The notes under the pieces: generated by a model
The model's input: the letters and a program-made list of their open reading frames with translations, nothing else
The model's database searches: none
Told to the model about the DNA's origin: nothing
In this document: positions 1 to 64,000 of the stretch, in pieces
Position numbering within the stretch: the first letter of the stretch is position 1
Layout: each line of letters begins with the position of its first letter
NCBI GenBank assembly: GCA_018110785.1
Contig: JAGBHD010000012.1
Coordinates: 390 to 64,389, forward strand
Length of the DNA: 64,000 bases
Origin: Oscillospiraceae bacterium
GTDB lineage: Bacteria > Bacillota > Clostridia > Oscillospirales > JAGBHD01
Direction: 5' to 3'
Translations under genes and position numbers: made by a program

Positions 1-596
1 GTTTCGCACATCTTGCGAATTTCGCGGTTTCTGCCCTCTGAGAGGATAAATTCCATAACAGTTCTGTTAGGGTCTGCCGATATAACATGAATCGTGCAGG
101 GAGCGGTTTTCTTCCCGTCTATCTCAACGCCCAAAGATAAGGCAATTATCTGCTCTTCTGTTACCTTCTCTCTAACCGTTACGCGGTAATGCTTTTTTAT
201 TCCGCCGCTTGGGTGCATTATCATATTAGCAAATTTTCCGTCATTCGTCAATAATAAAAGTCCCTCGGAATTTTTATCAAGTCGGCCGATAGGATAAACC
301 CTGTCGGGAAGGTCGGAAACTAACTCTGTAACGCATTTTCTGCCAAGTTCATCGCTCATGGTTGTAACATAACCGCGGGGCTTATAAAGCATTACATAAA
401 GTTTTTCCTTTTTTGCATTTATTATTATCTTTTCCCCATCTACAGCGATAATATCCCTTAAAGGATCAGCGCTGTCGCCTATTTTAGCAGGTCTGCCGTT
501 AACAGTAACTATCCCCTGCCTTATAAGCTCCTCTGCCTTTCTTCTTGAGCAATATCCGCCGGTGCTGATTATTTTCTGTATTCTTTCTAATGCCAT
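1..596 (-). CDS. Pseudouridine synthase, RluB/RsuA family (N-terminal part; gene runs off window start)
   Basis: Not in ORF track. My translation from ATG at 596 gives [40 protein letters not shown] (S4 domain), then VYPIGRLDKNSEGLLLLTNDG (catalytic Asp motif), then EGRNREIRKMCE. Confidence 0.85.
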   Translation of the reverse strand, partial: MALERIQKIISTGGYCSRRKAEELIRQGIVTVNGRPAKIGDSADPLRDIIAVDGEKIIINAKKEKLYVMLYKPRGYVTTMSDELGRKCVTELVSDLPDRVYPIGRLDKNSEGLLLLTNDGKFANMIMHPSGGIKKHYRVTVREKVTEEQIIALSLGVEIDGKKTAPCTIHVISADPNRTVMEFILSEGRNREIRKMCE

Positions 597-1255
597 TTAT
601 TTTCCCCTCTTTTCTGAACTAAAATCATTCCGTCGCCAATGGGTGTTAGTGCGCTATATAATTCTTCATTATTTGTTATTTCCGAAATAAACGAGCGAAG
701 CCTTTTAACAATAGTCATATCCCGCCTTGAGCTTCTTGAGCTTTCGGCAACAAGCCCATCAAAAAGAACATCATCAACTAATAAAACCCCGTTATCAGAA
801 AGTCTTTCCAATAAATAAGGCAAAAACGCGGGATACTGCCCTTTAGCCGCATCAAGAAAAATAAAATCGTATTTTTCCTTTAAGGTCGGCAAAATCTCAG
901 CCGCTTGTCCCTCTAAAAGGGTTATTTTCCCCTCTTTATCAAACCGAGCAAAGTTTTCTTTGGCGCGGTTTATCATATAGTCATATCGGTCGATAGTTGT
1001 AATCTCGGCATTCGGACAAGCGTTTTTCATTAAAATTGCCGAAAAACCAACGCAGGTTCCTATCTCCAATATCTTCCGGGGCTTTATTAAAAGGCATAAA
1101 AACTGCAAAAACCTTGCCGCCGAGGGGCGAACTATCGGAAGATGCTCATTTTCTCTAAGCTCCTTTTCCAATACCGCCGCATCGCCAATAAGAGGCGATA
1201 AATTATTATTAAGAAACTCTGTTATCTCGGGATAATTTATCTTTTCCTCATACAT
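587..1255 (-). CDS. Class I SAM-dependent O-methyltransferase (family 3, YrrM/TrmR-like)
   Basis: [15 protein letters not shown]-binding motif, DFIFLDAAK. About 220 aa, typical of the caffeoyl-CoA OMT-like family. Confidence 0.8.
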
Positions 1256-1922
1256 CTTTTTTCATTTCCTGCTTTTCTGCTATAAGCATTTTTATCGGAA
1301 TACCCTCAGAAGAAAACATTCTTTCGTGTTCGGTTATAATATTATCCTCTCTGTTTTCTCTGTGTAAATCCCAAGTTAAATATGTAATTTTAAAACCGCA
1401 ATCAGAAAAATATTCCAAGCTTTCCTCGAAAAGCTCATCGTCGTCGGTCTTAAAACGAATTTCTCCGCCGTCTACTAAAAATTCGCGGTATTTCATAAGC
1501 TGTCGGGGATATGTAAGCCGCCTTTTCTTGTGCTTCGCTTTTGGCCAAGGATTGGGAAAGTTTATATAAATTCTCTCGATTTTATCCTCGGGAGATAATA
1601 TCATATCAATTCTTTCAATATCGTGGGCCATTATTAAAACATTGTCTATCTCTCTGTCAACAGCGGCAAAAACTCTTTCTATATTTCGCTTTGCAACAAC
1701 CAAAACCTCGCTTTTAATATCAACCGCGAGATAGTTTATATCGGGATTTTGAGCCGCAAGCTCGGCTATAAATCCGCCTTTTCCGCAGCCGAGTTCGAGC
1801 ATCAAGGGGGCTTTTCTTTTAAAGATAGAAGCCCATTTGCTATAATGCTCCAGAGGCGCTTGTATATTAAAATCAACCGATGCAAGTTCTCCCCTTGCAT
1901 AAGGCTTTCTTCTCATTCTCAT
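1248..1922 (-). CDS. trmB: tRNA (guanine46-N7)-methyltransferase
   Basis: [27 protein letters not shown] motifs. Confidence 0.9.
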
Positions 1923-1975
1923 ATCGTTTTAATCCTTAAAAACACCGTCCGCAAAAAACGGACGGTGTTCACATT

Positions 1976-3271
1976 TTATGCGTAGGTTTTGCCCTTGATT
2001 TCAGGCGTTTTATAGGTAAGCTTTAAAGGCTCACGCTGCTTATTATGTGTAAGGCTCGGAAGTCCACCGTTAACGCTTTCGGGAGTTATAACTATCTTTT
2101 CAATAGTATGGTCGCTCGGAACGGTAAACATAACGGGAGTTAATATTTCTTCCATTATTGCGCGAAGTCCTCTCGCGCCCGTTTTTCTCTCTATTGCCTT
2201 CTCCGCTATTTCTCTTAAAGCCTCGTCCTCAAAAACAAGCTCAACATTCTCCATAGAAAGAAGCTTCTGATATTGCTTTGTAAGAGCGTTTTTAGGCTCC
2301 TTCAAAATTCTAACCAAGCTATCAACATCTAAAGCATCAAGCGCCGCTATAACAGGCATTCTGCCTATAAGCTCAGGAATTATTCCAAACTTAACGATAT
2401 CGCTCGGCAAAACCTTTTTAAGAAGCTCTGCGCCTTTTTTCTCCTGCTTTGTATAAACAGTTCCGCCAAAGCCCAAGGTTGAGCGGTTGGCTCTTGAAGA
2501 TATAATCTTTTCAAGTCCGTCAAATGCACCGCCGCAGATGAAAAGAATATTAGAGGTGTTAATTTTAAGCATCTCCTGCTGAGGATGCTTCCTTCCGCCC
2601 TGAGGAGGAACAGAAGCTGTTGTTCCCTCTAAAATTTTCAAAAGCGCCTGCTGAACTCCCTCTCCGCTGACATCGCGGGTAATAGAGGTATTTTCCGACT
2701 TTCTTGAAATCTTATCTATCTCATCAATATAAATAATTCCGCGCTCAGCAAGAGAAATATCATAATCAGCATTCTGAATAAGACGAAGCAATATATTCTC
2801 TACGTCCTCGCCGACATAGCCTGCCTCTGTAAGGGTTGTTGCATCGGCGATAGCAAAGGGAACATTAAGCATACGAGCTAAAGAACTTGCCAAAAGAGTT
2901 TTTCCAACGCCTGTAGGTCCTAAAAGGAGAACATTGCTCTTTTGAATTTCAACATCGTTATCTGCTCTCAGAAAAATTCTCTTGTAATGGTTATAAACCG
3001 CAACGGTAAGCGCAACCTTAGCATCGTCCTGACCGATAACATATTGGTCTAAAACCTCTTTCATCTGCTGAGGGGTCATTAAAACGCTTTCTTTTTTCGG
3101 CGCTCTTCTCTTCCTTTGGGGAGCTTCCTCGTCGTTTAGAAGAGAATGGCAAAGCGATATACATTCTTCGCATATAACTCCGCCGGGGCCTTGAATAAAC
3201 CTTAAATCATCGCTCTCTGTTTTTCCGCAGAATATGCAATGAAGCGGCGGTTTCGAGTTGTTAGTGGACAT
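1976..3271 (-). CDS. clpX: ATP-dependent Clp protease ATP-binding subunit ClpX
   Basis: N-terminal C4 zinc finger (CIFCGK...CEEC), Walker [17 protein letters not shown]. Located next to clpP. Confidence 0.97.
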
Positions 3272-3281
3272 TTAAAGTCTC

Positions 3282-3863
3282 CTATCTCTTTTCGATTACT
3301 TTATCAACAAGCCCGTAATTACAAGCAGTTTCAGCATCCATAAAGTTATCTCTTTCGGTATCGCGGGTTATCTCTTCTATCATCTTGCCTGTATTCTCCG
3401 CTAAGATACGATTGAGCTTTTCTTTAGTTTTTAAAATATGGTCAGCGTGTATCTTAATATCAGTAGCCTGACCTTTCATTCCGCCGAGCGGCTGATGGAT
3501 CATAATCTCGCTGTTAGGAAGAGCATATCTCTTGCCCTTAGCGCCGCTTGATAAAAGGAATGCTCCCATAGATGCAGCCATACCGATACAAATTGTAGAA
3601 ACATCGCATTTGATATACTGCATTGTATCGTAAATAGCCATACCCGCAGTAACCGAGCCGCCGGGGCTGTTTATATAAAGGCTAATATCCTTTTCGGGAT
3701 CCTGACCTTCAAGGTATAGAAGCTGAGCTACAACCAAACTTGCAGTTGCATCATTAACCTCATCGCAAAGCATAATTATTCTGTCGTTCAAAAGGCGGGA
3801 AAAAATATCATAGCTTCTTTCCCCGCGATTAGTCTGTTCGACAACCATAGGTACTAAACTCAT
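3282..3863 (-). CDS. clpP: ATP-dependent Clp protease proteolytic subunit
   Basis: [22 protein letters not shown] (active Ser), IMIHQPLGG. Confidence 0.97.
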
Positions 3864-3896
3864 CTTAAATTCCTCCGTTAAACTTTATATATAAGA

Positions 3897-3929
3897 AATG
3901 TGCAAACAGCCCTCAGCCGATTGCACATT
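3897..3929 (-). terminator. Hairpin after tig (9-bp arms AATGTGCAA/TTGCACATT)
   Basis: Inverted repeat 3897-3905/3921-3929, 15-nt loop, moderately U-rich tail on the minus strand. Confidence 0.5.
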
Positions 3930-3944
3930 CCTTTAAAAACTTAA

Positions 3945-5270
3945 TTATTCGGCATCTTTCTTCGCTGTTGTTTTCTTTGCAGCAGGCTTCTTTTCCTCAA
4001 CCTCTGCAGAATTCTTCACAACTTCCAAAGCCTTGTTTACAAGAATATCCTTCTTGATTTCTTTGGGATCGATAAGACCTTTAACCTGCTCTACGGGAAC
4101 AGAATAGGTTTCAGCAATTCTATTGATTTCTGCTTCAACATCTTCGTCAGATGCTGTAAATCCCTCAAGCGCTGCAACCTCTTCCAAGGAAAGGCGAAGC
4201 TTAACCTGCTTCTCTGCCTGCTCGTTATAATTCTCGCGCATAGCTTCCTCGGTCATACCGGTATATTCCATATAATTCTTAAGGCTCATTCCCTGAGAAG
4301 ATAAGCGATAGTCAAACTCATTGAGCATTTCATCAACGCGCGCATCAATCATGCATTTAGGAATGCTAACCTCTGTGTTCTCCATAAGCTTATCTAAAAC
4401 TTCGCTTTCAAAAGCGTTCTCAGCAGCTGCTTTGTTTCTTTCCTGAATTTTCTTCTTGGTGTCTTTCTTAAGCTCATCAAGAGTATCGAATTCGCTTACA
4501 TCCTTTGCAAACTCATCATCAAGCTCAGGAAGCTCTTTAACCTTGATTTCGTGGATCTTAACCTTGAATACAGCGGGCTTGCCGGAAAGCTCAGCCGCAT
4601 GGTATTCCTTCGGGAACTCAACATTAACATCGAATTCATCTCCGATATTATGGTTCTCCATCTGCTCCTCAAATCCGGGGATAAACTGTCCCGAACCTAA
4701 AACGAGGGTATATTTCTCAGCCTTGCCGCCCTCAAACTGCTTGCCGTCAACATATCCGTCGAAATCAAATGTAACGGTATCGCCGTTTTTGGTTGCTCTA
4801 TCGTCAACTGTTACCATTCTGGAGTTGCGGTCTCTGAGCATTTCAATCTCAGCATTAACTTCCTTAGCAGTTACAGTTTTAACATCTTTTTTAGCTTTTA
4901 ATCCCTTATAGGAAGAAATTTTAACTGCGGGTTTAACGGTTATTTTAGCATCGAAGGTAAAGCCGTTTTTATCAACGCTCTTAACCTCAACATCGGGTTT
5001 ATTAACGGGCTCAAGTCCGCTCTCTTCAACCATCTCAGCATATGCTGCAGGATAAACATCGTTTATAGCATCTTCAAAGAATACGCCTTCGCCGTAAAGC
5101 TTCTCGATAATGCTTCTGGGAGCCTTGCCCTTGCGGAATCCGGGAACCTGAATGCTCTTAGCGTTTTTCTTGAAAGCGCGGTCAACGGCAGCGGTAAACT
5201 GCTCGCCCGAAACCTCTACAGATAATAAGTATTCGTTTTCGCTGATTTGTTCTTTTTTTGTAATAGTCAT
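3945..5270 (-). CDS. tig: Trigger factor
   Basis: GFRKGKAP ribosome-binding signature, central FKBP-like PPIase region, acidic C-terminus. tig-clpP-clpX synteny. Confidence 0.95.
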   Translation of the reverse strand: MTITKKEQISENEYLLSVEVSGEQFTAAVDRAFKKNAKSIQVPGFRKGKAPRSIIEKLYGEGVFFEDAINDVYPAAYAEMVEESGLEPVNKPDVEVKSVDKNGFTFDAKITVKPAVKISSYKGLKAKKDVKTVTAKEVNAEIEMLRDRNSRMVTVDDRATKNGDTVTFDFDGYVDGKQFEGGKAEKYTLVLGSGQFIPGFEEQMENHNIGDEFDVNVEFPKEYHAAELSGKPAVFKVKIHEIKVKELPELDDEFAKDVSEFDTLDELKKDTKKKIQERNKAAAENAFESEVLDKLMENTEVSIPKCMIDARVDEMLNEFDYRLSSQGMSLKNYMEYTGMTEEAMRENYNEQAEKQVKLRLSLEEVAALEGFTASDEDVEAEINRIAETYSVPVEQVKGLIDPKEIKKDILVNKALEVVKNSAEVEEKKPAAKKTTAKKDAE

Positions 5271-5352
5271 TTTTTACTACCCCTTAAAAATATTTCCAAC
5301 CGTTTTATTATATCATACCTTATTTTAAAAATCAAACCTTTTATAAAGATTT

Positions 5353-6048
5353 TTAAATAACTTTGTAAGGTTTGAACTTTAAATAGTCCGAAGAGATGAG
5401 TTTATAGTCAATTCCGTCAATAATTCCCTCGCTCGCAAAGGATTTAGAGGCAGAATGAATATGTCCGTAAAAGCATCTCCGAACACCAAATTCTTTCATA
5501 ATCTCTATAAGACCTTCTGCCTTACCCGCCTTAAAAATCGGCGGATAATGGAGAAAAACAACAGGCTCTAACCCCGCCTTCGAAGCCGACTCTAAAGAAA
5601 GGCGAAGTCTTCCCTCTTCTCTCAATGCAATTTTTTTGTCCTCTGCGGTAAAAACGGCATTTTCCTCTAATATCCAGCCGCGCGTTCCCGCTATGGATAT
5701 TCCGCCTATTTCATAATGATTATTATGTAAAAGCGAGAGGGTAGAAAGTCCTTTTTCCTTAAAAAAGCTGTTTATCTTATTCGCCGTTGCCCACCAATAA
5801 TCGTGGTTACCCTTTAAAATAATTTTTTGCCCATTTAAAGAATTTAGAAATTCGAAATCGCGTAAACTCTCTTCTAAGCTCATTCCCCAAGAAAGGTCCC
5901 CCGCAATTACAACGGTATCCTCAGGCGCAACTGTAGCTTCCCAGTTCTCCCGTATTCTCTCAACATAATTTTCCCATCCTCTGAAAACCTCCATTGATTT
6001 ATCGCTCGAAAGCGATAAATGAAGATCTCCTATGGCAAAAACGCTCAT
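5353..6048 (-). CDS. Metallophosphoesterase (calcineurin-like)
   Basis: GDLHL, GDLSW, GNHDYW, GHIH metal-binding motifs. Confidence 0.75.
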   Translation of the reverse strand: MSVFAIGDLHLSLSSDKSMEVFRGWENYVERIRENWEATVAPEDTVVIAGDLSWGMSLEESLRDFEFLNSLNGQKIILKGNHDYWWATANKINSFFKEKGLSTLSLLHNNHYEIGGISIAGTRGWILEENAVFTAEDKKIALREEGRLRLSLESASKAGLEPVVFLHYPPIFKAGKAEGLIEIMKEFGVRRCFYGHIHSASKSFASEGIIDGIDYKLISSDYLKFKPYKVI

Positions 6049-6057
6049 AACTTTTCC

Positions 6058-6960
6058 TCACAGAATTTTTTCTAAAAACTGAATAGCATTTTCATATAAT
6101 TTCTCTATCGGAATACCCAAATTTTCTATCTCTGAAAAAATAAGCCCGATATCTCGAAGTCCTCTTATATCATTTGGCATATCGGCGCCATCGAAATCGC
6201 TCCCTAAAACAACGCCGTTTTCATCTAATTTATAATAATGCTCGATATGCCGAGCTACCGCTGTCGCATCAAAATTCGGGCCTATAAAATCCTTATGAAA
6301 ATTAACCCCTGCAACCCCGCCGCGACGGACAATTTCCAAATAGCTTTCGTCGCTTAAATTTCGGGGATTTTTATGGATCGAAAGGCTGCTGCTATGGGTT
6401 GCTAAAACGGGCTTTTTCGCTATTTTCAGCGCATCATCTATACTCTTCGGATTTAAATGCGAAAGGTCTAAGGTTATCCCGATTTCTTCCATTTTCCGAA
6501 TAATTTTTTTGCCATTCTCCGAAATCTGACCACTGCCTAACGCTCCGCCCGCAAAGGCATTATCCGAATTCCATGTAAGCGAGGCAATTCTTACCCCATC
6601 TTCGTAAACCTTTTTGATTTCTTCCTCTGCCGCAAAGGAGAAATTTTCGATAGAAAGAAGAATTTTTATCTTCCCTTTTTTCTTCAAATCCTCTCTTTTT
6701 TTAACGAGTATCACCTTATCAGAAAAACGGTTTAATTGATTATGAAAATAATCAATATTTCTTTGGTAGTATTCTTTTGCCTCTTTTTCAGATAAATTTT
6801 CGGGTAAAAAAATAGCAAAAACTTGCAAAAATTCGTCCAAATTTTGCGCAAATTTTGCATCAAAATTTAACCCGTTTTCGAACAAATCAGCCCCTTTTTC
6901 CGACATAACGGTAAGGGTATCAGAGTGAAAATCAGCAAAAGGCATCTTCAATATGAACAA
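6058..6960 (-). CDS. Membrane dipeptidase (peptidase M19 family)
   Basis: FHSDT, LTWNSDN, LDLSHL, ATHSS, GSDFDG motifs. The start may be Met6 (6945). Confidence 0.8.
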   Translation of the reverse strand: MFILKMPFADFHSDTLTVMSEKGADLFENGLNFDAKFAQNLDEFLQVFAIFLPENLSEKEAKEYYQRNIDYFHNQLNRFSDKVILVKKREDLKKKGKIKILLSIENFSFAAEEEIKKVYEDGVRIASLTWNSDNAFAGGALGSGQISENGKKIIRKMEEIGITLDLSHLNPKSIDDALKIAKKPVLATHSSSLSIHKNPRNLSDESYLEIVRRGGVAGVNFHKDFIGPNFDATAVARHIEHYYKLDENGVVLGSDFDGADMPNDIRGLRDIGLIFSEIENLGIPIEKLYENAIQFLEKIL

Positions 6961-7282
6961 TCTCCTTTATCTCTTCGGCGCTGGAATTTAAAAGAATTTC
7001 TATAATATCAAACCTCGGTTGGCCCGAAATTTTATTATTTAATATATAATTTCGCGCCGCGCTGATTATTCTTTTTTGCTTGAATATAGTTACCGCTTCG
7101 GCAGGTCTTCCCCCATAAAGAGAGGAACGGGTTTTAACCTCTACAAAAGCTAAAATCCCCTTTTTATAGGCGATTATATCTATCTCTCCGCTGACAATTT
7201 TATAGTTTGTTTCTATTATTTTATAGCCCTTTTTGCGAAGATATTTAGCCGCCGCTTTTTCTCCGAATTCTCCGCGGTTCAT
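6932..7282 (-). CDS. YraN family endonuclease (UPF0102)
   Basis: GEKAAAKYLRKKGYKIIETNY...GEIDIIA...FVEVKTR signature. Located next to rnhB, as is common. Confidence 0.85.
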   Translation of the reverse strand: MNRGEFGEKAAAKYLRKKGYKIIETNYKIVSGEIDIIAYKKGILAFVEVKTRSSLYGGRPAEAVTIFKQKRIISAARNYILNNKISGQPRFDIIEILLNSSAEEIKEIVHIEDAFC

Positions 7283-7887
7283 ATTTTTGCTCTTTTCTCA
7301 TCGAGATTTTTTAAAAAGGAGCGGCGGTGCTCGGGCAATAAACCATGTTTTAAAATGGCTTCATAATGCGCTTTTGTGCCGTAGCCCTTATGTTTTTCGA
7401 GAGCATATTCGGGATATTTTTCTCCATCTTCCTTTATGGCTCTATCTCTTGAAACCTTTGCCAAAATAGAAGCCGCCGCAATAGAAGCACTTTTAGAATC
7501 GCCCTTTACAATACATTCTGTTTCAGCAGAAATCGGGGGCGCAGAGATGCCATCTATAAGCGCGGCATCGGGCTTTACTATAAGACCTTCAAAGGCGCGC
7601 TTCATTGCAAGCATTGTTGCATTGAGTATATTTATCTCATCTATTTCTTTAGCGCTCGCAGAGGCTACACAGTAACATAGCGCACGGGAAACTATCTCAT
7701 CATAAAGCTTTTCTCTTTTCTTTTCGGAAAGCTTTTTGGAATCGTTTACGCCCTCTATCAAATCATCTTTTTTCAAAACTACTGCCGCCGCGAATACAGG
7801 GCCATACAAAGGGCCTCTGCCCGCTTCATCTATTCCGCAGACATATTCAGCGCCGAGGGAATACCATTTTGTTTCAAATTCGAACAT
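7279..7887 (-). CDS. rnhB: Ribonuclease HII
   Basis: GIDEAGRGPL, DSKKLS, KGDS motifs. Confidence 0.93.
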   Translation of the reverse strand: MFEFETKWYSLGAEYVCGIDEAGRGPLYGPVFAAAVVLKKDDLIEGVNDSKKLSEKKREKLYDEIVSRALCYCVASASAKEIDEINILNATMLAMKRAFEGLIVKPDAALIDGISAPPISAETECIVKGDSKSASIAAASILAKVSRDRAIKEDGEKYPEYALEKHKGYGTKAHYEAILKHGLLPEHRRSFLKNLDEKRAKI

Positions 7888-7890
7888 TTT

Positions 7891-8751
7891 TTACACCTTC
7901 GGTCTTTCAAGACTAATTTTTCCGATTTTTCCGCCTCTGAATTCATCGAGCAGCATAGCCGCCGCTCTCTCTGTATTAAGCTCGCCGCCTGAGATCAGCA
8001 TTCCTCTTTTTCTTGCAACTAATTGCAAAAGGTCGTATCCATCGCTCTCTTCGGGAGCCGAGATATTATAGCGGGATAAAAACTCTTCTCTGTAATTTTC
8101 GAAAAGAAACTCGCAAAGGCGACAGGCTAAATGCTCTTTATCCAATATATCGTCCTTAATCGAGCCGCAGAAGGCGAGATGCTCTCCCATTTCTTTGTCA
8201 TCGAACTTATGCCATAAAACTCCGGGGGTATCGAATAAATCGGCAGAGCAAGAGGAAACTACCCATTGTCCGCCGCGTGTTACACCAGGACGATCCTCTG
8301 CCAAGGCTACATTGGAGCCTGCGAGCTTATTTATAAAGGTTGATTTTCCTACATTGGGAACTCCTATAACCATAAGGCGCTGTTTCTTTCCGACCATTCC
8401 TTTTTGGCGGTTTCTCTCTATCTGCTGAGAGAATACCTCTGACACCATTTTATCAAAGCCTTTAACGCCTTTTCCCGATTTACTATCGCAAAGATAGGGG
8501 CGGATACCGTTTTTGCGGTAATACTCTGCCCATTCTTCGTTTACTTTGGGGTCTGATAAATCGGATTTATTTAAAACTATTATTCTTGGTTTTGTTTTTA
8601 AAAGCTTATCGAATTCGGGGTTTCTGCTACTGAAAGGAATTCGGGCATCGACAATCTCAACCACACCATCGCAAAGATGAATCTTTTTCTCCATCATACG
8701 AAATGTTTTTGTCATATGACCGGGAAACCATTGAATATCCATCGGTTCCAT
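7891..8751 (-). CDS. rbgA: Ribosome biogenesis GTPase A (YlqF/RbgA)
   Basis: IQWFPGHM, circularly permuted GTPase (NKSDL before GVPNVGKST, DTPG). Confidence 0.92.
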   Translation of the reverse strand: MEPMDIQWFPGHMTKTFRMMEKKIHLCDGVVEIVDARIPFSSRNPEFDKLLKTKPRIIVLNKSDLSDPKVNEEWAEYYRKNGIRPYLCDSKSGKGVKGFDKMVSEVFSQQIERNRQKGMVGKKQRLMVIGVPNVGKSTFINKLAGSNVALAEDRPGVTRGGQWVVSSCSADLFDTPGVLWHKFDDKEMGEHLAFCGSIKDDILDKEHLACRLCEFLFENYREEFLSRYNISAPEESDGYDLLQLVARKRGMLISGGELNTERAAAMLLDEFRGGKIGKISLERPKV

Positions 8752-8804
8752 TTTTCTTTCCTCCTTTTAAAAAACAGGCAGCCGTTTTAGGCTGCCGAAT
8801 TGTT

Positions 8805-9356
8805 TTAATAAAGCTCTATTTCGGAAAAGGGCCAAATTCTTAAATAAACCTTTCCGAGAATATGACGCTCATCAATAGTTCCTATTTCATTAAATCTTGA
8901 ATCCCAAGATATGGCGCGGTTATCTCCCATAAGGAAGACCTCGCCTTCAGGAACTATTATCTCACCTACCATATCGCCTGTTTCAAAGGTTTTTCCCGAA
9001 ATATAGCTCTCTTCCAAAAGCTTTCCGTCAACATATACGTCTCCGCTTTCAGAATCTATTTTAACGGTTTGACCGCCTACTGCTATAACCCTTTTTATAA
9101 GCGGCTTATCATCTTCATCTGACTGAGTTGTAACTACTATATCGCCATATTTCGGCTCATAGAAAAGCCCTGATATTATAACTCTATCGCCTGTAGAAAG
9201 GGTTGGATTCATAGATGAGCCCGAAACACCTACTACGCGAAAAACATAGGTAAATAAAAGGGTTACAAAAATAAGGGCTGCCGCTATAGAGGAAACCCAT
9301 TCTATTATCTCCTTAACTGTTTTTGAAAAGGGAGATTTTCCTTTTGATACTACCAT
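8805..9356 (-). CDS. lepB: Signal peptidase I
   Basis: N-terminal TM, SGSSMNPTL (Ser), IKRVIAVGG (Lys), GDNRAISWDSR. Confidence 0.9.
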   Translation of the reverse strand: MVVSKGKSPFSKTVKEIIEWVSSIAAALIFVTLLFTYVFRVVGVSGSSMNPTLSTGDRVIISGLFYEPKYGDIVVTTQSDEDDKPLIKRVIAVGGQTVKIDSESGDVYVDGKLLEESYISGKTFETGDMVGEIIVPEGEVFLMGDNRAISWDSRFNEIGTIDERHILGKVYLRIWPFSEIELY

Positions 9357-9385
9357 TTAATTTACCTCCGTTGAAATTTCGAGAA

Positions 9386-9418
9386 ACAAAAAAGGGACAC
9401 TTTAAACCAGCGTCCCTT
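9386..9418 (-). terminator. Intrinsic terminator after rplS
   Basis: Minus strand GGGACGC-loop-GTGTCCC followed by a U6 run. Confidence 0.7.
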
Positions 9419-9434
9419 TTTCTGTTTGTTTTAA

Positions 9435-9779
9435 TTAGTTCAGCTGATCCTTAACCTTGGATGCCTTACCAACCCTATCGCGAAGATAATAAATTTTACT
9501 TCTGCGAACACGGCCTCTTCTGACAACCTCAACCTTCTCAACGTTAGGAGAATGAAGGGGGAATACCCTTTCAACACCTACACCGTAGGATACTCTACGA
9601 ACTGTAAAGGTTTCTTCGATTCCGCCATGCTTTTTAGCGATAACGGTTCCTTCGAAAAGCTGGATTCTTTCTCTTTCACCCTCTTTGATTCTAACGGATA
9701 CTTTAACGGTATCACCAACGTTGAACTGGGGTGCATCTTTTTTCAGCTGGTCGCTGTTTACTAACTTTATAGCGTCCAT
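9435..9779 (-). CDS. rplS: 50S ribosomal protein L19
   Basis: FNVGDTVKV...RIQLFEG...[18 protein letters not shown]...RRAKLYYLR-like tail. Confidence 0.97.
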
Positions 9780-9889
9780 AATTCCTCCTGTTTTTTAAAG
9801 ACATTCATGCCTGCTGAGGGCAGAGGACTGCCTGATAAACCTTGCTTTAAGCAAGCCATCACTTCGGCAAGACGCCGAAATACTCAAAT

Positions 9890-9918
9890 ATCATACCACA
9901 CAATATTATGAAATGCAA
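9890..9918 (-). promoter_or_regulatory. Sigma-A-type promoter for rplS (TTGCAT-17-TATGAT, TGn extended -10)
   Basis: Minus strand reads TTGCAT (9918-9913), a 17-nt spacer ending TGG, then TATGAT (9895-9890). Leaves a leader of about 100 nt. Confidence 0.6.
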
Positions 9919-9943
9919 GTATTTTTTGCTAAATTTTTAATTT

Positions 9944-11089
9944 TTAAGAAATACCTGCTAATTGCTTATATTTAGACAGTATTTTATGGCCATAGGAATC
10001 GCCTGCGGCTATAGCAGCTTCCAAAGAATTATACTTTGCAGGGTCATATCCCGGTTGCGCCCATCTGCCGCCTAAATCAACCCATGTTCTCGCTATTCCT
10101 ATCCCATCTTGCAAAACTTTATCTTTAGCATAATCAAATCGGGTATCAACACAAGAAAATGCTAAATCCTCTTTTGTAGCAGTAGATGCATAGGCCTTTA
10201 AATGCTGAATATGGGCTCTGACACCGATTTGAGGAGTTGCAAATTTTTCTCCGCCCGCAGTGTCATCTATTGCGCCAAGACCGCAATAATTATTTCTATC
10301 GGGTTGAACACTTCCGCCAAATGTAAACCAACCGGTTTCCCATATAGCCTGACAGAAAGCAATATCTCCTCTTATTCCCTCGGCAGCACCTTCGGATATA
10401 TAATAGCCCGCCAATTCCTCAATAGTGCAGTTTAATTTCAGCTCATCTCTGCTTTTATATCTTAATACATAATTTACTAAGTCTTCGGCAGAAAAAACGC
10501 TTGTTCCCAATATATACATATAACTTTCATTTGGGTTTACTGGCGGCGATTCGGGTTTAGGGAGCTTTTCTATGCTTTTAATTTCTTTTTCTCCGCAACG
10601 GGTGCAGTTTCTTTGTTTTTCGCCCTCGGCGGCAGTTGTTGGCTCTTTGGTTGTTTTCCATTCTCCCCATGAGTGTCCCAGTGCGGCGGTGCCATTGGTT
10701 TTATAGCTTTCGCCGCAAGAGCATTTATAGACGGTATATCCGTCTTCAGTACAAGTTGGTTTTACTGTTTTTTCTACTGAATATGTATGGGTATGCGGGG
10801 GCGGGGTTTCCTGTTCGGGTTTTGAGGAAGATTCGGGCGGCTTAGATTCCGTTTCGGGTTCTGATTCAGGTTCCGACGCAGACGAAGATTCCTCCGCAAT
10901 CCCGGAAGAGATTTCGGAAGATATGCTTTCAAAATAAGAGCTCTCGTTTTCGAAATTTTCAGAGCTGCTCGAAGAATTATCGTCGATATTTTTCTTTATA
11001 TCGACGATGACAAAAACAGAGCAGGCAATAACTGAAAAAACCAGAAATACCGAGATAAAGCTTATTAAAAGTTTTAACTTCTTACTCAT
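9944..11089 (-). CDS. Membrane-anchored peptidoglycan hydrolase, glucosaminidase (LytD/FlgJ-type) domain
   Basis: N-terminal TM, S/E-rich linker, two Cys-rich modules, C-terminal FCQAIWETGW...NNYCGLGA glucosaminidase-like motifs. Confidence 0.7.
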   Translation of the reverse strand: MSKKLKLLISFISVFLVFSVIACSVFVIVDIKKNIDDNSSSSSENFENESSYFESISSEISSGIAEESSSASEPESEPETESKPPESSSKPEQETPPPHTHTYSVEKTVKPTCTEDGYTVYKCSCGESYKTNGTAALGHSWGEWKTTKEPTTAAEGEKQRNCTRCGEKEIKSIEKLPKPESPPVNPNESYMYILGTSVFSAEDLVNYVLRYKSRDELKLNCTIEELAGYYISEGAAEGIRGDIAFCQAIWETGWFTFGGSVQPDRNNYCGLGAIDDTAGGEKFATPQIGVRAHIQHLKAYASTATKEDLAFSCVDTRFDYAKDKVLQDGIGIARTWVDLGGRWAQPGYDPAKYNSLEAAIAAGDSYGHKILSKYKQLAGIS

Positions 11090-11106
11090 TCAAAACCCCT
11101 GAAATT

Positions 11107-11916
11107 TTAGTTTTTACAACCCTCTTTTATCGGAAAAACTGCGCCTGTCGGGCAGGCGGAAGCACAAGCGCCGCAGGAAATACATGTATCATAATCTATT
11201 TTTGCTAAAAATCCGTTTTCAACCGTTACAGCGCCTACAGGACAGGTCTTTTCGCATTTACGGCAACCGATACAGCCATGTGTACAAGCTTTTCTTGTTA
11301 AAACACCTTTTTCGACATTTTTACATCTTACCGCTACCGTTTGGTCGGCAGGAATAAGCGAAATTAAGAAATTCGGACAAGCCGAAACACAAGCTCCGCA
11401 GCCTGTACATACCGTTCTATCAATTACTGCAAGGTCGTCCTTTATTGATATTGCACCAAAGGGACAAGCGGCGGCACAATCGCCAATTCCTAAGCAACCA
11501 AAATCGCATTTTCCTTTGCCCTGAAAATACATATTAGCGGCTTTGCAGGTATTGATTCCGCGATATTTCATTTTATCTTCTGTATAGTCGATACAACCGC
11601 CGCAGAAAACAAAGGCTTTCTTCGGGGTAATTTTTTCATCTGAGGTTGCGCCCATAACAGAGCATATCTCTTTATACACCTCTTCGCCGCCCGCTGAACA
11701 AAGAGAAAGGGCGGCTTCGCCGTTTTTAATAGCTTTAGCATAGTCTTCACAGCCTGCATAGCCGCAACCGCCGCAGTTTGCACCCGGCAAGGCTTCTGTT
11801 AATTTCTCTATTGTTTCATCTTTGGGAACTGCGAAGATATGACCTAAAACTGCAAGCAAAAGGCCGAGAAGAAGTCCGCTTACTACTGTTATAACAACAG
11901 GGATAATAATTTCCAT
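11107..11916 (-). CDS. rnfB: Rnf complex subunit B (polyferredoxin)
   Basis: N-terminal TM, CGGCGYAGC cluster, several CxxCxxCxxxCP 4Fe-4S motifs. Last gene of the rnf operon. Confidence 0.92.
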   Translation of the reverse strand: MEIIIPVVITVVSGLLLGLLLAVLGHIFAVPKDETIEKLTEALPGANCGGCGYAGCEDYAKAIKNGEAALSLCSAGGEEVYKEICSVMGATSDEKITPKKAFVFCGGCIDYTEDKMKYRGINTCKAANMYFQGKGKCDFGCLGIGDCAAACPFGAISIKDDLAVIDRTVCTGCGACVSACPNFLISLIPADQTVAVRCKNVEKGVLTRKACTHGCIGCRKCEKTCPVGAVTVENGFLAKIDYDTCISCGACASACPTGAVFPIKEGCKN

Positions 11917-11930
11917 AATCTTCTCCTCCT

Positions 11931-12521
11931 TTACCTGAATATGCCTTCTATAACACCCGAAAAGCCCATAAAGGAAACCGAAACTATCGATGCCGCTATA
12001 AGGGCTATCGGAAGGCCTCTTAAGGCTTTTGGTATTCTATCGTTTTTCTCGAGCTTTTCTCTTATGCCCGAGAACAAAACGAGTGCTAACATAAAGCCAA
12101 GTCCTGCGCCGAGCGCATTCACTATGCTCTCTATAAAGGTATAGGACTCCTGAATGTTTAAAAGGGCTACACCCAGCACTGCGCAGTTTGTTGTTATAAG
12201 AGGGAGATATATTCCTAACGATTCATAAAGCGGAGGTACAAATTTCTTTAAAAGGATCTCAACTATTTGCACCAAAGATGCGATAACAAGAATAAATACC
12301 AAGGTTTGGAGATATTCATACTTTGGCTTTAAAAGATAGGTATATATAGGCCAAGTTACTGCAGAAGACACTACCATAACTGCGGTTACCGCTACCGACA
12401 TTCCTACAGCCGAAGAAAGCTTTTTAGAAACTCCGAGAAAAGGACATATTCCTAAAAATTTAGATAGAACAAAATTGTTTACGAAAATTGCAGAAAAGAG
12501 AATTATAATCAAGGTTTTCAT
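11931..12521 (-). CDS. rnfA: Rnf complex subunit A
   Basis: MKTLIIILFSAIFVNNFVLSKFLGICPFLG. Start taken at Met9 of the track ORF, giving an ATGA overlap with the rnfE stop. Confidence 0.92.
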   Translation of the reverse strand: MKTLIIILFSAIFVNNFVLSKFLGICPFLGVSKKLSSAVGMSVAVTAVMVVSSAVTWPIYTYLLKPKYEYLQTLVFILVIASLVQIVEILLKKFVPPLYESLGIYLPLITTNCAVLGVALLNIQESYTFIESIVNALGAGLGFMLALVLFSGIREKLEKNDRIPKALRGLPIALIAASIVSVSFMGFSGVIEGIFR

Positions 12522-13162
12522 TCCTGACACTCTCCTTTCTCGCAAAGCTTACAGCCGCCGCAGCCTGTACTTTTGATTTCTTTTTTAGAAATCATAGATA
12601 CCAGACACATACAAACTCCGAAGGTTAAAAAGCCTCCCGAAGAGGTTGTTAGAAACGGGAAAGGCTGAAAACCGCCGAAAAGGGACATTCCGAAAAAGCT
12701 TCCGTTTCCTATTATTTCTCTCAATGAGCCTATCAAGAGCAGCGAAAAGGTAAAGCCTATGCCCATTGCGAGTCCGTCTAATGCTGAATCAAAAACATTG
12801 TTTTTAGATGCGAAAAGCTCTGCTCTTCCTAAAATTATACAGTTTACAACGATAAGCGGCAGAAATATTCCGAGCGCTTCATAGGCGGCAGGCAAGAAAG
12901 CTTGCATTATCATAGAAACGATTGTTACAAAGCCTGCGATTATAACTATGTATGAAGGAAGGCGAACCTTAGAGGGAATGAGCTTTTTAACAGCCGAAAT
13001 AACGATATTCGAGCAAATTAAAACAAATGTTGCGGCAATTCCCATAAAAATACCGTTTTGCGCGTTAGTTGTTACCGCCAAGGTAGGGCAGGTTCCGAGG
13101 ACTAACGAAAAAACGGGATTTTCTTTAAAAATTCCCTTCGTTAATTTTTTAAAAAGCGTCAT
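12518..13162 (-). CDS. rnfE: Rnf complex subunit E
   Basis: NPVFSLVLGTCPTLAVT signature, polytopic membrane protein. Confidence 0.92.
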   Translation of the reverse strand: MTLFKKLTKGIFKENPVFSLVLGTCPTLAVTTNAQNGIFMGIAATFVLICSNIVISAVKKLIPSKVRLPSYIVIIAGFVTIVSMIMQAFLPAAYEALGIFLPLIVVNCIILGRAELFASKNNVFDSALDGLAMGIGFTFSLLLIGSLREIIGNGSFFGMSLFGGFQPFPFLTTSSGGFLTFGVCMCLVSMISKKEIKSTGCGGCKLCEKGECQE

Positions 13163-13167
13163 CTCTA

Positions 13168-13683
13168 TTACTCCCCCGCTTTCAAATTTTCATATACTTT
13201 CAGCGCATTTCCAACCGCAGTTTTATAAGCATTGGAGGAACGAGTTGCGCCTGCGATAGCATCGGCTTGTGTATAGTTTTCAAGGTCTTTCCCCGAAAAA
13301 CGGGAAGCAAACTCTTCTGTTTCAACCTTTGTTCCTATATTTTCGGTTTCGGAAGAGGTTAAAACGGCAGAGCCTGTTACCTTTCCTTCTTTTACACCGA
13401 CCATTACAACTAAATCTCCGCCATAACCGTTTCCAACCGCCGCTATAACATAGCCGCCATCGGAAGCGAGATATATTTTATTTACGGTTTCTAAAAAATC
13501 TTCGGGAACTTCCCTCTCTTTAAAGCTTTCTGCTTCATAAACTTTCCTGCAAAGCTCTACTGCTTTTTTATCTGTTGCTTCCTTTATTTTAGGAGCTGTA
13601 AAAGAATTGACAAAGGCTAACAGAAATGTTACTACGGCGCATACTACTCCTAAAGAAAGCGATACCTTTATATACTCTCTCAT
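13168..13683 (-). CDS. rnfG: Rnf complex subunit G (FMN-binding)
   Basis: N-terminal TM, C-terminal AIAGATRSS (FMN attachment Thr motif). Confidence 0.9.
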   Translation of the reverse strand: MREYIKVSLSLGVVCAVVTFLLAFVNSFTAPKIKEATDKKAVELCRKVYEAESFKEREVPEDFLETVNKIYLASDGGYVIAAVGNGYGGDLVVMVGVKEGKVTGSAVLTSSETENIGTKVETEEFASRFSGKDLENYTQADAIAGATRSSNAYKTAVGNALKVYENLKAGE

Positions 13684-14591
13684 TTTCCCGCCTCCTTTGC
13701 TCCGAAAGGCTTTCTGCCCGGAATTTTTTCAATAAGAGGGGTACATATATTCATAAGCAGAATTGAAAATGATACACCTTCGGGATATGAGCCATAAAGG
13801 CGGATAAGGGCGGTTATTATACCGCAGCCTATACCGAATATCCATTTGCCTCTATCAGATACGGGGCTTGTTACATAATCGGTTGCCATAAATATAGCGC
13901 CGAGCAAAAGGCCTCCCGACAAAACTGCATAGAGGGGATCCTCTCCCGCTATAAATGAGATAAGCGCTACCGTTCCGATAAAGGAAAGAGGGATTATAGG
14001 AGAGATTACTTTACGACAGAGGAGATATATTCCGCCGATTATTAAAGCTAAGGCGGAAACCTCGCCTATACTTCCCGAAACATTTCCTAAAAACAAATCC
14101 ATATATGAAGCGGATTTATCAGCTAAAGGGGTTGCCGAAGCGACTGTATCATAAAAAGGCTCTAAAAAGGTTGCCATTGCTGACGGAAAGGCTATCATCA
14201 AAACTATTCGCGCTGTAATCGCGGGGTTTGCAAAGTTTTTGCCTATTCCTCCAAAAAGGGCTTTAACTATAATAATTGCAAAAAAATCGCCGATTAAAAG
14301 GATATAAAAAGGGATTCCTGCCGGCACATTTAAGGCTAAAAGAACGCCCGTTACCAATGCCGAAAGGTCGCCTACTGTTTGACGGGTTTTGGTTATTACA
14401 TTAAAGAGATATTCACACAAAAGCGAAAATGCGGCAGATACAAAAACCAACACCAAGGCTCTGAAGCCGAAAAGTACAGCCGATGCTATAACTGCAGGGA
14501 GAAGCGCTATTAGCACATCTAACATTATGTTGTTTGTAAAAACGCCTTTATGACGATGGGGAGAAGACTCTACTATAAGCTTATTTGCCAT
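13680..14591 (-). CDS. rnfD: Rnf complex subunit D
   Basis: SSPH...polytopic, FMATDYVTSP motif. Confidence 0.92.
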   Translation of the reverse strand: MANKLIVESSPHRHKGVFTNNIMLDVLIALLPAVIASAVLFGFRALVLVFVSAAFSLLCEYLFNVITKTRQTVGDLSALVTGVLLALNVPAGIPFYILLIGDFFAIIIVKALFGGIGKNFANPAITARIVLMIAFPSAMATFLEPFYDTVASATPLADKSASYMDLFLGNVSGSIGEVSALALIIGGIYLLCRKVISPIIPLSFIGTVALISFIAGEDPLYAVLSGGLLLGAIFMATDYVTSPVSDRGKWIFGIGCGIITALIRLYGSYPEGVSFSILLMNICTPLIEKIPGRKPFGAKEAGK

Positions 14592-15897
14592 TTTTCTTAG
14601 CGCTCCTTTCTTTTAAAAAGGTTTTTGCCAATCTATGCGACTGGGTTAAATGACGCGAAGCGGGACAAACATAAGAGCAGCTTCCGCATTCCATACAAAG
14701 CATAATATGCTCTTTCTTTAAGGCTTCCTCATCTCTGTTTTCATAGGCATCTGCTAAAAACACGGGATTTAAATCAAAGGGGCAAGCCTTTATACATCTT
14801 CCGCAACGGATACACTCGCTTTCCTTTCTTTTTCCCAAGGCTTTTTCGGACAAAAACAATACAGCATTTGTATTTTTCATAATGGGGAACTCATCGGAAT
14901 AAACTGCCTGCCCCATCATGGGGCCTCCGAGCAATATTGCCGCAGGTTCTTTTATATATCCGCCGAAATACTCGGCTATATCTTTAATTTTCGTTCCTAT
15001 AGGAACAAAGATATTTTTATGCTCCTTTAAGCAATCTCCTCCGACTGTTATTCGCTTTCGCATTAAGGGAGCGCCCGAAATTAAAGACGCGCCGATAAGG
15101 CCTACCGTTGATACATTCATAACGATTACACCTGCATCCATTGGAAGACCACCCTCAGGCACGATTCTGCCCGTTACATTATAAATAAGCACCTTTTCCG
15201 CGCCCTGCGGATATGTAGGCTTTAAAAGGGAAAGAAAAACACCCTCTTCTTCCCTAATCAATTCTTTAACTAACTCGATTTCTTCCTTCTCGCGGTTTTC
15301 GAGCGCTATATACACCTTTTCTACGCCTGTATATTTCTTGATAAGTCTTATACCGTTTATAATTCCCTCGGAGTTTTCTACTATTTCTCTTTGGTCAGCC
15401 GTTATTCTCGGCTCACATTCTGCCGCATTTATAATTAAAGTATCTACATCTTTTTGGGGATTAAGCTTTATATGTGTAGGGAAAGAGGCACCGCCGAGGC
15501 CTACCGCGCCGATAGAGCGGACAAAGGAAATAAAATCCTCTTTGCTTTCTACCTTTGGGGCCGCAAAATTATCTTCTCCCGCACCTGTTACTAAAAGCTT
15601 TATAGCCCTTGTTCTAACACCTGAGGATAGGACAAAATCATATATTTCTTTTACCGTTCCGTTTAAAGGAGCGTGAACAGGGACACACATTGGGGCATCT
15701 CCGTCTGCTAAGATATCACCTTTTTTAACTTCGGAACCTACCGCTACTTTTACTTCTGGCGGCGCGCCTATATGCTGCTGCACAGGAATAATTAATTCAG
15801 ATGGGAGAGAGATAGTTTCAGTTATATTATGGCCGCCCTGCTTTTCAGGACTTATAAAAATACTGTTCATCTTTTTCAATTTTAAACACCTCCACAT
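14581..15897 (-). CDS. rnfC: Rnf complex subunit C
   Basis: GLGGASFPTH, two CxxCxxCxxxCP motifs. The start is uncertain: GGAGG is best spaced for TTG at 15879, and ATG at 15870 is also possible. Confidence 0.9.
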   Translation of the reverse strand: MWRCLKLKKMNSIFISPEKQGGHNITETISLPSELIIPVQQHIGAPPEVKVAVGSEVKKGDILADGDAPMCVPVHAPLNGTVKEIYDFVLSSGVRTRAIKLLVTGAGEDNFAAPKVESKEDFISFVRSIGAVGLGGASFPTHIKLNPQKDVDTLIINAAECEPRITADQREIVENSEGIINGIRLIKKYTGVEKVYIALENREKEEIELVKELIREEEGVFLSLLKPTYPQGAEKVLIYNVTGRIVPEGGLPMDAGVIVMNVSTVGLIGASLISGAPLMRKRITVGGDCLKEHKNIFVPIGTKIKDIAEYFGGYIKEPAAILLGGPMMGQAVYSDEFPIMKNTNAVLFLSEKALGKRKESECIRCGRCIKACPFDLNPVFLADAYENRDEEALKKEHIMLCMECGSCSYVCPASRHLTQSHRLAKTFLKERSAKKNGK

Positions 15898-16032
15898 ACT
15901 CTTTTTCTATTTTACTATAAAAATTTACAAAAAACAACCGTATTTTTAATGAAAATATCACCATTTTTCATTAAATACGGAATCTTTTAATATTAATAAA
16001 ATCAGAAGAAATTCCATAAAAGGAGCCTTATA

Positions 16033-17526
16033 ATGCGACGGATAACACATTTTCTTATAAACGGAATTATGCTGACGGGAGTTTCCCTTGTTTTCCAGCT
16101 TGCCGAAAGCATATTTACCGTTTACATTTCTGCAAAAATCGGAGAAAGCGGGGTAGGTCTTTTCGGACTTGTTATGTCTATTTACCGCTTCGGCGTTACC
16201 CTTTCCCTTTCAGGGATAAACCTTGCCGCTACCCGAAGAATCGCCGAAAGATTAGCGGAGAAAAATTATTCTCGCCTTAAAAGCGTTTCCTCTCGATGTA
16301 TCTCTTTATCCTTAATTTTCGGAACCACTATTGCTGCGGGGCTTTTTATTTTATCTCCTTTTTTAGGTAAAACCGTATTAAAAAGCGAAGATACCATTAT
16401 CTCTCTTCATATTCTTTCTTTATCCCTCCCTTTTCTTGCGGCTTCTTCCGCAATTTCAGGCTATTTTACCGCCGTCAGAGCTCCTGCCAAAAGCACTATA
16501 TCTTCTGTTTTTTCATTTATTATTCGCATTCTATCTACTATATTCTTCCTTTCGGTTTTACCCTTTGGGGTTAAAAGCTCCTGCCTTTCTTTATCGCTCG
16601 GAACTACCCTTTCAGAAATCGCAGGATTTATTGTAATTTTCATTCTTTTTCTTTTCGACCGAAGAAAATACTGTTCGGAGATTACTAAAGGAGAGTCTAC
16701 CACAAAGGAAATTTTATCGGTTTCTCTCCCTGTTGCTCTATCTTCCTATGTCAGAAGCGCTCTTTATACTTTAGAACAGCTTTTTATCCCCTCATCTTTA
16801 ATGAAATACGGGCTTTCAAGAACCGATGCGCTCGGCAATTACGGAATGATAAAAGGAATGGTACTCCCCGTTTTAATTACGCCTTCCGCTCTTATGTATT
16901 CCTTTTCGGGGCTTTTAGTTCCTGAGCTTGCAGAGGCAAAGAAGCTCAACGACAACAAAAAGACCGAAAAAATAACCTCTTATGTATTTTATCTTTCTTT
17001 TTTATATTCGGTTGCGGTTTGCGGAGTTATCTTCTTTTATGCCGATGAGCTTTCTTTAAGCCTATTCAAAAACACTACACCCGCCTTTTATTTAAAGTCT
17101 TTGGCTCCTTTAACTATTGTTATGTATCTCGACGGGGCGGTTGATAATATTTTAAAGGGGCTGGGTGAGCAGGTTTACTGCATGAGGGTTAATATTTTAG
17201 ATGCAGCTTTAAGCTTGGTATTAGTTTTAATATTAGTTCCGAAAATGGGTATAGCGGGGTATGCCTTTGTTATTCTTATAAGCGAAATATTTAACACATT
17301 TTTAAGCGTTTTAAAGCTTTTAAAAATCACATCACTTAAAATAAATTTCTCCCGTTCTCTTTTGATGCCGATATTCTTTATAATATCCGCTTGCTGCTTT
17401 TCGAAGCTTTTATCTCTTATTTTCCCCACTCTTAATTTCTTCATTGCGGCGGGTTTTGCAGTTATTACCTATATTCTCTTATCGGTTTGCTTTTCCGTTT
17501 TTAAATGGAAAAAGGGGGTTATATAA
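16033..17526 (+). CDS. MOP-superfamily flippase (SpoVB / polysaccharide biosynthesis protein-like)
   Basis: About 14 TM segments over 497 aa. N-terminal pattern GxMLTxVSLxFQ typical of SpoVB/MurJ-like proteins. Confidence 0.7.
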   Translation: MRRITHFLINGIMLTGVSLVFQLAESIFTVYISAKIGESGVGLFGLVMSIYRFGVTLSLSGINLAATRRIAERLAEKNYSRLKSVSSRCISLSLIFGTTIAAGLFILSPFLGKTVLKSEDTIISLHILSLSLPFLAASSAISGYFTAVRAPAKSTISSVFSFIIRILSTIFFLSVLPFGVKSSCLSLSLGTTLSEIAGFIVIFILFLFDRRKYCSEITKGESTTKEILSVSLPVALSSYVRSALYTLEQLFIPSSLMKYGLSRTDALGNYGMIKGMVLPVLITPSALMYSFSGLLVPELAEAKKLNDNKKTEKITSYVFYLSFLYSVAVCGVIFFYADELSLSLFKNTTPAFYLKSLAPLTIVMYLDGAVDNILKGLGEQVYCMRVNILDAALSLVLVLILVPKMGIAGYAFVILISEIFNTFLSVLKLLKITSLKINFSRSLLMPIFFIISACCFSKLLSLIFPTLNFFIAAGFAVITYILLSVCFSVFKWKKGVI

Positions 17527-17730
17527 CCGAAAGAGGCTTCTCTGACAAAGAGAGGAGTCTCTTTTCTTGCTAAAGACTATCTAAATGGAGCAGAATCGAG
17601 GCAAAAGTAAGTAAAAGCACACCATTTCAGTTAAACTGTAAACTCTGTTGACAGTTTTTTAAACTTTAATTCAGCCATATTAGCACCGCTTTTTTGATTA
17701 AATTATATCATAATTAACGGAATAATTAAA

Positions 17731-17901
17731 ATGAAATATCTTTCGGATGTGAAATAATGACCTACGGTCATTGTGAAATATTGCTCCTTCGCCGCAATGT
17801 GAAATGAAATTTGCCAACATTCGCGTTAGCGAATATTTCACATTTACGAAGTAAATATTTCCAGCAAAGCTATTTCACTTGCCCTTCAGGGCAAATTTCG
17901 T
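17731..17901. repeat. Array A: GTGAAAT cores (forward, then inverted) punctuating variable mini-hairpins
   Basis: GTGAAAT at 17749, 17773, 17799 (ATGAAAT at 17731). ATTTCAC at 17835, 17872 (ATTTCC 17857, ATTTCG 17895). Hairpins at 17756-17772, 17780-17798, 17819-17834, 17842-17856, 17879-17894. Confidence 0.7.
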
Positions 17902-17908
17902 TGAAAAT

Positions 17909-17947
17909 AAAAAGGCTTTTGTCGTCTGACAAAAGCCTTTTTATTTT
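17909..17947. terminator. Bidirectional intrinsic terminator (13-bp stem)
   Basis: AAAGGCTTTTGTC-GTCT-GACAAAAGCCTTT flanked by A and T runs. Lies between the convergent flippase gene and the tRNA genes. Confidence 0.85.
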
Positions 17948-17948
17948 C

Positions 17949-18023
17949 TGGTGACCCGTACGGGAATCGAACCCATGTTACCGCCGTGAAAGGGCGGTGT
18001 CTTAACCGCTTGACCAACGGGCC
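17949..18023 (-). tRNA. tRNA-Glu(UUC): tRNA-Glu (anticodon UUC), CCA encoded
   Basis: Hand fold gives acceptor GGCCCGT/ACGGGTC, anticodon arm CCGCC-CTTTCAC-GGCGG, T-arm GGTTCGATTCC. Confidence 0.9.
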
Positions 18024-18026
18024 TTA

Positions 18027-18103
18027 TGGTACCGGTAGTCGGATTTGAACCAACGACACTGCGGGTATGAACCGCATGCTCTAGCCAACTGAGCTATACC
18101 GGC
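18027..18103 (-). tRNA. tRNA-Met(CAU): tRNA with CAU anticodon (elongator Met or lysidine-modified Ile2), CCA encoded
   Basis: Hand fold gives acceptor GCCGGTA/TACCGGT, D-loop AGCTCAGTTGG, anticodon arm TGCGG-TTCATAC-CCGCA, T-arm GGTTCAAATCC. Confidence 0.85.
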
Positions 18104-18139
18104 GTTTCTTAACGCGGATCTTTCCGAAGCGCGAAATAG

Positions 18140-18168
18140 ATTATAACAAACCTTTATGTTATTGTCAA
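18140..18168 (-). promoter_or_regulatory. Consensus sigma-A promoter for the tRNA pair (TTGACA-17-TATAAT) with A-rich UP-like region upstream
   Basis: Minus strand reads TTGACA (18168-18163), a 17-nt spacer, then TATAAT (18145-18140). 18170-18240 is A-rich on that strand. Confidence 0.7.
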
Positions 18169-18411
18169 GTGTTTTTTTCTTTTTATTTTTCTTTTTATTT
18201 CCCTTTATCCCTTTCTTTTTTTATTTTGGTAGTTCTTTACAAATTAATAAAATTTTTTCTTTTCGTAATTTGTTCACAGTTTGTTCACAACTCAGCCTTT
18301 ACACTATGCTATTATTGTCTTGCAAAGGTTACATTTTGAAATCTTTTAGTCGTTTTCAGGGAAATAACCCATAAAAATTTGTTTATTTTTTTCGTTTTTT
18401 CTGCAAAACTG

Positions 18412-18440
18412 TTGAAAATGCATAAATTATTTAGTAAAAT
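18412..18440 (+). promoter_or_regulatory. Putative promoter of the PucR-family regulator gene (TTGAAA-17-TAAAAT)
   Basis: Hexamers at 18412-18417 and 18435-18440. Confidence 0.5.
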
Positions 18441-18514
18441 GATATTAGTGGCTTTATACGCTGTTGTTTAAAAACTAAACTTGTGCATTTTGCACGAATA
18501 AAAGGAGAAGCATT

Positions 18515-19597
18515 ATGGCAAACAGATTATTTCAGAGCGTTGTTTTTCAGATGAAGGATTCTATCGACCGAGTTATCGGCGTTATAGATGAGAACTTCGT
18601 TATTATTTCCTGCAGTGAGCTTATTAAGGTTGGAGAAACGGTTGACATTTCTCTTTTGGTTTCTCCTGAAGGCGGAACTATCGTTAAAGACGGATACACC
18701 TACAAAACCTTCGGAAACAAAAATAAATTCGAATATGCCGTTTTCGTTGAAGGAACCGATGAAGCTGCGGCTCGCTACTGCTCCCTTTTATCCGTTTCCT
18801 TTGCTTCCATTAAGCAATATTACGACGAAAAGTATGACAGGAATAATTTTGTTAAAAACATCGTACTCGATAATATTCTGCCCGGTGATGTTTACATAAA
18901 AGCAAGAGAGCTTCATTTCAACGCTGAGGTTTCAAGAGTTGCTATGCTTATTAAAATAGTATCTCCTACCGAGGTTTCGGCATTCAGCGTTGTTCAGAAT
19001 CTTTTCCCTGACAAGCAAAAGGATTTCATATTTACTGTCAGCGAAACAGATATTGTTTTAATTAAAGAAATAAATGCCGATATTTCTCCTAAGGATTTAG
19101 ACCATCTTGCAAATTCGATAGTTGACACTTTAGGCTCTGAATTCTACACAAAAGCCGTTGTTGGAATCGGAACTGCTGTTGTTGGTCTTAAAGAGCTTGC
19201 GCGCTCTTACAAAGAAGCGCAGATAGCTTTAGAGGTTGGCAAGGTTTTTGATACCGAAAAAAACATCATCAGCTATGATAATCTCGGAATCGCCCGTCTT
19301 ATCTATCAGCTTCCTACAACCCTTTGCGATATGTTTTTAAGAGAGGTTTTCAAGAAAGGTTCTATCGAATCGCTTGATCAAGAAACTCTTTTCACTATTC
19401 AGAAATTCTTTGAAAATAATCTGAATGTTTCGGAAACTTCAAGAAAACTCTTTGTTCATAGAAATACTCTTGTTTACCGCTTAGAAAAAATCAAAAAGCT
19501 CACAGGTCTTGACCTGAGAGAATTTGACCACGCTATTATATTCAAGGTAGCACTTATGGTTCAGAAATATCTTAAAGCTAATCCTATTAAATATTAA
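18515..19597 (+). CDS. PucR/CdaR-family transcriptional regulator
   Basis: C-terminal HTH NVSETSRKLFVHRNTLVYRLEKIKKLTGLDL typical of the PucR C-terminal domain. Confidence 0.8.
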   Translation: MANRLFQSVVFQMKDSIDRVIGVIDENFVIISCSELIKVGETVDISLLVSPEGGTIVKDGYTYKTFGNKNKFEYAVFVEGTDEAAARYCSLLSVSFASIKQYYDEKYDRNNFVKNIVLDNILPGDVYIKARELHFNAEVSRVAMLIKIVSPTEVSAFSVVQNLFPDKQKDFIFTVSETDIVLIKEINADISPKDLDHLANSIVDTLGSEFYTKAVVGIGTAVVGLKELARSYKEAQIALEVGKVFDTEKNIISYDNLGIARLIYQLPTTLCDMFLREVFKKGSIESLDQETLFTIQKFFENNLNVSETSRKLFVHRNTLVYRLEKIKKLTGLDLREFDHAIIFKVALMVQKYLKANPIKY

Positions 19598-19608
19598 GGA
19601 CTTTAATT

Positions 19609-20286
19609 ATGATAGAATTTAAAAATGTAGATTTCGCCTATGAATCGGACTCTCTGGTTTTAGAGAATATCAATCTTAAAATCAACGACGGTGAATTTGT
19701 TTTCATCGTTGGCTCTTCGGGAGCCGGCAAAAGCTCTATATTTAAGCTTTTGCGCCGCGAGGAGGTTGCTACCAAAGGCGAAGTTATCGTTGGAGGATAC
19801 AACCTTTCGCGCCTATCCAACAAGGATATTCCTACCTACCGCAGAACTCTCGGCGTTGTTTTTCAAGACTTCCGCCTTATAAAGAGTATGACGGTTTATG
19901 AAAACGTTGCTTTTGCGCTTCGCGTTACCAATGTTTCCTCAAGAGATATCCGCAGACGAGTTCCTTACATATTGGGGCTTGTTGGTCTTGGTCCCAAGGC
20001 GAAAAAATATCCCGACCAAATTTCGGGCGGCGAGCAACAGCGCGTTTCCTTAGCGAGAGCTTTGGTTAATAATCCCGCGCTTATTATTGCCGATGAGCCG
20101 ACCGGAAATATCGACCCCGCTTTAGCCTTTGACATTATGCATCTTCTTTTTGAAATTAACCGCGCCGGTACTACCGTTTTAGTTGTAACACACGATATGA
20201 AGCTCGTTGATAAATTCGGCGGACGAGTTATCACTATAGAAAACGGAAAGGTCGAGTCCGATGTTGTAAAGGAGTCGAAGCTATGA
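19609..20286 (+). CDS. ftsE: Cell division ATP-binding protein FtsE
   Basis: GSSGAGKSS Walker A, LSGGEQQRV signature, IIADEPTGNID. Followed by ftsX. Confidence 0.93.
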   Translation: MIEFKNVDFAYESDSLVLENINLKINDGEFVFIVGSSGAGKSSIFKLLRREEVATKGEVIVGGYNLSRLSNKDIPTYRRTLGVVFQDFRLIKSMTVYENVAFALRVTNVSSRDIRRRVPYILGLVGLGPKAKKYPDQISGGEQQRVSLARALVNNPALIIADEPTGNIDPALAFDIMHLLFEINRAGTTVLVVTHDMKLVDKFGGRVITIENGKVESDVVKESKL

Positions 20287-21179
20287 GAGGCGGTACATTC
20301 AGATACTTATCCAAACAGGGGCTTTCAAGCCTTTCAAAAAACAAGCTGATGACATTTGCTTCTATTGGTGTTCTTTCTGCTTGTCTATTTTTAATCAGCG
20401 CGGCGCTTTTGCTTTCGGTTAATCTAAACAGCATTATAAGATATGTTGAAGAACAAAATGAGATCGTTATTTTCTTAGATGATTTAAGCGAAGAAAAATT
20501 AGCCGAAGCCGATAATCAGATTCGCGCTATTGAGGGGCTGAATTCCGTTACCTTTGTTTCAAAGGCGGATGCTTTAAAAGAGCAAGCGGCAGAGCTCGGG
20601 GATGCAATTTTAGAGGGACTACAAGATGACAACCCCCTCCCCGATTCTTACAGAATAAAAATATCGGCTTACACCGATCTTGCTTTAACTGTTTCTTCTT
20701 TGGAGGCTATAGAGGGAGTTATACAGGTTAATGCCCCCTCAAATTTAGCCGAAACCTTAGCTTCCATAAGACAGACTGTTTTAATTATCAGCATTTCGGT
20801 TGTTACCGCCCTTATATTAGTTACAATGGTTGTTATTGCAAACACCATTAAGCTTACGGTTTTTGCAAGAAAGCTTGAGATAAACATAATGAAACAGGTT
20901 GGCGCGCGAAACAATTTCATTCGTTTTCCCTTTATGATAGAGGGCGGAACGCTGGGATTTTTAGCGGCAGTGGTTTCTATTATATTCTCGCTTTCGGCCT
21001 ATCAGGCAATTTTAGCGCTTACCGCAAAAGAATCAGCTTCCTGGATGAGCGCTGTTTACAACAATTTAATTCCGCTTGCTGATTTATGGTGGATCATTGT
21101 TATTATCAACATAACTATAGGAGTAATAACGGGGGTTATATCAACCATTGCCTCTGTAAAGAAACATTTGAAGGTGTGA
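20283..21179 (+). CDS. ftsX: Cell division permease-like protein FtsX
   Basis: 4-TM topology with a large first extracellular loop. Start overlaps the ftsE stop. Confidence 0.88.
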   Translation: MRGGTFRYLSKQGLSSLSKNKLMTFASIGVLSACLFLISAALLLSVNLNSIIRYVEEQNEIVIFLDDLSEEKLAEADNQIRAIEGLNSVTFVSKADALKEQAAELGDAILEGLQDDNPLPDSYRIKISAYTDLALTVSSLEAIEGVIQVNAPSNLAETLASIRQTVLIISISVVTALILVTMVVIANTIKLTVFARKLEINIMKQVGARNNFIRFPFMIEGGTLGFLAAVVSIIFSLSAYQAILALTAKESASWMSAVYNNLIPLADLWWIIVIINITIGVITGVISTIASVKKHLKV

Positions 21180-21191
21180 GGATTAATCTTT

Positions 21192-22367
21192 ATGAAGAAC
21201 AAACTTTTTCGCAGTTTACTTTCTTTCTCTCTGTGCTTCTTAGTTCTGCTCGCGCCCGCGGCTAACATTAAGTCTTCTGCGGCAACTCAGAGCGAACTTG
21301 AAGAACAGTTGGCAGAATTCGAGCGGCAAAAAGAAGAAATCAACAAAAAGCTTAATGACCTAAAAGCCGAAAAGGCAGACCAACAATCTTATCAGAATAC
21401 TCTTTCGCAAAAAATAAATCTTATGAATACTCAGCTGAATTCGCTTCAATCGGAAATTTCTACAATGAATACGCAGATTTTAACGATGGAAAACGAAATC
21501 GCTGAAAAAGAAAAAGAAATCAATGAAAATTGGGAGCTTTTCAAAGCAAGGCTCCGCGCTATCTATATGACAGACGACACATCATACATAGCCGCTGTTT
21601 TAGGCGCAGGAAGCTATTCGGATATGCTTATGAAAAGCGAGACTCTGAAAAGAATTTCCGAGCACGACAATGCATTGATAGCTGATTTACAGGCGGACAT
21701 TAAAAAAATTGAAGAAAACAAGGCAGGAATTGAAGAAAATAAGTCCTCCGTTGTTTCGATGAAGGCTATCGCTGAAGGTCAGCTTAGTGAGCTTGATGCG
21801 GCTTATGCGGAATCTGAACTTGCTTTAAGCCACATGAAAGATCAGGAATCGCAATACAACGAGGATATCGAAGCCATTCAGAGAGAAAAAGAAGCCGTTA
21901 TGAGAGAGATTGAGGCTATTATCAATCAGAACAACTCAGAAGGTACGGTTTCTTCGACTACCTGGACTTGGCCCGTTCCTACCAGCCGTTATATTACCTC
22001 TTATTTCAACGCTCTCGACTCTATCAGAGATTACAGAGCTCATACGGGAATAGATATTGCGGCGCCTAAAAACACGCCTATTGTTGCCGCAAACTCGGGA
22101 ACTGTTATAGCTGTTGTTACAAACTACACCCCCGGCGTTGGTTACGGTAAATATGTTATGATAGACCATGGAAGCAGCGTTTACACCCTTTATGCTCATT
22201 GCGAATCTATCTCCGCATATGTAGGACAGGTAGTATCTGCGGGGCAGACTATAGCATATGTTGGAACAACCGGAAATTCGAGCGGATATCATCTCCATTT
22301 CGGAGTAAGTATAAAGAAAAGCGGGGTAAACTATTGGCAGAACCCCTTGAACTATGTTTCAAGATAA
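21192..22367 (+). CDS. Coiled-coil M23 family metallopeptidase (EnvC/PcsB-like partner of FtsEX)
   Basis: Signal peptide, about 230 aa of heptad-rich coiled coil, C-terminal HTGIDIAAP and GYHLHF M23 motifs. Confidence 0.85.
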   Translation: MKNKLFRSLLSFSLCFLVLLAPAANIKSSAATQSELEEQLAEFERQKEEINKKLNDLKAEKADQQSYQNTLSQKINLMNTQLNSLQSEISTMNTQILTMENEIAEKEKEINENWELFKARLRAIYMTDDTSYIAAVLGAGSYSDMLMKSETLKRISEHDNALIADLQADIKKIEENKAGIEENKSSVVSMKAIAEGQLSELDAAYAESELALSHMKDQESQYNEDIEAIQREKEAVMREIEAIINQNNSEGTVSSTTWTWPVPTSRYITSYFNALDSIRDYRAHTGIDIAAPKNTPIVAANSGTVIAVVTNYTPGVGYGKYVMIDHGSSVYTLYAHCESISAYVGQVVSAGQTIAYVGTTGNSSGYHLHFGVSIKKSGVNYWQNPLNYVSR

Positions 22368-22403
22368 CAAAAGCAGCTTAATTTACTAAAGACAGGAGAA
22401 CCT

Positions 22404-23588
22404 ATGAATAAGAAAATATCTCTCGGAACTCTGATAAGCATTATAATTCTGGCAGTTGCGCTGACCTTTTCTTTAACCTTTGTTACAAGTCTTCAATATT
22501 TCAACACAAAGGTTAATAATCTTACCGAGCGCGAAAATATGTATAAAAAAATTCAAGAGATTGATGCGCTTGCGCGCTCTAGCTTCTACGAGGATATTGA
22601 GGAAGAATATCTTTTAGATTATATCTGCACAGGTTATGTTGCGGGACTTGACGATAAATACAGCGCTTATATGACTGCTGAAGAATATAACCGAATTGTT
22701 CAGCAAAACGCAGGAAGTATTGTTGGCGTTGGGCTTTCATTTACAAAGGACTCAAGCGGATATATAAATGTTACCAAGGTTTATAAGGACTCCCCTGCGG
22801 AAACAGCTGAAATTCAGGTTGGTGATACTATCGTTAAGATAGACGGAGTTGATACTACTTCCCTTTCCTTAACCGAGGCTACCAATATGATAAGCGGCGA
22901 AACAGGAACTAAGGTTTCTTTAGTTGTAAGGCATAGCGGCGAAGAGGTTACTCTCGATATTACCCGCCGCAAGATTACCTTACAGAGCGTTGAATCAAGA
23001 ATGATAGGTAACTACGGATATATTCGAATTCTGGAATTTAATGAATCTACCGTAGGACAGTTTAACGATGCGATGAATTCTTTACGCTCACAAAATGCTA
23101 TCGGCGTTATATTCGATGTAAGAAATAACACAGGCGGAACATTAAATTCTGTTTGCGATATTCTTGACACCCTGCTCCCTGCGGGACCTATCGTTTTAGG
23201 GGCAGATAAGCAGCCGCTTTACAACTCTGATGCTAATGAAATGGTTTTACCTGCGGTTTGCTTAATTAACGAGAACACAGTCTCTGCGGCAGAGCTTTTT
23301 GCTTCCGCTCTTAAAGATTACGGCAAGGCTTCTTTGGTTGGCAACACAAGCTTTGGCAAAGGCGTTATGCAGACCACATATCAGCTTACAGACGGAAGCG
23401 CTGTTCGCCTTACTACCGGTCTTTTCTATCCGCCTAAAGGCTCAAGCTTCAACGAAACCGGTATTATTCCCGACTACAGCGTTGTAATGTCGGCGGATAA
23501 GACCGCCTACCTCGAAACTCTTGACGAAAGCACCGATTCTCAGCTCTCAAAAGCTATAGAGGTTGTTTCGAGTTTAGCTATTAAATAA
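22404..23588 (+). CDS. S41 family C-terminal processing peptidase
   Basis: N-terminal TM, PDZ region, NENTVSAAELFASALKDYGKASLVGNTSFGKG. Confidence 0.88.
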   Translation: MNKKISLGTLISIIILAVALTFSLTFVTSLQYFNTKVNNLTERENMYKKIQEIDALARSSFYEDIEEEYLLDYICTGYVAGLDDKYSAYMTAEEYNRIVQQNAGSIVGVGLSFTKDSSGYINVTKVYKDSPAETAEIQVGDTIVKIDGVDTTSLSLTEATNMISGETGTKVSLVVRHSGEEVTLDITRRKITLQSVESRMIGNYGYIRILEFNESTVGQFNDAMNSLRSQNAIGVIFDVRNNTGGTLNSVCDILDTLLPAGPIVLGADKQPLYNSDANEMVLPAVCLINENTVSAAELFASALKDYGKASLVGNTSFGKGVMQTTYQLTDGSAVRLTTGLFYPPKGSSFNETGIIPDYSVVMSADKTAYLETLDESTDSQLSKAIEVVSSLAIK

Positions 23589-23600
23589 TTCGGAATTCTA

Positions 23601-23629
23601 TTGACAAAAAAGTATTTATATAATATTAT
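23601..23629 (+). promoter_or_regulatory. Putative greA promoter (TTGACA-17-TATTAT)
   Basis: Hexamers at 23601-23606 and 23624-23629. Confidence 0.55.
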
Positions 23630-23641
23630 ATTGTAGTATCT

Positions 23642-23678
23642 GCAGAAGCTCGCCGTAGGCGGCGCTTTTCTGCTTTTT
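23642..23678 (+). terminator. Terminator-like hairpin plus U5 inside the greA 5' leader
   Basis: GCAGAA(23642-47)/TTCTGC(23668-73) enclosing a GC-rich inner stem (GCTCGCC-GTA-GGCGGCGC), followed by TTTTT. Confidence 0.6.
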
Positions 23679-23704
23679 AGCTACAATAAAGGAGGATTTT
23701 TACT

Positions 23705-24178
23705 GTGGCAAAGGAAATTATCGTAACCGACGAAGGTCTTCGCAAACTTGAACTTGAGCTTGAAGAACTCAAAACCATTAAAAGAAAAGAAGTTGCTGAG
23801 AAAATCAAGGTGGCTCTCTCTTTCGGCGATCTCTCGGAGAACAGCGAATACGATGAAGCTAAAAACGAGCAGGCTTTCGTTGAATCGAGAATCGCAACCC
23901 TTGAAGCTATGCTTAAGGTTGCAAAGGTTGTTGATGAAAGTGAGCTTTCAACAGACAAGGTTGCTATCGGCTCTAAGGTTAAGGTTCTTAATGTAACAAG
24001 AAATACCGAGGCTGTTTATAACATTGTTGGCTCGACAGAATCTGACCCCTTAAAGGGAAAGATTTCCGATGAATCTCCTATCGGAAAGGCGCTTATAGGC
24101 GCTAAGGCAGGCGATGTTGTTTCGGTTGAGGCTCCCGCAGGAACAATAACTATCGAAATTCTCGAAATTAATAAATAA
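23705..24178 (+). CDS. greA: Transcription elongation factor GreA
   Basis: GTG start 9 nt after [22 protein letters not shown] coiled coil, [12 protein letters not shown] acidic tip. Confidence 0.93.
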
Positions 24179-24180
24179 TT

Positions 24181-24780
24181 ATGACATTTAAAGAGAAGGT
24201 ACGCAATATTTGGGACTATGATAAATGGTTTATTATAGGCGGAATATTTGTTGCGATTATGGTTTTTCTCTTTATTAAAGATGTTTTCTTTAAGGAAACT
24301 GCCGATTTTCAGATAGTTTCTGTTTCGGTCGGTTACCTATCAAAAGAAAATGTTGAAACAACCGAGCGCTATTTCAGCTCTTTTGCCCCTGATAAAGATG
24401 GCGATGGCGTTTCAACTGTTAATCTTTTAAATATTGAGTTTTCACCTGAGCATGCAAAAAATCCGCAGTTGGACCGCGATGCAAGTACCCAGCTTATTGC
24501 AGAATTAAGTTTACAGCAAAACTGCCTATTTATTATAGATAAAGCTAATTTCGAAGCTATTTGGAAGGGCGATTATTCTTCGCTTTGCGATTTATCTTCC
24601 CTTTCTGAAAAATTTGAAGAAGGCACCTTCTTTATTCCGATTAGTCAAACTGCGATAAAGGACAATCTTCCTTTTTATGATGAAGATTTGCTTTTTATAA
24701 TTCGCATTCCATATGACAATCGCTATAAAGATGATTATGAGCTTTATCTAAAGCTTGCAGAAAGCCTTTTGAATTCTTAA
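24181..24780 (+). CDS. Hypothetical membrane-anchored protein
   Basis: One N-terminal TM (WFIIGGIFVAIMVFLFI). No recognised motif and no obvious SD. Confidence 0.45.
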   Translation: MTFKEKVRNIWDYDKWFIIGGIFVAIMVFLFIKDVFFKETADFQIVSVSVGYLSKENVETTERYFSSFAPDKDGDGVSTVNLLNIEFSPEHAKNPQLDRDASTQLIAELSLQQNCLFIIDKANFEAIWKGDYSSLCDLSSLSEKFEEGTFFIPISQTAIKDNLPFYDEDLLFIIRIPYDNRYKDDYELYLKLAESLLNS

Positions 24781-24849
24781 ATAACTCTTGACAAAAAGGC
24801 GTTTTATCGGTATAATAATTGAAGCAGTTTAGGCGATTAGAGGAGTTTT

Positions 24850-25350
24850 ATGGTTTTATCTCTGAAGCAGGCATTCCTTAAAGAAGGTTTTGCCGAAGAA
24901 ATTAAATCAACCTTAAATCTTTCGGATTCCTCGCCTGACGATCCTTTAAAGGATCCTGTTAGGATTGAAGGAACCCTTAAAAACAGCGCCGGTACTGTTT
25001 TGCTCACACTTTCAGCAGATACCGTGCTTCGTTCGGTCTGCGCGAGATGCTTAGAGGAGATTTCCCTTCCTTTTTCGGGGGAATTTTCCCATGTTATCGT
25101 TGAAAACCTTTCTTCTGAAAAGAATGATGCGGATTTCATTATAGCAGAGAACGATGAATTAGATTTATGTGAGCTTGTTCGCAGCGACTTGCTGCTTACC
25201 ATTCCTCCGCGCTTTTATTGCAAAGAGGACTGCAAGGGGCTTTGCTCCATATGCGGAAAAAATTTAAATACCGACTCTTGCGATTGCAAACAAGAAGAGT
25301 TCGGAAGCGGCAAAAAGCTTAGCAATTTAAGTGAGTTATTAAACAAGTAG
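24850..25350 (+). CDS. YceD family protein (DUF177)
   Basis: C-terminal CKEDCKGLCSICGKNLN. Immediately upstream of rpmF, the classical arrangement. Confidence 0.85.
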   Translation: MVLSLKQAFLKEGFAEEIKSTLNLSDSSPDDPLKDPVRIEGTLKNSAGTVLLTLSADTVLRSVCARCLEEISLPFSGEFSHVIVENLSSEKNDADFIIAENDELDLCELVRSDLLLTIPPRFYCKEDCKGLCSICGKNLNTDSCDCKQEEFGSGKKLSNLSELLNK

Positions 25351-25373
25351 GATAAATTAAGGAGGTTTTAAAC

Positions 25374-25556
25374 ATGGCAGTACCGAAGAGAAAAGTTTCC
25401 CGTGCCAGAAGAGATAAAAGACGTTCCAACGTCTGGAAGCTCCCCGCACCTGCGCTTTCAAAATGTCCTCAGTGCGGAGAATATAAAGCTCCCCACACCG
25501 TTTGCGGAAGCTGCGGATATTATAAGGGCGTAGAAGTTATTAAAAAAGATGCTTAA
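25374..25556 (+). CDS. rpmF: 50S ribosomal protein L32
   Basis: MAVPKRKVSRARRDKRR, CxxC...CxxC zinc ribbon. Confidence 0.95.
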   Translation: MAVPKRKVSRARRDKRRSNVWKLPAPALSKCPQCGEYKAPHTVCGSCGYYKGVEVIKKDA

Positions 25557-25563
25557 ATAAAGC

Positions 25564-25595
25564 AAAAAAACCGATGTAATCCATCGGTTTTTTTA
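25564..25595. terminator. Bidirectional terminator
   Basis: A7-CCGATG-loop-CATCGG-T7 between convergent genes. Confidence 0.85.
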
Positions 25596-25599
25596 TTTT

Positions 25600-26190
25600 T
25601 TAGGCTTGTATTTTATCTAATGTCATAAAGAAGCTATCGAGATAAAGCTCAATAAACAAATCGGCTTCGGGGATATTCATTTTTTTAAGAGCTTCGATTT
25701 GGGATTTATAGGCATCGGTAAATTCTTTATTGCCCGCCTCTATCTCCTCGCGGCATTTTATAATTGCCGAAATTCTGTCTGCCGCTTTGCAAATGAGCTT
25801 TACTTCTTCGTTTTCAGGGCGAATATAGCTTTCATATTCATCTCTGAAATCCTCAGGCAAAAGAGATAATATTTTATCCTCAGATATTTTTTCTATATCC
25901 TTATATACCTTTCTTATTGACTCATTATAATATTTTACCGGAGTTGGCATATCCCCCGTTAAGGTTTCGGGGCAATCATGATAAAGGGCTGAGAGAACTA
26001 CCGCTTTTTCATCATAGCTTTTAGAAAAGCGCTTTTTACCTATAACCATAATAGCATGGGCTATAGCCGCTGTATCAAAGCTATGCTCTTTAAGATTTTC
26101 ATTTCTGACATTTCTCATTAAGCTCCAGCGGTTTATATATTTCATTCTGAAGAGCATACTCATAAAATTGCTTTTTTTCATTTTCTTCAC
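25600..26190 (-). CDS. HD-domain 5'-deoxynucleotidase (YfbR-like)
   Basis: RWSLMRNVRNENLKEHS, LYHDCPETLTGDMPTPVK. Confidence 0.85.
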   Translation of the reverse strand: MKKMKKSNFMSMLFRMKYINRWSLMRNVRNENLKEHSFDTAAIAHAIMVIGKKRFSKSYDEKAVVLSALYHDCPETLTGDMPTPVKYYNESIRKVYKDIEKISEDKILSLLPEDFRDEYESYIRPENEEVKLICKAADRISAIIKCREEIEAGNKEFTDAYKSQIEALKKMNIPEADLFIELYLDSFFMTLDKIQA

Positions 26191-26305
26191 CTACCATTAT
26201 AGTTATGATATCAAGCTTTTTTAAAAAAGTCAATCTGCTAAAAAAGACTATCAATTTCCAAATTTATATGCTAAAATAAAATAAACTAAATTTTAAGAGG
26301 TTTTT

Positions 26306-27079
26306 ATGATAAATATATTATTTGTTGGAGATATTGTAGGCGATGGCGGTTGCAAAATTTTTAAGGAAACCTTAGCCGCCTTAAAAGCAAAAGAAAAGAT
26401 TGACGCTGTTATTGTTAACGGAGAAAATTCCGACAACCGAAACGGTATCAGCAAATCAAGCGCGGAATATCTTTTCTCTGCGGGCGCTGATGTTATAACC
26501 GGCGGAAATCACTCCTTTAGAAATAATGATATTTTAGAAATGATGGATAGCGAAGAGGCTTTGCTTCGCCCCGAAAACTATTCTAAAAAGGCTTCGGGGC
26601 ACGGTGTTTGCATTATTGACAAGCTTTCTTATAAAATTATGGTTTTAAACCTCGCAGGAAGAATTTATATGGACCCTGCCGAAGACCCTTTTTCTACTGC
26701 TAAAAATATTATTTCAAAGCATTCCGACTGCGCTGTTAAAATAATAGATTTTCACGCTGAGGCTACAAGCGAAAAAGCGGCACTTGCCCATTATCTTAAA
26801 GGTTCTGTTTCGGCGGTTTTGGGCACACACACCCATATACCTACCGCTGACGCGCAAATTATGGAGGGCGGAACAGCCTTTATAACCGATGTTGGAATGA
26901 CGGGACCACGACATTCTATTTTAGGGGTTGAGGTTGAAAATATAGTACAAAAATTCATTACGGGTATGCCCGTTCGCTTCCATCAGGCGAAAGGCGATTG
27001 TGTATTTTGTGGAATCTTGTTATCGGTTGACGAAAAAACAGGTAAAACTGCACAAATAAAACCTATCAATACCATATAA
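26306..27079 (+). CDS. ymdB: YmdB-like metallophosphoesterase (TIGR00282-type)
   Basis: ILFVGDIVG, VNGENS, GGNH, DFHAEATSEK, GTHTHIPTAD. Followed by spoVS as in Bacillus. Confidence 0.88.
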   Translation: MINILFVGDIVGDGGCKIFKETLAALKAKEKIDAVIVNGENSDNRNGISKSSAEYLFSAGADVITGGNHSFRNNDILEMMDSEEALLRPENYSKKASGHGVCIIDKLSYKIMVLNLAGRIYMDPAEDPFSTAKNIISKHSDCAVKIIDFHAEATSEKAALAHYLKGSVSAVLGTHTHIPTADAQIMEGGTAFITDVGMTGPRHSILGVEVENIVQKFITGMPVRFHQAKGDCVFCGILLSVDEKTGKTAQIKPINTI

Positions 27080-27114
27080 TTCTGACAAACTTTCATTTAT
27101 CCTCTTGCTTTGTG

Positions 27115-27143
27115 TTGAAAATTCTTTTCGTTAGTGTTAATAT
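27115..27143 (+). promoter_or_regulatory. Putative spoVS promoter (TTGAAA-17-TAATAT with TGn)
   Basis: Hexamers at 27115-27120 and 27138-27143. Confidence 0.5.
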
Positions 27144-27180
27144 AGTATGGTAAAGTTAAAATACGAGAAAGGGATATTGT

Positions 27181-27441
27181 ATGGAGATTCTTAAAGTATC
27201 ATCTCGATCCGTACCTAATTCGGTAGCAGGCGCTATTGCAGGCGTTGTCCGCGAGAACGGATCGGTAGAGATCCAGGCCGTAGGCGCCGGAGCAGTTAAT
27301 CAGGCTATTAAAGCCATTGCTGTTGCCAGAGGTTATTTAGCACCGACAGGAATCGATGTTGTTTGCATCCCCTCTTTCTCCGCCGTTACTATCGACGAAG
27401 AAGAGAGAACCGCAATCAAGCTTATCGTTGAGCCTAGATAA
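27181..27441 (+). CDS. spoVS: Stage V sporulation protein S
   Basis: MEILKVSSRSVPNSVAGAIAGVVRE...AVNQAIKAIA, 86 aa. Confidence 0.93.
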   Translation: MEILKVSSRSVPNSVAGAIAGVVRENGSVEIQAVGAGAVNQAIKAIAVARGYLAPTGIDVVCIPSFSAVTIDEEERTAIKLIVEPR

Positions 27442-27456
27442 ACAAAAACCTATTTT

Positions 27457-27497
27457 AAGCAGTCTTGTTTCTTTTGAAACAGACTGCTTATTTTTTT
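27457..27497 (+). terminator. Intrinsic terminator after spoVS
   Basis: AAGCAGTCTTGTTTC-TTTT-GAAACAGACTGCTT followed by T7. Confidence 0.85.
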
Positions 27498-27557
27498 GTT
27501 GTTATAACGCTTAGTTTATGGTATAATGATTAAAAATTATTAAAAATCGGAGTATTT

Positions 27558-28397
27558 ATGAAAGAGATATATTTTGAAGATATTGCCTCGGCTGTAGCCA
27601 AGGCTTCGATAGAGGCTAATTTATATCTTCCAAAGGATATTATAAAGGCTCAAGAAAAGGCCGCAAAAACCGAAACGGGAGAGTTACCCTCTTCTATATT
27701 TTCGGTTATGAAGGATAATTTAAATGCCGCAAAAGAGCTTGGTATTCCGATTTGTCAAGATACGGGAATGGCCATAGTTTTTATAGAAATAGGCCGCGAG
27801 GTGCATTTAAACTGCGATTTAAAAGAGGCTGTAAACGATGGTGTTCGCCGCGGATATAAAGAAGGACATCTTCGCTTCTCGGTTGTTCGCGACCCTATCT
27901 TGAGAGGAAATACGGGGGATAATACGCCCGCCATTATATACACTGACATTACAGAGGGCGACTCTTTAAAAATAACCGTTGCCCCCAAGGGCTTCGGAAG
28001 CGAAAATATGAGCAGACAAAAAATGTTTCTTCCGACAGCTTCCAAGGAGGATATTATCGGATTTATAACCGAAACTGTTTCTATCGCGGGAGGAAATCCC
28101 TGCCCGCCTATTGTTATAGGTGTTGGCATTGGAGGAGATTTCGAATATTCTGCATTTCTTTCCAAAAAAGCCTTAACAAGAGATATTTCTGTTTCTAATG
28201 CTGATAAATTTTACAGCGATATGGAGAAAGAGGCTTTGACCGCTGTAAACAAGCTCGGCATAGGTCCTCAAGGGCTTGGCGGAAAAACTACGGCTCTTGC
28301 CGTTAACATTGAGACCTACCCTACCCATATTGCGGGGCTTCCCGTTGCGGTTAATATCGGTTGCCACGTTAACAGACACAAAAGCATTTTGCTTTAA
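27558..28397 (+). CDS. Class I Fe-S hydro-lyase alpha subunit (fumarate hydratase / tartrate dehydratase alpha type)
   Basis: PICQDTGMA, GSENMS, GPQGLGG motifs. About 280 aa, so alpha-only. Confidence 0.85.
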   Translation: MKEIYFEDIASAVAKASIEANLYLPKDIIKAQEKAAKTETGELPSSIFSVMKDNLNAAKELGIPICQDTGMAIVFIEIGREVHLNCDLKEAVNDGVRRGYKEGHLRFSVVRDPILRGNTGDNTPAIIYTDITEGDSLKITVAPKGFGSENMSRQKMFLPTASKEDIIGFITETVSIAGGNPCPPIVIGVGIGGDFEYSAFLSKKALTRDISVSNADKFYSDMEKEALTAVNKLGIGPQGLGGKTTALAVNIETYPTHIAGLPVAVNIGCHVNRHKSILL

Positions 28398-28408
28398 GAA
28401 AGGATATT

Positions 28409-29521
28409 ATGGACAAGCATTTATTTATCTGCCCTTGTATGTTTGGGCTGGAAAGCGTTTTAGCGGGAGAGATTAAAAGACTCGGCGGAGAAGATGTCGT
28501 TACGACTGACGGAAAGGTTAGTTTCAGCGGAAATACAGATATGATAGCCCGCGCAAATATAAATCTTAGGACTGCTGAAAGAGTGCTTTTAGTTTTAGGC
28601 TCTTTTACCGCCACTTCTTTTACGGAGCTTTTTGATAAAACAAAGGCTCTCCCTTGGGAGAGGTATATCGGAAGGGATAATAATTTCCCCGTTAAAGGCT
28701 ATTCCCTTAATTCCAAGCTTTTCAGCATTCCCGATTGCCAGAAGATAATAAAAAAAGCGGTGGTTAGCCGCCTTTCAGAAAAATACCGCATTTCCTGGTT
28801 TGAGGAAACAGGGCCTTTGATGCAAATTCAGTTTTCTATTTTTAAGGATACTGCTACCTTAATGATAGACACATCGGGATATGCGCTTCATAAAAGAGGT
28901 TATCGCAAGACATCTAACGCGGCGCCGATAAAAGAAACCTTGGCGGCAGGAATTATAGACTTCGCGCGAGTTCGCTCCGGCGGCAGTATTTACGACCCTT
29001 TCTGCGGAAGCGGTACTTTTCTTATTGAATCGGCTCTAAGGGCTACAAACACCGCTCCGGGCCTTATGCGCCCATTTCAGGCGATGCGGTGGAATTGGAT
29101 CGACCGAAAAGTTTGGTATAATGCCAAAGATGAGGCGAGAGATAAGATAAATCCTAACCCCGATCTTATTTGCTACGGCAGTGATATTGACCCTGAGGCT
29201 ATAAATCTGACGATGGAAAATGCCCGCGCGGCGGGAGTAGAAAAATATATCAAGGCTGAGGTTCTTGATATAAAGGATTTTAAGCCCAAAACAGAGAATG
29301 GTATTATTTTCGCAAATCCCCCTTACGGTGAACGCCTTTTGGATATAAGACAAGCCGAGAGAATTTATAAAACAATGGGAAAGGTTTTCCCGAAAGACGG
29401 ATTTTCCAAATATATCGTTTCGGCTAGTGAAGATTTTGAAGACTTTTATGGTTTAAAAGCAAATAAAAACCGGAAACTTTTCAATGGCTCTCTTCGCTGC
29501 AGAGTTTATATGTATTATTAG
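28409..29521 (+). CDS. THUMP-domain class I SAM-dependent RNA methyltransferase (RlmL/YpsC-like)
   Basis: THUMP N-terminus, DPFCGSGTFLIE, ANPPYGERL. Confidence 0.85.
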   Translation: MDKHLFICPCMFGLESVLAGEIKRLGGEDVVTTDGKVSFSGNTDMIARANINLRTAERVLLVLGSFTATSFTELFDKTKALPWERYIGRDNNFPVKGYSLNSKLFSIPDCQKIIKKAVVSRLSEKYRISWFEETGPLMQIQFSIFKDTATLMIDTSGYALHKRGYRKTSNAAPIKETLAAGIIDFARVRSGGSIYDPFCGSGTFLIESALRATNTAPGLMRPFQAMRWNWIDRKVWYNAKDEARDKINPNPDLICYGSDIDPEAINLTMENARAAGVEKYIKAEVLDIKDFKPKTENGIIFANPPYGERLLDIRQAERIYKTMGKVFPKDGFSKYIVSASEDFEDFYGLKANKNRKLFNGSLRCRVYMYY

Positions 29522-29692
29522 AAATTTGCAATGAATTGCAACCTTGCGGCAGCATGAATTGAAAGCTGATGCTTTCGTGAATCGCCTGCGGCATGAATTG
29601 TGCCTTTGGCACATTAGTTGCATTTCAATTAATGGAGCGAAGCGAGAAATTATGGCATAGCCAATTCATGATGCGACAGCATCAATTCATCT
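29521..29692. repeat. Array B: ATGAATTG cores (forward, then inverted) punctuating variable mini-hairpins
   Basis: ATGAATTG at 29531, 29554, 29593 (GTGAATCG 29577). CAATTCAT at 29662, 29683 (CAATTAAT 29626). Hairpins at 29561-29576, 29599-29613, 29653-29663, 29669-29684. Confidence 0.7.
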
Positions 29693-29704
29693 ATAAAAAT
29701 GAAC

Positions 29705-29745
29705 AGAGCAAGAATAAAGGGGCTTTCCCCTTTTATTCTTGCTCT
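29705..29745. terminator. Bidirectional intrinsic terminator (18-bp stem)
   Basis: AGAGCAAGAATAAAGGGG-CTTT-CCCCTTTTATTCTTGCTCT between convergent genes. Confidence 0.85.
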
Positions 29746-29829
29746 TTCTGTTTGTTATCTGCTCACATTTTGGCTGAGCTGTAAATTTTCCGCTATGAAA
29801 CTCAACCTAAACTCGCGAAGCTTTTACTT

Positions 29830-31161
29830 TTAGAATCTGCGGCGGTGTCTTACCGTTTTATATTTGCGCCGATTTAACTGACGAACTCTTGCATAAACGA
29901 TAAGTCCGATAAGTCCTAAGACGATTAAGACTACTACACCTATAAACCAAGGAGAGGTTAAAATCTGACCTACTATATCGAATGCCTTCATTGTAGGCGC
30001 GGCAGAAAGATCGCTTCCTGCTACAAGGTTTACCGTTGCAAGTTCTTCATTAGCAAGTTTTAGGGTTATTGTTCCGACGATATCGCCTTTTTTAACGGGA
30101 GCTTTAATGCTTTCGGGAAGATTTTTAATAAGCTGAATACTATCTGCGCTTACTCCCTCGGGCAATAAGAACGAGAAATCCTTTTCGGGATATAAAAGGA
30201 CATAGTCCTTATTCTGAGAAAGGGTTACCTTTACTTCGGCTATAGAGGTTTCCGCCTTTAAAATATTTGTAACCTTTAACTCATCGAAAGCCCAGTTATA
30301 TAAATACTGATGGTCAACAAAGTTTCTATATGTACCGTCGACTGCTTCAAGAGGAGCTTCGAGGGTTACTATAATATAGGAAAAATCATTTTTTTCGGCA
30401 GTTGAAACGAGGTTTCTTCCTGTTTTTCCGCTGGCGCTCGCTTTAGCAGTTGTAGCATATTTATAATAATATGTACCGCCGTTATAATTATCTATAAGAA
30501 CGCTTCCTGTTGATAAAATTCTCTCTGTTCCGTTAACTGCGTTTGCCGCGATAGTATATCTTAGAGAAGAAAACATTTCTTCAAAACCAGAGAGCGTTAA
30601 AGCATGGCGATAGATTTTGAAAAGGTCCTCAGCCGTTGTATAGTCTTCATCGGACAAGGCTCCGTGAGGTGTTGTAAAATGAGTATTACTGCAACCAAGC
30701 TCAGCTGCTTTATTATTCATCATCTCGACAAATGCGGGAATACTTCCCTTTCCTACATAATCGGCAATAATATTAGCCGCCTCGCAGGAAGACTGGATTA
30801 CCATAGCATATAAAAGGTCCTTAACCGTTACCGTTTCACCCATTCTTATATCGGCTGTAGGCAGACCTTGGAGATACAGCTCATCATATATATAAGCAGG
30901 CGCTGTTACAGGCTCTTCCCACCCTGTAACATTTTCAGCGGCAACTATCGCCGTCATAATCTGGGCAAGATAGGCAGGATCCTTTTTCTCTGCGGCATTT
31001 TTAGAATATACCATTGACTCTGATGTAAGGCTATACATATAAACAGCCTCACTCGTAGGCTCTGTTGACGGAGTATAGGTATAGGCAGAGGCAAAAACAG
31101 AGCTGCAGAAGATGAACGCAAACAAAAGGCAAATTATTTTTTTCATCTTTTTCATAGACAT
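29830..31161 (-). CDS. S11 (PBP5/DacB-like) D-Ala-D-Ala carboxypeptidase homologue, active-site motifs degenerate
   Basis: Signal peptide, S11-like core with KTG box (SGKTGR), PBP5_C-like region, C-terminal TM plus basic tail. The SxxK position reads AYLAQ and the SxN position reads SSC. Confidence 0.8.
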   Translation of the reverse strand: MSMKKMKKIICLLFAFIFCSSVFASAYTYTPSTEPTSEAVYMYSLTSESMVYSKNAAEKKDPAYLAQIMTAIVAAENVTGWEEPVTAPAYIYDELYLQGLPTADIRMGETVTVKDLLYAMVIQSSCEAANIIADYVGKGSIPAFVEMMNNKAAELGCSNTHFTTPHGALSDEDYTTAEDLFKIYRHALTLSGFEEMFSSLRYTIAANAVNGTERILSTGSVLIDNYNGGTYYYKYATTAKASASGKTGRNLVSTAEKNDFSYIIVTLEAPLEAVDGTYRNFVDHQYLYNWAFDELKVTNILKAETSIAEVKVTLSQNKDYVLLYPEKDFSFLLPEGVSADSIQLIKNLPESIKAPVKKGDIVGTITLKLANEELATVNLVAGSDLSAAPTMKAFDIVGQILTSPWFIGVVVLIVLGLIGLIVYARVRQLNRRKYKTVRHRRRF

Positions 31162-31251
31162 TCCCCTAAAAATATTATATACTTAATTATAGTATAGCAA
31201 AATTGAGAACAAAAGCAAATAGTTTTTTAAAGATTTCCGGGAGGAATTTTT

Positions 31252-31947
31252 TTGGTATATATTACAGGCGATATGCACGGTGAATTAGACAGGTTTTCGG
31301 ACAAAACAATAAAGAAGCTGAAAAAGGGCGATTTTCTTATTGTATGCGGTGATTTCGGCTTTATCTGGGATAATTCTCCCGATGAGCTAAAAGCGAGAAG
31401 AAAGATAGCCAAAAAGCCCTTTTACACCCTTTTTATTGAGGGAATAAATGAAAACCATTCTCTTTTATCTAAGTTTCCCGAAACTGAATTTATGGGCGGA
31501 AAGGCTCAGCAGATAGAGGGAAATATATTCAGACTTAAAAAGGGCGAAGCATATACTATCTGCGAAAAGAAGTTTTTAACTATCGGCGGCGGTGATACTT
31601 TGGATTATGTAACCGAAAACCCCGACGGAACTCTTTTTTCCGATGAGGAAAGAAAGAATATAGACGAAAGCTTAAAAAGGCACGAAAAAAAATTCGATTA
31701 TATAATAACCCACGATGCGCCGAATTCCATTAAGCAGTTTATGGGCATCGGAGAGCATTCTTTCGGACATATTTGCGAGGAATTGGAAAATATTTTCAAG
31801 ACCGCTTCATTTACAAGATGGTTTTTTGGAAAATATCATCTTGATAAACAGATAAGCTACAAGCTTTGCGCAGTTTTCTCGAAGGTTTATCCCCTTTTCG
31901 ATACCGCTTTACCTAAAAAGAAAAAAGCAAGACAAAAGTCTAAATAG
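31252..31947 (+). CDS. Metallophosphoesterase
   Basis: ITGDMHGE, VCGDFG, IITHDAP motifs. Non-ATG (TTG) start in the track. Confidence 0.7.
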   Translation: MVYITGDMHGELDRFSDKTIKKLKKGDFLIVCGDFGFIWDNSPDELKARRKIAKKPFYTLFIEGINENHSLLSKFPETEFMGGKAQQIEGNIFRLKKGEAYTICEKKFLTIGGGDTLDYVTENPDGTLFSDEERKNIDESLKRHEKKFDYIITHDAPNSIKQFMGIGEHSFGHICEELENIFKTASFTRWFFGKYHLDKQISYKLCAVFSKVYPLFDTALPKKKKARQKSK

Positions 31948-31994
31948 ATATAAAGACAGTTTTGTCTGTCTTTAATAAAAAGGCAGAGATAAAT

Positions 31995-32663
31995 ATGAAA
32001 AATAATTTTATTTATATAACCGATAAATCGTGGTTTGAAATCGGAGGGCTAAAAAATCCTATCGCTATATTAGATCATAAACTTGAAAAGATTTATCCTG
32101 AGCTTTATAATTTGGAATACGACTTGAAACTATTGGTTGCAAAACCCGCAACCGAAACAGAAAAGTCAGCACCTTTTTATAATGACTATAGAGAAAAATA
32201 CGGCAGTTCAGATATTAGCGCTCTTGGCGCGGCGGCAAAAATAAGTACTGCCAAACATGTATTTTTAAATGGTTTTTATCAAGAGCATCTTGAGTATATT
32301 ATCCCTTTTATAAAAGATACAGTTGAAGTATTATATCTATTTAAATGTCCAAAAATAAACGATCTTTCTGTTTTATCTGAATTAAAAAATTTAAAATGCC
32401 TATTTGTATATTGGAATAACTCTTTCGAACGCTTGTGGGATATGACAAACAACCAAAATTTAAAAATCATTTCTTTTATTTCTGTAACTAAGCTTAACAA
32501 TATTGACACTCTAAAAAACTCAAATGTTGAATATATCACCTTTGATAGTTCGGATAACTCCGATAATAAAAAATGCTTATTATTTGACAGAACTGCACTT
32601 GATGAAATTCCTCACTTAAAGAATTTAACTCTTGTATATAAAGACTATAACATTGACTTTTAA
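31995..32663 (+). CDS. Hypothetical cytoplasmic protein with leucine-rich-repeat-like C-terminal half
   Basis: LSVLSELKNLKCLFVYWNN...NLKIISFISVTKLNNIDTLKNSNVEYITF periodicity. Start taken at ATG 31995 (the track ORF begins at 31962 with TTG). Confidence 0.45.
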   Translation: MKNNFIYITDKSWFEIGGLKNPIAILDHKLEKIYPELYNLEYDLKLLVAKPATETEKSAPFYNDYREKYGSSDISALGAAAKISTAKHVFLNGFYQEHLEYIIPFIKDTVEVLYLFKCPKINDLSVLSELKNLKCLFVYWNNSFERLWDMTNNQNLKIISFISVTKLNNIDTLKNSNVEYITFDSSDNSDNKKCLLFDRTALDEIPHLKNLTLVYKDYNIDF

Positions 32664-32670
32664 TACATTG

Positions 32671-32699
32671 AAAAGCCCGACCTTTCGGTCGGGCTTTTT
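32671..32699. terminator. Bidirectional terminator
   Basis: AAAA-GCCCGACC-TTTC-GGTCGGGC-TTTTT. Confidence 0.9.
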
Positions 32700-32706
32700 G
32701 ATTTTA

Positions 32707-33849
32707 TTAGTTGCAGATTGTTTTCTCTGTATCTTTATCGAATACATGGATAGCTTTGGGATCAATAGCAAGCTTAACTGTATCGCCTGCTTTAGCTGCG
32801 GCCTTACCTGTAACTCTTGCAACGAGAGGATAGCCCTCGCAGTTGAGATAGAGATAGGTTTCAGCACCCATAAGCTCTGTTACTTCAACATTGCATTCGA
32901 TAACACCGCTTGTAGCGTTTGCGATCATTTCCTCATTTTCATAGATATGCTCAGGACGAATGCCAAGGATAACGGGTTTATCAATATACTGAGAGAAGAT
33001 ATCATGACGGTTTTTCTCATCGGAAATTTCAACAAGATATTTTTTACCTTCGCTTGTTTTGGTTCTTTCAGAGCCGAACTCAACGAAGAATTTACCATCA
33101 ATTTTTCTAACCATCGCATCAACACTATTCATTTGAGGAGTTCCTATAAATCCTGCAACGAAGAGGTTAGCGGGTTTATCATAGAGATCAGGAGGAGTTG
33201 CTACCTGCTGGATAAGACCGTCTTTCATAACGACGATTCTATCAGCCATTGTCATAGCCTCTACCTGATCATGAGTAACGTAAATAAAGGTTGTTCCAAG
33301 GCGAACATGAAGCTTTGTAAGCTCGGTTCTCATCTGAGCACGAAGCTTAGCATCGAGGTTGGAAAGCGGCTCGTCGAGAAGGAATACCTTAGGCTCACGA
33401 ACGATTGCACGACCGAGAGCAACACGCTGACGCTGACCACCCGAAAGAGCCTTCGGCTTTCTTTCAAGAAGATGCTCAATATCGAGAATTCTTGCTGCTT
33501 CTTCAACTCTTCTGCGGATTTCATCCTTAGGAGTTTTACGGAGCTTAAGACCGAATGCCATATTTTCATAAACTGTCATATGAGGATAAAGAGCATAGTT
33601 CTGGAAAACCATTGCGATATCTCTATCCTTAGGAGCGATATCGTTAACAAGTCTGTCTCCGATATAGAGCTCACCATCGGAAATTTCTTCCAAACCCGCG
33701 ATCATACGAAGGGTTGTAGATTTTCCGCAACCTGACGGGCCAACGAGGATAATAAATTCTTTATCCTTGATTTCAAGATTGAAATCCGATACTGCAACAA
33801 CGCCGCCGGGATATTTTTTATAAATACCTTTTAATGAAAGGCTTGCCAT
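32707..33849 (-). CDS. msmX: Sugar ABC transporter ATP-binding protein (MalK/UgpC/MsmX family)
   Basis: [34 protein letters not shown]-terminal TOBE-like regulatory domain. No cognate permease genes are adjacent. Confidence 0.9.
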
Positions 33850-34035
33850 TTTTAGGACCTCCTGTGTTGTTCTTTCAAATTTAAACGACTTATAGCCGTA
33901 TTTACTACATTATAATACCAAATCTTTTCAGAAAAATCTATTGCTATTTTTACCGAATATTTTATTTTTTATATGGTAGAATTCACAACACATTTTCCGC
34001 CTTTTCTTCTTTTCGTGCAAAATGAAATTCAATGT

Positions 34036-34725
34036 TCACCCTCTTTGTGCAATTTTGCCAATGTCTTCAGCCGTAAGCTTTTTATACTCCCCCGCTTTAA
34101 GATTTTCATCAAGGTTTAAATTTCCCATTCTTATTCTTTCTAAGGACACTACTTTTAATCCGTATTTTAAGAACATTCTTTTAATCTGATGGTATTTACC
34201 TTCCTTTAAGACTACAGCTGCCCGCTTTTCGCTTAAAATCTTCAAAACAGCGGGAAGCGCCGTAAAATCGCCGAGGTCTACACCCTCTTTGAAAAAGTCT
34301 ATAAGCTCTGATGGAATAGCCAAATCGGTTTCAACTATATATTCTTTTTCTACATGGCGCGAGGGTGATAAAATTTTATGGGCAAATTCCCCATCATCTG
34401 TTATTAAAAGAAAACCTGTTGTATCGCGGTCAAGTCTGCCTGCGGGAAAAAGGTTTCTGTTTCCTCTTTCCTTTATTAAATCAACAACGGTTTTTTCCTT
34501 TTTATCCTCTGATGCGCTGACTATGCCGCCCGGCTTATTCATCATATAATAAACATTTTTTTCATAGACTATTTTTTCCCCGTCAAGAAAAATAATACTA
34601 TTTTCTGAAAATTTTTCAGCAGGGTTGGTTTTTAAAACACCATCTACCGATACTTTTCCTCCGCGTATGTAAGCCTTTGCATCGTTTCGGCTTAAAAGTC
34701 CTGCCTTGCTTACTAATTTATCCAA
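34036..34725 (-). CDS. Pseudouridine synthase, RsuA family
   Basis: S4 N-terminus, PAGRLDRDTTGFLLITDDGEF, EGKYHQIKRM. Confidence 0.85.
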   Translation of the reverse strand: MDKLVSKAGLLSRNDAKAYIRGGKVSVDGVLKTNPAEKFSENSIIFLDGEKIVYEKNVYYMMNKPGGIVSASEDKKEKTVVDLIKERGNRNLFPAGRLDRDTTGFLLITDDGEFAHKILSPSRHVEKEYIVETDLAIPSELIDFFKEGVDLGDFTALPAVLKILSEKRAAVVLKEGKYHQIKRMFLKYGLKVVSLERIRMGNLNLDENLKAGEYKKLTAEDIGKIAQRG

Positions 34726-34747
34726 TCGCTCCGTAGAAATCTACCTC

Positions 34748-35245
34748 CTATACTTTTTCAAATCCGTGCATAAACCCTCCAAGCTCTGTTGATGAGACAT
34801 CACCGCCGATTATCATTCCGTTAAAAACAAGCATATTTGCATGAATTTCCGTTTCTTTTTCCGGATAGTTTGTTATTTCATATGTATAGCATTTAACACG
34901 CTTACCCTTATATTTGCTTAAATCCAAGTCCTGCGCTTTCTGGATATTATTATAGTTTTCATAGGTATCGTTAAATTCAGTTGGAATTATGACCTCTGTA
35001 ATTTCTACAGGCTCCTCCCCCGTTTCCCAGCCAAACTCCTTTAAAAAATTTATCCGCTCTGTATTTGTTCCCGCTGAATAGGCTTTTATTTTCGAAGAAG
35101 CCGAGAAGGTATCGGTATATCGGTCAGCCGAGGAAGAAATAAGCGAAAGTCCATACAACGCTACCGAAAAAAAGCAAAAGACCAACAACACTTTTCTTAT
35201 CGTTTTCATTTTCATATTAACAACAAACATATAACCACTCCTCAC
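34748..35245 (-). CDS. Hypothetical membrane-anchored protein (resembles DUF4830 family from memory)
   Basis: N-terminal TM, FLKEFGWE...EVIIP...Y motif pattern. Confidence 0.5.
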   Translation of the reverse strand: MRSGYMFVVNMKMKTIRKVLLVFCFFSVALYGLSLISSSADRYTDTFSASSKIKAYSAGTNTERINFLKEFGWETGEEPVEITEVIIPTEFNDTYENYNNIQKAQDLDLSKYKGKRVKCYTYEITNYPEKETEIHANMLVFNGMIIGGDVSSTELGGFMHGFEKV

Positions 35246-35277
35246 ATATTCTTAAAAAAAGTATATGGGAATTTAGC

Positions 35278-35982
35278 TTAGGTAATTCTGTTTTTTTCTA
35301 TAATATATCGGGCATAAAGACAAACTGAGGCTATCGCTTTGGGAATAAAATAAAAAGCGGGTAAAATCAAAAGCGATGGAATAATACACCCAATTAAAGA
35401 CAGCAAAAAAAATGCTGTTTTTTCGCTCTCGGTTTTCATTATCCGAACTGAGGTTTTTATAATTTCAGATATTTTCGCCTCATTGTTTTCGCATAGAATA
35501 AATGGACAAGCAAAATATCTCAACATAAAAAACAGGTATAATACTAAAGTTACGGCAAGTAAAATCAAAACAATTGCATCAAGGCAAAAAAGCAACACTT
35601 CTGACGAAAAATAGATAATTCCTTTTTTTGCGGCAATAGAAACTGCCCAAAATGCGGCAGGCACCGAGAAAAATAAAAAAGCCCAGACTAGAGATAAAAG
35701 CTGAAGGGATATATTTAAAAGGAGCACTTTCCAAGGAGAGGGCGTATTAAACTGACACAAGGAAGCCTTTTTATAGTACCAAAAAAGGGTATAAAACAAG
35801 TTTTCGTAAAAAATAAAGACAAACACAAAAAACGAAATTAAAGGGGAAGATATAGTTTTAGCCAAAAAAAGATGCAAAGAAAACGTAGCTATCAGCAAGG
35901 CTATAAAAAGGACAGCCTTTAAATACTGTCCCTTTAAAGATATGCTCGCGCCTTTTCGTATCTTGCGGCCCTCAATCTCCAT
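35278..35982 (-). CDS. Hypothetical polytopic membrane protein
   Basis: 5-6 hydrophobic segments. No recognised catalytic motif. Confidence 0.5.
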   Translation of the reverse strand: MEIEGRKIRKGASISLKGQYLKAVLFIALLIATFSLHLFLAKTISSPLISFFVFVFIFYENLFYTLFWYYKKASLCQFNTPSPWKVLLLNISLQLLSLVWAFLFFSVPAAFWAVSIAAKKGIIYFSSEVLLFCLDAIVLILLAVTLVLYLFFMLRYFACPFILCENNEAKISEIIKTSVRIMKTESEKTAFFLLSLIGCIIPSLLILPAFYFIPKAIASVCLYARYIIEKNRIT

Positions 35983-36006
35983 TTTTTCAACCCCTTTATA
36001 GGAGCC

Positions 36007-36657
36007 TTAATCGAGATTATAGAAACCGTAGTCCTTATTTTCCTCGCTTTCGGGTATTCTCGACAAGACTTCAAAGATACCGTCTCTCTGCCAGAGCTCC
36101 GGTGTTATCATTACAGTAAAGCCTTTGCCGTTTTTACAGAAATATTCCTGAGGCGGTCTTTTTTCTATGTCAAAAAGATACATAAGCCTTAAAATTACGC
36201 CGCTATGGGTTACTGCCGCGGCGGAATATACCTTTCTTTTCTGCATATCAAGAAGAATCTCATTTATAGCAGCTATACAGCGCTTTGTAAAATCATTATT
36301 AGTTTCTCCCAAAGGCGGTGTATCCTTCATTTTGCCTTCGGTCCATTTTATAAAGGCTTCGTTATCCTTAAGCTCTTCCGGAGTTTTTCCGTCGAACAGA
36401 CCGAAATTATATTCTCTGAGGGAATCTACAGGGACTATCAATCTGTCGGGATATAGAATCTCGGCAGTCTGACTACACCTGATTAGAGGACTTGTATAAA
36501 CCACAGAAGCGCGCGGGTACTCTCTTGCTTTTGAGAGATATTCAATCTCTTCTTTACCTTTTTTAGAAAGCGGCGCATCGGTAACACCTAAAAAGCGTCC
36601 CTCTTCGTTCCCCTCGGCAAGACCATGGCGGATTAAATGGATTTTGTAACTTTTCAT
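36007..36657 (-). CDS. Histidine phosphatase family protein (phosphoglycerate mutase/CobC-like)
   Basis: IHLIRHGLAEGN (RHG motif), VTHSG. Start set at Met32 of the track ORF (ATG 36657), because the upstream extension overlaps a promoter. Confidence 0.8.
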   Translation of the reverse strand: MKSYKIHLIRHGLAEGNEEGRFLGVTDAPLSKKGKEEIEYLSKAREYPRASVVYTSPLIRCSQTAEILYPDRLIVPVDSLREYNFGLFDGKTPEELKDNEAFIKWTEGKMKDTPPLGETNNDFTKRCIAAINEILLDMQKRKVYSAAAVTHSGVILRLMYLFDIEKRPPQEYFCKNGKGFTVMITPELWQRDGIFEVLSRIPESEENKDYGFYNLD

Positions 36658-36715
36658 AAAAACAACCCTCTTTTTTTGTTGAAACGACCAATTTTGATAT
36701 TTTTTGATTTTTTTC

Positions 36716-36744
36716 TTTACAAATCGATTCTTTTGTACTATAAT
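36716..36744 (+). promoter_or_regulatory. Near-consensus sigma-A promoter of the XRE regulator gene (TTTACA-17-TATAAT)
   Basis: Hexamers at 36716-36721 and 36739-36744. Confidence 0.65.
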
Positions 36745-36799
36745 CAACAATGCGTTGATTTTAAATTATTTTTCGCATTTATATTTAACAATCCGTTGA
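36744..36799 (+). promoter_or_regulatory. Two copies of a 15-bp dyad (TCAACAATGCGTTGA; TTAACAATCCGTTGA), candidate operators
   Basis: Site 1 is at 36744-36758, abutting the -10. Site 2 is at 36785-36799, 41 bp downstream. Both are followed by TTTT. Confidence 0.45.
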
Positions 36800-36826
36800 T
36801 TTTTTTAAGAAAGGAGGCCCTTCCCT

Positions 36827-37501
36827 GTGATGAATTCAGATTTTCCGCGCATACTTACCTTGCTCAGAAAAGAGAAAAAGTTGAGTCAAAAGGCGGTAGC
36901 AGCTGATTTAAATGTTAGTCAGGCTCTGCTTTCCCACTATGAGAAGGGAATCCGAGAATGCGGTTTGGCATTTGTTGTTAAAGCCGCTAAATATTACGGT
37001 GTTTCTACCGATTATCTTTTAGGCCTTTCGCCTAATCGCGACGGGCTTACGATTTCGGTTGATGAAATTCCCGAAAATGACCCAAGATTTAAAGACAATA
37101 TGGTGCGCGGCTCGCTTCTTCCCGTTTTAAGCAAAAAGCTTATCGTTAATTCTTTAAACATCATTTTTGATATGCTTCAAAAGTGTGAAAACAAATCGGT
37201 TACAAGCGGTATTTCGGATTTTCTGATGTTGTCGGTTTATAAATCCTTCAGAATGGTTTATTCTTTAAATCCCGAAAACAACAACAAGTTCTTTACCTTG
37301 TCCGACTCAATTGCTCAAAATGCAGCTTTCGCCGAAATGCTTTTAAAGGAAGCGAAGCTTGAAAGCGGCGAAGACGAATATAAGCTAATGAATCCTTCCT
37401 GCTTCGAAATAACAACCGAAAAGTTATCTAAAGATTATCCTCTTTTCGCTTCTTCTCTTTCAAATTTAATTAAAGAATGCGAAAAACAGATTTCTGAATA
37501 G
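36827..37501 (+). CDS. XRE-family HTH transcriptional regulator with uncharacterised C-terminal domain
   Basis: LRKEKKLSQKAVAADLNVSQALLSHYEKGIRE HTH, 224 aa. Confidence 0.85.
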   Translation: MMNSDFPRILTLLRKEKKLSQKAVAADLNVSQALLSHYEKGIRECGLAFVVKAAKYYGVSTDYLLGLSPNRDGLTISVDEIPENDPRFKDNMVRGSLLPVLSKKLIVNSLNIIFDMLQKCENKSVTSGISDFLMLSVYKSFRMVYSLNPENNNKFFTLSDSIAQNAAFAEMLLKEAKLESGEDEYKLMNPSCFEITTEKLSKDYPLFASSLSNLIKECEKQISE

Positions 37502-37530
37502 ACCGCCGCATTTGTCGGCGGTCTTTCTTT
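37501..37530 (+). terminator. Intrinsic terminator
   Basis: GACCGCCG-loop-CGGCGGTC followed by TTTCTTT. Confidence 0.85.
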
Positions 37531-37602
37531 AGCACAGCGAATTTATATTCTTATTTTAGTATATAATAGAGTACTTAAATTTTCAAGGAGTTTAGAGGAC
37601 AT

Positions 37603-38772
37603 ATGGTTAAATTTTTAATCCGCAGATTTATTCCTTCCTATGAAGATACCGAAAATTCAGTAGTTCGTAAGAAATACGGAGTTTTAATAGGAATTGTAGG
37701 AATTATCTGCAATTTAATTTTATTTATCATTAAATTTTTCTCAGGGCTTGTTTTAAACAGCGTTGCCGTAATGAGTGATGCTTTCAATAATTTTTCGGAT
37801 ATGGGCTCGTCGGCCATTTCTATATTTTCCGCAGTTTTATCCTCCAAAGCGCCCGACAGGGACCACCCTTTTGGACATGGAAGAATAGAATATGTTTCTT
37901 CTCTCATTATTTCCTTTATTATCTTCCTTGTAGGCTTTGAGCTTTTTAAAAGCTCGGTAGAAAAAATATTACATCCCGAAGAAATTTTACTTAACATTCC
38001 CGTTTTAGTTCTTTTAACTTTATCCTCTTTAGTTAAGCTTTGGATGTATTTTGCGAACAAATATGTAGGAAAGAAAATTTCTTCTCCCGCTGCGGCAGCT
38101 ACTGCGACCGATTGCATAAATGATACTATTTCCACCTTGGCGGTAATTTTAGCTACTGTTATCGGAATAATAACCGATGTTCCTCTTGACGGATATATAG
38201 GCCTTTTCGTTTCCCTTTTAATTTTAAAAGGCGGTCTTAAATCCGCTTCGGATACTGTAGGCGTTCTTCTTGGAAAGGCGCCCGACAGAGAGCTTGTTAA
38301 AAAGCTCGAAGAGATTATTACTTCTTACGACGGTGTTTTTGGTATACACGACCTTATTGTTCACGATTACGGACCGGGAAGAATTTTCGCTTCGGTTCAT
38401 GCTGAAGTTCCCGAAAGCGCACCCGCTATGAGGTCGCATGAAATTATTGACAAAATTGAAACCGATGTTTTAGAAAATATGGGAATTGAGCTTGTTATTC
38501 ATATGGATCCTATTGCTACCGACAACGAAGAGACCAACAAGGCAAAGCTGCTCATTATTTCTATTTTAAAGGAAATTGACCCCGAGCTTTCGATGCACGA
38601 CCTCAGAATAACCGAGGGAGAGGAAAGGATAAACTTAATTTTCGATGTTGCAATTCCCGTTTATGCGAAGGTTACAGATAGAGAAAAAATTGTACCGCGA
38701 TTACAGGAGGAAATGAAAAAGCAAGACTCGCGATATGTTTGCGTTGTAAAGACTGAGATGTATTATATATAA
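37603..38772 (+). CDS. Cation diffusion facilitator family transporter
   Basis: Six TM segments, SDAFNNFSD and HPFGHGRIE motifs, cytoplasmic C-terminal domain. Confidence 0.9.
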   Translation: MVKFLIRRFIPSYEDTENSVVRKKYGVLIGIVGIICNLILFIIKFFSGLVLNSVAVMSDAFNNFSDMGSSAISIFSAVLSSKAPDRDHPFGHGRIEYVSSLIISFIIFLVGFELFKSSVEKILHPEEILLNIPVLVLLTLSSLVKLWMYFANKYVGKKISSPAAAATATDCINDTISTLAVILATVIGIITDVPLDGYIGLFVSLLILKGGLKSASDTVGVLLGKAPDRELVKKLEEIITSYDGVFGIHDLIVHDYGPGRIFASVHAEVPESAPAMRSHEIIDKIETDVLENMGIELVIHMDPIATDNEETNKAKLLIISILKEIDPELSMHDLRITEGEERINLIFDVAIPVYAKVTDREKIVPRLQEEMKKQDSRYVCVVKTEMYYI

Positions 38773-38805
38773 GAAAGAGCAAGTCATCAACGACTTGCTC
38801 TTTTA
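38772..38805. terminator. Bidirectional terminator overlapping the MFS gene stop
   Basis: AGAGCAAGTC-ATCAAC-GACTTGCTCT flanked by A and T runs. Confidence 0.85.
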
Positions 38806-39980
38806 TGATTATAGGTAAGAAGAAGCGCTAACATAATGGCGGGAAAAATAAGGGAACAAAGAATTCCAAATTTCAAATTTTCCATACCGAGAGATAAGGA
38901 TAACGAGATATCGCTCATCATTCCCGCAAAAAACGGACCTGCGGCGCAGCCCAGATCGCCAAAAAGGGCTAAAACCGCAAACATCGGTGTTCCGCCGTTT
39001 TTATAACTTTCCGAGCAAAGCGAGAGCACCCCCGGCCACATTATACTGACAGAAAAACCGCATAGGGCTGTTCCCAAAAGAGAAAAGGCTGAAAAAGGCG
39101 AAAGGCTGGTTATTAAATAGGATACAACCGAAAGAGCCGCAAATAATGTAAGCGCTCGTTTTATAGGATATTTTTCGCCGAAAAAGCCATAAAGCAAACG
39201 GCCTATTCCCATACATACTGCAAACATACAAGGTCCTAACAAATCGCCGACCGATTTACTTACGCCGAGAGTTTTCTCTGCAAAAAGCGAAGCCCACTGC
39301 GCAACCGACTGCTCGGCGGCGCCGCCGCACAGCATTAAAACTGCGAAAAGCAAAAAGGTTTTAGTTTTTGCAAGGTGTCTTAGCGGTATTCTTTCTTCGC
39401 TTGAAACCTCGGGCGGAAAGGGCGTTTTTATAAATAACAAGGCATTAACGGCAGGTACTATCGCCCAAATTACAGGCAAAATCTGCCAGAGACTCATTCC
39501 CGCAAGGCGGAAAAATACGGTTGATAAAAGAATAACCCCTACATGGCCTATGCAATAAAAGGAATGAAGCAAACTCATTTCTGCTGAGGATTTCTCGCTT
39601 GGAATTCTATCAACAAGCGGGCTTATCATAACCTCTATAAGTCCGCTTCCTATTGCGGAAACAACCGTTGCGATAGTCAGCGCTATAAAGGTATTTGGAA
39701 TTACCTCAGGCAAAACACCTAATAGGATTAAACCCATCGCGCTCAGCGCGTGGGCTAATAATATACATCTTCTCTCGCCTATTTTTGCTATAAATTTTAC
39801 CGATAATGCATCAACCAAGAGCTGAGTTATGAAGTTTATAAAAACTAAAAGACTTAAAAGTGCAGTTGAAACTCCAAAATCCTCTTGAAAAATTATGAAT
39901 AAAAGAGGACTTAAATTATTGATAATCGCCTGAACGAAATATCCTATGTAGCAGGCTTTTTTAGTTAGCTTGTAATTCAT
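38787..39980 (-). CDS. MFS transporter
   Basis: 12 predicted TM segments over 397 aa, with a basic central loop. Confidence 0.8.
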   Translation of the reverse strand: MNYKLTKKACYIGYFVQAIINNLSPLLFIIFQEDFGVSTALLSLLVFINFITQLLVDALSVKFIAKIGERRCILLAHALSAMGLILLGVLPEVIPNTFIALTIATVVSAIGSGLIEVMISPLVDRIPSEKSSAEMSLLHSFYCIGHVGVILLSTVFFRLAGMSLWQILPVIWAIVPAVNALLFIKTPFPPEVSSEERIPLRHLAKTKTFLLFAVLMLCGGAAEQSVAQWASLFAEKTLGVSKSVGDLLGPCMFAVCMGIGRLLYGFFGEKYPIKRALTLFAALSVVSYLITSLSPFSAFSLLGTALCGFSVSIMWPGVLSLCSESYKNGGTPMFAVLALFGDLGCAAGPFFAGMMSDISLSLSLGMENLKFGILCSLIFPAIMLALLLTYNHKRASR

Positions 39981-39996
39981 ATTTACCCCCTGCTAA

Positions 39997-40851
39997 CTAT
40001 TCTATGCTTATATTCTGAGTTCTGATATAATGAAACAGATACTGTTGTGCGATTCCGCCAAAGCCATAAAACTCTTTAGGAAAGCCGTTTTTATAGAACC
40101 TATCTAAAACTCTTTTTATCCATATATCAACGGGAAATGCCTCTATTTTATGAAAACCGTAAAGCAAAACGCAATTTGCAACCTTTACCCCAACGCCTTT
40201 TATTTTCATTAAAGCTTCGAGGGCTTCTGTATAACTCATTTTATCTATTTCAAAAAGGTTTATTTCGCCCGACAAAACCTTTTCTACCGCATCGGCAATA
40301 TATTTATCTCTGAATCCTGCGCGAATGGAAGATAGGTCTTGTCCTTTAAGCCTTTGAGGGGTTGGGAAAAGATATCCGTTTTTTGTTTTCTCGCCGAAAT
40401 TTTCGCAAAGGCGGGCAATTATTCCTTTTATTCTCTCGATATTATTGTTCTGCGAAATTATAAAGCTGCAGAGGGCTTCCCAAGGCTCCTGTCTGAGAAT
40501 TCTGATGCCGCCGCAATATTTTATTGCTTCATTTAATGTATCGTCTTTTGAAAAGAGCTTTTTTATTTCGTCATAATTTGTTTGGAAATCAAAAAACGGT
40601 ACTACTTTTTTAAGAAAATCCTCTTCGGAAACATCATAAAAAAAGGTTTCTCCCTTTTCGTTTTGTTTAGCAGAAATTTTAAGCGAGCCTGTAATTCCGC
40701 TGAATATCCCGTTTTCGTTTTTCGAGAAACGAAAGCATTGTCCGCAATCCAAGGTATCGCTCAAGGAAAAGCCCTCTAAGGGATAAAGCATTATTCCGTT
40801 TTTTTCTACCTTATATTTCAAGAAATTATCTCCCTTATATTGAAAATCCAT
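39997..40851 (-). CDS. HhH-GPD DNA glycosylase (8-oxoguanine glycosylase/AlkA-like)
   Basis: IKGVGVKVANCVLLYG...FPVDIWIKR helix-hairpin-helix plus Asp. Start ambiguous (ATG 40851 or TTG 40884, neither with a clear SD). Confidence 0.78.
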   Translation of the reverse strand: MDFQYKGDNFLKYKVEKNGIMLYPLEGFSLSDTLDCGQCFRFSKNENGIFSGITGSLKISAKQNEKGETFFYDVSEEDFLKKVVPFFDFQTNYDEIKKLFSKDDTLNEAIKYCGGIRILRQEPWEALCSFIISQNNNIERIKGIIARLCENFGEKTKNGYLFPTPQRLKGQDLSSIRAGFRDKYIADAVEKVLSGEINLFEIDKMSYTEALEALMKIKGVGVKVANCVLLYGFHKIEAFPVDIWIKRVLDRFYKNGFPKEFYGFGGIAQQYLFHYIRTQNISIE

Positions 40852-40868
40852 TAGAATTGTACTATAAT
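40840..40868 (+). promoter_or_regulatory. Promoter for the 40902 gene (TTGAAA-17-TATAAT)
   Basis: Hexamers at 40840-40845 and 40863-40868. GGAGG at 40892 and ATG at 40902. Confidence 0.6.
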
Positions 40869-40901
40869 ATTTTAGTAAATTCAAGTTTTTCGGAGGAAAT
40901 T

Positions 40902-41570
40902 ATGCCGCTGAGAGAGAGCATTTATACCATTCCCATAAACGACCTCTTTTCAGAAAAATGCGGTTGCCCTCTTTGCAGAGCGGCGGCGATAGCTGAAAAG
41001 CGGATTTCAGATTTTATTTTAGGGCCCGCTATGATGGAGCCTGATATAAGAATGGAAACCAACCGTTTGGGATTCTGCAAGGAGCATCTTTCCTTTTTAG
41101 CAAATCATAAAAACCGCCTTTCCTTAGCGCTTATGCTGCAAAGCAGAATAAAGGAAATAAACGAAGAAGCAAATGCTAAGCCGAAGGCTTTAAACGCTAA
41201 ATTGGGGCACTGCTTTATATGCGAAAAATTAGAGATAGCCGAGAAGAAAAACGCTGAAAGCATTGTTCGCACCTTTTCGGAAAACCGCGATTTCAGAGAG
41301 CTTTTCTCGGAAGCCGAGGGGCTTTGTTTTCCTCATTATGCAGCTCTTTTATCCGCCGCAGACAAGGCGGGTGGGAAAGCCAAAAAGGAATTTCAAAAGG
41401 CGGCGCTTACACTTTTCAAAAAGAAATCGGATAAAATCGAATCCGATATAGACGGATTCTGCGCTATGTTTGACTACAGAAACAATACCGAAGGAAATGA
41501 CTTCGGCGAACTTAAAAACGCTGTTGAAAACGCTTCCAGCTTCCTCTCAGCCGATTGTAAAGAATTTTAA
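40902..41570 (+). CDS. Conserved hypothetical Cys-rich protein (resembles DUF6062 family from memory)
   Basis: ESIYTIPINDLF..CGCPLCR, CFICEKLE. Start moved to ATG 40902 behind the GGAGG. Confidence 0.55.
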   Translation: MPLRESIYTIPINDLFSEKCGCPLCRAAAIAEKRISDFILGPAMMEPDIRMETNRLGFCKEHLSFLANHKNRLSLALMLQSRIKEINEEANAKPKALNAKLGHCFICEKLEIAEKKNAESIVRTFSENRDFRELFSEAEGLCFPHYAALLSAADKAGGKAKKEFQKAALTLFKKKSDKIESDIDGFCAMFDYRNNTEGNDFGELKNAVENASSFLSADCKEF

Positions 41571-41592
41571 AAATATTTAGGAGACAGACAAA

Positions 41593-42687
41593 ATGAAACT
41601 AGGTATGGTTGGACTTCCTAATGTAGGAAAGAGCACATTATTTAACGCTATAACGAATGCTGGAGCGCAGAGCGCGAACTATCCTTTCTGCATAATTGAG
41701 CCGAATATAGGCTCTGTAAGCGTTCCTGACAGCAGATTGGATTTTTTAGCAGAGATGTATAATCCGCAGAAATTTACCCCTGCAACCTTAGAATTTGTTG
41801 ATATTGCGGGACTTGTTAAAGGCGCCTCCAAGGGAGAGGGCCTTGGAAACAAATTCCTTTCCAATATTCGTGAGGTTGATGCGATTGTTCATGTTGTTAG
41901 ATGTTTTGAGGATGACGAGATAATTCACGTTGACGGAAATATTAATCCTATAAGAGATATTGAAACCATAAATTTAGAGCTTATTTTCTCGGATATTGAA
42001 ATTCTTGACAGAAGAATTGATAAAACCGCAAAGCTTTTAAAGGGTGATAAAAAATATCAAGGAGAGCTTGATTTATTTAAAAGGCTGAAAGAGCATTTGG
42101 AAAACGGAAAACCCGCAAGAAGCCTCAGCACAGATGAATCCGAAGCTGAAATTCTTTCTACTGTTCCGCTTCTTTCGGCAATGCCCGTTATTTATGCGGC
42201 TAATCTTTCGGAAGATGATTTTATGGGCGGAATTGAGAACAACAAAAACTATCAAGAGCTGATAAAATTCGCCGAGGAAGAACGCTCAAGCGTACTTCCC
42301 GTTTGCGCGAAGCTTGAGGAAGAGATTTCCTCGATGGACGACGAAGAAAAGGAAATGTTTTTATCCGAGCTTCATTTAGAAGAATCGGGACTTAACAGAA
42401 TTATAAAGAAAGGATATGCCGTTTTAGGGCTTATCTCTTTCTTAACAGCAGGACCCGAAGAGGTTCGCGCTTGGACAATAACCAACGGAACTAAGGCACC
42501 CGCCGCCGCAGGAAAGATACATTCCGATTTTGAGAAAGGCTTTATCCGCGCAGAGGTTGTTGCCTTTGATGATTTAAAGGCTTCGGGCAGCATGAATGCC
42601 GCTAAAGAAAAAGGTCTTGTTCGCAGCGAAGGCAAGGAATATATTATGAAAGACGGCGACATTTGCCTCTTCCGCTTTAATGTTTAA
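41593..42687 (+). CDS. ychF: Ribosome-binding ATPase YchF
   Basis: [27 protein letters not shown]-terminal TGS-like [14 protein letters not shown]. Confidence 0.95.
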
Positions 42688-42705
42688 TAATAAATATAAA
42701 AAATT

Positions 42706-42775
42706 GGCAGGTACAATTTGATATGCACCTCAAAAGTTAGACACTTTTGGGGTGCATATCAATTTTGTACCTGCC
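42706..42775 (+). terminator. Unusually long imperfect hairpin (about 32-nt arms) followed by a T-run, downstream of ychF
   Basis: GGCAGGTACAATTTGATATGCACCTCAAAAGT-TAGAC-ACTTTTGGGGTGCATATCAATTTTGTACCTGCC, then GATTTTTATTTT. Confidence 0.75.
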
Positions 42776-42887
42776 GATTTTTATTTTAACACTAATGCTT
42801 TAAATAAAACCCGCAAAATTCAAGCGCATAAATTCTGAATTAAGATGAGAAAATAGAAACATAAAATTTCATCTGAGGTAAATTCTT

Positions 42888-43175
42888 ATGATAATTTTGT
42901 TTCTGACATATATTCTTAATATTGCAGACTATCTTTTTACGCTGCATTGGGTAAACAGCTATGGCATCGAAATTGAAGCAAATCCGATAGGCAGATGGCT
43001 ATTTGAGAACGATTTAGGCGGATTTGTTAAAATATTTGTTGTAGGTGGTCTTTTTCTTTTGCTCGGATATTTACTAAAGCTTCGTCCCAAAGCTAAAAAA
43101 GTAGTTTATCTATTATTCGGAGTATACAGCGCTGTAGTTATATACCACACTGTTTTAGCCTTTCAAATAGTTTGA
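42888..43175 (+). CDS. Small 3-TM membrane protein (resembles DUF5658 family from memory)
   Basis: NIADYLFT...EANPIGRWL pattern, 95 aa. Confidence 0.55.
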   Translation: MIILFLTYILNIADYLFTLHWVNSYGIEIEANPIGRWLFENDLGGFVKIFVVGGLFLLLGYLLKLRPKAKKVVYLLFGVYSAVVIYHTVLAFQIV

Positions 43176-43177
43176 TA

Positions 43178-45907
43178 TTATTTTTTGCTGAAAATTTTGG
43201 AAAACAAACTCTTGCTTTTAGGTTTTGTACGGCTTAGAGATTGCTTCATTATTGTTATCAATGCTTCGGGGGCATCGCCAAGATGATTTATAATCCACTT
43301 ATCAGCATTTTTACCATAATCAGAATAGCAATTTGCTAAAAACATTTCAAGCGGAAGTTGGTCCTCAGAGAGCATCTCTAAAAAGGTTGGATTTATGACA
43401 CAGGCTTCTTTTATTACAGAGATAAGCCTTTCCGCCGCAACAATTGCCGCTTCGGCAGAGACCTTGGTTGCATTTGTCTGTGCTCCGTATTTATCGGTTA
43501 TCTGTTTTACATACAGCCTTTTGCAATTAGGATAGGTTGTATCCATAAGCAACCTATTGTTTTTCAAAACAGAAATGCCTATATCATATAAAACAGCTTG
43601 TTCAGCGCCGATATCTTTCTGAGATAATATTGCCGTTTTTATATATTCTGCTATATTTTTACGGACATCTGCATTTATAAGCAGACTTAGATATTTAAAA
43701 AATTTCTTAACATCATTTTTCAAGGCAGCCTTTTTTAGCTGCAAGAAAGTTTTTAATATATTATACTGCTCACATCCCTCTAAATAAGACGCTGTTTTTA
43801 TGTATTCTTCCACTGTTTCTAAACCGCTATCTCCAAGAGATACATTAAACACATCAGTAAGCGAATTTGCAATTGCCGACCTTATAACATTATCCATCAA
43901 GGCTTCTGCCAGCTTTTTGTCGACCATATCAGAGCTTACCATACGTTCGGCTTCAAGCCAATCATAAAGACTTGCACGGCCTCCGTTATATGCGAATATT
44001 TGGCGAAGAGATTGAAGCACCCTTTGATAAGCAGCTTCTTCTGCATTAGCTTTTATAGAAAATAATTGTATCAATTCTTCTGTTTTTTCGAGTATTGTTT
44101 TTTTAGAGATAAATTTAAGATACTCGGAATATAGCTTCTTTTGGCCCTGCTCTTCAAGGATTAAAGCAAGAACTATATCTCGGCAAAAGCCTTGATTTTT
44201 GCAAAGCAGAGGCAAAAGCTGAGGCTCTGTTTTTCGCAAGTCTGATTTTAAAGCAGTTATTAGTTTACTTGCAAACTGCTCTTTCATTTCATAATTCTCG
44301 TTTGCAATATGGGCATTTGCTAAATCAATAAGCAAGGAAGAGAGCTTATCGCACTCGGGCAACATTTCAAAAAATGTATCGTAAAAAGACCTTTTATGCT
44401 TTAACGAAAGCAAATCATAATTATCTCGGATAAAATCAACTATTTTTTCCTGTATTGACTCGGTGCGAATTGTAAGCATCAGTTTTTCAAAAACTGCATC
44501 CTGCGTAGATTCGGGCTCATTTAAGAAATGCTCAAAAAAGAAGGATAAAATCTGCGGTTGCAAAAATCCGCCGTAAAACACCCTGCATAAATCAGCATGG
44601 ATCGTAGCGCGGGTAGCTTCATCTTCACCTATATAATTATTTTTAACAAAGGTGAAAAGCTTATCGCGCATAATATCGGTATGAATAAGCTCAAGAACTG
44701 AATTCATAGCTACTCTTTTAGCCGAATCAAGCTCACTTGGATACAGACGCGACAGTTTTGCAAGAATGTTTTTAGGAATAGCCTCATGCCGCTTAGGATA
44801 GCGCGCAAGACATTTATAAGCATTTCGGCGGTATTCTTCGCTTAATGTTTTACGATATTTTTCATATATACAAAGAAAATCATAAACCTTATTGTCATTC
44901 GGAAGAATTTCCTTTTCCTCAAACAAACCGCTTGCTCCGAGGAACAAAAACACCAAATCGGATAAGATTTTAAAATTAGTTTTTTCGAGAGCAGGGTTTT
45001 CCTTAACTGCATTATCTACAAAGGATAAAAACTCATCACGGATAGAGATATTTTTTAATAAAGAATAGAAAAACGCAATCGGTAAGCTTGAAATTTCTTC
45101 TTCAGATGGTAAACCGACAATCAAATCGGTATGAAAATCGAAAAACACACTCTTAGAGGAATGTATCTCAGGACAATGCTCTGACATTCCTTTAATTTTG
45201 GCAAGAGGATACTGCGCCGCATCTGTAATATAGCTTGAAAAGGATAGGCGCGACCTTAAATGATATGGCAGAATTGAATTTATAACAGATATAAATTCAA
45301 GGTTTTTCCCAGAAATTTCGGCATCGGGATAATCCAATTTAAAATAAACCGGCTTACCCTTAGCACAAAGCACAGCCAAAACCGCATAGATAAAGCTTTT
45401 TACCGTATCGGGGCGGTAGCGATTTAAAAGCTTTTCTGCATTTGGCGCTGATAACGGCTTATATTCTAATTCAGGATATTTATTATCTGCCGATGAAGAA
45501 GCAGACGTAATATCAAAACGCGAAATATCAGATATAAACATATCGGGATTAAAGATAGCATTATTTTTGCTATGCATAAGACTTTCTTTCTCTTCATCAC
45601 TGAGAATTAAAGTATGCGCGAGGTATGCACTTCTTTCGCCTGTATAGTCAAGCGGCAGATAGGTTATAGCAGTTTGAGTAAAATCGCCGCTTCGCAAGAC
45701 GCACTGGCTATATACCTTAGGCATTAAACCCTTTCTAACAGCCTCCGCATCATTTTTGCCAAGCTTATTTTCATATACAGCGGATAACTCACGCTCTATA
45801 AATTCCCGCGACAAACCCTCAGAATGCGCAAAGGTATCAAATCCGTCGGAACGGTTATACATACTAACCTTCGCCGGAACGCGAGAATATAAATGCTGCT
45901 TCGCCAT
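43178..45907 (-). CDS. Large (909 aa) cytoplasmic protein of unknown function, last gene of the pilus gene string
   Basis: Single uninterrupted ORF. GGGAGG lies 9 nt before the ATG. No signal peptide, TM segment or P-loop. N-terminal ~300 aa look mixed alpha/beta, and the C-terminal ~600 aa are helix-rich (K/E/L-rich). Confidence 0.8.
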   Translation of the reverse strand: MAKQHLYSRVPAKVSMYNRSDGFDTFAHSEGLSREFIERELSAVYENKLGKNDAEAVRKGLMPKVYSQCVLRSGDFTQTAITYLPLDYTGERSAYLAHTLILSDEEKESLMHSKNNAIFNPDMFISDISRFDITSASSSADNKYPELEYKPLSAPNAEKLLNRYRPDTVKSFIYAVLAVLCAKGKPVYFKLDYPDAEISGKNLEFISVINSILPYHLRSRLSFSSYITDAAQYPLAKIKGMSEHCPEIHSSKSVFFDFHTDLIVGLPSEEEISSLPIAFFYSLLKNISIRDEFLSFVDNAVKENPALEKTNFKILSDLVFLFLGASGLFEEKEILPNDNKVYDFLCIYEKYRKTLSEEYRRNAYKCLARYPKRHEAIPKNILAKLSRLYPSELDSAKRVAMNSVLELIHTDIMRDKLFTFVKNNYIGEDEATRATIHADLCRVFYGGFLQPQILSFFFEHFLNEPESTQDAVFEKLMLTIRTESIQEKIVDFIRDNYDLLSLKHKRSFYDTFFEMLPECDKLSSLLIDLANAHIANENYEMKEQFASKLITALKSDLRKTEPQLLPLLCKNQGFCRDIVLALILEEQGQKKLYSEYLKFISKKTILEKTEELIQLFSIKANAEEAAYQRVLQSLRQIFAYNGGRASLYDWLEAERMVSSDMVDKKLAEALMDNVIRSAIANSLTDVFNVSLGDSGLETVEEYIKTASYLEGCEQYNILKTFLQLKKAALKNDVKKFFKYLSLLINADVRKNIAEYIKTAILSQKDIGAEQAVLYDIGISVLKNNRLLMDTTYPNCKRLYVKQITDKYGAQTNATKVSAEAAIVAAERLISVIKEACVINPTFLEMLSEDQLPLEMFLANCYSDYGKNADKWIINHLGDAPEALITIMKQSLSRTKPKSKSLFSKIFSKK

Positions 45908-45964
45908 ATACTATTTCCTCCCTGATATTTCACATTGCAAATTCGTAATTATTTATAGCTGAGA

Positions 45965-45999
45965 GAGAAACGATATTAAGAGCTTTAATATCGTTTCTC
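45965..45999 (-). other. Perfect 15-bp-stem hairpin without U-tract between the pilB-distal small ORF and the 909-aa gene
   Basis: GAGAAACGATATTAA-GAGCT-TTAATATCGTTTCTC. Confidence 0.7.
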
Positions 46000-46016
46000 G
46001 AACAACTGTTTGGGAT

Positions 46017-46181
46017 TTATATAGATAAAATTACAATAAGAGCAACAGCTATGCTTATTGCAAAAGTACCAATAATCAATCCCCATGCAAGACGGTTGTC
46101 AACATACTTTGCATTTTTGCTTTCTGTTTCATTAACCTTTTCTTCTACCGCTTCCTTGGTTATTGTATTAGTTTCGCTCAT
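46017..46181 (-). CDS. Small (54 aa) tail-anchored membrane protein
   Basis: An AAAGGAG inside the track ORF is 8 nt upstream of the second ATG (46181). Acidic N-terminus, C-terminal TM WGLIIGTFAISIAVALIVILSI. Confidence 0.5.
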   Translation of the reverse strand: MSETNTITKEAVEEKVNETESKNAKYVDNRLAWGLIIGTFAISIAVALIVILSI

Positions 46182-46198
46182 ATCAACATCTCCTTTCA

Positions 46199-47887
46199 TT
46201 ATTCAACATTTAATGTCATAAGTTCTTGAAGGCTGGTAATGCCTTTGAATACCAAACTGCGGCAGGATTTCCAAAGAGGAGTCATACCGTTTTCAACCGC
46301 AAGCTTGCGAAGAACATCAAGATTTCTCTCATTCATTGCGGCATTCTTCATAGCATCGTTCATATACATAACCTCATGAACGGCTATTCTTCCTTTATAA
46401 CCCGTATTATTGCAGAACTGACAGCCCTGAGGTCTTGCAATACTTATCGGCTCGGTAATACCGAGGATTTCCATCTCTTTGGCGTTAGTTCTTCCTTTCT
46501 TTTTACACGCGGGGCAAAGGCGTTTTACCAAGCGCTGTGCGATAACACCAACAAGCGCATCAGCAACCAAATAGTTATCAACGCCCATATCTTCTAAGCG
46601 GAGAATTGCTCCCGGCGCATCGTTTGTATGAAGGGTGCTGAAAACAATATGTCCTGTAATAGCGGAACGTACCGCTATTTCCGCTGTTTCTTCATCTCGT
46701 ATCTCGCCTATCATAATAATATCGGGGTCCTGACGGAGAATAGAACGAAGAGCCGCCGCAAAGGTCATATTTGCTTTGGTATTAACCTGAGTTTGGTTTA
46801 TGCCCGGCATCGTAAGCTCGACGGGGTCTTCTACGGTAACAATATTAACCGTTGGGTTATTTACCTCTTTTAAGAAGGAATAAAGGGTTGTTGACTTACC
46901 GCAGCCCGTAGGACCTGTTAGCAAAATAATACCATGCGGACGGGCAAGCATTTTATCTACAACAACATTTTCAGCCTCGGTAAAACCAAGATCCGCTCTT
47001 GTAAAATGGAAAGAGGTTTTATCAAGTACACGGATAACAAATTTTTCTCCGAATACCGTTGGCAAGGTTGAAACACGGAAATCAAACTCTTTGCCGCCGA
47101 TAATCATATTGATACGACCGTCTTGCGGAACTCTGCGCTCTGCGATATTAAGACCTGACATAATTTTTAATCGAGCGCATATAGCCGAATAGGCTTCAAT
47201 CGGAAATTCTGCACGATTCTGCAAATCCCCGTCGATACGATATCTAACCTTAACAATCTTTTCAAAAGGCTCTATATGAATATCGCTGGCTCTATAGGGA
47301 ATAGCCTCTTTTATAATAGAATCTACTAATCTAACGGCAGGATTATTGATAACATCGCTATCGCTTTCTGCGCTCTGAGCACCTTTTTGCAAAAATCTAA
47401 GCTGTTTTTCTGCCTTTTCGGTATTTAGGTCGTTGAGAGCTTCTGTTGTTGAAATAACCGCCGCTATTGAATCTACATATCTATCTATCTGAACAGGCGG
47501 GACTAATATGTAATCGCATTTACCGCCAAACTGAACAGACAGTGCCGATATCGTATGGCTATCAAGAGGTTTTGCGGTTGCAACGAGAAGCAAACCGTTT
47601 TTATCAAAGCTAATAGGAATTATCTTATGCTTCTTCATAAAATCGAAGGTAAATAGATCAAAAAGCTCTTTATCTATATCGAGCATATCGATCTCGACAT
47701 AGGGCATACAGTAATACTCTGCTAATGCCTCCAGCTCCATTATTTCAGTTACAACTTCTTTAGCCAAAAGATAGTCGCGCACACCAACATTAAGTCGATT
47801 ACATTCAGCAAGAATTTCATCAACATCTTTTCGCTTAACTAACTTTTTATACACATAAAACTGCAATAATTCATAGTTTGTATTCAC
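46199..47887 (-). CDS. pilB: Type IV pilus assembly ATPase (PilB/GspE family)
   Basis: T2SSE N-terminal domain, Walker A GPTGCGKST, DPDIIMIGEIRD, tetracysteine CPAC...CQFC. Confidence 0.93.
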   Translation of the reverse strand: MNTNYELLQFYVYKKLVKRKDVDEILAECNRLNVGVRDYLLAKEVVTEIMELEALAEYYCMPYVEIDMLDIDKELFDLFTFDFMKKHKIIPISFDKNGLLLVATAKPLDSHTISALSVQFGGKCDYILVPPVQIDRYVDSIAAVISTTEALNDLNTEKAEKQLRFLQKGAQSAESDSDVINNPAVRLVDSIIKEAIPYRASDIHIEPFEKIVKVRYRIDGDLQNRAEFPIEAYSAICARLKIMSGLNIAERRVPQDGRINMIIGGKEFDFRVSTLPTVFGEKFVIRVLDKTSFHFTRADLGFTEAENVVVDKMLARPHGIILLTGPTGCGKSTTLYSFLKEVNNPTVNIVTVEDPVELTMPGINQTQVNTKANMTFAAALRSILRQDPDIIMIGEIRDEETAEIAVRSAITGHIVFSTLHTNDAPGAILRLEDMGVDNYLVADALVGVIAQRLVKRLCPACKKKGRTNAKEMEILGITEPISIARPQGCQFCNNTGYKGRIAVHEVMYMNDAMKNAAMNERNLDVLRKLAVENGMTPLWKSCRSLVFKGITSLQELMTLNVE

Positions 47888-47902
47888 GTTTTATCACCCT
47901 TT

Positions 47903-49117
47903 TTATACTTGAAGTCCATTCATAATGGAAAGCATTGGCGAATATATCGCCACAAAAAGCGTTCCGATAACTGCGCCCATAATACAAAGCATAATAGGCT
48001 GAATTTTATTAGTCATTGAATTAAGAGAGGTTTCAACCTGTGCATCAAAAAATTTGCAAGAGCGCATCAAAACATCGTCAAGTTCATTTGTTTTTTCACC
48101 AATCGTTACCATTTGAATCATCATCGGAGGGAATAGCTTATAGCTTTCGAAAGCATTTGTAAGCGACATACCACCTCGGACAGCCTCGGTTGCCTGATGA
48201 AATTTTTTGGTAAGATATCTGTTACCAATAACAATTTCGGTTGCATACATTGCTTCGTTTAGATCCATACCGCTGGAGAGCAAAAGCGCAAAGGCACGGG
48301 CAAAACGCGAGGTTATCATATTTATCTGTACTGTTTTTATAATGGGGATATTCAGCTTTAACACATCTAATATGTATTTTCCGACTTCAGTACTCATAAA
48401 TAAAACTAATACTAAGCCTATAACAACGATAACTGCCAATATATAAAGCCAATTCGCCAACATGAAATCTGAAATAAAGAATATAGCCGCCGTAAGCCCC
48501 GTTACCTCAACATTTAATTCATCTAAGGTTTCTCGGAATGTAGGAACTACAAACAGCATCATCAATACGACAATTGCAACCGTCATACAGGCTAAAAGCG
48601 CGGGATATGATAAAGCGCTTTTTACTTTTCTTTTAAGCCCCGTATCGGTTTCATAATAATCGGCGAGTGCGGTTAAAACTATATCAAGCTTTCCGCTCAA
48701 CTCTCCGATATTTATCATACTGCGGAAAAAATCGGGAAACACTTTTGCATGCTTATTAAGGGCTTCATAAAGCATCATCCCTGATTGAACGTCTTCATAT
48801 ATTACAGTAATTATATTTTTAAAATATCTCGAAAATGGTTGAACCTTTAAAATATCCAAACAATCGAGAATCGGAATATGAGTATTGAGCATTATTGCAA
48901 ACTGACGGCAAAAGGTATTAAGCTCTGCAATAGGAACCTTTCCTGTACCAAGAGTGAAAAATGCTGATGGGGTTGCACCCGAATATGGTCTTGCGGATAC
49001 AAGAAACAAGCTTTGTCTGGCAAGCTGCTGGGCTAAATCATCTTCATTATTGGCAATAAAAATACCTTTGATTTTCTTATTTTCCAAATTTACCGCCGTA
49101 TATTTGAATTTCTGCAA
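47903..49117 (-). CDS. pilC: Type IV pilus platform protein (PilC/GspF family)
   Basis: Duplicated GspF domain, 3 TM segments, 404 aa. Confidence 0.92.
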   Translation of the reverse strand: MQKFKYTAVNLENKKIKGIFIANNEDDLAQQLARQSLFLVSARPYSGATPSAFFTLGTGKVPIAELNTFCRQFAIMLNTHIPILDCLDILKVQPFSRYFKNIITVIYEDVQSGMMLYEALNKHAKVFPDFFRSMINIGELSGKLDIVLTALADYYETDTGLKRKVKSALSYPALLACMTVAIVVLMMLFVVPTFRETLDELNVEVTGLTAAIFFISDFMLANWLYILAVIVVIGLVLVLFMSTEVGKYILDVLKLNIPIIKTVQINMITSRFARAFALLLSSGMDLNEAMYATEIVIGNRYLTKKFHQATEAVRGGMSLTNAFESYKLFPPMMIQMVTIGEKTNELDDVLMRSCKFFDAQVETSLNSMTNKIQPIMLCIMGAVIGTLFVAIYSPMLSIMNGLQV

Positions 49118-49135
49118 AATTATTTGCTCCTTTCT

Positions 49136-49942
49136 TTACATCAGCGCGCCGCGCACAAACTCGATATACCACGAAACAATGATATTCCCGAAAAACATTG
49201 CTATAAGCGTTGCTACTGCGAGATAAGGCCCAAAGGGATATTCTTTTTGCTTTTCGGCATCTGATATTCTATTTAAAATTATCATAACAATCGAGCCTAC
49301 AACGGAAGCTATTAAAATTGCCAAAATGAATTTTTGCCAACCTAACAGCAAACCCGCCGCTGCCGCATATTTAACATCACCAAAGCCAAGTCCTTCTTTT
49401 TTGAGAACTAATAAAGCTCCATAATAAACACCAAGGAAAATAAGTCCGCCTGAAACTGCGCCTATAATATGATCGTACCATACTGTTTTTGTATCGAAAA
49501 ACATTGCGACAATACCGCCGAGGGCTACAATAAGCGTAAAGCGGTTGAAGATAAGCATATGCTCTAAATCAATAAAGAATATGCAAATAAGCACCGATGA
49601 AACAATTGCCATAGCGCAGGCATAAATAATGCTTATATTCCAAAAAATCGCAATAGAAAGCAACCAAAAAACTGCATTAGCAAGCTCTACTATCATATAG
49701 CGCGGAGATATTTTAGTTTTGCATTTTCTGCATTTTCCGCCAAGGAAAAGATAGGAAAGGACAGGTATATTATCATACCATTTGAGGCTGTAATCGCAGG
49801 CTGTACAATGCGAGGGAGGAGATGCAAGACTCATATTATTCGGAAGCCGATATATTACAACATTGAGAAAGCTACCGACGCACAATCCTAAAATTCCGCC
49901 AATAATATATATACATAGCTTTAAAAATAATTCTTCAGTCAT
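49136..49942 (-). CDS. pilD: Prepilin peptidase (A24 family)
   Basis: CTACDYSLKWYDNIPVLSYLFLGGKCRKC zinc motif, catalytic Asp contexts FFIDLEH and GFGDVKY. Confidence 0.92.
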   Translation of the reverse strand: MTEELFLKLCIYIIGGILGLCVGSFLNVVIYRLPNNMSLASPPSHCTACDYSLKWYDNIPVLSYLFLGGKCRKCKTKISPRYMIVELANAVFWLLSIAIFWNISIIYACAMAIVSSVLICIFFIDLEHMLIFNRFTLIVALGGIVAMFFDTKTVWYDHIIGAVSGGLIFLGVYYGALLVLKKEGLGFGDVKYAAAAGLLLGWQKFILAILIASVVGSIVMIILNRISDAEKQKEYPFGPYLAVATLIAMFFGNIIVSWYIEFVRGALM

Positions 49943-49959
49943 TATATTCTCATTTCAAA

Positions 49960-51156
49960 TTAAAAATTGTTCATTTTATTATATAGGCTTGTATGAAGAG
50001 CACCAAACAGCTCAAGTTCATCTGCTTGTTCATATAGCGGGTTGCTGATACCATCTGAAACAAGCGCCTCAAAAATAACCTTGTTTTCTTCTTTTTCCTC
50101 ATTAAGCTTATCCAAAAGGAATGCATATTCGCTTGGCATATTAACATAAACCGTATCTATAGCTCCTAAAGAGGTTATAGAGGGATTATTTGCAAGAAGG
50201 TCTAATGTCCATTTAACGAAAATTCTGAAATTCTCATATAAAAAGCCCTCTCGGTCGGTTGGAAGTTCTCTTTGCATAAACTTAGGAAGCTTTCGCGCAG
50301 CTTTTTTACCATCATATGTATTTTCTGATGGGAAAATCGGAGCATCTTCGGAATTATAAGAATTTTCTTCCTTTGCAACTTCTATCGCATCGGCATCGGT
50401 CATAATTTCTTCGCCCATCATCGTTATTTGCTTTGCTTTTGCCTTTTCTTTAGCATTAAGAACAAGCAATTCGGCGCTTGTATGGTCGAATAAGAGATCC
50501 TCTGCGGCAAGTCGGGATTTATACAAAATCGAATGTCCAAAGGGAAGAGAATAATATCCTACTGTTCTTCCTTTGTTAACGAAAGCATACTGCGCTTCAT
50601 TTTCCTTAATGTCAAGCAAGAGAAAATTTGCAGCTTTCAGCTTTTGATTTAAAGCAATAGCCGCATTAGCCGAAGCATTGGAAGCAAAGGTTATGCTTTG
50701 AACATCAATTTCATTCTCCGAGCAAACTTTTCCTATTTTTTCTAATAGATCTTTTCTGATACCAACTACTCCATAAATTGAAAACTGCTTATTTTGGGTT
50801 AAAACATATGTTTTATATTTAAGGTCGTTTCTGTTTTTATATATCGCACCGAAAGCAAGATCTAAAGATTGCTCCATAGCTCTTTTATTAAGGGCGGGTA
50901 TCTTTATTGTATCGGTTAAAAAAACATGGTTAGGCAAAATAAGCGAAACCTTGGAAAACTGAGCTACGGGATTTTTCAGCTTATAAGCCTTTATTCCCCT
51001 ATCGAGTTTTTGAAAAAACTCATCGTCAAAGGGACGCGCACGATAGTTTCCAAGCATAGTATCCTTTTGTCCGATACCATTCGATATGTCGAAAAAGCGA
51101 ACGGTTTCACTATCCGTATTTATTGCAATTGCCGCCGACATCAGCGATTCATACAT
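49960..51156 (-). CDS. PilM-like pilus assembly protein (divergent actin-like ATPase fold), tentative
   Basis: Segments resembling PilM phosphate-binding strands (VSLILPNHVFL...IPAL, LLLDIKENEAQYAFVNKG). Position is between the pilins and pilD. Confidence 0.5.
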   Translation of the reverse strand: MYESLMSAAIAINTDSETVRFFDISNGIGQKDTMLGNYRARPFDDEFFQKLDRGIKAYKLKNPVAQFSKVSLILPNHVFLTDTIKIPALNKRAMEQSLDLAFGAIYKNRNDLKYKTYVLTQNKQFSIYGVVGIRKDLLEKIGKVCSENEIDVQSITFASNASANAAIALNQKLKAANFLLLDIKENEAQYAFVNKGRTVGYYSLPFGHSILYKSRLAAEDLLFDHTSAELLVLNAKEKAKAKQITMMGEEIMTDADAIEVAKEENSYNSEDAPIFPSENTYDGKKAARKLPKFMQRELPTDREGFLYENFRIFVKWTLDLLANNPSITSLGAIDTVYVNMPSEYAFLLDKLNEEKEENKVIFEALVSDGISNPLYEQADELELFGALHTSLYNKMNNF

Positions 51157-51171
51157 TTCTATTTTCTCCTC

Positions 51172-51531
51172 TCAGCTTTTGCTCCATTTTTCAACGGTAT
51201 ATTTTCCATCTTCCATAGTAAGAACAACCGTAAGCAGAAGCTTTCCATCTTCGTCTTTAACTGTAAGATTCAAATCCTCTTCAAGAATTTCATAATCGGG
51301 ATAGGCTGAAATCCAAGAGCCATCACCCCCGACATTATCACAAAAGCTCTTGCCTATTTGCTCCGCTATAATCTCTTCTTTTAATGATTTTTCGATTTCT
51401 CCTCTTTTCTCGCTAAGCAAAAGCGATACTGTTAACAATACAATCGAAAATGAAAAGACTACCAAAAGCATTACAAGCGCCATTTCCATTGCCGCACCCT
51501 TGCGGCATTTTTTTATACTTTTAAGTTTCAT
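51172..51531 (-). CDS. Pilin-like protein with non-canonical prepilin motif
   Basis: KG/AAMEMALVMLLVV: Gly then a hydrophobic helix, but Glu at +4 rather than +5. Confidence 0.55.
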   Translation of the reverse strand: MKLKSIKKCRKGAAMEMALVMLLVVFSFSIVLLTVSLLLSEKRGEIEKSLKEEIIAEQIGKSFCDNVGGDGSWISAYPDYEILEEDLNLTVKDEDGKLLLTVVLTMEDGKYTVEKWSKS

Positions 51532-51962
51532 TCGCTTCCACCCCCAGCTTCAATTTTATAAGGGTAGGTAAAGCTTTGTATTGTATCGCCGTTTTTGTCA
51601 ACAGCGTTATATTCAAATGAAGGGGCAGAAATATCGGAATAATCTACAATTATGGTAACTTTATAGTCGTCGGTTTCCATAATATATACACCGTTTGATT
51701 TCTTTTTATAGTCTGCCGTTTTTTTAAGAGTGTTTGCAAAATTTTCTTCGCTATCTGAGAATCTGAAACACTCTATAGCGTTTTCGGCGGAATTTGCCGC
51801 CTCTAAGCTAACAATTGTTTTGTTTTCAACATTAGCGGAAATTAGCGCCGTTGTTGTTACAGCTACGCTGACAATACTTATAACCGCTATAGCTATAACT
51901 GTTTCCGCTATTGTAATTCCTCGGAGATGAGCAGGTAATTTTTTAACCCTCTTATTTTTCAT
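51528..51962 (-). CDS. Minor pilin / pseudopilin
   Basis: RG/ITIAETVIAIAVISIV class III signal with Glu+5. Confidence 0.75.
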   Translation of the reverse strand: MKNKRVKKLPAHLRGITIAETVIAIAVISIVSVAVTTTALISANVENKTIVSLEAANSAENAIECFRFSDSEENFANTLKKTADYKKKSNGVYIMETDDYKVTIIVDYSDISAPSFEYNAVDKNGDTIQSFTYPYKIEAGGGSE

Positions 51963-52480
51963 TCGCTCTCCCCCGTTTCTACAACTTCAAAGGTTTCTCC
52001 GATATGAGATTTTAAGCAAAAAATATATTCTTTTTCTTTTTCGTTTATCAAATAGGTGGCTTTGCATAAAAACATTTCGTTTTCTGCATTTGTTAATTCT
52101 TCAAACTCAAGCTTAGTAAGATATTCAACATCTGCCGACATAGATTTTCCGTCAGGCAGGGATGCTATAAATTTATTACCGCTTTTATATGCCGAATACC
52201 GTTCCTCTCCCTTTTCAGCAACAAGCGAGGAGGAATTTGCCGAAATTTCGGCATCATAAGACATTAAAGCATTAGTCCAATCTTCTAAAAGAGATTCTGT
52301 AAGGGTTAGCTCTTGTATTGCATTTAAGCGCTGCGCCGCCATTTTACTACGCGCGCTTACTAAGGAAGAAAAAGAAACAACCGATAAAGAAATAATGGTA
52401 ACCAGAGCTAAAACGATACATAGCTCTGCAATAGAAAAGCCTTTTTTCATCTTATCTATAGATAACCTTTTAAGTCCCAT
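51959..52480 (-). CDS. Minor pilin / pseudopilin
   Basis: KKG/FSIAELCIVLALVTII class III signal with Glu+5. Confidence 0.75.
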   Translation of the reverse strand: MGLKRLSIDKMKKGFSIAELCIVLALVTIISLSVVSFSSLVSARSKMAAQRLNAIQELTLTESLLEDWTNALMSYDAEISANSSSLVAEKGEERYSAYKSGNKFIASLPDGKSMSADVEYLTKLEFEELTNAENEMFLCKATYLINEKEKEYIFCLKSHIGETFEVVETGESE

Positions 52481-52510
52481 CGGTCTATTCCCCCTTATTT
52501 AGTTATTTAA

Positions 52511-52556
52511 CAAAGAACACCGCAACACCCCAAAAGGAGTTGCGGTGTTTTGTTCT
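52511..52556 (-). terminator. Probable partial terminator (attenuator) after the major pilin gene
   Basis: Arms around ACACCGCAA(C)/TTGCGGTGT with extensions. On the minus strand it is followed by TTCTTTGTT. Confidence 0.6.
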
Positions 52557-52590
52557 TCCGAGTGTTTATACTAACTCATAAACAGGATTA

Positions 52591-53013
52591 TTAAGCGAAT
52601 GTTGCTCCTGTAGCAGGTGCAGTTTCGCCGGTTTTCTCAACAATGTAGTAGTCATACTCAGCATAACCTTCTACCGAAGCATCAGTATTTTCAACGTCAG
52701 CGCAGCCAGCAGCAGTAGCAGCGTTGTCAGCAGAATCATAGATGGTGTCGTCCATCTGAGCATCTTTAACTGCAACATACTTGTCGTCAACCTTGATAAC
52801 GAAATCCTGAAGAGCGGTTTCGCCTTCAACATAATCAACTGCAGCTACATACATTTTGTAAGCAGCGTTAGCTTCCTGAACAACCTTGGAATCCTGAGCC
52901 TTTTTAATGATACCGGAGAAGGTAGGAATTAAAACAGCAGCAAGAATTGCAATAACAGCAATAACGATTACGAGCTCTACGATAGTAAAGCCTTTACGAG
53001 AATTCTTTTTCAT
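52591..53013 (-). CDS. pilA: Major type IV pilin (141 aa precursor)
   Basis: Start at ATG 53013 behind TAAGGAGAGA. RKG/FTIVELVIVIAVIAILAAVLIP prepilin signal with Glu+5. Confidence 0.88.
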   Translation of the reverse strand: MKKNSRKGFTIVELVIVIAVIAILAAVLIPTFSGIIKKAQDSKVVQEANAAYKMYVAAVDYVEGETALQDFVIKVDDKYVAVKDAQMDDTIYDSADNAATAAGCADVENTDASVEGYAEYDYYIVEKTGETAPATGATFA

Positions 53014-53184
53014 AATTGAATCTCTCCTTAATAATTTAAATTTTATAAATATGTTTAAGACTTTAACCGTTAGAATAATAAACCGCACTCGGAACAATTT
53101 ATAATCCTAAAACGGTTTTAATTTATATTCCCCGCGGCTTCTCTTTACGAAAAGCCGCGGAAACTAACAAAAGGTAATGCGAAT

Positions 53185-54708
53185 TTATTCTACAGATTTA
53201 GCCTCGCCGTTAACAACGATTGTTCCGCTGTGTACGAAGGTATGATCTACAGCTTCACGAACATAACCTGTTCCATAAACAACAGTTTTACCAACCGTAC
53301 TAGCATCATCATAATTGAACACTACATCTTTGCCAATAGATCTAGCCGCTAATATAACATCAGGTACATTTTCGGTATTTGCGGAAACAAGCTTAACATT
53401 TATAAGCTGGCAATCGGTATCGTGATTATATGCATCATGCTTGCTATAATCTCCGATGACCAAAGGAGCATAAGGAATCTGACAACCTGAACCCCAATAA
53501 GGAATATCAGCAGCAGACTGATTATAGTTGAAATATTCACAAGATGTATTAAGTCCGGGGCTATGGCTTTTGCCTGTACCAACAGGTCCGGTATCTCCAT
53601 CTGTAGTTTTAATTGTTGTATTCTCTACTACAGCATGACCGGAACGCAAGAACAGACCCCAACCAGAACCTTCGAGCTCACAATCTGTAATATGAACATC
53701 GGAAGGTACGTTTACTAAAACTGCACAGCTATCAGCCTTTAATTCGGAATTAGATACATCTATACGGATATTGTCTGAAAATCTATTGTTTGTTGCAATA
53801 ACATATGGACCTGCACAATTGATAACACAGTCTTCAATTACAACCTCAGCCGCATCACCGGAAGGATAAATACCGGAACAATCGGCTGTATATTCAACAT
53901 CTCTTAAAATAAGATGACCGCCTGTTTCTACACCTATAGCAGTATAAGCTCCGCCGGGAGTGTCGTCCATAGCAATATCAATTTTACCATTAACCAATTC
54001 TAATGTTCCGTTTGTAGGAACTGTAAGATCATAATAATATCCATTAGAATGAGGTGTTTTACTAACAAGCGTACCACCGTTTAAGTCGATAGTAATATCT
54101 TTTCCTGTTCCACCATTCATGGTCATATAGTTACCAAGGAAATATAATCCACCTGCGCCTAAATCAAGAATTTCATTTTTGGGCAACTGCAGAATAGCTT
54201 TATCTTCTGAATTTTGCACAGTTTCAAGCAATGCCGCACGTAATGTTTGACCTTCAGCAGGGGTAACTACCTGAATTGCATATTCGCCTGCAAGGTCTGC
54301 CCAGTCGTTAGACGGGGTTGTAACAGTTTTATACTTCTTTTTCAGGTCGTTAGGATATGTAACAGCACCTGTCGCAGGGTCTTCTTCGTTTTTCTCCCAA
54401 AGCATAACCCTGTTGTCTGCTCCTGTCCAATAATAAACATTATTGGAATCAAGCGGAGTAAAGTCTGTAATACCATTCTCTTCAAGAATATCCTTTGCTT
54501 CAGCAACCTGAGCGGGTTTTCCATCAACTGCTTCGTCAGCTGAAAGAATAACGTTCATCTGCTGAACTATCTGCATATCTGCAGACATGTTGGCTTTTTT
54601 GATGAGACTCGAAAAGGTAGGGATTAACACTGCTGCTAAAATAGCTATAACAGCAATAACGATTACGAGCTCAACAATGGTAAAGCCGCGTTTAAATGTT
54701 TTTCTCAT
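53185..54708 (-). CDS. Large pilin (507 aa) with C-terminal beta-helix-like repeat domain
   Basis: KRG/FTIVELVIVIAVIAILAAVLIP. Start set at the second ATG (54708), 8 nt after GGAGG. The C-terminal half has ~22-25-aa periodic units (GTLELVNGKIDI, GHLILRDVEYTA, AEVVIEDCVINC, IRIDVSNSELKA, VHITDCELEG, AVVENTTIKT). Confidence 0.85.
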   Translation of the reverse strand: MRKTFKRGFTIVELVIVIAVIAILAAVLIPTFSSLIKKANMSADMQIVQQMNVILSADEAVDGKPAQVAEAKDILEENGITDFTPLDSNNVYYWTGADNRVMLWEKNEEDPATGAVTYPNDLKKKYKTVTTPSNDWADLAGEYAIQVVTPAEGQTLRAALLETVQNSEDKAILQLPKNEILDLGAGGLYFLGNYMTMNGGTGKDITIDLNGGTLVSKTPHSNGYYYDLTVPTNGTLELVNGKIDIAMDDTPGGAYTAIGVETGGHLILRDVEYTADCSGIYPSGDAAEVVIEDCVINCAGPYVIATNNRFSDNIRIDVSNSELKADSCAVLVNVPSDVHITDCELEGSGWGLFLRSGHAVVENTTIKTTDGDTGPVGTGKSHSPGLNTSCEYFNYNQSAADIPYWGSGCQIPYAPLVIGDYSKHDAYNHDTDCQLINVKLVSANTENVPDVILAARSIGKDVVFNYDDASTVGKTVVYGTGYVREAVDHTFVHSGTIVVNGEAKSVE

Positions 54709-54818
54709 CGTCATGTCCTCCTAATAATTAATTAAGGCAGAGCGGGAAGCTGATGCACGCCCTTTAATACTCAATCTGAGCAATTAATGCTATCCGCCCA
54801 ACTATAATTCTTGTTAAT

Positions 54819-54847
54819 ATTGTACTACTTTGTAAAAATGTTGTCAA
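54819..54847 (-). promoter_or_regulatory. Putative pilus operon promoter (TTGACA-17-TACAAT)
   Basis: Minus strand reads TTGACA (54847-54842), a 17-nt spacer, then TACAAT (54824-54819). Confidence 0.6.
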
Positions 54848-54854
54848 CATTTTT
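54834..54854. promoter_or_regulatory. Perfect 21-bp palindrome AAAAATGTTG-T-CAACATTTTT overlying the -35, candidate operator
   Basis: 10-bp arms centred on 54844. The 10-mer TTGTCAACAT recurs at 54953-54962. Confidence 0.6.
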
Positions 54855-55016
54855 TTCACAATTAGATACTATATTAATGTTTTTATGCCTAAATACATAT
54901 AAAAAGACCCCTTTCTTCTTTATAAAATTTATTTTAACACATAAGTATTCAATTGTCAACATATGTATTCAATAGTTTTGCCATCTTAGAATAGAATATA
55001 TAATAGAGGTGAGAAT

Positions 55017-55256
55017 ATGTATATTCCTATGCTGGATTCTCAAAAGGTTGGAAAAGTTATTGCTTCTTTCAGGAAGCAGCGAGGTATGTCGCAAGAAGTT
55101 TTAAGTGGTCTTGCCGATATAGGAAGAAGCCACTTAAGCGCAATTGAACGAGGAGAGCGAAAACCAACTTTAGAAACATTTTACAGAATATGCGGTGCTC
55201 TTAATCTTAAAATGAGCACCGTTATTATAAAATTAGAAGAAGATTTGGAAAAATAA
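55017..55256 (+). CDS. Small XRE-family HTH regulator (79 aa), divergent from the pilus operon
   Basis: RKQRGMSQEVLSGLADIGRSHLSAIERGERKPTLETF HTH. AGAGGTGAG RBS. Confidence 0.85.
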   Translation: MYIPMLDSQKVGKVIASFRKQRGMSQEVLSGLADIGRSHLSAIERGERKPTLETFYRICGALNLKMSTVIIKLEEDLEK

Positions 55257-55258
55257 AA

Positions 55259-55300
55259 CAAAGACCTCATTGGGAAGAAAATCCCAATGAGGTCTTTGTT
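55259..55300. terminator. Bidirectional terminator (15-bp stem)
   Basis: AAGACCTCATTGGGA-AGAAAA-TCCCAATGAGGTCTT then TGTTTT. Confidence 0.9.
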
Positions 55301-56566
55301 TTATTTGCAGTTATTTACTGCCGATTTTATATCGGCATACATATAAAGTGAACCTGAAACTAAAATTGGCGTACCGCTGAGTTTGGCGGATTTTATTGCC
55401 GCTTTTACTCCGTCTTCTATAGAATCAAAGCTTTCGGCATCTACCTTAAAGGCTTCTTTATATTCCTTAGAATCAAGAGCGCGGGGATTTTCAGGAGTTA
55501 CTGTAAACACTTTTTTTGCTATAGAGGAGAGTTTTTCTGCGATAAACTGATATTCCTTATCTCTCATAACGCCGCTTATTACATAGAGCTTTTGATTCCC
55601 GAAAATTGTTTTCGCGCTTTCTACAGCGGCTTCTACCCCTTCGCGGTTATGTCCTCCATCGTAATAAATCAGCGGATTATCGCATATTTTTTCCATTCTT
55701 GCCGCCCAGCTCACTTTCCCGAGAGCATTTCTGATATTATCTTCCGAAACCTTGAAGCCTATATTTTTTAATATTTCAGCCGCTTCTATCGCGACTATCG
55801 CATTAAAGGGCTGATATGTGCCTATGAGCGAGAGCTTTATATCCTTATAATTTTTATATGAAAGAATAGTTCCTTTTGGGGTTACAGATACATTTTTTAA
55901 AGCATTTCTATCGGGCTTTAAGAAATTACAACCAAGCTTTTCGGCTTCTTCTCTTATTACCTTTTCAGCCGCTATATCTACACCTCCAAAGATAACGGGG
56001 GCTTTATTTTTTATAATGCCCGCTTTTTCGGCGGCTATTTTTTCGACGGTATCTCCTAAATAATCCGTATGGTCTAAGGACACTCCCGTTATAACCGAGA
56101 GCAAGGTGTTTTCTACAGCATTGGTTGCATCATATCTTCCGCCCATACCCGCTTCTAAGATAACTACATCGCATTCTTCGCGCTTATAATACTCCAAAGC
56201 GATAGCTGTTATAAGCTCAAACTCGGTTGGGTGGTCTGCCATTTTATCGGCTTTTTCTGCTACAAGCTCGGTAATTTCAGCTAACGCTTCATCGGGAATA
56301 TTTTCTTTTCCAATACGGATACGCTCATTAAAGGAAAGAATAAAGGGAGAGGTATAAAGCCCTACCTTATATCCCGCTTCAGATAAAATCTCGCAGAGCA
56401 TCGAGGAAACCGAGCCTTTACCGTTAGTTCCTGCAACCTGAACAAATTTTAAGCTTTTTTCGGGATTTTCCAGCCTTAAAAGCAGCTCGGTTATTCTTGA
56501 AAGCCCGGGGCGGCTTCCCAAGGAAGAAATTTTATGGATATATTCTAAAGCTTCGTTATAATTCAT
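55301..56566 (-). CDS. folC: Folylpolyglutamate synthase / dihydrofolate synthase
   Basis: MNYNEALEYI..., VAGTNGKGS P-loop. True start is ATG 56566 (ATGA overlap with the folT stop). The track ORF has a spurious 120-aa extension. Confidence 0.93.
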   Translation of the reverse strand: MNYNEALEYIHKISSLGSRPGLSRITELLLRLENPEKSLKFVQVAGTNGKGSVSSMLCEILSEAGYKVGLYTSPFILSFNERIRIGKENIPDEALAEITELVAEKADKMADHPTEFELITAIALEYYKREECDVVILEAGMGGRYDATNAVENTLLSVITGVSLDHTDYLGDTVEKIAAEKAGIIKNKAPVIFGGVDIAAEKVIREEAEKLGCNFLKPDRNALKNVSVTPKGTILSYKNYKDIKLSLIGTYQPFNAIVAIEAAEILKNIGFKVSEDNIRNALGKVSWAARMEKICDNPLIYYDGGHNREGVEAAVESAKTIFGNQKLYVISGVMRDKEYQFIAEKLSSIAKKVFTVTPENPRALDSKEYKEAFKVDAESFDSIEDGVKAAIKSAKLSGTPILVSGSLYMYADIKSAVNNCK

Positions 56567-57060
56567 TTCTTTATAATCCTTTTGCCAAGCGCCGTATAAA
56601 CAAGATATACAAGATAGCTTTCTACGGCGGAGATCGCGATATATGTTACAAGCCTTGTTAAAACTACGGGGAAACCTCCGCCGTAGTAATAAAGAAGTCC
56701 TACGGTTTTTATACCTACAGAGCAGATAAAATGAGAAGCTATAACCGATATAAAAATACCTTTTTTGCCCGACACATATTTTTTTATAAGCCAAGGGAAA
56801 AGTCCCATAAGAGCACAGCCGAGAGTTATTATAGGATTTATTGTATATCCAACGAGCAAACAGCCTACTAAATCGGCAATAAGACCTGCGCTCATTCCCG
56901 CTACAGGCCCTAAAAGAAGACTGCAAAGGATTATCGGCAGACTTTCAAAGCTTATTCTGAGCGTTACCAATGTAAATGCGAAAACCTTACCCAGAATAAT
57001 TGATAATGCGGCGCATAAAGCCGCAATACAAATTAACATAATCTTTTTTTGTTTTCCCAA
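56563..57060 (-). CDS. folT: ECF transporter S component for folate (FolT)
   Basis: Six-TM protein of about 165 aa behind a THF riboswitch and ahead of folC. Start is TTG 57060 (8 nt after GGAGGGGAGG) or ATG 57039. Confidence 0.8.
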   Translation of the reverse strand: MGKQKKIMLICIAALCAALSIILGKVFAFTLVTLRISFESLPIILCSLLLGPVAGMSAGLIADLVGCLLVGYTINPIITLGCALMGLFPWLIKKYVSGKKGIFISVIASHFICSVGIKTVGLLYYYGGGFPVVLTRLVTYIAISAVESYLVYLVYTALGKRIIKK

Positions 57061-57121
57061 AATAAAAACCTCCCCTCCGCTTTTATCAGCAGAAGAAAGG
57101 ATATATTTCCTTTGAACGGCT

Positions 57122-57219
57122 GAAGCGGGATGCGACCACTGCACCGCAGGGTTTCCCCTTTCGCCCGAACGACAACTCCCCGTTCATTCGATACTTAACG
57201 CGCACTTGGTCTACTCTTC
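57122..57219 (-). promoter_or_regulatory. THF (tetrahydrofolate) riboswitch
   Basis: Minus strand reads GAAGAGUAGACC..GCGCGUUAAGU..GAAUGAACGGGGAGUUGUCGUUC..GGGCGAAAGG..CUGCGGUGCAGUGGUCGCAUCCCGCUUC. This matches the conserved blocks AGUAG, GCGUUAAGU, GAAUGGGAUGUCGUC, GCGGUG, GCAUCCGCUC as I remember the E. siraeum aptamer. Confidence 0.85.
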
Positions 57220-57261
57220 AAATAATTTTTATCGGAAGGGCTTTAAAAACCCTTCCGATTT

Positions 57262-57290
57262 ATTCTATCACAGTATTTTTCATTTTTCAA
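57262..57290 (-). promoter_or_regulatory. Putative folT-folC promoter (TTGAAA-17-TAGAAT, TGn)
   Basis: Minus strand hexamers at 57290-57285 and 57267-57262. Confidence 0.45.
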
Positions 57291-57297
57291 TAATAAT

Positions 57298-57480
57298 CTA
57301 TATGTATTCAGCATATTTATATTCCAAAAGATGCTTTAAGCAGCATTCCTCGCTCGGACAAACTTCCTTTTTAGGACAACTGTATTTTATAGTTTCTCCT
57401 GTTTTTGCAGCTTCTATAACAATATTTTGCCCTAATACTCTGCAATACTTTTTATAAAAGCTATTTACATCATTTCGCAT
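57298..57480 (-). CDS. Small Cys-rich hypothetical protein (60 aa)
   Basis: Strong RBS GAGGAGGAAG 6 nt upstream. Five Cys (C13, C35, C41, C46, C47). Confidence 0.6.
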   Translation of the reverse strand: MRNDVNSFYKKYCRVLGQNIVIEAAKTGETIKYSCPKKEVCPSEECCLKHLLEYKYAEYI

Positions 57481-57549
57481 ACTATCTTCCTCCTCTGTAT
57501 AAAATATTTTATATATGCCAAAACTTACCTCTGAAAGGAGATTTTTACC

Positions 57550-57786
57550 ATGGATGCTTTTGCTGTTAAAATCGGACTTAAAACACCTGAAGAAACTAAG
57601 GACACATCCCTTGAAAACGTTAAAGAAGAAATACGACGCACCGCTGAAGAACTGGAAAATGCTCAGATGCGCTTTGATTTGCTTACAGACGAAAAGCTGA
57701 TTGAAGCTCAGATTTATGAAATACGCGCCTTAAAGGCGAGATATTCATACTATTTTAAAAAGGCTAAAGAGTTAAGCGGAATTTAA
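57550..57786 (+). CDS. YaaL-like protein (DUF2508)
   Basis: ELENAQMRFDLLTDEKLIEAQIYEIRALKARYSYYFKKAKE matches the DUF2508 pattern. Confidence 0.75.
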   Translation: MDAFAVKIGLKTPEETKDTSLENVKEEIRRTAEELENAQMRFDLLTDEKLIEAQIYEIRALKARYSYYFKKAKELSGI

Positions 57787-57884
57787 GTCTTTTTTATATT
57801 CTATGCCGGAAATTTCTGTTCTTCTCATCTAATTGTTGATTTTTAAAATTTATTTTAGTATAATATTTTTTAGAGGGGAAGAAT

Positions 57885-58538
57885 ATGAAACTTTCTAAAA
57901 AAAATATTGCCTTGCAGGCAGAGAAGCTTTTAGAAAAGCTTTATCCCGATGCGGAATGCTCTCTTACTTATGAAACTCCGCTGCAGCTCCTTATTGCAAC
58001 AAGGCTTTCGGCTCAATGCACCGATAAAAGGGTTAATATTGTTACAAAGGATTTGTTTTCTAAATATAAATCGGTCTATGATTTTAAAGAAGCTAAAGAA
58101 GAAGATATAGCCGATTGCATTAAATCATGCGGACTTTATAAGACAAAGGCCAGAGATATCAAGCTAATGGCAGAAAAGATAATTTCCGATTATGAGGGAC
58201 AAGTTCCCGATACATTGGAAAAGCTTTTAACTCTCCCCGGTGTCGGCAGAAAAACCGCTAATCTTATAATGGGCGATGTTTATGGGAAACCCGCCGTTGT
58301 TACAGATACGCATTGCATAAGAATATCAGGGCGCTTAGGGCTTACTGAAAATACAGATCCTAAAAAGGTTGAATTTGACCTTTTAAAGCTTTTAACCCCT
58401 GAAACCTCTTCTGATTTTTGCCATAGAATTGTTCTTTTCGGAAGAGAATATTGCAGAGCGAGAAATCCGCTTTGCTTTAACTGCCCCTTAAAAGAAATTT
58501 GCAAGGAGAATAAAAATGGGAAAAAAACTGTTCGGTAA
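57885..58538 (+). CDS. nth: Endonuclease III
   Basis: HhH LPGVGRKTANLIMG, VDTHxxR, C-terminal Cx6Cx2Cx5C 4Fe-4S cluster loop. Confidence 0.93.
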   Translation: MKLSKKNIALQAEKLLEKLYPDAECSLTYETPLQLLIATRLSAQCTDKRVNIVTKDLFSKYKSVYDFKEAKEEDIADCIKSCGLYKTKARDIKLMAEKIISDYEGQVPDTLEKLLTLPGVGRKTANLIMGDVYGKPAVVTDTHCIRISGRLGLTENTDPKKVEFDLLKLLTPETSSDFCHRIVLFGREYCRARNPLCFNCPLKEICKENKNGKKTVR

Positions 58539-58731
58539 AAATATTGACCCCGCCTGCGAATACTGTGAGCGCGGAAAAATAACCGAGGACCGCAAGATGG
58601 TGCTTTGCATACATAAGGGAATCGTTGCTCCGTTTTATTCCTGCCGCAAATACATATACGATCCTACTAAACGAATCCCGAAAAGAATAAAAAAGCTTCC
58701 CGAATATTCGGAAAGCGATTTCAAGCTTTAA
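58516..58731 (+). CDS. Small hypothetical protein with CxxC...C...C pattern (71 aa)
   Basis: AAGGAGA RBS 6 nt upstream. Overlaps the nth 3' end by 23 nt. Confidence 0.6.
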   Translation: MGKKLFGKNIDPACEYCERGKITEDRKMVLCIHKGIVAPFYSCRKYIYDPTKRIPKRIKKLPEYSESDFKL

Positions 58732-58767
58732 AAAAAGTTCTCTCGAAGCTTCGAGAGAACTTTTTTA
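58731..58767. terminator. Bidirectional terminator (perfect 24-nt palindrome)
   Basis: A6-GTTCTCTCGAAG/CTTCGAGAGAAC-T6. The T-run overlaps the trmD stop. Confidence 0.9.
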
Positions 58768-59469
58768 TTTATCCTTATTTCTCATATATTTTCTATACAT
58801 ATCGGGGCGCTTTTTGCGGGTTCTGGATAAAGCGTCGCGAGCTCGGTATTTTTTTATATTCTCATGATGCCCCGAAAGAAGAACTTCGGGAACCTCTTTT
58901 CCATGCCAAACGGCGGGTTTTGTATATTGGGCATATTCTAAAAGACCGCTGTAATGGCTTTCTTCGGTAAAGCATTCTTCCGAAGATAAAACCCCATCTA
59001 TCATTCTGACAACTGAGTCAACAAAAACCAACGCGGGAAGCTCACCGCCCGTTAAAACGAAATCTCCGATAGAAATTTCCTCATCTACTATCTCTTCGAT
59101 TACCCTTTCATCGAGTCCCTCATAATGGCCGCAGATTATAAAAAGGTTTTCTTTTGATAAGAATTCTTTTGAAATCTGCTGAGTTAGTTTCCTGCCTTCG
59201 GGGGACATATATATAACATAGGGCTTTTCTCCCATATCTTTTACTACCGCTTCATAGCAACGGTAAACGGGATCTGCCATCATAACCATACCCATTCCGC
59301 CGCCATAGGGCGAATCATCAACCTTTTTATGCTTATCGAGGGTATAATCGCGGATATTTCGGCAGCCTATCTCGACAAGCCCTGCTTTTCTCGCTCTGCC
59401 GATAATGCTTTCACTCAACACCTTTTCGCACATATCGGGAAAAAGGGTTGCTATTTCAATTTTCATCAT
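58765..59469 (-). CDS. trmD: tRNA (guanine37-N1)-methyltransferase
   Basis: IEIATLFPDM, DDSPYGGGMGMVM, GHYEGLDERV. Confidence 0.95.
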   Translation of the reverse strand: MMKIEIATLFPDMCEKVLSESIIGRARKAGLVEIGCRNIRDYTLDKHKKVDDSPYGGGMGMVMMADPVYRCYEAVVKDMGEKPYVIYMSPEGRKLTQQISKEFLSKENLFIICGHYEGLDERVIEEIVDEEISIGDFVLTGGELPALVFVDSVVRMIDGVLSSEECFTEESHYSGLLEYAQYTKPAVWHGKEVPEVLLSGHHENIKKYRARDALSRTRKKRPDMYRKYMRNKDK

Positions 59470-59968
59470 CTAAAAGTCCTTTCAAAAGGCGCACCTTTAA
59501 AATACCTTTATCTATGTCTGTACTGATTATAGTTTCAGGAATAACAGGAAGCATAAATTCCTTTCCGTTATCCCTTTTTATCGTATAAATCTCGCCTGAG
59601 CCGCCTTTGAAAATATCCGAAAGCTTTCCATATTCTTCCCCGCTATCGGCATCAATTACGCTAATTCCGATAAGGTCGGTATAAAAATACACTCCTTTGG
59701 GGAGAGATATATCCTCTCGATTTAAATAAACCACAAAGTTGCGAAGCTTTTCAGCTTCTTCAACGGTACTGATGCCCTGAAACTTTGCTATAACCATTCC
59801 CTTATGCACCTTAGCGGACTCTACTACCATAAGCTGACTTCCGCCTTTTATATAAAGGCGGGACAGGGTGGCTAAATCCTCAGGGGTATCGCTCCAAGGA
59901 TAAATTTTAACCTCGCCCTTTATTCCAAAAGGGGCTACTATCTTTCCTGTTTCTATAAACTGCTTCAC
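59456..59968 (-). CDS. rimM: 16S rRNA processing protein RimM
   Basis: GKIVAPFGIKGEVKI, PRC-barrel C-terminus. Upstream of trmD. Confidence 0.9.
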   Translation of the reverse strand: MKQFIETGKIVAPFGIKGEVKIYPWSDTPEDLATLSRLYIKGGSQLMVVESAKVHKGMVIAKFQGISTVEEAEKLRNFVVYLNREDISLPKGVYFYTDLIGISVIDADSGEEYGKLSDIFKGGSGEIYTIKRDNGKEFMLPVIPETIISTDIDKGILKVRLLKGLLDDEN

Positions 59969-59980
59969 GCTTTAAATCTC

Positions 59981-61258
59981 CTAATCGCGAAATTTATTCA
60001 TTACAAGCCCTGTTATAAGCTTCGGATAAAAATAGGTTGATTTCTGCGGCATTTTTTCACCTGCAAGGGCAACATCTCTGATTTCCGAAACCTTTGTAGG
60101 GTTTAAAATAAAGGCGCAGTTAGCCTCCCCTTTATCTACTGCCTCTTCGGCTTCGGCGCGAACCTTAGTATATATAAGATTTTTCTGATTTGCCATATTT
60201 TCTTTATCTATTCCGAAAACATCTTCTAACAAAAGAGAATGCAAAACGGTTACATCGAGGCCCGAATAGGCTTCGCTGTTTTGGGGGTGGCGCTTTTTGG
60301 CAATAGACAAATCGCGAAGGACAAACAAATCATAATTTCCTTTACTATACATAACAAAGGCTTTTTTGCCGTCAAGATAGAGCTTTTCTAAGCTTTCATC
60401 TACCTTGTCGGAAGAAAGATCGGAAATCTCGAAAGAATTACAAGCGGATTTTAATATTTCCTCGCGGGAAAAGTCCGATAAATCTCTTACAATTCTATGT
60501 GTCGGAAAAACCACCAATCCGTCGCTCTCCATTGAAACGAGCATTGTTAAAACAAAGTTTCCGCCCTCTTCCTTTTCGGATATAATACCGTTTTCATAGA
60601 GATAGTTTTTATAGTTTACCGAGGTTTCATAGCGATGGTGTCCGTCTGCTATGTAGAGCTTTTTATCAGCAAAAAGGCTCGTTAATTTCTCTTTTGTTTC
60701 GTTATCCTTAATTATCCACAAGCTATGGGTAACGCCTTTATTATCGGTAAAAGAAACGGTGGTGGGGGCGGCTGTTACTTCTTTTAAAATTTCATCTACC
60801 GCGTCGTCATCATTATAAAGGGCATAAATCTGGCTGAAATTGCAATTAGTTGCTTTGAAAAGCTCAAATCTATCCTTTTTCGCTTTGGATAAGGTTTCCT
60901 CATGCGGCAAAACTATTCCTTCGGAAAAAGGAACAGCCTCAAGCTCGGTCATAAAGCCTGTAAAGCTATAATTTTTTCCGTTTACGGAGAAATCTTCTCT
61001 ATATACATAATAGCTTTCGGTATCGTCTTTTCTTAAAATATCATCATTTATCCATTTATTTAAGGTTTTGCCCGTTTCCTCATAGCGGTTTTCGCCTATA
61101 GGCAGCTCCAAACGAATTATATTATATTCATTTTCTGAAAGCAGCTCTTTCCTTTCCTCTTCAGATACTATATCATAGGGCGGACAGCATAGCGATTTTA
61201 TATCTCCTGCCTTTTCGGTATTAAAACGAAGTGCTTTAAAAGGTCTGATATTAGCCAT
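59981..61258 (-). CDS. DUF1015 domain protein
   Basis: MANIRPFKALRFN start and YIADGHHRYE motif. Confidence 0.85.
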   Translation of the reverse strand: MANIRPFKALRFNTEKAGDIKSLCCPPYDIVSEEERKELLSENEYNIIRLELPIGENRYEETGKTLNKWINDDILRKDDTESYYVYREDFSVNGKNYSFTGFMTELEAVPFSEGIVLPHEETLSKAKKDRFELFKATNCNFSQIYALYNDDDAVDEILKEVTAAPTTVSFTDNKGVTHSLWIIKDNETKEKLTSLFADKKLYIADGHHRYETSVNYKNYLYENGIISEKEEGGNFVLTMLVSMESDGLVVFPTHRIVRDLSDFSREEILKSACNSFEISDLSSDKVDESLEKLYLDGKKAFVMYSKGNYDLFVLRDLSIAKKRHPQNSEAYSGLDVTVLHSLLLEDVFGIDKENMANQKNLIYTKVRAEAEEAVDKGEANCAFILNPTKVSEIRDVALAGEKMPQKSTYFYPKLITGLVMNKFRD

Positions 61259-61411
61259 AATTTATCTCCTTTCAATTTACTAATACATTATACTGAAATT
61301 CTATATAGTTTGCAAGTTTATTTAATTTTTTCGACAAATAATTAAAATCTCTTGCCGTAATAGGTCTTATTGTGATATACTATTTTAAGAACAACATAGG
61401 AGCAGGTATTT

Positions 61412-61831
61412 ATGGAACGCGTTTTCCTTACAGACAGCAAAGATGAAACGATGGCGGTTGCCGAAAAATTGGGGGAAGCTCTTTCGGGCGGCGAGCTTAT
61501 ATTTTTAAAGGGCGACCTCGGCGCGGGAAAGACTGCCTTTGTCGGCGGACTTTTAAAGGGGCTCAAAATAAACTCCGAAGCTACCAGCCCTACCTTTAAT
61601 TTAGTTCATGAATACCGCGGCGAAAAAAATTTATACCATTTCGATATGTATCGGATAAATACCGAAGAAGAGCTTTATTCTATCGGTTTTTATGATTACC
61701 TCGACGATACTTCTATTATAGCTATCGAATGGGCAGAAAATGTTATCGATTATCTGCCCGAATGTGATATTTCGGTTAATATAGAAAAAACGGGAGAAAA
61801 TTCCCGAAAAATTACCGTGAAAGGAGAATAA
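61412..61831 (+). CDS. tsaE: tRNA t6A biosynthesis ATPase TsaE
   Basis: GDLGAGKT P-loop, SPTFNLVHEY, HFDMYR. Confidence 0.9.
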   Translation: MERVFLTDSKDETMAVAEKLGEALSGGELIFLKGDLGAGKTAFVGGLLKGLKINSEATSPTFNLVHEYRGEKNLYHFDMYRINTEEELYSIGFYDYLDDTSIIAIEWAENVIDYLPECDISVNIEKTGENSRKITVKGE

Positions 61832-61834
61832 ATA

Positions 61835-62512
61835 ATGAAATTTTTGTCGATTGATTCTTCTTCGCGCTCTGCCTCTGCCGCGGTTGTTTCAGATGGCAAG
61901 GTTTTAGGGGAATTTTTCGTTAATAATAAGCTTACCCATTCTCAAACCTTAATGAAAATGGTTGAAAACCTTTTAAACGTTACAGATACTAAAATCAGCG
62001 ATATAACCGCTATCGTTGTTACAAACGGACCAGGCTCGTTTACGGGAATTCGCATTGGAATTGCGGCAGTTAAGGGGTTAGCCTTAGGAGCGGACAAGCT
62101 TTGCATTCCTATTTCTTCGCTCGAAGCTATCGCATATAACTTTCTCGGTGAAGAAGGAATTATTGTTGCAAACCTTGATGCCCGTCAGGGACAGGTTTAT
62201 AACGCAATTTTCCGCGCATCGGCAGGCAGAATAGAAAGGCTTACTGAGGACAGGGCTATTTCTGCCGAAAAGCTTAAAGAAGAGCTTCTCTCTTACGATA
62301 ACATAATACTTTGCGGCGACGGGGCTTATGTTATAAAGGAAATTTGTCCCGAATATAAGCTTTCTTCGGAAAACAAAATGTATCAAAGGGCTTCATCGGC
62401 TGCTTTTGCCGCCGCTAAAGCTTTAGAAACGGGAATAGGTGCTGAAAGCCTTGTTCCCAAATATCTGCGCTTGCCGCAGGCAGAAAGAATAAGAAGGAAG
62501 GTAGATTTATGA
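61835..62512 (+). CDS. tsaB: tRNA t6A biosynthesis protein TsaB
   Basis: LSIDSSS...NGPGSFTGIRIG. Confidence 0.88.
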   Translation: MKFLSIDSSSRSASAAVVSDGKVLGEFFVNNKLTHSQTLMKMVENLLNVTDTKISDITAIVVTNGPGSFTGIRIGIAAVKGLALGADKLCIPISSLEAIAYNFLGEEGIIVANLDARQGQVYNAIFRASAGRIERLTEDRAISAEKLKEELLSYDNIILCGDGAYVIKEICPEYKLSSENKMYQRASSAAFAAAKALETGIGAESLVPKYLRLPQAERIRRKVDL

Positions 62513-62955
62513 TAGCTATTGGATGCGACCACGGCGGTTATAAGCTGAAAGAGGAAATTCTCGCCTATCTCAAAAGAGAAAATATCCCATATAAGGATTT
62601 TGGGGTTTACGACGAAACAAGCGTTAACTACCCTGACAAGGCTTTTGAGGTTTGCGAAGAGGTTGCAAAGGGAAATTTTGAAAAAGGAATTTTAATCTGC
62701 GGAACAGGAATTGGAATTTCAATTGCCGCAAACAAGGTTAAAGGTATTCGCGCGGCTTTATGCAGCGATTGCTTCAGCGCTAAATATACCCGACTTCATA
62801 ATGACGCCAATATTCTCTGCATGGGCGGAAGAACATTAGGCCCTGGACTTTCTGAAATGATAACAGATATATTCCTTCATACCGAATTTGAGGGCGGAAG
62901 ACATAAAACAAGAATTGATCTGATTTCCGCTTATGAGGAAGCTCATATTAAATAA
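62509..62955 (+). CDS. rpiB: Ribose-5-phosphate isomerase B
   Basis: [23 protein letters not shown], RHxxR. Confidence 0.93.
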
Positions 62956-62993
62956 ATTATGCCGCCCCCCGCGGCTTAAAAGGAGATAGTTTT

Positions 62994-63620
62994 ATGAATC
63001 CTATTATTATGGACCACCCCCTTATTCAGCACAAACTTTCTATTTTAAGAGATAAAAGAACAGGAACAAAACAATTCAGAGAACTCGTTAATGAAATTGC
63101 TATGCTTATGTGCTATGAGGCAACAAGAGATTTACCGCTCGAAGATGTTGTTATCGAAACACCTATGGAAAAAGCAGTTTGCAAAAAAATTGCAGGCAGA
63201 AATCTTGCTTTCGTACCGATTTTAAGAGCAGGTCTTGGAATGGTTGACGGCGTTTTGAGCTTAGTTCCTACCGCCAAGGTTGGACATATCGGTATGTATC
63301 GCGACCCCGAAACCCACGAGCCCGTTGATTATTACTGCAAACTGCCCGATGATTTACCGATGCGCGATGTTATCGTTCTCGACCCGATGCTTGCAACAGG
63401 CGGCTCGGCTATCGATGCGGTCGATAAGATCAAAAAATTTGGCCCCAGAAGCGTTAAATTCTTATGCATTATCGCCGCACCCGAAGGACTCGATGCATTT
63501 ACAAAGGCTCACCCTGATGTTGAGGTTATCTGCGCCGCTCAGGACAGACAGTTAAACGACCATTGTTATATTCTCCCCGGTCTTGGCGATGCGGGCGACA
63601 GAATCTTCGGAACAAAATAG
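62994..63620 (+). CDS. upp: Uracil phosphoribosyltransferase
   Basis: [42 protein letters not shown]. Confidence 0.95.
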
Positions 63621-63630
63621 GAATAGAGAT

Positions 63631-63666
63631 AAAAAATAAGACTGCCGAGGCAGTCTTATTTTTTTA
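63631..63666. terminator. Bidirectional terminator
   Basis: A6-TAAGACTGCC-GA-GGCAGTCTTA-T7. Confidence 0.85.
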
Positions 63667-64000
63667 TTCATAATATTTCGGGCGGAAATAGAGAACCTTT
63701 CCCTTTCCATCGTTATCAATGGCTATTTCCATTTCACCCAATTCTTCTGGTGTTCCTTCAACCATGGGAACTGATACAATTTTATAACCCACTATCATAT
63801 TTTCTCCACCTTTATTGAGAGATTCCAAAGATACACTTACCATCGGACCAAAACCAACCGGAGAAATATTATAATAATCCCCGTCATCATACTTTGTAGA
63901 CTCAGAAGATATTTCTACCGCAAAGTTTTCTTTTATTACTTCTTGCACGAGTTTTTTTGGTATTTTATATGTTCCAGGATATACCGTTCCATCATCTAAA
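63664..64000 (-). CDS. Hypothetical protein, C-terminal part (reading frame stays open to the window end)
   Basis: The frame is open upstream of the track Met at 63948 (...DDGTVYPGTYKIPKKLVQEVIKENF...). No recognised motif. Confidence 0.45.
   Translation of the reverse strand, partial: LDDGTVYPGTYKIPKKLVQEVIKENFAVEISSESTKYDDGDYYNISPVGFGPMVSVSLESLNKGGENMIVGYKIVSVPMVEGTPEELGEMEIAIDNDGKGKVLYFRPKYYE

Follow-up and report, generated by a model that had tools for sequence, protein, structure and literature searches.

A mirror-image pair of Gut-1 motifs behind a tRNA operon of an Oscillospiraceae bacterium, the apparent head of a decayed PF05635 gene unit

Intervening sequences (IVS) that carry an S23p/IVP open reading frame (PF05635) are known in the 23S rRNA of Leptospira and Coxiella. 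They lie inside helix 25 or helix 45 and are excised by RNase III. A second described system is Avd of the diversity-generating retroelements (DGRs), which is a pentameric four-helix bundle (PMC6182149). A third is the Gut-1 motif (RF01706), filed by Rfam and Weinberg et al. (2010, Genome Biol 11:R31, PMC2864571) as 'Gene; sRNA' with covariation. The supplement of that paper gives one sentence on Gut-1, and in the open literature on the motif we found only the 2010 catalogue entry and one paper that used Gut-1 as a folding benchmark. No mirror pairing, long-range pair, tRNA adjacency, promoter or protein gene was found for Gut-1 in the searchable papers, and arrays were not mentioned in the literature on TIGR02436, IVP and RF01706.

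Here, we analyzed an array of short boxes and small hairpins (Array A) in a stretch of 64,000 nucleotides, hereafter called the window. The assembly has 1.40 Mb in 63 contigs, with 39.5% G+C and 97% completeness. Array A lies in a gap of about 422 nt between a SpoVB-like flippase gene, which ends at 17526, and tRNA-Glu (Table 1). On the minus strand, tRNA-Met and tRNA-Glu are followed by the bidirectional terminator, four GTGAAAT-type boxes with hairpins and the centre. Then come four ATTTCAC-type boxes with hairpins, a putative extended -10 promoter, a ribosome-binding site and a 15-codon stump. The terminator has A and T runs on either side and is orthologous to that of the same operon in a genus-mate (G001); thus, it is part of the tRNA operon and not of the element. 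In agreement with this, homology with a related unit of another genome (G046, described below) begins only in the terminator T-run. An earlier reading of the window, made from the letters alone (the sequence-only reading), had put a terminator with a 13-bp stem about 10 nt after the array. The gap is in fact 1-2 nt, and each arm has 21 nt.

Table 1. Positions of Array A and its neighbours in the window.
Feature	Position	Strand	Description
tRNA operon promoter	18168-18140	-	Perfect TTGACA-17-TATAAT
tRNA-Met	18027-18103	-	Operon with tRNA-Glu
tRNA-Glu	17949-18023	-	Array A directly behind, same strand
Bidirectional intrinsic terminator	17903-17948		Arms 17903-17923 and 17928-17948, perfectly complementary
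tRNA-proximal half	17830-17903	-	Gut-1 match, 54.1 bits
Boxes of tRNA-proximal half	17900-17895, 17878-17872, 17863-17857, 17841-17835	-	CGAAAT, GTGAAAT, TGGAAAT, GTGAAAT; on the plus strand, exact ATTTCAC at 17835 and 17872, degenerate ATTTCCA at 17857 and ATTTCGT at 17895
Hairpin of tRNA-proximal half	17879-17894		TTGCCC-TTCA-GGGCAA
Hairpin of tRNA-proximal half	17863-17871		Weak, 3-bp stem
Hairpin of tRNA-proximal half	17842-17856		ATTTAC-GAA-GTAAAT
Segment X	17890-17902		First box and 5' arm of first hairpin
Centre	17803-17834	-	Hairpin 17819-17834 and segment X' 17803-17815
Hairpin in centre	17819-17834		ATTCGC-GTTA-GCGAAT
Promoter-proximal half	17729-17810	+	Gut-1 match, 50.1 bits; reads as ATTTCAC-type anti-boxes on the minus strand
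Boxes of promoter-proximal half	17799-17805, 17773-17779, 17749-17755, 17731-17737	+	GTGAAAT at 17799, 17773 and 17749; ATGAAAT at 17731
Hairpin of promoter-proximal half	17780-17798		ATTGC-(9 nt)-GCAAT
Hairpin of promoter-proximal half	17756-17772		AATGACC-TAC-GGTCATT
Hairpin of promoter-proximal half	17738-17748		Weak, 3-bp stem
Putative promoter	17702-17730	-	From sequence reading and homology with G046; TGATATAAT; -10 TATAAT 17707-17702, extended TG 17710-17709, weak -35 TTTAAT 17730-17725
Ribosome-binding site	about 17689-17684	-	GCGGTG
15-codon ORF	17678-17631	-	MAELKFKKLSTEFTV and stop; homology to start of G046 gene
Span homologous to complete G046:C9 array-promoter-IVP unit	17634-17910	-	85% over 280 nt

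The boxes were located by sequence reading and a motif count. All the positions that the sequence-only reading had assigned to GTGAAAT and to the inverted or degenerate forms of ATTTCAC were borne out when the letters were read again, and the small hairpins that it listed between them were found as given. It had also described the anatomy correctly, in that the cores stay constant, the hairpins vary and only the cores are arranged symmetrically. Two boxes can be added to it, namely ATGAAAT at 17731 and a GAAAT at 17806 that abuts the box at 17799. Over the whole 64 kb, GTGAAAT showed no enrichment (7 copies found against 10.5 expected, or about 0.03 per 170 nt), and five of the seven window copies lay inside 130 nt. 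A genome scan with a shuffled control, which the sequence-only reading had proposed, was carried out for any 7-mer that occurs at least three times at 17-34 nt spacing with a hairpin in each interval. It returned 25 chains at about a dozen loci, whereas five Markov shuffles gave 0-1. The clustering of the boxes and the scan of shuffled genomes rule out a chance origin of Array A.

We found that the Rfam covariance model RF01706 has two full-length matches (1-77) in Array A, one in each half. The curated gathering score of the model is 50 bits. Because both halves exceed this threshold, Array A is a convergent, mirror-image pair of Gut-1 motifs, and the earlier statement that it belongs to no named repeat family has to be given up. 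The three hairpins, the GUGAAAU linkers and the covarying stems that define Gut-1 were all found in the Array A family. In addition, segment X' in the centre is complementary to segment X (13-nt arms, 92%). The centre of every element contains the reverse complement of box 1 and the 5' arm of hairpin 1, and this long-range X/X' pair covaries across all box families, with at least 12 different sequences over copies and families.

Array A had been described as a stand-alone object, and it is instead one copy of a multi-copy element. Our search of its own genome gave 18 Gut-1 matches, from which eight GTGAAAT-type elements were obtained, all of them mirror pairs. Each of the eight directly follows a same-strand tRNA or tmRNA terminator (Asn, Glu, Leu, Gln and tmRNA; contig ends cut the other three). 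Read in the tRNA direction, such an element consists of a T-run with CAAC, box 1 with hairpin 1, three further box-hairpin units, the centre, and four anti-box-plus-hairpin units. Sister families with other boxes exist in the same genome (GTTATAT/ATATCAC; ATGAATTG; AGCTAAAT; ATGAAGTA). The ATGAATTG family includes array B (window 29521-29692), which sits between a stop codon and a terminator, that is, in a 3'-UTR position.

The distribution of Gut-1 in the order is patchy. The number of matches per genome ranges from 0 to 48, and matches were found in 27 of 61 genomes of the order and in 3 of 150 genomes sampled elsewhere in the phylum. Near-identical full elements were found in different families of the order. 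Some elements form tandem units of about 290 nt, and many stand at contig ends. In the relatives, 24 of the 35 elements with enough flanking sequence have a same-strand tRNA gene just upstream, and the protein gene (PF05635, see below) is retained behind the element in just 3 of 20. For most copies, among them all eight with GTGAAAT boxes here, the genome contains no cognate gene. A blastn search with the consensus element gave no match in the phage or plasmid collection. In all, the Gut-1 element behaves as a spreading repeat.

These observations bear on the view of Gut-1 as a free-standing structured sRNA, in which both halves would be transcribed toward the centre and single-stranded GUGAAAU segments would titrate an RNA-binding protein. 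The filing of Gut-1 as an sRNA gene and the covarying hairpins agree with this view. However, the consensus scan found a promoter before neither half, and just one weak plus-strand site inside the array. The minus-strand half begins 1-2 nt past a strong terminator, and the convergent halves have no terminator between them. Moreover, the patchy copy number, the near-identity across families and the decayed copies point to a spreading repeat rather than to a conserved sRNA gene. We consider a free-standing sRNA quite unlikely, and the label 'sRNA' that Rfam gives to Gut-1 may be wrong or incomplete.

The turnover of these elements can be seen by comparing related genomes. The tRNA-Met/Glu locus has three states in three related species: a GTGAAAT array with a stump in this genome; an orthologous terminator, no array and four other genes in the genus-mate G001; and an ATGATAT-family array followed by a different small gene in a sister species (flippase 73% identical). 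Where G000 carries a GTGAAAT element without a gene at the tmRNA locus, the array of G001 belongs to the GTGAAG family and precedes a PF05635 gene that loses its family similarity partway along. Because four genes differ, no exact element boundary or duplication could be read from the G001 comparison at the tRNA-Met/Glu locus, and the other G001 loci are broken at contig ends within repeats. The regions behind tRNA genes in these small genomes of gut Clostridia are hot spots with a fast turnover of units.

Presence and absence between relatives, multiple intergenic copies and inverted pairs would also be expected from a REP/BIME- or MITE-like repeat that a Y1 HUH transposase moves by way of single-stranded DNA hairpins, with the four-helix-bundle gene as a passenger. 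One Y1_Tnp gene is on the same contig, just beyond the window, and the c(GNA)g loops of the hairpins are of the hyperstable DNA type. However, Y1_Tnp (PF01797) was not found in the six genomes richest in arrays, namely G053 (48 matches), G001, G004, G013, G033 and G046. Among the 61 genomes, 15 have both Y1_Tnp and arrays, 12 arrays only, 10 Y1_Tnp only and 24 neither. The hairpin sequences differ between units, which is not the case in REP copies, and no target-site duplication or terminal inverted repeats were found at the outer ends. Such a transposase repeat appears highly improbable.

What Array A once preceded was suggested by an 85% match between the window (17910-17634) and a locus in another family of the order (G046:C9). 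This locus is a complete unit, with the same array behind tRNA-Pro, then the same promoter and ribosome-binding site, and an intact 121-aa gene starting MAESKLRKLSTDFAVKIIKL. The match takes in the promoter, the ribosome-binding site and the first 15 codons, and the DNA alignment ends at 17634. The putative promoter of the window aligns with the TGGTATAAT promoter of the intact unit; its weak -35 abuts the last box of Array A, and the minus-strand site was not listed by the consensus promoter scan, the -35 being weak. The 121-aa protein belongs to PF05635/TIGR02436 ('23S rRNA intervening sequence protein', four-helix-bundle, Avd-like), in which IVP N-termini such as MAENKLADLSTEFAV can be compared with it. 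The solved structure closest to its family is PDB 2RLD (E = 1e-27), which has five chains.

All that remains of the gene behind Array A is a stretch of 15 codons with homology to the beginning of the G046 gene. Since the homology ends after codon 15, the remainder of the gene has probably been deleted. Thus, the match to a complete unit and the loss of the gene suggest that Array A is the non-coding head of a decayed array-promoter-PF05635 unit, a dead cassette, and not the isolated array that was first described. The flippase gene adjoining Array A is 67% identical between genus-mates. An identity of 85% across families, compared with this value and combined with a different tRNA partner, argues that the unit came in horizontally or by transposition.

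The identical stump was also found in a second assembly of this species, whose flippase is 99% identical and whose contig ends inside the array. The protein of the closest intact homologue of the window matches the GTGAAAT-clade proteins, and no protein of this clade is encoded in the assembly. Because the gene is cut to 15 codons and its clade is missing from the genome, this copy of Array A is most probably a relic that could exert no more than side effects, for example through a residual promoter or through added structure after a strong terminator. The copy has decayed and is unlikely to matter to the cell.

We then considered how the boxes are related to the protein. Both PF05635 genes of this genome have a box-hairpin array directly before the gene, and the copy on contig 16 stands between an rRNA-methyltransferase-like gene and the PF05635 gene. 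Among 30 PF05635 loci in relatives, 19 have a box-hairpin array in front, and in the remaining 11 the ribosome-binding site is directly preceded by contiguous 7-8-nt repeats. In the 61 genomes of the order, Gut-1 and PF05635 occurred together in 24, Gut-1 alone in 3, PF05635 alone in 6 and neither in 28; this co-occurrence is descriptive and not a formal test, because related genomes are not independent. All six genomes with PF05635 only are of the contiguous-repeat type.

A maximum-likelihood tree of the 30 PF05635 proteins was labelled by box type. The 21 box types required 20 label changes, which is the minimum, and shuffled labels required 25.5 on average (0 of 200 shuffles as low). Similar boxes were found in sister clades, with RTGAAG next to RTGATG and ATGATAT, and RTGAAAT next to ATGAATTG. 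Box sequence and protein co-diverge. The proposal in the sequence-only reading that the array binds a protein gains indirect support from this co-divergence and from the co-occurrence. Against this, co-divergence of box and protein is also to be expected from plain linkage in one inherited unit.

The hairpins between the boxes are almost purely Watson-Crick paired. In 106 distinct spacer hairpins, we counted 601 Watson-Crick, 2 G-T, 0 A-C and 3 other pairs. Pairing by RNAfold gave 682 Watson-Crick pairs, with 7 G-U on the tRNA-sense strand and 1 on the other strand, so that the comparison of G-U with A-C between strands (7 top, 1 bottom) involves few non-Watson-Crick pairs. By eye, the terminator stems of these genomes are also near-purely Watson-Crick, which makes the scarcity of G-U weak evidence. 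About 13% of the spacers are broken by uncompensated changes, and these are decaying copies. In two hairpins that align cleanly, compensatory double changes were found at 5 of 6 and 6 of 6 pairs (11 of 12).

The loops follow the boxes. Of 42 loops that adjoin GTGAAAT-form boxes, 32 are c(TNC)g or TNNC, and of 61 that adjoin ATTTCAC-form boxes, 35 are c(GNA)g or GNNA. The c(GNA)g loop matches a hyperstable DNA mini-hairpin motif. Hairpins with stems of 5-7 bp would probably not extrude from a DNA duplex, which favours a single-stranded form of the array. The coupling of loop and box persists where the halves stand in reverse order relative to the tRNA. Being independent of the order of the halves, it indicates that each box-plus-hairpin is a polar module and that the element consists of two sets of modules in mirror orientation. 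From one family to another, the boxes do not keep the same polarity with respect to tRNA and gene. A fixed box orientation to the tRNA was considered as a sign of read-through RNA, and this fails in the other box families.

If the boxes formed an operator array on double-stranded DNA, the protein or another factor would bind them as duplex and repress or activate the cassette promoter, much as the omega repressor of inc18 plasmids acts on its heptads, and the hairpins would be incidental. Here and in the intact units, the last box abuts the -35 region; the mirror symmetry makes both halves look alike on a duplex; and the near-absence of G-T and A-C pairs in the stems (2 and 0 against 601) is in line with such a role. 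However, the box spacing ranges from 15 to 28 nt, and such a range does not favour a fixed phase along a duplex. Near-perfect palindromes with covarying stems make up the spacers throughout, and their loops are polar (c(TNC)g against c(GNA)g or GNNA), all of which would be meaningless on a duplex. Arrays were also found between cistrons without a promoter and in the 3'-UTR position. An operator on duplex DNA is unlikely on these grounds.

The fold of Array A was calculated for both strands, and each reached -52.9 kcal/mol (z = -4.7 and -5.3 against shuffles). In the predicted minimum-energy fold of both strands, boxes pair with anti-boxes to form a 'ladder'. The nested multi-branch fold that the sequence-only reading had offered is therefore predicted by thermodynamics as far as this pairing of box and anti-box goes. 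If the element served in RNA processing or insulation, tRNA read-through RNA would fold into these helices and be cut, or stall RNA polymerase, in a manner similar to the RNase III excision of the 23S IVS. In its favour, the anti-boxes complement the boxes in every family, the site is directly behind stable-RNA genes, and the protein is the namesake of the 23S IVS elements. However, pairing does not demand identical boxes within an array. The conserved X:X' pair closes the first half alone and competes with the ladder, and a strong terminator stands upstream. Besides, 7-bp helices interrupted by junctions are poor substrates of RNase III. We regard a functional ladder of this kind as very unlikely.

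The best explanation, which we hold to be somewhat more probable than its negation, is that Array A is the Gut-1 head of a decayed unit and that its boxes are putative cognate sites of a homo-oligomeric PF05635/TIGR02436 protein. Whether the boxes are binding sites of an oligomeric four-helix-bundle protein at all is, judged from the sequences, about evenly balanced. Under this explanation, boxes of 7-8 nt would be read by a homo-oligomer (the relative 2RLD has five chains), and the boxes of one array would be alike because identical subunits read them. In single-stranded nucleic acid, the spacer hairpins would fold out and bring the boxes side by side. The folded-out array would then mimic the contiguous heptamer arrays that stand before related genes of the same protein family. 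With two mirror-image sets, the element might work from either strand, or its boxes might pair with the anti-boxes. An RNA form could come from read-through of the tRNA operon or as part of an mRNA (the contig 16 copy, array B), and a DNA form from the strand exposed during replication. As to stoichiometry, a pentamer has no obvious fit to sets of four boxes.

Two features of the arrays favour this explanation. Boxes are identical within an array and differ between the arrays of one genome, as a homo-oligomer predicts, whereas pairing alone needs no such identity. Spacing as irregular as this, together with polar loops, would be understandable only if the nucleic acid were single-stranded. Against the explanation, most complete units have their promoter between array and gene; thus, the array is outside that mRNA, and a role as RNA would need read-through from the tRNA operon. 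The many copies without a cognate gene and the box polarity that varies between families count against it as well. We lean toward a strand-symmetric role, because the design is mirrored, wobble pairs are nearly absent and the polarity toward neighbouring genes varies.

A wider hypothesis, which is possible but doubtful, is that Gut-1 arrays and TIGR02436/IVP proteins form one hitherto unrecognised class of selfish nucleoprotein elements, which home to stable-RNA genes, at their 3' flanks or in their hairpin loops. The short, evolvable box code shown between fold-out hairpins would be read by a four-helix-bundle protein in the shape of a ring, and orthogonal pairs of box and protein would coexist in one genome. 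The homing targets proposed in this hypothesis are tRNA, tmRNA and, as 'IVS', 23S rRNA.

Gut-1 has been in Rfam since 2010 without organism, context or function, and PF05635/TIGR02436 proteins have been orphans for about 30 years; the Array A locus and its relatives tie the two together. New in the present analysis are the reading of this copy as a probable truncated cassette, the result of the box-versus-protein tree, the loop-polarity rule, the negative transposase profile and the three-state turnover at one tRNA locus.

Several known classes were compared with Array A and rejected. A CRISPR has constant repeats of about 23-50 nt, unique non-palindromic spacers and cas genes, whereas Array A repeats a constant segment of 7-8 nt, has palindromes in the variable positions and consists of two inverted sets. 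For a MITE, outer terminal inverted repeats and a duplication were looked for and not seen in the eight own copies and in relatives, and X:X' encloses just the first half. For REP/RAYT, the palindromes differ from unit to unit, and Y1_Tnp was not found in 12 of the 27 array-bearing genomes. A 23S rRNA intervening sequence was rejected for this copy, which is behind tRNA-Glu in a window that contains no rRNA.

Nevertheless, the elements resemble the 23S rRNA IVS in their protein family, their association with stable-RNA genes, their inverted symmetry with the capacity for a long stem, and their sporadic distribution, which suggests mobility. They differ in that they lie behind a tRNA terminator and have the gene outside the inverted arms. 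The protein shares a related fold family with Avd, which is an oligomeric nucleic-acid-associated accessory protein; unlike in a DGR, no reverse transcriptase, template repeat or variable repeat is nearby, and the sole reverse transcriptase of this genome is on another contig. Like REP/BIME-RAYT and pneumococcal BOX elements, these are small, intergenic, multi-copy palindromic modules behind genes, often in inverted pairs. However, REP elements have one common palindrome and depend on a Y1 transposase. In the present elements every palindrome is different, it is the short linkers that stay constant, and a link to Y1 is missing.

The omega repressor of inc18 plasmids binds arrays of WATCACW heptads, and the BoxA heptamers of P1 parS are ATTTCAC. 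Array A shares with both the 7-bp boxes in direct and inverted orientation near promoters, and similar letters (ATTTCAC, ATATCAC). In contrast, omega heptads and P1 BoxA are contiguous or at fixed spacing on duplex DNA, have RHH/HTH readers and have no hairpins between them. Array A is like Gut-1 itself in that each half has three hairpins parted by GUGAAAU and loops of the form C-UNC-G. Here the catalogued motif makes up a single arm of an element of about 175 nt with mirror symmetry, which goes beyond it in having a conserved long-range pair, a fixed site behind tRNA terminators, a promoter and, if intact, a protein gene.

A second box-hairpin element, array B, was found in the window, where it is flanked by the stop codon of a plus-strand gene (28409-29521) and by a bidirectional terminator. 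Because of this position, array B is probably transcribed as the 3' UTR of that gene. Its box type was also found in the array preceding an intact PF05635 gene on another contig of the same genome (C16, 10720-10990). Beyond the truncated ORF next to array A, about 65 nt (17565-17630, minus strand) separate this ORF from the flippase terminator, and they showed no similarity to the intact array-promoter-PF05635 unit. The locations of the repeat and RNA features are summarized in the table.

Locations of the repeat and RNA features (G000, genome of the window; G001, genus-mate genome)
Feature	Location	Strand	Detail
Array B, box-hairpin element	window 29521-29692		boxes ATGAATTG/CAATTCAT
THF riboswitch aptamer	window 57121-57220	minus	78.3 bits
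GC-rich module (L133-L135)	G000:C19:6816-7115; C45:62520-62822; C62:9749-9950		~110 nt
Contiguous TTCACTY heptamer runs	G000:C44:628-700; C58:24384-24450
Solitary CAATGAAAT	G000:C4:7588-7640		3' of tRNA-Ser(cga) terminator, then unrelated sequence
23-bp direct repeats	G000:C53:7990-8105		six to seven copies of AAAATCTGTCGGATTGGAAATCC, upstream of gene
tmRNA locus (L090)	L090:760-1300 (on G001:C49)		tmRNA gene, then GTGAAG-family array, promoter and PF05635 gene downstream

At the tmRNA locus of the genus-mate, the PF05635 gene appears to be truncated or fused past about 70 codons, inside an open frame of 514 aa. The genome of the window has a sole Y1 transposase gene, of IS200/IS605 or RAYT type, located about 2.5 kb beyond the window end on the same contig (C30:66887-67243), and a sole reverse transcriptase (C22:33072-33635).

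The 23-bp repeats, which lie on a contig of 8.7 kb, were rejected as members of the box-hairpin class. They are iteron-like in look, and thus the contig may be a plasmid replicon.

Other repeats were detected behind tRNA terminators of this genome. A GC-rich structured module (GGGACTCGAA...GAGTCCCC) recurs 3' of the terminators of other tRNA genes, and no match to it was found in Rfam at E <= 0.01. The solitary CAATGAAAT corresponds to positions 1-9 of the Gut-1 consensus; it may be the footprint of a lost element, or it may be a preferred target. The TTCACTY runs adjoin the terminators of tRNA-Leu(caa) and tRNA-Gly, directly 3'. On C44 the run is followed by a conserved module, GGGTTCGAATTCATACGCAAAA...TGTAACCCATAGACA, which in relatives (L023, L045) also sits between Gut-1 units arranged in tandem. 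These runs represent the hairpin-less type of box array that is found ahead of some PF05635 genes.

Follow-up and report, generated by a model that had tools for sequence, protein, structure and literature searches.

A gene-less copy of a dispersed box-hairpin repeat, sister to Rfam Gut-1, between two convergent genes of an Oscillospiraceae bacterium

The 64-kb stretch of Oscillospiraceae DNA analysed here (the window) carries, in the spacer between two convergent genes, an array of short boxes and mini-hairpins that we call array B. Alignment with its relatives identifies array B as a gene-less copy of a dispersed repeat of gut Clostridia, the B-type repeat, which is a sister of the Rfam motif Gut-1. 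The best explanation, and a probable one, is that array B is an orphan copy from a gene-linked family, was acquired recently and has no dedicated role at this locus.

Layout of the array B locus

The sequence-only reading had described a convergent intergenic region with a strong bidirectional terminator just past the array, and this setting was recovered, with an RlmL-like gene (+) and a PBP5-type gene (-) as flanks and 14 nt, where about 12 had been given, between the last box and the terminator. The features are:

28409-29521, + strand: upstream gene, THUMP/RlmL-like class I SAM RNA methyltransferase (Pfam PF22020, PF02926, PF01170; ORF list)
29529-29690, + strand: array B proper, 162 nt, homologous to other B-type copies (local alignment; BLAST)
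29531-29613, + strand: forward half (F), four boxes each followed by a mini-hairpin
29538-29553 (h1, decayed), 29561-29576 (h2), 29584-29592 (h3) and 29599-29613 (h4): hairpins of F
29614-29625, no strand: central linker TTAGTTGCATTT, joining halves F and R
29626-29690, + strand: inverted half (R) of array B
29654-29664 and 29669-29684: hairpins of R
29705-29745, no strand: terminator module T, bidirectional, 18-bp stem (AGAGCAAGAATAAAGGGG / CCCTTTTATTCTTGCTCT) (terminator scan)
29746-29829, no strand: 84-nt tail, from T to the PBP5-like stop codon
29830-31161, - strand: convergent gene, PBP5-type D-alanyl-D-alanine carboxypeptidase (Pfam PF00768, PF07943)
17729-17903, no strand: array A, sister locus of array B within the window (Gut-1, RF01706, matched twice in convergent orientation)

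Box positions, box sequences and hairpins were as first reported. The forward box occurs as ATGAATTG at 29531, 29554 and 29593 and as the variant GTGAATCG at 29577; the inverted box occurs as CAATTCAT at 29662 and 29683 and as the variant CAATTAAT at 29626, and there is an extra degenerate box, GAAATTAT, at 29647, where relatives read GAATTCAT. With four forward and four inverted boxes, spaced 16-36 nt apart, the array consists of two inverted sets of one short repeat. Four hairpins are present (GAAAGC-TGAT-GCTTTC, TGTGCC-TTT-GGCACA, TGGC-ATA-GCCA and TGATGC-GACA-GCATCA), while the first interval, h1 (GCAACCTTGCGGCAGC), is a decayed hairpin whose counterpart in another genome is GCAACCTTGCGGTTGC; of the eight boxes, three are likewise degenerate. 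The R half also holds a conserved segment, GGAGCGAAGCGAG (29634-29646), with GCGAAGC inside. Because array B follows the RlmL-like stop codon and precedes the first terminator, it is expected in the 3' UTR of that mRNA, and we favour the prediction that it should be a passenger there.

A dispersed family of half-arrays

The limits of array B were the same in each comparison: local alignment of C63:224-385, on another contig of the same genome, spans exactly 29529-29690, and BLAST matches from G000:C63, G000:C5, G003 and G037 cover query positions 630-791, which are the same interval. The C63 and C5 copies, both from the bacterium's own genome and both gene-less, are 81-83% identical to array B over 162 nt; they lie beyond a terminator, and the block that they have in common (C63:148-401 and C5:2356-2610, 95.6% identical) contains it. 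A fourth copy in this genome stands directly before one of its two PF05635 genes (contig C16). G003, from another family, yielded 13 matches at 73-88% identity to array B, and homologues of the R half were found there and in two leaders of PF05635 genes (L081 and L082). Across the 401 genomes of the order, the unit ATGAATTG-N8-18-ATGAATTG occurs in 47, belonging to 28 of 177 genera, with a maximum of 85 B-type units per genome; the reversed-pattern control gave one match.

These copies define a modular architecture. A half-array comprises four or five copies of the 8-nt box ATGAATTG alternating with short perfect hairpins, and array B is one forward and one inverted half beside a repeated terminator module; in G003 the arrangements F-R, R-F, solo F, solo R and F-gene-F' all occur. 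Hairpin sequences vary freely between units and genomes, and the boxes alone are fixed. The earlier proposal that arrays A and B represent a class rather than a simple duplicated repeat stands for the structural class, since the two have a common box-hairpin-box plan with a different box and forward and inverted cores co-vary as reverse complements over more than ten box types; it does not stand as an argument against duplication, because array B is a member of a dispersed family whose hairpins are homologous between copies (81-83%, up to 88% identity).

A classical MITE, with subterminal boxes bound by a transposase encoded elsewhere as at Mu and Tn7 ends, would account for the inverted termini (first element ATGAATTG, last element CAATTCAT), for the patchy distribution with its bursts (as many as 85 units in one genome), for presence and absence differing between relatives and for a loop polarity that is symmetric in the two halves. 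We nevertheless consider this reading unlikely, because no duplication of a target site can be seen (the junctions being lost), none of the copies has a linked transposase, solo halves and the R-F order occur, and duplicated blocks take in the neighbouring terminator and do not end at boxes.

Relation to Gut-1 and array A

Array A, which adjoins a terminator (17907-17945) and two tRNA genes, is matched by Gut-1 (RF01706) twice in convergent orientation at 50.1 and 54.1 bits. The best Gut-1 match in array B (29552-29624, + strand) scores 21.5 bits (E = 0.058 in a 321-nt search), below the gathering score of 50 bits, so array B is not a Gut-1 member by Rfam's rule. It does have four conserved boxes with three variable, co-varying hairpins, as Gut-1 has, but its box ATGAATTG differs from the Gut-1 consensus GUGAAAU, with the TGAA core alone in common. 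The same genome contains 19 Gut-1 matches, mostly convergent pairs and often at contig ends. Gut-1 is one box type within a much larger modular repeat class, and matches resembling it need not be RNA genes.

Besides the weak Gut-1 match, Rfam at permissive thresholds returned only noise across 29480-29800. The noise matches were to miRNA and plastid 3'-UTR models, falling on terminator T.

Complete family members precede PF05635 genes

Complete members of the family are stretches directly 5' of a small gene for a 23S-rRNA-IVS/Avd-like protein, PF05635 (IVP). Both PF05635 genes of the bacterium's own genome directly follow an array, the gene on C16 (117-aa product) following B-type boxes, and at least 15 of 22 IVP loci in six genomes show the same plan, each with its own box. 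Among the 401 genomes, all B-clade IVP genes (59-100% identity; 11/11) are in genomes with B units, and a B unit lies within about 0.5 kb of each one (11/11). These co-occurrence counts establish, at the level of genome sequence, a link of the B-type repeat to the IVP gene, and they give a testable pairing of protein clade with box type.

No PF05635 gene was found at 29400-29900, where there are only the terminator and the PBP5-like gene, and array B is thus an orphan arm set. Of the 47 genomes that contain B-type units, 36 (among them G003, with 24 units) lack a B-clade IVP, which implies that the arrays can persist in a genome that does not encode the protein.

Transcription of the arrays is not constant. 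In L081 and L082 the promoter is upstream of the array, which makes the array a transcribed leader there, whereas for the majority of other box types the array is followed first by the promoter and then by the IVP gene, and the C63 and C5 arrays are beyond a terminator. In the usual case a variable gene lies downstream of the IVP gene and is translationally coupled to it. Relatives of the protein with solved structures are pentameric rings: the structural match is PDB 2RLD (E = 1e-27, 5 chains), and Xanthomonas S23p forms a homopentameric toroid (PMC4990558).

Compensatory changes maintain the hairpins, which may form in DNA

When ten F halves were aligned, 94.2% of cells were paired, and 7 of 24 pairs had changed on both sides, a value matched by none of 500 shuffles; on this alignment the hairpins are kept by compensatory changes. 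Only one non-Watson-Crick stem pair was present among 61 unique B units. Across 893 pairs in IVP-linked arrays, G.T and A.C each occurred seven times, so the choice of an RNA strand by G.U versus A.C showed no asymmetry (7 vs 7). Loops are polar, with TTC or TTT on the box-sense strand and GAA, GTA, GAAA or GTAA on the other. In the predicted folds, long-range F.R pairing brings the energy to -52 kcal/mol, compared with -41.7 for local hairpins only and -37.8 +/- 4.2 for shuffles. The lack of G.U pairs and the loops of the d(GCGAAGC) type argue for DNA hairpins rather than RNA, and the stem and loop statistics together suggest that the hairpins form in DNA.

An independently transcribed small structured RNA gene, with terminator 29705-29745 as its 3' end, is a still less likely reading than a MITE. 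The covarying hairpins, the strong terminator 3' of the array, the weak Gut-1 match and a predicted fold more stable than shuffles are what such a gene would show. However, there is no + strand promoter, and the homology block begins 7 nt past the RlmL-like stop codon. Every array has one half in each orientation, and halves also occur in both orders and alone; G.U is in excess on neither strand; the family is multi-copy and breaks assemblies; and syntenic relatives are without the array.

Recent acquisition together with a terminator module

The RlmL-PBP5 spacer measures 308 nt here versus 32 nt in L071 and 39 nt in L072, which have a terminator alone although they keep the order Fumerase - RlmL - PBP5(-) - Metallophos (86% and 83% amino acid identity, respectively); in a genome of the same genus (G001), a terminator directly follows the stop codon. 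A contig of the same species (L042) also has the array and agrees at 303 of 308 bases, and within the species 2 of 162 nt differ in the array compared with 0.15-0.9% in the flanking genes, differences too few to speak for or against selection. Since syntenic relatives have only a 32-39-nt terminator, the array was acquired, together with the repeated terminator module, and the comparison of gene orders marks this acquisition as recent. Deletion in the relatives could in principle give the same picture, but it would take three separate losses, compared with a single gain. When the array B junctions are set against the empty sites of L071 and L072, no duplication of a target site can be seen; the whole spacer differs and the junctions are lost, so they are uninformative. 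The array, T and the 84-nt tail would have replaced a bidirectional terminator of 32-39 nt that separated the RlmL-like and PBP5-like genes ancestrally, and the replacement would date to the lineage of this species. For the tail (29746-29829), five genomes yielded no relatives, and nothing in the short spacers of related genomes corresponds to it.

Terminator T, intact next to array B, belongs to a repeated type, GCAAGAA...TTCTTGC, that is found with arrays in other genomes. It matches G003:C31:46258-46314 at 78%, and G003 has twelve such hairpins (control, 0), at least seven of which adjoin arrays of several box types or lie no more than about 250 nt from them. Arrays in the bacterium's own genome also abut whole terminators. 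Insertion into a terminator loop was rejected for array B, as the two ends of the 308-nt spacer do not make up the arms of a divided hairpin and T is intact. The association with convergent-gene terminators that had been put forward holds for terminator modules, 12 of 18 arrays in the genome abutting a terminator-like hairpin, but not for convergent gene pairs as such. Box-hairpin repeats are, on this evidence, gained and lost between close relatives along with terminator modules.

The same comparison bears on a locus-specific role. Orthologous arrays in related genomes had been proposed as a check, their absence counting against the earlier reading, and none was found at the same gene order, which leaves a conserved locus-specific function unsupported. 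A cis-regulatory array of protein sites that governs how the convergent RlmL-like and PBP5-like genes are terminated or expressed would suit a position exactly between the two genes, adjoining their common terminator, and a box spacing of 16-36 nt; but relatives with the same genes and neighbours have the 32-39-nt terminator only, the same sequence occurs at unrelated loci here and in other families, and array B is decayed in one hairpin and three boxes. We regard this explanation as highly improbable. For annotation, naming such arrays the regulatory region of the gene that they follow risks error, and box-hairpin arrays break short-read assemblies; contigs from other samples end inside array B.

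The pattern exceeds random expectation

All five exact copies of the 8-mers ATGAATTG/CAATTCAT in the window fall within 160 nt (29531-29690). The expected enrichment over random sequence was found in an architecture scan (three or more identical 7-mers in direct order, spaced 14-45 nt apart, and two or more reverse complements, within 220 nt), which recovered 10 loci in the real 1.4-Mb genome and 1, 0, 0, 0, 0, 0, 0, 0, 0 and 0 in ten Markov-simulated genomes (about 0.1 on average). A cluster of one AT-rich 8-mer that arose by chance in intergenic DNA of low complexity, in keeping with a window-wide count of 5 that is not above the 3.8 expected, is refuted by the order-wide count (47 genomes against one control match), the architecture scan and the compensatory changes between homologous copies, as well as by the confinement of all five copies, and its probability is negligible.

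Proposed function

In the orphan-copy explanation, array B would have no dedicated regulatory role at this locus and would contribute at most generic 3'-end structure or termination, like enterobacterial REP/BIME. For the family as a whole, the boxes would be the sequence-specific part and the hairpins mere spacers that fold out. Tentatively, the boxes may be read by a cognate IVP pentamer. It is also possible, though no more probable, that forward boxes pair with inverted boxes into a long rod, by analogy with the RNase III-cut stems of rRNA intervening sequences.

A broader and more speculative proposal, somewhat less likely than either, is that box-hairpin arrays (Gut-1, B-type and those with ten or more other boxes) are the nucleic-acid partners of pentameric PF05635/Avd-like proteins. 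Every clade of the protein would recognize a 7-9-nt box of its own, displayed four or five times between extruded mini-hairpins, and the protein gene and its arrays would constitute a widespread, undescribed insertable cassette of gut Clostridia, with the order terminator - arrays - promoter - IVP - coupled cargo gene. Our literature search found no functional study of Gut-1 RNA or of a PF05635 / rRNA intervening sequence protein.

Comparison with known systems

The closest known relative is Gut-1 (Weinberg et al. 2010, PMC2864571), which Rfam has held since 2010 as "Gene; sRNA" and which is known only from gut metagenomes. Like array B, Gut-1 has about four 7-8-nt boxes with an (R)TGAA core and three or four variable, co-varying hairpins between them, and it occurs in the same habitat (gut Clostridia) and in the same genome. 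Rfam models one Gut-1 half as an sRNA, whereas the array B unit is a two-half mosaic with a terminator module. That mosaic, the terminator module, the PF05635 link and the DNA-like stem statistics are absent from the parts of the published Gut-1 description that were available to us (PMC2864571).

REP/BIME/REPIN elements of Proteobacteria, which are associated with RAYT transposases, resemble B-type repeats in being short, multi-copy, intergenic and palindromic, in lying mostly at gene 3' ends near terminators, in forming opposite-orientation pairs and mosaics with linker modules, and in having mRNA 3'-end stabilization and termination as likely generic effects. They differ in what is conserved: in REP it is the hairpin sequence, and the conserved palindrome of REPINs has no equivalent among B-type copies, in which single-stranded boxes alone are conserved and hairpins are free. 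The gene linked to B-type repeats encodes a four-helix-bundle protein, not an HUH nuclease, and RAYT is not linked. A RAYT/IS200 connection was rejected, the sole Y1_Tnp gene (C30:66887-67243) being an ordinary IS200-type gene with its own end hairpins and no adjoining box arrays. The only RT gene of the genome is on another contig.

The pneumococcal BOX element (boxA-(boxB)n-boxC), built from conserved modules of 45-59 nt, is, like the B-type repeat, a modular, expandable, hairpin-rich intergenic repeat of Firmicutes that has no coding gene and is often near gene ends; we know of no sequence relation between the two. A CRISPR array, which would have direct repeats of 23-55 nt, unique spacers of similar size and cas genes, was also rejected: the boxes are 8 nt, the intervals are palindromes of 8-18 nt and half of the boxes are inverted. 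The sole Rfam CRISPR-DR match in array B is noise (15.8 bits against a cut-off of 35).

A further comparison is with rRNA intervening sequences. In Coxiella burnetii and Leptospira, 23S rRNA intervening sequences bear an S23p ORF (Warrier et al. 2016, PMC4990558), and in Coxiella GACAGAT heptamers lie just 5' of the PF05635 ORF and inverted arms form a stem that is cut by RNase III (PMC4990558). Both systems place a PF05635 gene beside short tandem repeats. Intervening sequences, however, sit in rRNA helices, whereas the B-type repeat lies between protein or tRNA genes, has a hairpin after every box and usually carries both arms on one side of the gene; array B, unlike the ORF-bearing intervening sequences, is without any gene. 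rRNA intervening sequences are regarded as selfish or formerly mobile, and examples that lack a gene or are in decay are known (PMC4990558). If the cassette proposal is true, the cassette would be the protein-gene counterpart of rRNA intervening sequences, and array B, like other orphan arrays, would be one of the footprints or decoys that it has scattered.

Layout of array B

Array B lies between two convergent genes, and re-reading of the region found all of the boxes and mini-hairpins placed there by the sequence-only reading, the mini-hairpins sitting in the intervals between boxes.

Features of the array B region
28409-29521, + strand: THUMP/RlmL-like RNA methyltransferase gene
29531, 29554, 29593: forward boxes ATGAATTG
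29577: variant forward box GTGAATCG
29626: variant inverted box CAATTAAT
29647: extra degenerate inverted box GAAATTAT
29662, 29683: inverted boxes CAATTCAT
29705-29745: terminator stem, 18 bp, starting 14 nt past the last box
29830-31161, - strand: PBP5-type carboxypeptidase gene

All five copies of the exact 8-mer in the 64-kb window fall inside array B's 160 nt. A strict architecture scan returned 10 loci from the real genome (1.4 Mb) compared with 1, 0, 0, 0, 0, 0, 0, 0, 0 and 0 in ten simulated genomes of equal dinucleotide make-up; the pattern is real and not chance.

Array B belongs to a dispersed repeat family

Array A, the sister locus in the same window, is a pair of convergent matches to the Rfam family Gut-1, whose consensus has four GUGAAAU boxes with three free hairpins in between.

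Gut-1 matches in array A
17729-17810, + strand: Gut-1 (RF01706)
17830-17903, - strand: Gut-1 (RF01706)

Gut-1 is the nearest catalogued item to array B and has the plan in common with it, but array B fails on score (21.5 bits at 29552-29624, cut-off 50) and on box; it is outside Gut-1 by Rfam's rule, yet clearly a sister. The same genome (1.40 Mb, 63 contigs) holds 19 Gut-1 matches, mostly convergent pairs, several of them 100-250 nt from contig ends, which is the behaviour of a dispersed, assembly-breaking repeat. A THF riboswitch (RF01831, 78.3 bits) was also found in the window at 57121-57220 (- strand).

Taken as its reverse strand, 29529-29690 matches two other contigs of the genome along 162 nt (C63:224-385 and C5:2435-2594; 81-83% identity), and the hairpins are homologous among the three copies. 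The earlier proposal that arrays A and B form one structural class rather than a duplicated repeat therefore survives as to the common plan and the different box, but not as to array B, which is a repeat-family copy with homologous hairpins. C63:148-401 and C5:2356-2610 are 95.6% identical, and their common block takes in a terminator and the 31-nt linker preceding the array. There are 13 matches to array B at 73-88% in genome G003, which belongs to a different taxonomic family; for scale, the RlmL-like gene has only 69% DNA identity with that of the same-genus genome G001. The G003 halves occur as separate modules (forward-inverted, inverted-forward, forward alone, inverted alone). At one G003 locus (C25:5715-6218), two B-type forward halves, inverted to one another, enclose an ORF of 71 codons (MKNLSAIEIKCQSV...) together with a terminator module and promoter-like sequence; the locus looks like a small composite element ending in half-arrays.

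Across the order, the unit ATGAATTG-N8-18-ATGAATTG was found in 47/401 genomes, 28/177 genera and 14/30 families (counts across relatives are not independent), with 1 to 85 units per genome and one match to the reversed-pattern control; almost every interval is a perfect hairpin, and the hairpin sequences differ. One repeated terminator module, GCAAGAACG...CGTTCTTGC, adjoins many copies and also arrays of other box types; hairpins of this type number 12 in G003 (control 0), and the window's terminator (GCAAGAATAAAGGGG..., 29705-29745) is 78% like one of them. This hairpin is itself a dispersed repeat, at which many unrelated genes have their 3' ends. Related species differ in the terminator at the same spacer (L071 versus L072, two of the contigs read), and this group seems to exchange terminators as modules. 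Neither target-site duplications nor linked transposases were seen at the array copies.

Recent gain and wear

In two metagenome contigs the genes run in the same order as here (Fumerase, RlmL-like, PBP5-like on the - strand, Metallophos), with RlmL-like proteins 86% and 83% identical to the window's, and stop-to-stop spacers of 32 and 39 nt versus 308 nt in the window. These short spacers are compact bidirectional terminators, each of its own sequence, and in G001 a terminator directly follows the stop codon. Orthologous arrays, whose absence from related genomes the sequence-only reading named as refuting evidence, are thus lacking at this spacer in the relatives, which speaks against a conserved locus-specific element. 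A same-species contig (L042) has the array, with 303/308 bases identical, and two further contigs of the same samples stop within it. A single gain in this species' lineage is the most economical reading, the gained block comprising the array, the terminator module and an 84-nt tail, which is without relatives.

The copy is, on its sequence, a worn one: the first hairpin of its forward half is broken (its counterpart in genome G351 is GCAACCTTGCGGTTGC), and three of eight boxes are degenerate, one of which is canonical in L042.

Association of arrays with PF05635 genes

Both PF05635 (23S_rRNA_IVP; hereafter IVP) genes of the genome lie directly 3' of an array: that on contig C16 follows four ATGAATTG and five CAATTCAT/AAATCATG boxes, the array ending 18 nt ahead of the ATG, and that on C40 follows a AGTTATAT/ATATCACT array. 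The C16 locus is a complete B-type copy (C16:10378-10975), with an RBS between the array and a gene of 117 aa. We read 22 IVP loci in six genomes (2 from this genome and 20 from five relatives), at least 15 of which follow this plan, each using its own box; boxes at IVP loci include GTGATG, GTGAAG, ATGAAATC, ATGAAATA, GATGATAT and TCGATATA. Most often a tRNA or gene end comes first, followed by terminator, forward half, inverted half, TGnTATAAT promoter, RBS and IVP gene (terminator and promoter calls throughout are consensus matches only); at one locus the gene lies between its two halves. Array A, read on the - strand (17701-17945), has the full cassette order with the gene absent.

Array A cassette, - strand, in order
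tRNA genes
17945-17907: terminator
two Gut-1 halves
17710-17702: TGATATAAT extended -10 motif

No PF05635 gene follows array A, where only ~150 nt remain until the neighbouring gene's terminator.

The coding sequence for the conserved IVP C-terminus ...TAKEN contains AAGGAG, and the gene that comes next, which varies, starts within an ATGA overlap. In seven listed IVP genes of G003, G008 and G037 (L046, L048, L052, L056, L060, L062 and L064), ...TAKEN is encoded as ACC GCA AAG GAG AAT, a Shine-Dalgarno site, and the genes coupled 3' of them are lipoprotein, GNAT or unknown. With this site and the overlap, the IVP gene thus acts as a portable promoter-plus-translation-start module for any gene placed behind it.

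Members of the C16 protein's clade (59-100% identity) were found in 11/401 genomes, all among the 47 with B-type units, and all 11 genes have a B unit (box-hairpin-box) no more than ~0.5 kb away. At two of these loci the array is preceded by a TTGAAA-17-TATAAT promoter and would there be a transcribed leader. Array B (+ strand) is colinear with those leaders, the conserved GGAGCGAAGCGAG segment included, and its terminator occupies the IVP gene's place. Right behind its last box (29699-29722), ATGAACAGAGCAAGAATAAA bears a faint likeness to the B-clade IVP gene start ATGAAAGAAAATAAA (MKENK), at the same distance from the array; its ATG is ATA in a same-species contig, and it may be what is left of a deleted gene, or chance in AT-rich sequence.

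At C16, a rumA-type methyltransferase gene ends in ...HVESVVCLKR, and these final codons double as the 5' arm of a 19-bp hairpin ahead of the array. G037:C34 has this same gene end with its hairpin and array, and G037:C29 a fragment of them; in G033:C73, an array of TCGATATA type likewise comes after a rumA-type end, the third one. Array B too follows an rRNA methyltransferase-like gene, a different one; the recurrence of such gene ends may be a coincidence.

Boxes, hairpins and what might read them

Ten forward halves, drawn from three genomes, were aligned: 94.2% of cells pair (28-49% in slid controls) and 7/24 pairs change on both sides, a value reached by 0/500 shuffles. Box sequence is constant while hairpin sequence drifts, which suggests that boxes carry sequence information and hairpins shape only. 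Stems are almost purely Watson-Crick, with one A.C pair among 61 distinct B units; in the arrays linked to IVP genes, 893 pairs scored on the gene's sense strand included seven G.T and seven A.C. Unlike typical structured RNAs, the stems have no wobble excess on either strand. Loops are polar relative to the box, being TTC, TTT and TTAC on the box-sense strand and GAA, GTA, GCA, GAAA and GTAA on the opposite strand. GNA loops are stable DNA triloops, and d(GCGAAGC), studied by Hirao, Yoshizawa and colleagues in the 1990s, is reportedly a very stable DNA mini-hairpin with a C-GAA-G loop as its core. Since loop polarity relative to the boxes is the same in both halves, the element is symmetric like transposon ends.

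The boxes would be the recognised element. Their reader may, tentatively, be the linked IVP pentamer: gene and arrays are constantly adjacent, boxes are clade-specific, and five subunits compare with 4-5 boxes per half. As to the pentamer, PDB 2RLD, with five chains, is matched by the protein at E = 1e-27, and a Xanthomonas family member is a homopentameric toroid (PMC4990558). However, 36/47 B-unit genomes are without a B-clade IVP, which argues against an obligatory protein partner. Just as tentatively, the reader may be the inverted box set on the same strand, forming a rod as in rRNA intervening sequences. Single-stranded array B is predicted to zip box to box between halves at -52 kcal/mol (local hairpins only, -41.7; shuffles, -37.8 +/- 4.2), but the stems look DNA-like and arrays have no fixed place relative to terminators and promoters, standing on either side of them, both of which speak against an obligatory RNA role. 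It is because of these points against either obligatory role that we hold each reader to be no better than a tentative candidate. The genome's only Y1 transposase gene (IS200-type, 158 aa, C30:66887-67243, ~2.5 kb past the window's end, at a contig end, with its own end hairpins) is an ordinary IS200 copy elsewhere with no box array beside it.

As a member of its family, array B is gene-less, slightly decayed and of recent acquisition. Because it lies between the RlmL-like stop and the first terminator, and no promoter was found in front of it, it should be carried in the RlmL-like gene's 3' UTR. At this locus it is most probably a passenger, and any effect would be at most generic, on 3'-end stability and termination, as with REP/BIME in enterobacteria.

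Comparison with known systems

A search of the open literature returned nothing tying Gut-1-like arrays to PF05635 genes. A figure legend of a large CRISPR-association screen names "23S rRNA IVP" as one of the proteins with a newly found association to CRISPR features (PMC10910872); possibly, box-and-hairpin arrays beside IVP genes were picked up there as CRISPR-like repeats. Among described biology, 23S rRNA intervening sequences that carry an ORF come nearest: the one in Coxiella has heptamers in tandem immediately 5' of the same ORF, within an RNase III-cut stem (PMC4990558). In behaviour the arrays resemble REP/BIME/REPIN mosaics, but here linkers are conserved and hairpins free, the reverse of REPs, and the linked gene encodes a four-helix bundle instead of a RAYT.

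Follow-up and report, generated by a model that had tools for sequence, protein, structure and literature searches.

Little is understood of how Gram-positive anaerobes regulate their type IV pili, and to our knowledge no pilus accessory factor of the GAP1-like kind has been described. A 104-kDa protein whose gene sits immediately behind pilB in ~60 clostridial species of the gut and rumen is a concrete candidate for control or positioning of the pilus motor. We asked what this protein is and how it relates to the pilus genes, using the copy found in a 64-kb stretch of DNA (hereafter, the window). The GAP1-like gene is the longest ORF of the window (909 aa), as the first-pass annotation had stated; the second is PilB, with 562 aa. 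The features are listed in Table 1.

Table 1. Features of the GAP1-like gene, its protein and the adjoining pilus operon in the window.
Feature	Position	Strand	Details
Convergent DUF5658 membrane protein	42888..43175	(+)	95 aa; Pfam PF18902
GAP1-like gene	43178..45907	(-)	909 aa, ATG start; ~104 kDa, pI ~6.4
Predicted disordered basic and hydrophobic tail, residues 895-909	43181..43225	(-)	KPKSKSLFSKIFSKK; pLDDT below 50
Predicted alpha-solenoid (HEAT/ARM-like), fast-evolving, residues 561-894	43226..44227	(-)	conservation 0.34-0.56
Predicted alpha-solenoid, conserved part, residues 287-560	44228..45049	(-)	AF2 pLDDT mostly above 94
GAP1-M region, alpha/beta domain, residues 141-285	45053..45487	(-)	Pfam PF20014, Foldseek
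GAP1-N2, predicted longin-like fold (b-b-a-b-b-b-a), residues 1-115	45563..45907	(-)	Pfam PF20013, AF2
Ribosome-binding site GGGAGG	45917..45922	(-)	9 nt 5' of the GAP1-like ATG; read from sequence
15-bp hairpin in 109-nt gap	45965..45999	(-)	MFE -27.9 kcal/mol, z = -4.3
Small ORF, C-terminal hydrophobic anchor	46017..46199	(-)	60 aa; 54 aa from ATG at 46181
PilB-type extension ATPase	46199..47887	(-)	MshEN + T2SSE (Pfam T2SSE 2.5e-135)
PilC	47903-49117	(-)	pilus operon
Prepilin peptidase	49136-49942	(-)	pilus operon
Conserved 398-aa protein	49960-51156	(-)	pilus operon; no family match
Three small pilin-like proteins	51172-52480	(-)	pilus operon
Pilin	52591-53097	(-)	pilus operon
509-aa pilin-like protein	53185-54714	(-)	pilus operon

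The 909-aa protein belongs to the GAP1 family

The protein had initially been labeled an orphan. This label was wrong, as homologues number 304 at 90% clustering, mostly of 880-950 aa, and form ~80 clusters at 50% identity. Meanwhile, the resemblance to GAP1-type N-termini that had been noted was borne out. Residues 1-115 matched Pfam GAP1-N2 (PF20013) with 43.3 bits (cut-off 24; E = 4.7e-11). GAP1-M (PF20014) scored 21.0 bits in the window protein, below its cut-off of 24, and is supported at the family level: 22 of 22 relatives matched both GAP1-N2 and GAP1-M (GAP1-M at E < 0.01, best 3.9e-9), and a precomputed PF20014 match is present on most homologues. A search with the N-terminal profile found canonical GAP1-N2 proteins at E = 1e-24 to 1e-15. 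Using hhalign, canonical GAP1 was matched with a probability of 99.8% (E = 1.4e-29) over query residues 1-671; the alignment spans the GAP1-M region and runs on into the helical region, where identity is 19%. GAP1-C had no Pfam match here, nor in the five canonical members scanned. At E ≤ 1, Pfam returned only GAP1-N2, GAP1-M and a chance-level UPF0228 match for the window protein, i.e., no TPR repeats, PilZ or GGDEF-EAL domains, and the NCBIfam scan gave nothing meaningful. No confident match to a family unrelated to pili or defence emerged. The 909-aa protein is a divergent GAP1-family member of the GAP1-N2 subtype.

Canonical GAP1 proteins, reportedly presented as parts of DO-GTPase-centred systems by Kaur, Burroughs, Iyer and Aravind in eLife in 2020, are translationally coupled to a DO-GTPase and are thought to bind it. 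We know of one comparative-genomics paper only in which the family has so far been described. Canonical members share with the window protein the homologous GAP1-N2 and GAP1-M domains followed by a helical region, the motifs Q-x-x-Y-[ST]-R, G-[FY]-D-T-[FI]-A-x-S-x-G-L and D-[YF]-T-G-x-R-S, a length of roughly 900-1100 aa, an immediately adjacent NTPase gene and a predicted action near the membrane. However, they score higher (N2 135-152 versus 43 bits here; M 70-104 versus 21), and their surroundings differ. Canonical GAP1 adjoins a DO-GTPase in a mobile and patchy neighborhood comprising an FNIII-repeat protein and variable tubulin/VWA, HSP70 or kinase components, whereas the neighboring NTPase of the window family is PilB or PilT, its conserved neighbors are pil genes only and it is inherited vertically within the operon.

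Predicted fold and domain architecture

The AF2 model of the full-length protein had a pLDDT of 91.9 and suggested four parts, namely a longin-like domain, an alpha/beta domain, a HEAT-like solenoid of ~600 residues and a conserved C-terminal tail. The first-pass annotation had read the sequence as ~300 aa of mixed alpha/beta structure followed by ~600 helical residues, and the AlphaFold model agrees with this (residues 1-285, then ~600 all-helical). Its statement that the protein lacks a TM helix and a Walker A motif was also confirmed, the highest 19-residue Kyte-Doolittle mean being 1.56. With the full-length model as the query, Foldseek gave weak HEAT-type matches to SF3b155, CAND1, importin-beta, PP2A-A and AP-2/AP-3 (E ~4e-4, TM ≤ 0.2). 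Generic HEAT solenoids dominated this search, which was uninformative on the N-terminus; therefore, residues 1-290 were modeled separately (pLDDT 88, pTM 0.89). A PDB sequence search with the full-length profile gave chance TAL-repeat matches only.

Both AF2 models predicted the strand and helix order b-b-a-b-b-b-a for residues 2-111. Conservation along the protein is highest in GAP1-N2 (0.84 for residues 1-30), which carries the motifs QH[FL]YSRVPA, DGFDTFAHS and DYTGERSAY. R9 and R92 are invariant in alignments A1, A3 and A4; in alignment A2 (120 sequences), R92 is invariant and R9 is at least 90% conserved. Conservation is 0.6-0.74 across residues 287-560, with the invariant motifs HTDxMRDKLF and RVFYGGF.

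The tail follows the family consensus K-P-x-x-G-S-[FL]-[FLW]-x-K-L-F-G-K-K, and its hydrophobic moment is modest (0.28-0.44). Located at the extreme C-terminus, the stretch G-S-[FL]-[FLW]-x-K-L-F-G-K-K is close to KGFLKRLFGG, the membrane-targeting sequence of E. coli MinD (PMC5471200), although this short motif alone is in common and the proteins are unrelated. Judged from its sequence, the tail is a candidate amphipathic helix that may target the protein to the membrane. The two canonical GAP1 tails inspected (P0201 and P0209) lack the MinD-like motif.

Resemblance of the predicted N-terminal fold to DENN-module proteins

When residues 1-290 were searched with Foldseek, the top four PDB matches were three folliculin-complex chains and DENND10 (E = 1.4e-4 to 5.9e-4, 323-431 columns), with TM ≤ 0.34 and rmsd of 11-35 A; the Foldseek probability for DENND10 was 0.99. 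The likeness to folliculin/FNIP and DENND10 consists of the longin strand/helix order and of a module followed by helices. According to these models, GAP1-N2 and GAP1-M together appear to resemble the DENN module of folliculin/DENND10. At the sequence level, Pfam gave no match to DENN, folliculin or SMCR8 at E ≤ 1, and the N-terminal profile found nothing among all PDB sequences at E ≤ 10. The similarity may reflect either homology or convergence.

Behind the top four matches came TagF, a regulator of the T6SS, and the longin domain of Lst4. TagF acts in the cytoplasm on a bacterial envelope nanomachine, as a post-translational repressor of type VI secretion. The match of TagF (PDB 6iz8, 2qnu) to the N-terminal fold is weaker (E = 0.02-0.03, probability 0.9, ~110-127 columns). 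In addition, TagF is a small single module (~220 aa) without a solenoid and belongs to another machine, and the similarity is weak. DENN modules have small Ras-like GTPases as partners, whereas none is linked to the window family. Longin-domain proteins of the DENN type act directly on NTPases via longin-domain residues (PMC12290439, PMC3521125).

The GAP1-like gene is linked to pilus ATPases

Beyond pilB, the remainder of the pilus operon extends over 47903..54714 (-), and its gene order is repeated in related loci. The best NCBIfam match of PilB was TIGR02538 at 567 bits, under the equivalog cut-off, and PilB is 69-88% identical across the linked loci. Neither PilN nor PilO is recognizable in the window's pilus operon, and no c-di-GMP riboswitch controlling the operon was found. 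The name PilM for the 398-aa operon protein was supported by no library and was dropped.

The first-pass annotation had suggested examining whether homologues lie next to pilB or pilC, and the result was strongly positive. We compared 71 species-level genomes, mostly labeled Oscillospiraceae, Acutalibacteraceae or Ruminococcus and all metagenome-derived (uncultured; mostly MAGs). In 60 of them, pilB is directly upstream on the same strand, the gap being 13-76 nt in 54, and this adjacency holds across GAP1-like proteins that are just 30-53% identical. In a basal clade (28-31% identical), the gene directly precedes a PilT/PilU-family ATPase (TIGR01420, 416 bits; cut-off 319), which starts 10 nt downstream. 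Linkage to pilus ATPases is scattered over the whole family tree. Meanwhile, no downstream gene is conserved, the maximum being 6 of 42 loci. Among the conserved genes of the type IV pilus operon, the GAP1-like gene comes last.

Pairwise distances of the GAP1-like protein correlated with those of PilB, PilC, PilD and the 398-aa protein at 0.85-0.93, and co-divergence was tightest with the 398-aa protein (r = 0.93). The gene is not mobile-like; it holds a fixed position and is co-inherited vertically with the operon. This mirror-tree comparison was rejected as a test of PilB as the specific partner, as all operon proteins fell within 0.85-0.93 and the PilB partial correlation was low. In the reciprocal test, which asked whether the gene lies next to close PilBs, a metagenome scan gave 79 of 79 PilBs without it; these were mostly distant (38-61% identical) and serve as negative controls only. 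The one PilB with 70% identity lies on a 2.6-kb contig (L075) and has no GAP1-like gene behind it. A literature search yielded no paper tying GAP1 domains to pili.

The usual GTPase partner is missing, and some loci lack pil genes

In the canonical control loci, GAP1 directly follows DO-GTPase2 with a 4-nt overlap. It had been noted at the outset that no GTPase gene adjoins the window gene, and tblastn with two DO-GTPases indeed matched nothing, neither in the window (64 kb) nor in the 72 related loci examined. The VWA protein and two unnamed companions of the canonical locus were likewise unmatched by tblastn in the window and the 72 loci. These searches indicate that the usual GTPase partner has probably been lost in a large group of gut Clostridia, in which pilB is adjacent instead. 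In the nearest outgroup, P0183, a DO-GTPase2 with a borderline score (26.7 bits; cut-off 27) is encoded two genes upstream; P0182, P0196 and P0197, which are close outgroups, stand alone among housekeeping genes. The GAP1 family appears not to be tied to DO-GTPases and conflict systems, and its partner NTPase may be exchangeable.

In seven species, the gene order is ackA-greA-[GAP1-like gene]-pepF, and pil genes are absent at the locus. In the sister genome L067, the whole pil operon is inserted at exactly this ackA-greA-pepF place. The pil-less copies are full length, retain the invariant residues and are as similar to the outgroups as their pil-linked sisters are (30% versus 30% identity). 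Therefore, the GAP1-like protein stays under selection without an adjacent pilB. These species may possess another pilus ATPase elsewhere in the genome, or the protein may have a function independent of pili. The seven species speak against a role strictly dedicated to PilB.

Possible role of the GAP1-like protein

We propose that the GAP1-like protein is a membrane-peripheral adaptor or regulator of pilus motor ATPases, and we put the probability of this reading at roughly 45%. The C-terminal tail would hold the protein at the cytoplasmic membrane face, the conserved N-terminal module would dock on the pilus motor ATPase, directly or through a factor associated with it, and the solenoid would serve as a scaffold. 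The outcome would be control over the timing or the site of PilB/PilT motor engagement with the pilus base. In the clostridial lineage, the GTPase is missing and the gene stands at the end of the conserved pil operon, immediately behind pilB; in a sister clade, it is paired with a PilT-family retraction ATPase. PilB and PilT belong to the RecA-like hexameric ATPases rather than to the TRAFAC GTPases, so that the docking mode of canonical GAP1 is not simply transferable to them. The main evidence against a motor regulator comes from the seven pil-less species; the L075 contig, the mirror-tree result without a PilB-specific signal and the modest DENN scores also count against it.

More tentatively, a GAP1 protein with longin/DENN-like and HEAT parts could have swapped its TRAFAC 'double GTPase' for PilB/PilT motors, in which case it would constitute an unrecognized class of membrane-tethered pilus-motor regulators in gut and rumen Clostridia and its N and M domains would be the prokaryotic counterpart of DENN, serving different P-loop NTPases. 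If true, this would be the first tie of the GAP1 family to a defined cellular machine, and the partner swap, together with the longin-DENN-like N-terminal half, would inform the evolution of NTPase-regulator modules.

The comparison with SgmX of Myxococcus xanthus, offered in the first-pass annotation as a functional analogy, is still fair. Two reports describe SgmX as a large protein of helical repeats that resides in the cytoplasm and stimulates pilus formation via PilB (PMC7519303, PMC7668184). The likeness is a functional analogy only; there is no sequence relationship, and the Pfam TPR repeats are absent from the window protein. SgmX is TPR-rich, encoded outside the pil operon and recruited by the GTPase MglA, and it needs both MglA and FrzS. 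Unlike SgmX, the window protein is predicted to have a longin-like NTPase-binding module fused to its repeats, and no MglA-like GTPase is linked.

The pil-less species would also be explained if the protein had a general role as a scaffold or regulator at the envelope, with its true partner, for example an unlinked GTPase or a different NTPase, encoded elsewhere. Co-transcription with the pilus genes would then serve co-regulation only, and pili would be one of its clients or would just be expressed under the same conditions. We regard this as unlikely, although it accommodates a gene that is kept, and equally conserved, where pil genes are lacking at the locus, as well as outgroups that are solitary in housekeeping contexts. 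Conservation peaks in the N-terminal module in pil-linked and pil-less copies alike, implying a persisting partner, and the longin/DENN-like fold class acts on small GTPases (PMC3521125). However, PilB and PilT, two paralogous pilus ATPases, adjoin the gene at 10-76 nt in separate clades. Such an arrangement would be difficult to account for if the gene had no functional connection with this ATPase family, and the gene's vicinity contains no conserved candidate GTPase.

Pili are a common phage receptor, and the protein might be a conflict (defence) module derived from GAP1-N2 systems that guards the pilus, or senses via the motor, and mounts a protective response on infection. The parent family was proposed as a conflict system (PMC7159879), evolution is rapid over the last 350 residues (conservation 0.34-0.42), and outgroup P0183 still lies close to a borderline DO-GTPase2. 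We nevertheless consider a defence role improbable. An effector domain (such as a nuclease, pore former, peptidase or TIR) was found in neither the protein nor its conserved neighbors, PADLOC models gave no match to the 909-aa protein at E ≤ 1, and VWA and the other canonical companions searched for were unmatched. In addition, the gene has a fixed chromosomal position, co-diverges with the operon, is neither patchy nor mobile and resembles its surroundings in GC content. The least probable of the readings makes the protein a structural substitute for missing PilM/N/O-type basal-body components, i.e., a core assembly subunit and not a regulator. The lack of recognizable PilN and PilO, a protein at the 'PilM position' that matches no known family and co-diverges most tightly with the GAP1-like protein, and a predicted membrane-binding tail suited to a basal-body location are consistent with such a role; however, a core subunit would hardly outlast the loss of pilus genes or pair with PilT alone, and the correlation with the 398-aa protein may merely reflect similar evolutionary rates.

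Elements flanking the GAP1-like gene

The flanking signals were as first described. The gene has a good ribosome-binding site of its own, and it follows pilB and a 54-aa tail-anchored protein on the same strand after a 109-nt gap (45908-46016) containing a hairpin; the sequence 3' of this hairpin is UCUCUCAGC, not a U-tract. The small ORF had no tblastn match in the other 71 loci, and the longer pilB-to-GAP1-like gaps of related loci hold no ORF comparable to it. Nothing is inserted in the 13-76-nt pilB gaps of related loci, and the hairpin is specific to the window genome. The 54-aa ORF and the hairpin were rejected as parts of the system, as both are confined to this genome.

On the other side, the stop codon of the GAP1-like gene (43178-43180) lies 2 nt from that of the convergent DUF5658 gene (43173-43175), without a terminator-like site between them, as had also been stated. 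DUF5658 was rejected as a partner because its gene is restricted to the window and four close relatives (L001, L002, L003 and L005).

Gene organization around the GAP1-like ORF

The GAP1-like gene encodes 909 residues and, as the first-pass annotation had stated, is the longest ORF of the window, which is chromosomal and rich in housekeeping genes (see the table of features). An identical protein in the databases, derived from a MAG, is named 'hypothetical protein [Oscillospiraceae bacterium]'. Several details read earlier from the sequence were confirmed: GGGAGG precedes the gene as a good RBS of its own, the protein has neither a Walker A motif nor a TM helix, and the gene is preceded by a 109-nt gap holding a strong 15-bp hairpin without a U-tract (z = -4.3). 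The convergent small membrane-protein gene, whose stop lies 2 nt from that of the GAP1-like gene, likewise proved real and encodes a DUF5658 protein. Since the only terminator-like sites for these two transcripts fall within or past the opposite gene, the transcripts probably overlap as antisense RNAs.

Features of the window and of the GAP1-like protein
Feature	Position	Strand	Remarks
GAP1-like ORF	43178-45907	-	
DUF5658 gene	42888-43175		convergent
Terminator-like site	43531-43558	+	
Terminator-like site	42730-42709	-	
Hairpin	45965-45999		very stable
Small tail-anchored ORF	46017-46199	-	54/60 aa; upstream; ATG overlaps pilB stop (TAATG)
PilB gene			upstream, same strand; T2SSE and MshEN domains (Pfam), PilB best NCBIfam match
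PilC gene			upstream, same strand
Prepilin peptidase gene			upstream, same strand
Gene of conserved 398-aa protein	49960-51156	-	upstream; no family assignable
Pilin-like genes, several			upstream, same strand
509-aa pilin-like protein	53185-54714	-	prepilin N-methylation motif
Mur-ligase-family (FolC-like) gene	55301-56926		
THF riboswitch	57121-57220	-	78 bits, cut-off 36
Gut-1 RNA motif	17729-17810	+	
Gut-1 RNA motif	17830-17903	-	
Low-GC stretch around Gut-1 pair	17729-18103		otherwise ORF-free
Longin-type strand/helix order	residues 2-111		AlphaFold model
Alpha/beta domain	residues 141-285		AlphaFold model
Alpha-solenoid, uninterrupted	residues 287-894		AlphaFold model
Disordered C-terminal end	last roughly 10 residues		pLDDT below 50 from about residue 899

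Membership of the GAP1 family

The protein had been described as an orphan; this did not hold, as 304 clusters of full-length homologues (about 880-950 aa) were found. The resemblance to GAP1-type N-terminal domains, suggested at that time, was correct: GAP1-N2 matched at 43.3 bits (Pfam gathering score 24). GAP1-M scored 21 bits, just under its cut-off of 24, but each of the 22 relatives that we tested matched it, with a best E of 3.9e-9. Precomputed Pfam annotations of the homologues already imply GAP1 domain membership. The definition of the GAP1 family goes back to Kaur, Burroughs, Iyer and Aravind (PMC7159879). Five canonical proteins that we scanned reached 135-152 bits for GAP1-N2 and 70-104 bits for GAP1-M. 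When residues 1-290 were used as the query of an exhaustive HMM search, about 80 clusters, all scoring 209 bits or more, stood together as the GAP1-like family; past a score gap, canonical GAP1-N2 proteins came next, at about 110-73 bits. Profile-profile comparison of the family with canonical GAP1 gave 99.8% probability (E = 1.4e-29), and the alignment began at the N-terminus and extended as far as residue 671, deep in the helical region. The Pfam match, the GAP1-M matches of relatives and the profile-profile score together show the protein to be a divergent but genuine GAP1-family member.

Linkage to pilus ATPases

Canonical GAP1-N2 genes lie directly 3' of a DO-GTPase gene in a tubulin/VWA neighbourhood in the loci examined here, an arrangement set out in PMC7159879. 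In contrast, tblastn found no match to DO-GTPases or three companions (VWA and two unnamed) in the 64-kb window or 72 related loci. We scanned one genome per species, yielding 71 loci whose record titles were mostly Faecousia, Acutalibacteraceae, Oscillospiraceae, Ruminococcus and unclassified Clostridia/Eubacteriales. Whether homologues also sit beside pilB had been raised earlier; they usually do, a same-strand pilB lying directly 5' of the GAP1-like gene in 60 of the 71. The order was constant (398-aa protein, pilD, pilC, pilB, GAP1-like gene), the gap after pilB was 13-76 nt in 54 of these 60 loci, and the linkage was kept despite protein identities of only 30-53%. No conserved gene was found downstream in the related loci compared; therefore, the GAP1-like gene is the terminal gene of the pilus operon.

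In a basal clade (28-31% identical; L053:10001-14530 and loci L063 and L068), only 10 nt separate the GAP1-like gene from a downstream gene for a 343-aa ATPase, which scores above the cut-off of the PilT/PilU model (416 vs 319 bits). A Crp/Fnr-type cNMP-binding regulator comes next, and no further pil genes lie within about 10 kb. The pilB-linked state was scattered over the whole family in a neighbour-joining tree, and GAP1-like distances co-varied with those of all operon proteins (r = 0.85-0.93), indicating vertical descent of the gene together with the operon, unlike that of a mobile element.

No small ORF comparable to that in the window occurs in the other 60 pilB-linked loci, where gaps are mostly 13-76 nt. 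Therefore, the small ORF and hairpin, which here separate pilB from the GAP1-like gene, look like a genome-specific insertion, one that could reduce read-through from upstream into the GAP1-like gene.

The 398-aa protein lies at the position expected of PilM, and about 55 related operons keep it at 34-58% identity. Pfam, NCBIfam and PDB sequences offered no match to it, and its divergence tracked that of the GAP1-like protein most tightly (r = 0.93). The operon is headed by an unusually large pilin-like protein of 509 aa, adjoined by a normal-sized pilin of 168 aa.

The closest outgroup, P0183 (L156:2265-11099), is a 1032-aa GAP1-N2 protein whose gene lies two genes 3' of a borderline DO-GTPase2 (26.7 bits vs 27); other outgroups are solitary genes. 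P0183 may represent an evolutionary step between the canonical and the pilus-linked forms. In the simplest history, the GTPase of a GAP1 gene was lost and the gene became attached to pilus motor ATPases.

Predicted structure and conservation

The full-length AlphaFold model was confident (pLDDT 91.9, pTM 0.72), and its Foldseek matches were generic HEAT-type solenoids only. Residues 1-290, comprising GAP1-N2 and GAP1-M, were modelled separately (pLDDT 88, pTM 0.89). Their four best PDB matches were three folliculin-complex chains and DENND10 (E = 1.4e-4 to 5.9e-4), followed by the T6SS regulator TagF, the Lst4 longin domain and PAS/LOV domains. This half is thus predicted to resemble, at modest TM-scores, the longin + DENN module, whose direct targets in eukaryotes are small GTPases (PMC3521125, PMC12290439). 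A Pfam scan of the protein and a search of the N-terminal profile against PDB sequences gave no sequence support for this likeness, and the paper defining GAP1 names neither longin nor DENN; we treat the predicted likeness as fold resemblance, not membership.

Conservation peaked in residues 1-90 and 330-480 and was lowest in residues 600-900; in a 120-sequence alignment, R92 was invariant and R9 at least 90% conserved. The extreme C-terminus was conserved again, as K-P-x-x-G-S-[FL]-[FLW]-x-K-L-F-G-K-K. This consensus closely resembles the membrane-targeting sequence of E. coli MinD (KGFLKRLFGG; PMC5471200), which suggests peripheral membrane attachment through the tail. Of the canonical GAP1 tails, we inspected those of P0201 and P0209, and neither has such a motif.

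GAP1-like genes without pil genes

Seven species (L016, L026, L028, L029, L033, L040 and L057) carry the order ackA-greA-(GAP1-like gene)-pepF and lack pil genes within 4-10 kb. Because the order in the sister genome L067 is ackA-greA-(whole pil operon)-(GAP1-like gene)-pepF, the pil genes were cleanly removed or moved in these species and the GAP1-like gene was kept. The seven species and L067 form a natural deletion (or relocation) series in which only this gene is left. The pil-less copies are full length and retain nearly all invariant residues, and their similarity to outgroups equals or nearly equals that of pil-linked sisters (0.30 vs 0.30 overall; 0.38 vs 0.39 in the GAP1-N2 plus GAP1-M region). 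These copies are still under selection without an adjacent pilB.

Proposed role

The best-supported reading, to which we give a probability of roughly 45%, is that the GAP1-like protein is a membrane-peripheral cytoplasmic adaptor of pilus motor ATPases. The MinD-like tail would place it at the membrane, and the conserved longin/DENN-like module would touch PilB (in the basal clade, PilT) or a factor bound to that motor ATPase. The ATPase would then fill the place held by the DO-GTPase in canonical systems, while the solenoid, whose first half is conserved and whose second half varies, may scaffold further contacts. R9 and R92 are candidate NTPase contacts by loose analogy to the arginine fingers used by longin-type GAPs (PMC12290439).

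Our confidence in a dedicated motor regulator stays below one half mainly because the pil-less copies persist. A general envelope scaffold whose partner is encoded elsewhere, unlinked to the gene, seems rather unlikely to us. We consider a defence-type guard of the pilus improbable, because the protein has no effector and no PADLOC match, and the gene is not mobile and has no companion genes. Least credible is a core basal-body subunit standing in for PilM/N/O-type parts. A link between a GAP1 protein and type IV pilus ATPases is absent from the literature searched; there, the GAP1 domain names are used in no paper other than PMC7159879, which never mentions pili, and no paper combines type IV pili, Oscillospiraceae and pilB.

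Other features of the window

The THF riboswitch lies about 195 nt 5' of the Mur-ligase-family gene. The two Gut-1 RNA motifs, in opposite orientation, adjoin tRNA-Glu and tRNA-Met.
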